A DNA stretch of 15,392 nucleotides from an uncultured Candidatus Rokubacteria bacterium (GCA_963708025.1 CAVPSB010000008.1:1-15392), one strand, 5' to 3'. Positions 1-15,392 are shown, counted from the stretch's first letter. Notes: a model not told the origin generated them from the sequence alone. Translations and numbers: made by a program.

Positions 1-2
1 TG

Positions 3-125
3 CTGATCCGCTATACCGGCAAGCAAACGGCCAAATCCGGCCGGGTGTTCAAGGGGTTCGACGTGTTCGTGGCCGACGGAGATGCCCTCATCCCGCCGGA
101 TGCGAACCCGACGGTCCCCGCCTGA
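3..125 (+). CDS. C-terminal end of a gene entering from the left edge; probable phage-type OB-fold ssDNA-binding protein
   Basis: Open frame LIRYTGKQTAKSGRVFKGFDVFVADGDALIPPDANPTVPA* with TGA at 123-125. The 'IRYxGK...GRxFKxFxVxV' beta-strand pattern and short tail resemble phage SSB-like proteins, and it lies just upstream of an exonuclease. Confidence 0.45.
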   Translation: MIRYTGKQTAKSGRVFKGFDVFVADGDALIPPDANPTVPA

Positions 126-141
126 GTGAAGGAACCCTTGC

Positions 142-912
142 ATGGCCTCGGCGATGCTCGTCTCCGCGACCCGGGCCCGCGATCGAGCCCGATTCTACAC
201 GATCCAGGGCCGGCAGTTCCCGTCGGTGACGACAATCCTCGAGGTGATCGCCAAGCCCGCGCTGGGTCCGTGGTACGCGAAGGAAGAGCGGCGCTACTTT
301 GAGGCCGCGATGCTCGAGGTGCTGTCGAAGCCGGGGGCCCGCGATCCGGAATACGTGCTGGCCGCGGTGGTCGACGCGGTGAGCGGCGTCAAGGCCGCGG
401 ATCGCGCGAAGCAGCAGGCGGCCACGATCGGGACGGCCGTCCACGCTGGGATCGAGTGGCATCTGCGCACGCAACTCGGCGAGGACGCCGGGCCGCCGCC
501 GTACCTGCCCGAGGCCGCCCTGTGGGCGCTGGAGAGCTGGAAAGACTGGGCGAAGGCCGTGAGCCTCGAGCCGCTGGCCATCGAGCGCATCGTCTACTGT
601 GACGACTGCGGCTATGCGGGCACGCTGGATCTCTATGCGCGGGTGAACGGTCGGCTGACGGTCCTGGACTGGAAGACCGGGCGCGCGATCTACCCTGAGG
701 CCTTTCTCCAGAATGTGGCCTACCGTCACGCGGCGGCCGGCCTCGCCCTGGTGGCCGAGCAGGGGCTGATCGTCCGCCTCCCGAAGGTGCTGGATGACCC
801 CGCGTGGGAGGCGATGCCAGTCCCGGAGACCATCGCCCACGAGGACTTCCTGGCGGCGCTTCGGCTCTGGCAGTGGCAGCGGCGAATCGAGGGGAAGCCG
901 ATTGGCCGGTGA
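142..912 (+). CDS. PD-(D/E)XK-superfamily exonuclease (phage/MGME1/RecB-like), 256 aa
   Basis: Motifs FPSVTTIL..IAKPAL..W, GTAVH..IE, E..VY...GYAGTLDL, VLDWKTG and QNVAY. GAAGGA Shine-Dalgarno at ~128-133. Confidence 0.88.
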   Translation: MASAMLVSATRARDRARFYTIQGRQFPSVTTILEVIAKPALGPWYAKEERRYFEAAMLEVLSKPGARDPEYVLAAVVDAVSGVKAADRAKQQAATIGTAVHAGIEWHLRTQLGEDAGPPPYLPEAALWALESWKDWAKAVSLEPLAIERIVYCDDCGYAGTLDLYARVNGRLTVLDWKTGRAIYPEAFLQNVAYRHAAAGLALVAEQGLIVRLPKVLDDPAWEAMPVPETIAHEDFLAALRLWQWQRRIEGKPIGR

Positions 913-2011
913 CGCACCGCCGGATGCCTCGGGTGACTCGGCGATCGAGCGGTTCCTGGCCGAATTCGTCGGGGCTGACCGTGCCCAGGCCGTCCACTGG
1001 GCGCTGCAGGCCCTCCGGACGCGCGTCGAACCCGACCGCGTGTGGATGTGCGAGCTCGCCTGGGAGGTCCACACCCGGGGGTACTGGAGCCAGGTGCGCC
1101 GTCCCGATGGGACCGCCTACGAGAGCGAGGAGACCTACTTCCGGGATGTGCTCAGCGTCAGTTCCTGGCGGACGGCGTACAAGCGTCTGGCCATCGGCCG
1201 CATGCTCCAGGCGTTCCCGGAGCCCGCGCGGGGGGCGGTGCGCGCCGCGGTGGCCCAAGTCGGCCTCGCGAAGGCGGCGGTGATGGTGCCGGCGATCGAG
1301 CGGGCGGGGGAGTGGCAGACGTGGGTCGACCTGGCCCGACATCTGGCGTACCCGGTGCTCCAGGCGCGGGTGTCGGCCGCGTTGGAGGCGCTGCCGCGAG
1401 GCCGGGAGCCGAGCCCCCCAGGGGAACAGTTCCGGCGGGCGATCTTCAGCGCGATGCCGGACATCGACGCCATGGAGGTCGTGGAGCGGTTCTTTGCCGT
1501 CGGCACCAAGGTCGTCGGGACGGCGCATCCGGTCGCGATCTTTCTGGCGGGCTGCCGGGAGTGCTTGGCGGAGTGGGAAGTGCAGCGCACAGGGACGACC
1601 GCTCCCGAGTTGGCGCGCGCGAGCCGCGGCGACGCCGAACGGATCGGGACGCGTCGGGAGCCCAGAGGGGTCGACCAACGGCCGGCCGGCCCACGGGCCA
1701 GGGGTTTGCCCACGTGGGCAAAACGGGCACGGAGCCGGAGCGGGGCCGATGCTGAAGCGACGCGTACGGGTTGGGGCGGCCGCCCGTCGCCGGGTCGTCG
1801 CCGGCGGCCCACGCGCCATCGGACGGCCCGCGGCGACCCGGGCCGAGTGGGCCGAGATCCGGGTCCAGGTATTGGCCCGGGCGTCGTGGACCTGTCAGGC
1901 GTGCGGGGTCTGGGGCCGCCGCCTGGATGTGCACCATGTGATCAAGCGGGCCCGGGGCGGCTCCGACTTCGACCTCGACCAGCTGGTCGCGTTGTGCCGC
2001 GCCTGCCATGA
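902..2011 (+). CDS. Hypothetical helical protein, possibly HTH DNA-binding. The globular part ends near 1590; the C-terminal tail is low-complexity read-through across the HNH gene.
   Basis: TTG at 902 after GAGGGGAAG, overlapping the nuclease stop. Protein-like sequence 'YESEETYFRDVLSVSSWRTAYKRLAIGRML...VGLAKAAV' resembles helical/HTH domains often found N-terminal to HNH domains. After 'EWEVQ' it becomes R/G/P-rich. Confidence 0.6.
   Translation: MAGDAPPDASGDSAIERFLAEFVGADRAQAVHWALQALRTRVEPDRVWMCELAWEVHTRGYWSQVRRPDGTAYESEETYFRDVLSVSSWRTAYKRLAIGRMLQAFPEPARGAVRAAVAQVGLAKAAVMVPAIERAGEWQTWVDLARHLAYPVLQARVSAALEALPRGREPSPPGEQFRRAIFSAMPDIDAMEVVERFFAVGTKVVGTAHPVAIFLAGCRECLAEWEVQRTGTTAPELARASRGDAERIGTRREPRGVDQRPAGPRARGLPTWAKRARSRSGADAEATRTGWGGRPSPGRRRRPTRHRTARGDPGRVGRDPGPGIGPGVVDLSGVRGLGPPPGCAPCDQAGPGRLRLRPRPAGRVVPRLP
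1705..1722. repeat. Perfect 18-bp palindrome TTTGCCCACGTGGGCAAA (copy 1)
   Basis: Self reverse-complementary; 26 bp upstream of the HNH ATG. Confidence 0.95.
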
Positions 2012-2123
2012 GCAAACGGACGCCCCCTCCGACCGCGGGCGCCTGGTCGTCACACCGCTCGGGGGCGGGCAGTTCACGTGCGAGGTCGTGCAGCGGGCGG
2101 CGAAATGGGTGACGCCATCGTGA
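1749..2123 (+). CDS. Small Zn-finger HNH endonuclease, 124 aa
   Basis: W..IR..VL.RA..TCQAC...LDVHHVIKRARGGSD..LDQLVALCRACHEQ (two CxxC pairs plus HH..GG). GGAG at 1737-1740. Confidence 0.88.
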   Translation: MLKRRVRVGAAARRRVVAGGPRAIGRPAATRAEWAEIRVQVLARASWTCQACGVWGRRLDVHHVIKRARGGSDFDLDQLVALCRACHEQTDAPSDRGRLVVTPLGGGQFTCEVVQRAAKWVTPS

Positions 2124-2147
2124 CGTCGCCGGTTCGGGTGGCGGCGG

Positions 2148-2165
2148 TTTGCCCATGTGGGCAAA
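2148..2165. repeat. 18-bp palindrome TTTGCCCATGTGGGCAAA (copy 2, one mismatch)
   Basis: 24 bp after the HNH stop, preceded by the GC hairpin CGTCGCC-N9-GGCGGCG (2124-2146). Confidence 0.92.
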
Positions 2166-2190
2166 ACCGGCACCGCGGTGGACCGTGGCC

Positions 2191-2508
2191 AGGCTGAGGC
2201 GACGCGCGGGCGGATCGGCGCCGCGGTCCGGCCTCGCGACCCGTGATCCGCGAGGTCGGGTTGGTCCGCGCCCACGGGCTTGCCAAGCCGGGCTGGTTTG
2301 GGGTTGCCGGCGGGACGTCCCCCATGGGGTCAAGCGGGCCCAGGGCGGGTCGGACGGCGATCTGGACCGGCGGGTTGCCCTCTGCCGTCCCTGCCCCGAA
2401 CAGACGGAGGCCCCGTTTGCGCGAGGGCGCCTCATCATCGACCCGGTGGGCGGCCGGCCCTTCACGTTCGCGGTGGGGCGCCCAGCCAACAGGAGGAGTG
2501 CGGAATGA
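2191..2508 (+). pseudogene. Degenerate tandem paralog of the HNH endonuclease
   Basis: AGGCTGAGGCGACGCG mirrors ATGCTGAAGCGACGCG (ATG->AGG). ACQAGLVWGCRRDVPHGVKRAQGGSDGDLDRRVALCRPCPEQTEAP..RGRL aligns to the intact HNH with C->G, H->P and H->P losses. A frameshift lies near 2278 (IREVGLVRAHG is in another frame). Confidence 0.85.
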
Positions 2509-2546
2509 GCGACCCGGGAGCGAGGTGGGTCAGCCTGGCCGTGCAC

Positions 2547-3272
2547 GCCGGCGAGCGGGACGGAGCGAGCCGGGCTGCGCACCGCGCGCCGGCAGGCGTC
2601 GACGACGAGGTCGCCGGACGCGAACAGGGCTTCGACCTCGTCGAGGCGGACCGGGCGGACCACCCCGCCGCGGATCAGGCGCGCCGAGGGCGCCGACAGG
2701 GCACGCCGGACCCGGCCGATCTCGGCGACCAGGGCCGGGATGCCGGCGGCGAGGGCGGCGGCGTGGGCGCGGCCGAGCGCGGTGGCCGCGTCCGTGACCC
2801 GGACGCGGCGGAGCGCGAGAGCTCGGCGCGGGCCACGAGCGGCGGCGGCACGCCGGCGGCGTCGACGTCGACTACGGCGAGCGTCTGCTCGGCGGCCTCG
2901 AGCTCGCCGACGAGGAGCTGGCGGCGGGCGCCGACGAGGCGGGCGTAGAGAGCATTCGCGCGATCACCCAGCGCATCGAGCGCCCGCGCGGCCGCGTCGA
3001 GCGCGCGCACCGGCCCGCTCAGGTCACGCGCGGCGAGGGCGACCTCCGCCTCGGCGACCTGGCAGCGCGCTTGGGCGAGGCGCTCGCGGATGCCGAAGCC
3101 GCGGGCGGCGCGCTGGAGGAGCTTGCGCGCTCGGTCGTAGTCGCCGAGCTGGGCCATGGCGATGCCGCGCAGGGCGAGGGCCGGCGGGTCGTCGCGCAGC
3201 GCGACGCGTTTGAGGGCGCCGAGGGGATCACCGGCCGCCAGCGCGCGCGGCCGAGGCGACGAGGGAGTCCAT
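2547..3272 (-). pseudogene. Frameshifted, 3'-truncated TPR/HTH-type putative transcriptional regulator ('MDSLxxxAARALAAGDPLGALKRVALRDD' family)
   Basis: ATG at 3272 gives MDSLVASAAR, then a 2-bp loss in the (GC)n run at 3241-3248. The frame resumes ALAAGDPLGALKRVALRDDPPALALRGIAMAQLG. A second frameshift near 2820 leads to LALRR..AGIPALVAEI..RLDEVEALFASGDLVVDACRRAVR..SVPLAG, where similarity stops before the expected C-terminal HTH. Confidence 0.8.
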
Positions 3273-3581
3273 GTGTGGGAGGATACATGTCGATCCAGCA
3301 CGGCGTGGTGTCCCCGACGGGCCACGCCTCCGGCGGACTTCTCGCGCGAGTGTACGTTCTGCTTCAACCCGATGGGTTCACGCGGTGATCAGGACCGTAC
3401 CGCAGCGTTACCCATGCACTGGTGAGACGTGAGAAATCTCGTTTCGGGGAATGCCTTCCGATACGGTCCCCGCCAGCACGGGGGCCGTCCGTGAACCGGA
3501 TGTGAATTCAGTCAGATGGTCGTGCTGACTTGGCCACCGCCCGAGACACCACTGCCCGCCGCGAGCGTGCGGCGCGAGCCA

Positions 3582-4160
3582 TCAGGGGGACCGGGGCGGC
3601 GGATCATCCCCGGCACGGGCCTCGGCCAGGTCGTTCCAGACACGTTGGTCGACGAGCTGACCGTCCCGCACGGTGAAACGGTCGACGAATCGGATTCCGG
3701 AGAACGGACTGCCGTCGAGCCACTCTCCCGCGAGCGTCCCGTAGCAGTACACGGCGACCCCATCGTCGCCCGGCGCCTCGTCGAACCGCTCGTAGATCTT
3801 CCTGGCGAATCGGTAGCGCTGCCGGGCCCACTCGACCAGCTCCCCGAGTCCAGAGAAGGTCCGATCCCCGGGAAAGGTCATGCGGAAGCCCTCCGCCAGC
3901 ATCGCCTGGGCCCCCTCCAGGTCCCGCATCTCGACCGCGCGAAGAAAACCCCGCACGAGCTCCGTGGGAGCGAGTGCGTTCGGGTCCCTGGCGCCGAGCA
4001 CCGCCGGCCGGCGCGCGGCGGCGGCCGCACCGAGACCCACGACGACATCCGCCGGCCGGAGGCCGAGTACGTGCCCGACCGCCCCGGCCAGGCTGAGGGC
4101 GAGCCCATCCTGGAGCTGCCGCTCGGACAGCCCCGTCAGGGTCACGGTGACGACCGTCAT
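3582..4160 (-). CDS. SnoaL-like/NTF2-fold protein with a degenerate N-terminal tautomerase-like domain, 192 aa
   Basis: ATG overlaps the lyase stop (ATGA). C-terminal part VRGFLRAVEMRDLEGAQAMLAEGFRMTFPG...VYCYGTLAGEWLDGSPFSGIRFVDRFTVRDGQLVDQRVWNDLAE. N-terminal beta-alpha-beta pattern. Confidence 0.82.
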   Translation of the reverse strand: MTVVTVTLTGLSERQLQDGLALSLAGAVGHVLGLRPADVVVGLGAAAAARRPAVLGARDPNALAPTELVRGFLRAVEMRDLEGAQAMLAEGFRMTFPGDRTFSGLGELVEWARQRYRFARKIYERFDEAPGDDGVAVYCYGTLAGEWLDGSPFSGIRFVDRFTVRDGQLVDQRVWNDLAEARAGDDPPPRSP

Positions 4161-5053
4161 GAGTACTTGGCCCGCGCGTCCTCCGGCACGCCGTAGGACT
4201 CCTCGAGCCGCTGCACCTCGGTCATGCCGAGCAGGTCGAAGAACTCCGTGAAGGACGCCACCTCGCCGACGAGGCCAGCGACGGAGCCGGTGCGGCGAAG
4301 GCACCGGAGGACCTCTCGCGACGCCCGGATCGACGCGAGGATCAGCCAGTTGGGGTAGATGACGAGCTTGAAACCGAGGGCGTCGATCTCGTCGATGCCC
4401 AGGAGGGGGGTCTTGCCGCTCGACGCCATGTTGTAGAGGTGCGGTTTGGGGATCCCAACCGGGATGGCAGCGAGCTGTTCGCGGGTCCTGGGCGCCTCGA
4501 CGAAAATGACGTCGGCCCCTGCCTCCGCGTACCGCCGGGCACGCTCCACCGCGCACTCGAAGCCCTCCACGGCGATGGCGTCGGTCCGTGCTATGAGCAC
4601 CAGGTCACCGTCGAGACGCGCGTCCGTGGCCGCCTTGATCTTGTTCAGCATCTCCTCCGTGGAGATGAGCTGCTTGCCGGCGAGATGCCCGCACCGCTTG
4701 GGCAGGACCTGATCCTCGATGTGCAGCGCCGCTACGCCGGCCTTCTCGTAGGCCTGGACCGTCCGGCGCACGTTCAAGGGTCCTCCGTAGCCGTTGTCGG
4801 CGTCGGCGATGAGGGGGAGCCCGGCGGCGTCGACGATCCGGGCGGCGTTGTCGGCCATCTCCGTCATGGTGAGCAGGCCCACGTCGGGCATCCCCAGCCG
4901 CACGGCGGTCGTGCCGGCGCCGGTCATGTAGAGCGCGTCGAAGCCCTCCTGGGCCACGAGGCGGGCGTTGAGCGCGTCGGCGACGCCGGGAGCCATGACG
5001 ACCCCCGGCCGGGCGAGGAGCTCGCGCAAGCGGGCGGTGGGACGGGCACTCAT
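4157..5053 (-). CDS. Isocitrate lyase/PEP mutase family C-C lyase (methylisocitrate/2,3-dimethylmalate lyase-like), 298 aa
   Basis: Motifs APGVADAL.AR, PLIADADNGYG, HIEDQVLPKRCGHLAGK, IARTDA, AGADVIFVEAP. Confidence 0.92.
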   Translation of the reverse strand: MSARPTARLRELLARPGVVMAPGVADALNARLVAQEGFDALYMTGAGTTAVRLGMPDVGLLTMTEMADNAARIVDAAGLPLIADADNGYGGPLNVRRTVQAYEKAGVAALHIEDQVLPKRCGHLAGKQLISTEEMLNKIKAATDARLDGDLVLIARTDAIAVEGFECAVERARRYAEAGADVIFVEAPRTREQLAAIPVGIPKPHLYNMASSGKTPLLGIDEIDALGFKLVIYPNWLILASIRASREVLRCLRRTGSVAGLVGEVASFTEFFDLLGMTEVQRLEESYGVPEDARAKYS

Positions 5054-5106
5054 GGGCGCACACTCCCGGGTGATGGGTGTCATCGGCCTGGCCGGTCCTC
5101 GTACAC

Positions 5107-5119
5107 CGCTACGGTAGCG
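5107..5119. promoter_or_regulatory. Palindrome CGCTAC-G-GTAGCG overlapping a possible minus-strand -10 (TACCGT); candidate operator
   Basis: Lies in the divergent intergenic region between the lyase and ABC operons. Confidence 0.3.
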
Positions 5120-5200
5120 CAAGTCGGCGGGCGCGGGAACGGGACCGGCGCCCCTCCCACCGCGGGTGACGTTGTCCTCGCTCCGGGACACCCCCTATAC

Positions 5201-5206
5201 TTGACA
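5201..5206 (+). promoter_or_regulatory. Candidate sigma70 -35 box (TTGACA) for the ABC operon
   Basis: Perfect TTGACA in an AT-richer patch ~70 bp upstream of the binding-protein start. No convincing -10. Confidence 0.35.
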
Positions 5207-5272
5207 TCGACATCCGGTGGCCACGACCGACGCAACGAGAGCGGGCAACGAGCCCGAGAAGGATGGCCAAGC

Positions 5273-6502
5273 ATGGACACCCTGGGTAAGGAGTGGAACT
5301 CGCAGATCTCCCGGCGTCAGTTCGTGGTCGCGACGGCGGCGACCGCCGTCGCAGCCTTCCCTGCGGTCCTGAGGGCGCAGGCGGCCCCCGTGAAGGTCGG
5401 CATCATGCACCCCATCACGGGGTTCCTCGCATACTCGGGTAACCAGTGCCGCGCCGGCGCTCTGATGGCGGTGGAGGAGATCAACGCCGGCGGGGGCATC
5501 AAGGCCCTCGGCGGGGCCAAGATCGAGCCCCTGCTCGCCGACAACCAGTCGAAGGTCGACGTCGGCGCGTCGGAGTTCGAGAAGCTGAACGAGGCAGGCA
5601 TCTCGGCCTTCGTGGGACCGTACGCCAGCGCGATCGGCATCTCCACCTCCCAGGCCGCCACGCGCTACGCCCTCCCTCACGTCTGCGACGTCACCGTGTC
5701 GGACCGGGTCGTGGCCAAGGACAAGCCCACCACGTTCCGCTTCAGCCCGGGATATACCTCGATCGCCGAGACGGCGATTTCCCGGCTCGACGAGATCAAC
5801 AAGTCGGCCAGCGGCATCGCCAAGAAAGTCATGATGGTGCACGAGGAGTCGGAATCCGGCGCCGGCACCCAGAAGATGCTCGCCAAGGAGCTGCCGAAGT
5901 ACGGCTTCGACATCGTCGAGACCGTCCTCCACCCGAACCCGACGCGGGACTTCAGCAACATCGTCCTCCGCATCCGCGCGCGCAATCCGGACATCTTGAT
6001 CATCGGCAACTACTACGACGAGTACGTGCTCCTGGTCCGGACGTTGCGTCAGCAGCAGGTGCGGCTCAAGGGCATCTACTCGGTCCTCGGCGGCGGGGCG
6101 TCGAGCTTCCGCTTCGTGCGGGAGTCCGCGGAGGCGGCCCAGTACATCATGGACACCAACCACTGGTACAACCCGCTCAACCCGAAGGCCCTCGACCTGC
6201 GAAAGCGAGTGGAGGCCAAGGGACTCGACTTCTCCTATGAGGTGTATCTGAACTACAACGCGGTCATGTGGCTGGCCGACTCCATCGAGCGGGCGCGCTC
6301 CGCCAAACGGGAGGCGATCGTGGAGGCGCTGGCCACCAGCACCTGGAGCGGCCACATCCTGCCGTACGGGCCGACGAAGATCGTCGACGGCCAGAACACC
6401 GGCGCCACGGCCGCCACGCTGCAGGTCCAGGGGAACGACATCCAGGTGATCCTGCCGAAGCAGTTCGCGTCGGCCAAGATCGTCTTCCCCGCTCCAGCCT
6501 GA
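5273..6502 (+). CDS. ABC transporter substrate-binding protein, branched-chain amino acid (LivJ/K) family, Tat signal, 409 aa
   Basis: Twin-arginine signal SRRQFV...VLRAQA, then VKVGIMHPITG, AVEEINAGGGIKALGG and DFSNIVLRIRARNPD. Confidence 0.92.
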   Translation: MDTLGKEWNSQISRRQFVVATAATAVAAFPAVLRAQAAPVKVGIMHPITGFLAYSGNQCRAGALMAVEEINAGGGIKALGGAKIEPLLADNQSKVDVGASEFEKLNEAGISAFVGPYASAIGISTSQAATRYALPHVCDVTVSDRVVAKDKPTTFRFSPGYTSIAETAISRLDEINKSASGIAKKVMMVHEESESGAGTQKMLAKELPKYGFDIVETVLHPNPTRDFSNIVLRIRARNPDILIIGNYYDEYVLLVRTLRQQQVRLKGIYSVLGGGASSFRFVRESAEAAQYIMDTNHWYNPLNPKALDLRKRVEAKGLDFSYEVYLNYNAVMWLADSIERARSAKREAIVEALATSTWSGHILPYGPTKIVDGQNTGATAATLQVQGNDIQVILPKQFASAKIVFPAPA

Positions 6503-6515
6503 GCCGCTCGATCCT

Positions 6516-6549
6516 CCGGACCCCGGCCTGCCCGCCGGCCGGGGTCCGG
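6516..6549 (+). other. 13-bp perfect GC stem-loop after the binding-protein gene (mRNA stabiliser/attenuator-like)
   Basis: CCGGACCCCGGCC-N8-GGCCGGGGTCCGG; no U-tract. Confidence 0.6.
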
Positions 6550-6578
6550 CCGGGTCGGCCACCCCGTCTGATCCACCC

Positions 6579-7451
6579 ATGCTCGAGCTGACGATCCTGG
6601 CACCCGCCCTGATCAACGGGGCCATGACGGGTGCGGTCTACGCGCTGATCGCCCTCGGCCTGACTCTGGTCTTCGGCGTGCTGCACATCATCAACTTCGC
6701 CCACGGCAGCCTGCTGATGGTCGCCATGTACGGTGTCTTCTTCCTCAACCGGCACCTCGGGCTCGATCCGTACCTGGCCATCCCGATCATGACGGCGGCC
6801 ATGTTCGCGCTCGGCTTCGGGCTCCAGAAGAGCGTCATCAGCAGGGCGAGCCACGGCCGCGACGAGATGATCCTCCTCGTCACGCTCGGCATCTCACTGA
6901 TCATCGAGAACCTGGCGCTCTACCTGTGGTCGGCAGACACCCGCAACGTCCAGCTCTCCTACGGCTTCGCCGTAGTCAACCTCGGGGTGGCACTGGTGTC
7001 GCGCACCCGTCTGATCGCGTTCGCCGCGGCCGTCGTGCTGTGCGCCCTGCTCTGGCTGCTCATCGGCCGCACCGATCTGGGCAAGGCGATCCGCGCCGTC
7101 GCCCGGGAAAAGCAGGGCGCCCGGGTCGTCGGCATCGACGTGGAGCACATCTACGCGATGAGCTTCGGCATCGGCGTCGCATGCCTGGGAGCCGCCGCGT
7201 GTCTCCTGCTCCCCATCTACTACGTCAACCCGCAGGTCGGCAACGTGTTCGTGCTGGTGGCCTTCACCATCGTCGTCCTGGGCGGCATGGGCAGCTTCGT
7301 GGGCGCGTTCGCGGGGGGGATCATCATCGGCATCGCGGAATCGCTGGGCGGGCTGTTCCTGGGCGAGAGCCTGGGCCAGATCGGCGTCTTCCTCATCTTC
7401 ATCGCCATCCTGCTGTTCCGGCCCACCGGTCTCTTCCGGGCAAGGGCGTAG
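6579..7451 (+). CDS. livH: Branched-chain amino acid-type ABC permease, LivH family
   Basis: GAVYALIALGLTLVFGVLHIINFAHG, TDLGKAIRAVA, VVLGGMGS, LLFRPTGLF. Confidence 0.93.
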   Translation: MLELTILAPALINGAMTGAVYALIALGLTLVFGVLHIINFAHGSLLMVAMYGVFFLNRHLGLDPYLAIPIMTAAMFALGFGLQKSVISRASHGRDEMILLVTLGISLIIENLALYLWSADTRNVQLSYGFAVVNLGVALVSRTRLIAFAAAVVLCALLWLLIGRTDLGKAIRAVAREKQGARVVGIDVEHIYAMSFGIGVACLGAAACLLLPIYYVNPQVGNVFVLVAFTIVVLGGMGSFVGAFAGGIIIGIAESLGGLFLGESLGQIGVFLIFIAILLFRPTGLFRARA

Positions 7452-7460
7452 GGGCGGGCG

Positions 7461-8441
7461 GTGGGGAGAAACGCGGTGGTCGGGGCGCTGGCGCTGGGAC
7501 TCGCCCTGGCCGTTCCCCTGATCGTGCAATCGGGCTTCTGGCTGAACCTGCTGACCCTGATGCTGTTCTTCGGCTATCTCGGCGGGTCCTGGAACATCCT
7601 CGGCGGGTACGCTGGCCAGTTCTCGTTCGGCCACGCCGCCTTCTTCGGGACCGGGGCCTACGTCACCGCAATCCTCCAGCTCACCCTCGGCCTGAACCCT
7701 TGGGTCACCATGCTCTTCGCCGCGGCCGGAGGCGCCTCGGTCGGTCTCGTGACCGGCTTCCTCAGCTTCCGCTACGGCCTCCGGGGCAGCTACTTCGCGC
7801 TGATCACGCTGGCCTTTTCCGAGGTCCTCCGCGTCCTGGCCACCACGGCCAAGATCACCAACGGCGGCCAGGGACTGGTCATCCCGTTGAGGACCGGGCT
7901 GGGGAACTTCCAGTTCGCCGGCAAGGCCGGCTACTACTACGTCGCCCTGGCCATGACGCTCATCTCGCTGGCGGCGGCCTGGTGCATCGAGCACTCGCGC
8001 TTCGGCGCCCGCCTCATGGCGGTGCGCGAGAACGAGGACGCGGCGGAAGCCCTGGGGGTGAATGCGTTTGGGCACAAGCTGGCCGCGATCACCATCTCCG
8101 GGATGATGGCCGGCGCCGGTGGCACCTTCTACGTGCAGATGTTCTTCTACGTCGACCCCGCGATCGCGTACGGTCCGGCGATGTCTGTCGAGAGCCTGCT
8201 GGTCTCGATCATCGGCGGGATGGGCACGGTCGCGGGGCCCCTGCTGGGCTCGATCGTCCTGCACCTCGTCGGGGACCTCACCCGGAAGGTGCTGGCGAAC
8301 GCTCCCGGGATCAGTCTCGTCCTCTACGGCGTGCTGCTCATCCTCATCCTCCGGTACCTCCCGAACGGGCTGATCGGGGGCGCCCGGGCCCTGGCCGGAC
8401 GGGTAGGGCTGGGGACGGCCCGATCCGGGTCGACCGGGTGA
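7461..8441 (+). CDS. livM: Branched-chain amino acid-type ABC permease, LivM family
   Basis: WNILGGYAGQFSFGHAAFFGTGAY, LRGSYFALITLAF, AVRENEDAAEALGVN, IIGGMGT..GP. Confidence 0.93.
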   Translation: MGRNAVVGALALGLALAVPLIVQSGFWLNLLTLMLFFGYLGGSWNILGGYAGQFSFGHAAFFGTGAYVTAILQLTLGLNPWVTMLFAAAGGASVGLVTGFLSFRYGLRGSYFALITLAFSEVLRVLATTAKITNGGQGLVIPLRTGLGNFQFAGKAGYYYVALAMTLISLAAAWCIEHSRFGARLMAVRENEDAAEALGVNAFGHKLAAITISGMMAGAGGTFYVQMFFYVDPAIAYGPAMSVESLLVSIIGGMGTVAGPLLGSIVLHLVGDLTRKVLANAPGISLVLYGVLLILILRYLPNGLIGGARALAGRVGLGTARSGSTG

Positions 8442-9205
8442 CCGCGATGCTCCGGGTGTCCGGGCTCCGCAAGAGCTTCGGCGGCCTCCGGGCGGTCGAC
8501 GGCGTCTCGCTCCAGGTGGACGAGGGGCAGATCGTGGCTCTCATCGGACCCAACGGAGCCGGCAAGACGACGCTGTTCGCCATGATCTCGGGGTTCCTCA
8601 GGCCCGACGGCGGGACGGTCGCGTTCCTCGGCGTCGACATCACGGGGCTGGCCCGACACCGGATCTGCCACCTCGGGCTGGTTCGCACGTTCCAGCTGGT
8701 CCAGCCCTTCGCGGGGCTGACCGTGCGCGAGAACATCGCGATCGGCGCCCACGTCCGGCTCGCGCGTCGCCGTGACGCCCTGGCCCGGGCGGCCGAGGTG
8801 GCGCAGCAGGTGCACCTGGCCGGCCAGCTCGACCAGCCGGCGGCTCGCCTGACCGTGGCGGGCCGCAAGCGGCTGGAGCTCGCCCGCGCCCTCGCCACCC
8901 AGCCGAAGCTCCTCCTCCTCGACGAGGTGATGGCCGGGCTCACCATGACCGAGACCGAGGAAGTGGTCCAGATCGTCCGGGCGATCCGGGACTCGGGGGT
9001 GACCGTCCTCCTCATCGAGCACGTCATGCAGGCGGTCATGCGACTGTCCGAGCAGGTCTATGTCCTGAGCGACGGACGGATCATCGCGGAGGGGCGGCCG
9101 GCCGACATCGCCGCCGACCCGAAGGTGATCGAGGCCTACCTCGGGCGCGGGGCCGCCGCGCGGATGGCGGCCGCCGCGGGGACGGAGCCGGCCCGTGGCC
9201 GCTAG
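8438..9205 (+). CDS. livG: ABC ATP-binding protein, LivG family
   Basis: GTG overlapping the livM stop (alternative ATG at 8447). KSFGGLRAVD, GPNGAGKTT, RTFQ, LLLLDEVMAGL, IEHVM, VIEAYLG. Confidence 0.93.
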   Translation: MTAMLRVSGLRKSFGGLRAVDGVSLQVDEGQIVALIGPNGAGKTTLFAMISGFLRPDGGTVAFLGVDITGLARHRICHLGLVRTFQLVQPFAGLTVRENIAIGAHVRLARRRDALARAAEVAQQVHLAGQLDQPAARLTVAGRKRLELARALATQPKLLLLDEVMAGLTMTETEEVVQIVRAIRDSGVTVLLIEHVMQAVMRLSEQVYVLSDGRIIAEGRPADIAADPKVIEAYLGRGAAARMAAAAGTEPARGR

Positions 9206-9911
9206 GCGCCTGCTCGACGTGGAGCGGCTGTCGGCAGGCTACGGGCCCGTGCAGGTGCTGTACGACGTGTCGATCGCGATCGACTCGGGAGAGATCGTGG
9301 CGGTATTGGGCAGCAACGGCGCCGGCAAGTCCACGCTGATCAACGTCGTCACCGGGATCGACCTCCCGCGCGGGGGGACGGTCCGCTTCGATGGCCGCCC
9401 CATCCCGCCGGGGGTGTCGTGGGCGTGCGTGGCGGCCGGCATGGTGCAGGTCCCGGAGGGGCGCCGCATCTTCCCCAACCTCACGGTCCGCGAGAACCTG
9501 GAGCTCGGGAGCTACCGCCGGGGCAAGGCGAACCGCGCGCGCAATCTCGAGCGGGTGACCGGGATCTTCCCGCGTCTGGCCGATCGCATCGGCCAGTCCG
9601 CCGGAACGCTCTCCGGGGGCGAGCAGCAGATGCTCGCGATCGGCCGTGGCCTGATGGCCGAGCCGAGCCTCCTGATCCTGGACGAGCCGTCGCTCGGCCT
9701 GTCTCCCCGTCTGGTCGAGGAGATTTTCGCGCTGATCCAGAGCATGAACCGGGACGGGCTCACGATCCTCCTGGTGGAGCAGAACGTGATGCAGTCCCTG
9801 TCCATCGCGCACCGGGCATACGTCATCGAGAACGGCCGCCTGACGCTGTCGGGCAGCGCCGCCGATCTCATCGAGAACCCCGAGGTGAGACGGTCGTACC
9901 TCGGGCTTTGA
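9195..9911 (+). CDS. livF: ABC ATP-binding protein, LivF family
   Basis: GSNGAGKST, VPEGRRIFPNLTVRENL, LSGGEQQMLAIGRGLM, LDEPSLGL, VEQN. Confidence 0.94.
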   Translation: MAARRLLDVERLSAGYGPVQVLYDVSIAIDSGEIVAVLGSNGAGKSTLINVVTGIDLPRGGTVRFDGRPIPPGVSWACVAAGMVQVPEGRRIFPNLTVRENLELGSYRRGKANRARNLERVTGIFPRLADRIGQSAGTLSGGEQQMLAIGRGLMAEPSLLILDEPSLGLSPRLVEEIFALIQSMNRDGLTILLVEQNVMQSLSIAHRAYVIENGRLTLSGSAADLIENPEVRRSYLGL

Positions 9912-9933
9912 AGACCGGGAGGCAAGGGAGACC

Positions 9934-10608
9934 ATGGAGACATCCGACAAGACGGCCCGGCAGCTATACGAGGAGCTCAAGGCGCGGCCGACCCGTCCCC
10001 GCTTCGGCTTCGGACGGAAGGCGGCGATCGTGAACATCGACCTGCAGAAGTCGTACACGAACGTGGGGGAGTTCGTGACGGCCTACGAGACGCACCCGCG
10101 GCAGGTCGACTACGTCAACCAGATCTCCGATCTGGCCCGGGCCAAGGGCCTGCCGGTCGTCTGGACCCACGTCGCCTACATGGACTCGGGGGAGGACTGC
10201 GGCGTGTGGGGCACCCGAACGGACACCCCGGACTCGCTCCAGAACATCAAGGTGGGCTCCCGCCGGGCCGAGCTCGACGACAGGCTGCACGTAGACCGGG
10301 TCCGGGACGTGATCGTCAACAAGCGCATGGCGTCCGCCCTTCACGAGACTCACCTGGCGTCGCTGTTCATCTGGCACCGGGTCGACACGCTGATCGTGAC
10401 CGGCGGCTCCACGTCGGGCTGCGTGCGGGCCACGGTCGTCGACAGCCTGAGCCACGGGTACCGGACGATCGTGCCGGAGGAGTGCGTGGCCGACAAGCAC
10501 GAGAGCCCCCACTTCGCCAACCTCTACGACATGGCGCTCAAGTATGCCGACGTGGTGCCCGTCGCGGATGTCCTCCGATACCTGCGGGACTACCAGCCCG
10601 GCGCGTGA
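9934..10608 (+). CDS. Isochorismatase-family cysteine amidohydrolase (N-carbamoylsarcosine amidase/maleamate amidohydrolase NicF-like), 224 aa
   Basis: D-K-C triad in NIDLQ, NKRMASA and TGGSTSGCVRATVVD. Also GFGRKAA and H.ANLYDM..KYADV. Confidence 0.9.
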   Translation: METSDKTARQLYEELKARPTRPRFGFGRKAAIVNIDLQKSYTNVGEFVTAYETHPRQVDYVNQISDLARAKGLPVVWTHVAYMDSGEDCGVWGTRTDTPDSLQNIKVGSRRAELDDRLHVDRVRDVIVNKRMASALHETHLASLFIWHRVDTLIVTGGSTSGCVRATVVDSLSHGYRTIVPEECVADKHESPHFANLYDMALKYADVVPVADVLRYLRDYQPGA

Positions 10609-10616
10609 GGGGAACA

Positions 10617-11531
10617 ATGAGGAGCGATCCCGGACTCTACGACTACTGGCCCTACGTCGGTCGCCCGCGGCTCACCTGGCCCGACGGGGCCCGCATCGCC
10701 TTCTGGGTCGCGCCGAACATCGAGTTCTACGAGCTCGATCCGCCCGTCAACCCCACGTGGAAGGGTACGTGGGCCCGTCCGGTCCCCGACGTGCAGGCGT
10801 ACTCCCACCGCGACTACGGGAACCGGGTCGGGGTGTGGCGGATGATGGAGGCGATGGACCGTTACGGCGTGCGGGGCAGCGTCTCGCTGAACGTCGCGCT
10901 CTGCGACCACCATCCGGAGATCATCGAGGCGTGTGCCGCGCGCAACTGGGAGTTCTTCTCGCACGGAATCTACAACACGCGTTTCACCTACGACATGTCG
11001 CGAGATCAGGAGCGGGAGATCATCGAGGATTCCAAGCGGACCGTCAAGAAGTACAGCGGGCAGGACCTGGCCGGCTGGCTGGCCCCGGCGCTGACCAACA
11101 CCGAGCACACGATGGACCTGCTTGCCGAGTGCGGCCTCCAGTACACCTGCGATCTCTTCCACGACGACCAGCCGGCGCCCGTCCACGTTCGGAGCGGCCG
11201 GCTCATCAGCATGCCGTACTCCCTCGAGATGAACGACGTCATCGTCTACAGCTACTACTTCGGGACACCCCGCCACTACCGCGACCTCATCAAGGCGCAG
11301 TTCGACCAGCTGTACGCGGAGGGAGTGCGCTCGGGGACGGTGATGTGCGTCCCGCTCCATCCGTTCCTGGTCGGCCAGCCGCACCGCGTGGAGGCGTTCG
11401 CCGAGGCCCTCGAGTACGTCACGGGCCACGACGGGGTCTGGGTCACGACGGGCCGCGAGATCGCGGACTGGTACTATGCGCACCACTACGACACCGTCGC
11501 GGCGGCCATCGCCGCGCGGGCAGGAGCCTGA
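10617..11531 (+). CDS. Polysaccharide deacetylase (CE4)/PuuE-like hydrolase 1, 304 aa
   Basis: RPRLTWPDGARIAFWVAPNIEFY, RDYGNRVGVWR, SHG, GWLAPAL, DDQP, PYSLEMND, QFDQLYAEG, LHPFLVGQPHR. Confidence 0.9.
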   Translation: MRSDPGLYDYWPYVGRPRLTWPDGARIAFWVAPNIEFYELDPPVNPTWKGTWARPVPDVQAYSHRDYGNRVGVWRMMEAMDRYGVRGSVSLNVALCDHHPEIIEACAARNWEFFSHGIYNTRFTYDMSRDQEREIIEDSKRTVKKYSGQDLAGWLAPALTNTEHTMDLLAECGLQYTCDLFHDDQPAPVHVRSGRLISMPYSLEMNDVIVYSYYFGTPRHYRDLIKAQFDQLYAEGVRSGTVMCVPLHPFLVGQPHRVEAFAEALEYVTGHDGVWVTTGREIADWYYAHHYDTVAAAIAARAGA

Positions 11532-11535
11532 CGCC

Positions 11536-12459
11536 ATGCCGGTGCCGGCGGACTACCTGCGCTACCCTCACCGATCCCGCGGGATGGACCACGACCGGTA
11601 CGAATGGTCGATCCTGTTCCGGCGCAAGCCGGTGGAGTGGCCGGGCCGCGCCCGGATCGCGTTGCTCGTGATGCCGGCGCTCGAGTGGTTCCCCCTCGAC
11701 ATGACCGGGAAGCCGTTCCGCGCTCCCGGAGGGCTCGAGCGTCCCTACCCCGACTACCGCTACTACACGAGCCGCGACTACGGGAACCGGGTCGGCGTGT
11801 TCCGGGTGATGGAGGTGCTGGACGATCTCGAGGTCCGAGCCTCGGTGGCGGTGAATTCGGCGCTGGCGGAGCGTCACCCGTTCCTGATCGACGAGGTGAC
11901 CCGCCGGGAGTGGGAGATCGTCGCCCACGGCGTCCACATGGACCGGCTGCACCACGGCGGCCTGCCGGTCGAGCAGGAGCGCCAGCAGGTGCGGGAGTCG
12001 GTCGGCACGCTGCGCCGGCGGTCCGGCCAGCCGGTCACCGGATGGCTGTCACCGGCCCGGTCGGAGTCGCAGCACACGCTCGACCTGGTGGCCGCCGAGG
12101 GAATCGACTACGTCTGCGACTGGGTCAACGACGACATGCCCTATCCCATTCGCACCGCGCACGGCCCGATCTACGCGATGCCTCACGCCCACGAGATTGA
12201 CGACCGGGTGATCCTGCTCGACCTCCACCATACGGAAGACCAGTTCGTGGAGCAGGTCTCGGACCAGTTCGACGCGCTGTACCGGGAGGCCGGGCGCCAC
12301 GGCGGCCGGATCATGGCCATCACGCTCCATCCCTGGGTGATCGGCCAGCCCTACCGGATCCGCGCCCTGCGGGCCGCCCTCTCGCACGTCCTGCGTCACG
12401 CCGGCGTCTGGTCGGCAACCGCAGCCGAGATCCTCGCCGCGTTCAGGGCCCAGGCCTGA
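11536..12459 (+). CDS. Polysaccharide deacetylase (CE4)/PuuE-like hydrolase 2, 307 aa
   Basis: GMDHDRYEW, WPGRARIAL..ALEWFP, RDYGNRVGVFR, AHG, GWLSPA, NDDMPY, QFDALYRE, LHPWVIGQPYRI. Confidence 0.9.
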   Translation: MPVPADYLRYPHRSRGMDHDRYEWSILFRRKPVEWPGRARIALLVMPALEWFPLDMTGKPFRAPGGLERPYPDYRYYTSRDYGNRVGVFRVMEVLDDLEVRASVAVNSALAERHPFLIDEVTRREWEIVAHGVHMDRLHHGGLPVEQERQQVRESVGTLRRRSGQPVTGWLSPARSESQHTLDLVAAEGIDYVCDWVNDDMPYPIRTAHGPIYAMPHAHEIDDRVILLDLHHTEDQFVEQVSDQFDALYREAGRHGGRIMAITLHPWVIGQPYRIRALRAALSHVLRHAGVWSATAAEILAAFRAQA

Positions 12460-12492
12460 CGGCCGCCGCCCCCTGGCCCGGGCGCCGCGAGA

Positions 12493-13101
12493 TCAGGGCA
12501 GCCAGGGACGCTCGGCCCGGTAGCGCTCCTCGAAGGCGACGATCCGGTCCTCCAGGCCGAGCGTGAGGCCGATCTCGTCCAGCCCCCTGAGCAGCGCCTC
12601 CTTCCAGAAGGCGTCCAGGGTGAAGCGGTGGATCGCACCGTCGGCCGCGATCACGCTCTGGCCCGGCAGGTCGACGACGAGACGGCCGCCGGGCTGGGCG
12701 GCGAGGCTCGAGCGGAGCGCCGCGACCGTGGCCGCCGGCAGGCGCACCGGGAGGAGGCCGTTCTTCAAGCAGTTGTTGTAGAAGATGTCGCTGAAGCTCG
12801 GTGCAATGACGGCCCGGAAGCCGTAGTCGAAGAGGGCATACACCGCCCCTTCCCGCGAGGAGCCGCAGGCGAAGTTCTCGTTGGCGACCAGGATCCGCGC
12901 CGACCGGTACGCCGGCCGGTTGAGGAAGAATTCGGGCCTTTCCGCGCCGCCGTCGTCGAAGCGCAGGTCGTGGAACAGGAAGCGCCCGTACCCGTCCTCT
13001 CGCGGGTACTTCAGGAACCGCGCGGGGACGATCTGATCGGTGTCGACGTTGATCTCGTCGTAGGGCGCGGCGACGGCGTCGAGACGCGTGAACGGTTCCG
13101 T
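12493..13101 (-). CDS. leuD: 3-isopropylmalate dehydratase-family small subunit (LeuD-like), 202 aa, ACG at the start position
   Basis: Open frame (ACG)EPFTRLDAVAAP...NVDTDQIVPARFLK...NFACGSSREGAVYAL..YGFRAVIAPSFSDIFYNNCLKNGLLP...LLRGLDEI. GGAGG lies 9 nt upstream. The ORF track only catches an internal GTG at 12843. Confidence 0.88.
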   Translation of the reverse strand, partial: TEPFTRLDAVAAPYDEINVDTDQIVPARFLKYPREDGYGRFLFHDLRFDDGGAERPEFFLNRPAYRSARILVANENFACGSSREGAVYALFDYGFRAVIAPSFSDIFYNNCLKNGLLPVRLPAATVAALRSSLAAQPGGRLVVDLPGQSVIAADGAIHRFTLDAFWKEALLRGLDEIGLTLGLEDRIVAFEERYRAERPWLP

Positions 13102-13102
13102 C

Positions 13103-14512
13103 TCAGGCCCCCTCCAGCAGGCGCCGCACGTCCGTCAGGCGCCCCGTCACGGCGGCAGCCGCGGCCATGGCCGGGCTCATCAGGTGGGTGCGGGCGCCCC
13201 TGCCCTGTCGACCCGGGAAGTTGCGGTTCGAGGTCGATGCGCAGCGCTCCCCCGCCCCGACCGTGTCACCGTTCATCGCGACGCACATGGAGCAGCCGGC
13301 CTCGCGCCACTCGAAGCCGGCGTCGGTGAAGGCCCGGTGCAGCCCCTCCGCCTCGGCCTGGGCCTTGACCTCCCCGGACCCGGGCACCACGATGGCCGGC
13401 ACCATCGCCTTCCGGCCTCCGAGCACGGCGGCCGCGGCCCGGAGGTCCTCGATCCGGCTGTTCGTGCACGACCCGATGAACACCCGATCGATCGGGAGTC
13501 CGCTGAGCGGAGTGCCCGGTGTCAGCCCCATGTACGCGAGGGCCCGCTCCACCCCGCGCCGTGCGTCGGCGGTGGCAACACTTGCCGGGTCCGGCACCCG
13601 GCCCCCGATGGGCACGCTCTGCCCCGGCGTGATCCCCCAGGTCACCATCGGCGCCATCTCCCCGGCGTCGACGGTCACCTCGGCGTCGAAGCGAGCGCCC
13701 TCGTCGGTCGGAAGGGTGCGCCAGTAGGCCAGAGCCCGGTCCCACAGAGCGCCGGAGGGCGCGAACGGGCGGCCCTCGAGATACCGGTACGTCGTGTCGT
13801 CGGGCGCCACCATGCCGGCCCGGGCCCCCGCCTCGATCGACATGTTGCAGACGGTGAGCCGCTCCTCGACCGACATGGCCGCGATCGCCGGACCGGCGTA
13901 CTCGACGACGTGTCCGACCGCGCCGTCGGTCCCGATCCGGGCGATGATCGCCAGGATGACGTCCTTGGCGCTCACCCCGCGGGGCCGCCTCCCCTCGACG
14001 GTGATGCGCATCACGCGGGGCTTCACCTGCCACAGCGTCTGTGTGGCCAAGACGTGGGCGTTCTCCGACTGGCCGATCCCGAACGCGAAGGCCCCCAGGG
14101 CCCCGTGAGTCGCGGTATGGCTGTCCCCGCAGACGATGACGAGCCCGGGCTGGGTGATGCCCTGCTCGGGACCGACCACGTGCACGATGCCCTGGCGCCG
14201 GTCGCCGAGCGGGAAGAGATGGATCCCTCGACCCGCCACGTTCCGGTCGAATGTCTCGACCATCCGGCGGATCTCGGGCGTCGGGGCGTCCGCGAGCGAC
14301 CGGCTGACCGTCGGCACGTAGTGGTCGGGCGTGCCGTACGTCTGGCCGGGTCGGCGCAGCCCGAGCCCGCGCCGGCCGAGGTCCGCGAAGGCGTGGAACC
14401 CGCCGTCGTGGATGATGTGGCGATCGACGTAGAGCAGGCAGGGCTCGCCGCGCCGAGCCAGCACGACGTGGCTCTCCCAGATCTTGTCGAACAGGGTCCG
14501 CGGTTCCGCCAT
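13103..14512 (-). CDS. leuC: 3-isopropylmalate dehydratase-family large subunit (LeuC-like, [4Fe-4S]), 469 aa; probably a catabolic paralog
   Basis: [71 protein letters not shown]. Confidence 0.93.
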
Positions 14513-14523
14513 CGGTGGCCCGA

Positions 14524-14532
14524 ACTATAGCA
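14524..14532 (-). promoter_or_regulatory. Extended -10 promoter TGcTATAGT for leuCD
   Basis: Minus strand reads GGTGCTATAGTTCGGGCCACCGATG. The -10 ends 11 nt before the ATG, and no SD is visible. Confidence 0.55.
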
Positions 14533-14755
14533 CCGACGGCGGACCGCCCGCCGAGTCGCCCATCCGTCTCGTCGTGCGTTCTGGCACTTGCCGCGTCTGG
14601 TGCTTGGGCGTGCTGACCGATCACAACGGATGCGGCCAGATGATTCAATCAAGGTCTGGTCAAAGAGCACGAGAGCGGACCACGTCGCTTCGACCTTGGC
14701 ATGTGGCTCTAATGAATGCCCGGATCCCGCAGTCGTTGAAGGGCGAGCCGAGTCG

Positions 14756-14821
14756 CCCGCCCGCTCGATCGCCGGCACTATCACCGCCGCCTTCGCGAGG
14801 CCGACGTGGGCCACCGCGGCG
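14756..14821 (-). repeat. Inverted 66-bp copy of 1243-1308 (fragment of the ORF902 gene)
   Basis: Reverse complement matches 1243-1308 at 64/66 nt; encodes AAVAHVGLAKAAVIVPAIERAG versus AAVAQVGLAKAAVMVPAIERAG. Confidence 0.93.
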
Positions 14822-14894
14822 ACCTCCAACGGATCGGGACGCGTCGGGAGCCCCGAGGGGTCGACCGACGGCCGGGCAGCCCACGGGCTACGCC

Positions 14895-14912
14895 TTTGCC
14901 CACGTGGGCAAA
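14895..14912. repeat. Perfect 18-bp palindrome TTTGCCCACGTGGGCAAA (copy 3)
   Basis: Identical to 1705-1722; 25 bp upstream of the ATG at 14938. Confidence 0.95.
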
Positions 14913-14937
14913 ACGGGCACGGAGCCGAAGCGGGGCC

Positions 14938-15312
14938 ATGCTGAAGCGACGCGTACGGGTTGGGGCGGCCGCCCGTCGCCGGGTCGTCGCTGGCGGCCCC
15001 CGCGCCATCGGACGGCCCGCGGCGACCCGGGCCGAGTGGGCCGAGATCCGGATCCAGGTATTGGCTCGGGCGTCGTGGACCTGTCAGGCGTGCGGGGTCT
15101 GGGGCCGCCGCCTGGATGTGCACCATGTGATCAAGCGGGCCCGGGGCGGCTCCGACTTCGACCTCGACCAGCTGGTCGCGTTGTGCCGCGCCTGCCATGA
15201 GCAGACGGACGCCCCCTCCGACCGCGGGCGCCTGGTCGTCACACCGCTCGGGGGCGGGCAGTTCACGTGCGAGGTCGTGCAGCGGGCGGCGAAATGGGCG
15301 ACGCGATCGTGA
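14938..15312 (+). CDS. Small Zn-finger HNH endonuclease, second intact copy, 124 aa
   Basis: 7 nucleotide differences from 1749-2123 (4 synonymous; V->I, V->A, P->R); all Cys/His motifs retained. Confidence 0.88.
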   Translation: MLKRRVRVGAAARRRVVAGGPRAIGRPAATRAEWAEIRIQVLARASWTCQACGVWGRRLDVHHVIKRARGGSDFDLDQLVALCRACHEQTDAPSDRGRLVVTPLGGGQFTCEVVQRAAKWATRS

Positions 15313-15336
15313 CGTCGCCGGATCGGGTGGCGGCGG

Positions 15337-15354
15337 TTTGCCCATGTGGGCAAA
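15337..15354. repeat. 18-bp palindrome TTTGCCCATGTGGGCAAA (copy 4)
   Basis: Identical to 2148-2165; followed by the start of another degenerate HNH copy (AGGCTGAGGCGAC). Confidence 0.92.
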
Positions 15355-15392
15355 ACGGGGACCGAGGTAGACCGGGGCCAGGCTGAGGCGAC

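Follow-up and report, generated by a model that had tools for sequence, protein, structure and literature searches.

An acquired gene cluster in a Rokubacteria genome and a proposed route for the catabolism of an N-containing ring acid

A gene cluster common to hundreds of other bacteria, for which no function has been published, lies in a 15,392-nucleotide stretch of DNA (the window) from an uncultured Candidatus Rokubacteria bacterium. On which compound would its enzymes act, and in what order? The original prediction read it as a pathway for cyclic imides or substituted maleamates, and the present analysis follows that reading through the transport, hydrolysis, hydration and cleavage genes in turn.

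Gene content and horizontal acquisition of the cluster

Genes between positions 3582 and 14512 were called from a codon-position GC plot, ORF lists, Pfam and NCBIfam. The predicted contents, namely a Liv-type importer, two CE4 proteins, an amidase, LeuCD, an ICL-family lyase and a SnoaL domain, were all recovered at the expected coordinates, and the ORF lists, Pfam and NCBIfam agree with the prediction that this interval holds no oxidoreductase gene; no regulator gene was found in the island either. The called frames display GC3 of 0.90–0.94, and all 12 genes have pN/pS of 0.05–0.55 relative to the copy in genome G013, indicating that these are real genes and not ORFs arisen by chance; the long ORFs at 3582–4556, 4439–6502 and 10206–11531 extend beyond the true starts. 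The importer and hydrolase genes form a single operon on the + strand, from which the lyase and SnoaL genes diverge and on which leuCD converges. With three transcription units in three directions, the locus is a gene cluster, not a single operon.

A blastn comparison of locus L021 with the window's genome revealed that an 11.3-kb block (3367–14728) carrying the whole cluster shares 96.4% nucleotide identity with G013, with unmatched flanks. The housekeeping leuCD regions of the same two genomes are only 74% identical, which indicates recent transfer of the block. Positions 3367–14728 are thus a horizontally acquired island in a Methylomirabilota-like (Rokubacteria) genome, and the cluster genes are under purifying selection (pN/pS 0.10 for the amidase Iso and 0.11 for CE4a).

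The importer genes, all on the + strand, encode a 409-aa periplasmic binding protein with an SRRQF twin-arginine signal (5273–6502; Peripla_BP_6, 165 bits), LivH-like (6579–7451) and LivM-like (7461–8441) permeases (BPD_transp_2, 121.8 and 144.3 bits, respectively), and LivG-like (8447–9205) and LivF-like (9195–9911) ATPases (ABC_tran), one of which has a BCA_ABC_TP_C tail, together making up a Liv-type (HAAT) ABC importer. The best PDB match of the binding protein, 8wch, has an E-value of only 1.6e-29, and its entry does not name a ligand. Transporters of other loci with these hydrolases are of the TRAP, TctC and MFS types, the first two of which usually carry carboxylates.

The paired CE4 proteins and the Iso amidase

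Downstream in the same operon lie the paralogues CE4a (10617–11531, + strand, 304 aa) and CE4b (11536–12459, + strand, 307 aa), both Polysacc_deac_1 proteins whose best structural relative is PuuE allantoinase (3cl6, E 4e-29 and 2.3e-23, respectively; also 1z7a). PuuE (TIGR03212) is also their best NCBIfam match, with scores of 125.5 and 118.9 bits that fall far under the cut-off of 424.6 bits. In an excerpt of PMC11424739, the PuuE-type site is described as a Glu-His-Trp triad that replaces the Asp-His-His metal site, plus a His in an LH motif. The Glu, the His and the LH-motif His are present in both window proteins. Like PuuE, CE4a has the proposed catalytic Glu and two His (equivalents of PuuE E36, H126 and H259) without the Asp-His-His metal triad, and these residues (E36, H116 and H248 in CE4a) are conserved without exception across 30 orthologues; among 29 orthologues of CE4b, only 20, 16 and 22 retain the respective equivalents. 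The triad Trp, in contrast, is replaced by Asn in CE4a (30/30 orthologues) and by Met in CE4b (29/29), so the full Glu-His-Trp triad occurs in neither protein and the reaction chemistry may be unlike that of PuuE. Also unlike the PuuE setting, no purine-catabolism genes lie near the CE4 pair of the window.

The original prediction counted two PuuE-like CE4 hydrolases. Both are present, but they look like the subunits of a single enzyme and not like successive steps. Structure prediction of the CE4a-CE4b heteromer gave an ipSAE of 0.82 versus 0.00 for the best control. Of 80 solved complexes, 58 attained this mark, as did 2 of 110 mismatched pairs; the CE4 pair may pass it merely because PuuE has been solved as a homotetramer. 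The runs shared at least 95% of contacts, with partner pLDDT of at least 93. This model and the residue conservation suggest that CE4a and CE4b probably form one heteromer, with CE4a as the catalytic and CE4b as the auxiliary subunit. The proposed opening of a cyclic amide by such proteins is plausible, since imidase activity of PuuE-like CE4 enzymes is documented in excerpts of PMC11424739 and PMC9304392.

The gene preceding the pair encodes Iso (9934–10608, + strand, 224 aa), an isochorismatase-family cysteine amidase (Pfam, 97.9 bits) with thousands of homologues at 80–90% identity. NicF, CSHase, RutB and BiuH belong to the same family of cysteine amidohydrolases. Its Asp, Lys and Cys (in NIDLQ, VNKRM and TSGCVRAT, respectively) align to the catalytic triad of 4l07, 26st, 1nba and 3ot4. 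We take 4l07, together with its Cys-to-Ala form 4l08, to be a maleamate amidase, the PDB title reading only 'hydrolase, isochorismatase family'. The prediction had called Iso NicF-like, and its family and triad hold; the label, however, is no stronger than that of an N-carbamoylsarcosine-amidase-like protein, since the E-value of 3.8e-32 to 4l07 is nearly equal to that of 1.1e-31 to the N-carbamoylsarcosine amidohydrolase 26st (3.3e-29 to 1nba). Iso thus shares fold and Asp-Lys-Cys triad with both groups (3uao, 4l07/4l08, 1nba and 26st), whose own substrates are short carboxylates with a terminal primary amide, but its similarity is at family level only (77–115 bits) and favours neither activity. 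The NicF maleamate amidohydrolase itself is represented by 3ot4/3uao (PMC5806882, in excerpt). The dioxygenase (for 2,5-dihydroxypyridine) and deformylase of the aerobic nicotinate pathway, like the maleate isomerase of the NicF gene context, were not found within the window by Pfam and NCBIfam.

To see what accompanies these hydrolases elsewhere, neighbourhoods were counted in the best 80 of the 587 related loci. Iso occurs together with the CE4 pair in 62 of the 80, and in 36 of the 39 loci flanked by at least 5 kb on each side. Of the same 80 loci, 28 contain an aconitase-family hydratase and 27 contain an ICL-family lyase; the two occur together in 17. The hydratases beside the trio of Iso and the CE4 pair belong to two lineages unrelated to each other, 21 of the LeuC type and 7 of an archaeal HacA/DmdB type. 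Co-directional operons occur with the order ICL-LeuC-LeuD-Iso-CE4-CE4 in L045 and GntR-hydratase-ICL-Iso-CE4-CE4 in L036 and L044. As had been anticipated for a single pathway, a leuCD-type hydratase and an ICL-family lyase are thus conserved together with the hydrolases across many genomes that are not related to one another. Neither hydratase nor lyase was found in 42 of the best 80 loci, many of them incomplete, nor in 16 of the 39 well-flanked loci, which indicates that the hydratase-lyase pair is one of several downstream modules rather than a fixed partner. A family-III CoA-transferase (best model, succinate-glutarate CoA-transferase) occurs in 6 loci and is adjoined by an acyl-CoA dehydrogenase in 3. 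The hosts of the cluster are lake, marine and soil bacteria.

These neighbours bear on a hydantoinase-type route, in which CE4a/CE4b would open a 5-substituted hydantoin or cyclic ureide and Iso would act as an N-carbamoyl-amino-acid amidohydrolase, yielding an amino acid, CO2 and NH3. An allantoin/hydantoin-racemase-like gene stands beside the trio in 16 of the best 80 loci, its product being most similar to allantoin/hydantoin racemase (5lfd, 1.6e-17) and not to maleate isomerase, and a hydantoin-type ureide is therefore kept as a candidate substrate; the kinship of both CE4 proteins to PuuE allantoinase and the matches of Iso to 26st and 1nba point the same way. Aminotransferase genes lie near the trio in 10 of the 80 loci, all of a single marine alphaproteobacterial lineage. 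The island, however, encodes no aminotransferase, ammonia-lyase or amino-acid dehydrogenase that would link an amino acid with LeuCD and the lyase, and the trio is accompanied by enzymes for unsaturated or hydroxy acids, a hydratase in 28 and a lyase in 27 of the 80 loci. Given also the low PuuE scores and the missing Trp of both CE4 proteins, we regard this route as unlikely, and opening of a cyclic imide followed by deamidation as the preferred function of the trio.

The lyase, the tautomerase-SnoaL protein and LeuCD

The product of deamidation would then require further enzymes, for which the two flanking transcription units provide candidates. The lyase (4157–5083, − strand, 308 aa; PEP_mutase, 164 bits) has an uncertain start, with an ATG at 5053 as a possible alternative to 5083. 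Its best NCBIfam model is prpB (TIGR02317), at 293.8 bits below the cut-off of 354.4, and its best PDB matches are oxaloacetate acetylhydrolase (OAH, 3lye), a fungal 2,3-dimethylmalate lyase (3fa3) and petal death protein (1zlp). A KRCGH motif is found at residue 129, and K(R/K)CGH in 27 of 27 linked lyases; we take this motif to be the active-site loop with the catalytic Cys in the C-C lyase branch of the ICL/PEP-mutase superfamily, to which it assigns the window lyase.

The ATG of the neighbouring gene (3582–4160, − strand, 192 aa) overlaps the lyase stop codon (ATGA). The predicted SnoaL protein does contain a SnoaL_2 domain (Pfam), but this is fused behind a tautomerase-like N-terminal domain, the fold of which was recognized from PDB 9mua ('Tautomerase', E 7.8e-40). 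The tautomerase superfamily is defined by an N-terminal catalytic Pro1. Among 11 orthologue matches, all nine that include the N-terminus read MPV(V/I)(S/T)ITL; the window and G013 proteins read MTVVTVTL, with Thr at residue 2 in place of the catalytic Pro.

LeuC (13103–14512, − strand, 469 aa) and LeuD (12493–13098, − strand, about 201 aa) both exceed the cut-offs of their NCBIfam models, leuC and leuD (663.4 versus 560.25 and 222.6 versus 116.25, respectively). No ATG, GTG or TTG start was found for leuD; the gene instead begins with ACG, at the position of the ATG in its orthologues, 1 nt past the leuC stop and behind a Shine-Dalgarno-like run, GGAGGGGG.

The altered leuD start and the lost Pro1, both common to G013, raise the question of whether the island is partly decayed, with LeuD and the tautomerase-SnoaL protein inactive and only import and deamidation still working. 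The pN/pS values of LeuD (0.34) and of the fusion protein (0.55) are above those of the other enzymes (0.16 for the lyase), and the window and G013 fusions differ by about 14 substitutions and one indel in the tautomerase half, with an unchanged SnoaL core. Against decay, LeuC, which would be useless without LeuD, is the most constrained enzyme of the island (pN/pS 0.08), and leuD has pN/pS below 1 with neither stop nor frameshift. The leuC-leuD junction, with its ACG so close to the leuC stop and its strong Shine-Dalgarno-like run, would in our judgement also be a good setting for coupled re-initiation. Partial decay therefore appears quite improbable.

Two separate functions might also be travelling together, with the importer, Iso and CE4a/CE4b scavenging nitrogen and LeuCD and the lyase acting on an unrelated branched acid. 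The three distinct transcription units of the window and the 16 of 39 well-flanked loci whose trio lacks hydratase and lyase are compatible with this, as are 40 host relatives, four of which have the CE4 pair (59–64% identity) in quite different contexts, without Iso, lyase or LeuCD. It is opposed by tight co-directional lyase-hydratase-Iso-CE4 operons in several unrelated lineages (L045, L036, L040, L044, L064, L071 and L075), by the independent recruitment of two hydratase lineages to the same trio and by the movement of the entire 11.3-kb block as a unit, and we consider such a split quite improbable.

The window leuCD is a dedicated cluster paralogue and not the housekeeping copy. A second leuCD, typical of the lineage, is present on contig C28 of the same genome, its LeuC being 91–96% identical to proteins named Rokuibacteriota or Methylomirabilota; the window LeuC instead nests among cluster-linked betaproteobacterial copies with 99% SH-aLRT, and at least one further LeuC occurs in all five other carrier genomes examined. 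That the window pair is an ordinary leucine-biosynthesis leuCD and a chance neighbour of the hydrolase operon, as its scores above both family cut-offs would allow, is contradicted by all three observations and can be dismissed almost entirely.

A proposed route and its relation to known systems

Taken as a whole, the acquired island may serve the import, opening, deamidation, hydration and C-C cleavage of an N-containing ring acid, a reading that we consider about evenly balanced between right and wrong. The Tat-exported binding protein and LivHMGF would import a small, probably carboxylated, N-containing ring compound, most likely a cyclic imide of the substituted maleimide or succinimide type. 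A metal-independent PuuE-like hydrolase, with catalytic CE4a and auxiliary CE4b, would open the ring to a half-amide, from which the Asp-Lys-Cys amidase Iso would free NH3 to leave a cis-unsaturated branched di- or tricarboxylate, an alkyl-maleate. The dedicated LeuCD paralogue would hydrate this to a 2-hydroxy acid, and the PrpB/dimethylmalate-lyase-like enzyme would cleave the latter to pyruvate and a second acid. The reaction order, all of the substrates and the part played by the tautomerase-SnoaL protein are our inferences; the order, which is that originally proposed, fits the enzyme families found. As to the substrate, a cyclic imide is still favoured, but the neutral alkyl-maleimide of the prediction appears less suited, since the TRAP, TctC and MFS transporters of other loci suggest an anionic one.

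A bolder and quite improbable extension is that the trio with hydratase and lyase constitutes a widespread, undescribed route for the mineralization of monopyrrole imides that are left when haem, chlorophyll and bilins are broken down oxidatively or photochemically, with a new heteromeric CE4 imidase of catalytic and pseudo-catalytic subunits. If true, hematinic acid imide, for example, would be converted to 2-methyl-3-(2-carboxyethyl)maleate, hydrated and cleaved to pyruvate and glutarate. The carboxylate-type transporters, the CoA-transferase loci and the occurrence in lakes, seas and soils are hints only in this direction.

The proposed first half resembles known cyclic-imide metabolism, which in Blastobacter sp. 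A17p-4 reportedly proceeds by an imidase and then a half-amidase. BpIH of Burkholderia phytofirmans is a PuuE-like CE4 enzyme hydrolysing cyclic imides (PMC11424739, in excerpt), and HxnM and HxnN of Aspergillus nidulans act as imidase and then amidase (PMC9304392, in excerpt). The common features are a PuuE/HpPgdA-like CE4-fold hydrolase that opens the imide and a separate amidase that releases NH3 from the half-amide. The window differs in that its hydrolase is a conserved paralogue pair, one member having degenerate catalytic residues, its amidase is an isochorismatase-family Cys hydrolase, and a hydratase and a C-C lyase are linked downstream.

The second half has the same chemistry as the end of the 2-methylcitrate cycle, where a cis-unsaturated tricarboxylate is hydrated by an aconitase-type hydratase and then cleaved to pyruvate in a retro-aldol reaction by the methylisocitrate lyase PrpB, but the window lyase scores under the PrpB cut-off and the island has no prpC, prpD or acnD. 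It also resembles the final pair of reactions in the nicotinate fermentation of Eubacterium barkeri, catalysed by dimethylmaleate hydratase (DmdAB) and 2,3-dimethylmalate lyase, in which a two-subunit aconitase-family hydratase and an ICL-family lyase likewise yield pyruvate and a short acid. The upstream steps of that pathway are wholly unlike those proposed here, and the window hydratase is of the LeuCD rather than the DmdAB type; seven other loci have the archaeal-type 'LeuD/DmdB family' form.

Gene content and conservation of the cluster

Because the window has a G+C content of about 70%, spurious long open reading frames are plentiful; its genes were placed by codon-position G+C and then by family searches. 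The region 3582-14512 was found to hold twelve genes in three transcription units. The plus-strand operon (5273-12459) encodes a Liv-type binding protein with a Tat signal, LivH, LivM, LivG, LivF, an isochorismatase-family cysteine amidase (Iso, 9934-10608) and two CE4 proteins, CE4a (10617-11531) and CE4b (11536-12459). Divergent from it on the minus strand (5083-3582) lie an ICL/PEP-mutase-family gene (the lyase, 4157-5083) and then the gene of a 192-residue SnoaL_2-domain protein (3582-4160), overlapping at the stop as ATGA, and family searches identified a convergent leuC-leuD pair on the minus strand at 14512-12493. No oxidoreductase gene was detected in 3582-14512 by family searches, and the gene list of the original prediction, including this absence, was borne out. 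Rfam and tRNA scans of the whole window returned zero matches, and comparison of the binding protein with the PDB yielded no close relative with a ligand.

Among 40 relatives of the host from the same family or order, only G013, which belongs to another genus of the same family, carries the whole cluster. In one-genome-per-species data, 587 loci related to the Iso locus were found; neighborhoods were counted in the best 80 of these (71-83% identical, several phyla) and in the 39 of the 80 that have 5 kb or more of sequence to either side. The CE4a-CE4b pair stands beside Iso in 62 of the best 80 loci and in 36 of the 39 well-flanked ones. As the original prediction had demanded of its pathway, leuCD and the lyase proved to be co-conserved with the hydrolases: an aconitase-family hydratase adjoins Iso in 28/80 loci (18/39 well-flanked), an ICL-family lyase in 27/80 (17/39) and both in 17/80 (12/39), and several lineages among the best 80 loci possess the entire gene set as a single co-directional operon. 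The linked hydratases in these 80 loci comprise 21 of the LeuC type, 51-74% identical to that of the window, and 7 of the archaeal HacA/"LeuD-DmdB" type, and the presence of two hydratase lineages argues that one and the same activity was recruited independently. Hydratase and lyase are both missing from 42/80 loci; since 16 of the 39 well-flanked loci also carry neither gene, the hydratase-lyase pair is one among several downstream modules. Some Comamonadaceae-type loci (L068, L083, L088, L099 and L104) have a second mini-module, composed of a third CE4 and a second isochorismatase gene, adjoining the Iso-CE4a-CE4b trio, together with PhyH, PrpD-like and extra SnoaL genes.

Iso is 71-90% identical over Alpha-, Beta- and Gammaproteobacteria and MAGs labelled Methylomirabilota, Gemmatimonadota and Thermomicrobiales, with thousands of homologues at 80-90% identity. 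This conservation over phyla, the thousands of homologues and the 587 loci point to a substrate that is abundant in the environment. In soil and sediment metagenomes from at least nine studies, 0.27-0.42 of the words sampled from the stretch were present; three RNA runs contained only 0.05-0.09 of them.

The paired CE4 proteins

CE4a and CE4b display 39% identity to each other, and PuuE allantoinase is the best match of both, with scores far under the NCBIfam family cut-off. In alignments of 30 CE4a and 29 CE4b orthologues, the equivalents of the proposed catalytic residues Glu36, His126 and His259 of PuuE are each conserved in 30/30 CE4a sequences and in 20/29, 16/29 and 22/29 CE4b sequences, respectively; the CE4b of the window retains all three. 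Invariant in the 29 CE4b orthologues are instead an N-terminal arm and a DW.NDD loop. Prediction of a CE4a-CE4b complex gave an ipSAE of 0.82 (best control, 0.00), a value attained by 58/80 solved complexes and 2/110 mismatched pairs, with at least 95% of contacts agreeing between runs and a partner pLDDT of at least 93. In the modelled interface, the arm and loop of CE4b contact the invariant YS.RDYGNR loop of CE4a and neighbors of its catalytic Glu and His. This score may reflect mere likeness to PuuE, since PuuE homotetramers are solved structures. We read residue conservation, complex prediction and the invariable pairing of the genes as indicating one predicted heteromer, in which one subunit is catalytic and the other auxiliary. 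Two CE4 proteins acting in sequential steps are less likely on the first two of these grounds.

Further tandem CE4 pairs occur in the host (contig C13:548240-550017) and its relatives (L022, L023, L024 and L025), and their different neighbors suggest that other substrates, too, are handled by this kind of heteromeric CE4 module. Pairs of 59-64% identity in the related genomes G020, G009, G012 and G018 are uninformative on leuCD; their neighbors, as seen alongside the G020 pair, are AsnC, TauD, GFO/IDH/MocA and FAD-oxidoreductase genes. A CE4 match was present in 32 of 41 genomes (host and relatives), a tally that includes the unpublished G038 and on which no claim rests.

Downstream enzymes and substrate class

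The Asp-Lys-Cys triad of cysteine amidohydrolases is present in Iso. Its closest solved relative in the PDB is 4l07/4l08 at E 3.8e-32, followed by N-carbamoylsarcosine amidohydrolases at 1.1e-31 and 3.3e-29 and by 3ot4/3uao at 1.8e-20. We take 4l07/4l08 to be a maleamate amidase, on which the PDB title is silent. PMC5806882 identifies 3uao as the NicF maleamate amidohydrolase.

LeuC and LeuD of the island (3367-14728, the block in common with G013) exceed the NCBIfam leuC and leuD cut-offs. That they are the housekeeping pair was ruled out by a second genomic copy on contig C28, by the LeuC tree and by additional LeuC copies in 5/5 carrier genomes examined. In the tree (34 rows), the LeuC of the window falls among cluster-linked Betaproteobacteria copies (SH-aLRT 99%), and the other LeuC of the host groups with the "second copies"; the latter is 91-96% identical to proteins named Rokuibacteriota/Methylomirabilota and one named Acidoferrum. 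The lyase carries a KRCGH loop and is nearest to oxaloacetate acetylhydrolase, 2,3-dimethylmalate lyase and petal death protein, with methylisocitrate lyases behind. The "SnoaL protein" matches 9mua (E 7.8e-40), a solved 186-residue entry titled just "Tautomerase", and its first ~60 residues form a tautomerase-like domain; an NCBIfam search with this tautomerase-SnoaL fusion protein gave zero matches.

Cyclic imides are substrates of PuuE-like CE4 enzymes, among them BpIH, which is 61% identical to PuuE (PMC11424739), and PMC9304392 describes in Aspergillus an imidase of the PuuE-like CE4 fold with an amidase acting after it. In the cluster, the CE4 pair would open an imide ring to a half-amide, the amidase would convert the half-amide to a cis-unsaturated acid, and this would pass to the hydratase and then the lyase. 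Opening to a half-amide would explain why the amidase constantly accompanies the CE4 pair, and a cis-unsaturated product would explain the hydratase and lyase. To this overall scheme we give roughly even chances. The main rival is a ureide route from a hydantoin-type substrate, in favor of which Iso is as close to N-carbamoylsarcosine amidase as to its best match 4l07, and 16 of the best 80 loci carry an Asp/Glu-racemase-family neighbor closest to allantoin and hydantoin racemases. These best solved relatives also exclude the neighbor as a maleate isomerase; an NCBIfam search with it gave zero matches. Transporters at other loci are TRAP, TctC or MFS, whose usual cargo is anions. The Iso likeness, the racemase-like neighbor and these other transporters count against a simple alkyl-maleimide as the substrate of the imide scheme. 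At six loci a family-III CoA-transferase is present (best model succinate-glutarate CoA-transferase, 457 bits, below the cut-off of 750), adjoined in 3/6 by an acyl-CoA dehydrogenase, which would fit a putative dicarboxylate second product, e.g. glutarate.

All protein families of the cluster are already known; its upstream logic has a precedent in the succession of imidase and half-amidase, and its downstream logic in nicotinate fermentation, where a lyase acts after a hydratase. In the literature searched (main texts, mostly from open-access journals), the gene combination, the substrate and the predicted heteromeric CE4 enzyme are undescribed; neither the cluster itself, an assigned function for Iso, bacterial maleimide-catabolism genes nor a paper on 9mua was found there. 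Identity of the substrate would close a gap in dissolved organic nitrogen turnover, establish a new, heteromeric variety of the CE4/PuuE fold and correct the routine labels "leuC/leuD", "methylisocitrate lyase" and "polysaccharide deacetylase".

Origin and peculiarities of the island

The island (3367-14728) is 96.4% identical to its counterpart in G013, with flanks that do not correspond, whereas the housekeeping leuCD regions of the two genomes are only 74% identical; the block was thus transferred recently. Its likely source, judging from the LeuC tree, is proteobacterial. This recent transfer into a Rokubacteria-like genome shows the module to travel between phyla as a unit.

Against G013, pN/pS lies at 0.05-0.16 in the lyase, the binding protein, both permeases, LivF, Iso, CE4a and LeuC, and reaches 0.23 in CE4b, 0.34 in LeuD, 0.41 in LivG and 0.55 in the fusion protein. 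Orthologous leuD genes start with ATG-GAG-CCN-TTC (MEPF...), whereas the window and G013 have ACG-GAA-CCG-TTC; at the position of this ACG (13096-13098, minus strand), which sits 1 nt past the leuC stop behind GGAGGGGG, 17/18 orthologous loci have ATG. As LeuC is under tight constraint, LeuD is probably still produced, through coupled initiation at the ACG. A Met-Pro start is a hallmark of tautomerases and is found in fusion-protein orthologues; codon 2 in the window is ACG (Thr, 4155-4157, minus strand). The fusion proteins of host and G013 differ at ~14 positions and by one indel in the fast-diverging tautomerase half, with an identical SnoaL core, and the tautomerase domain seems to be in decay.

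Left of the island lie a PD-(D/E)XK nuclease-family gene (142-912) and a TPR-repeat gene (2675-3367); between 900 and 2700 codon-phase signals are mixed and an HNH gene is the sole clear gene. The island is bracketed by directly repeated HNH-endonuclease genes (Pfam HNH, 1624-2123 and 14806-15312; spacing 13,190 nt), which share 98% identity across 300 nt and 90% across 124 nt and also enclose ~1.2 kb of host-specific DNA. Beside them is a 69-nt inverted repeat (1243-1311/14753-14821, 96% complementary). A perfect 18-nt palindrome, TTTGCCCACGTGGGCAAA or a variant of it with C changed to T, forms the core of a 63-nt element that occurs in four copies (1685-1747, 2128-2190, 14875-14937 and 15317-15379), each HNH gene being flanked by one copy to either side.
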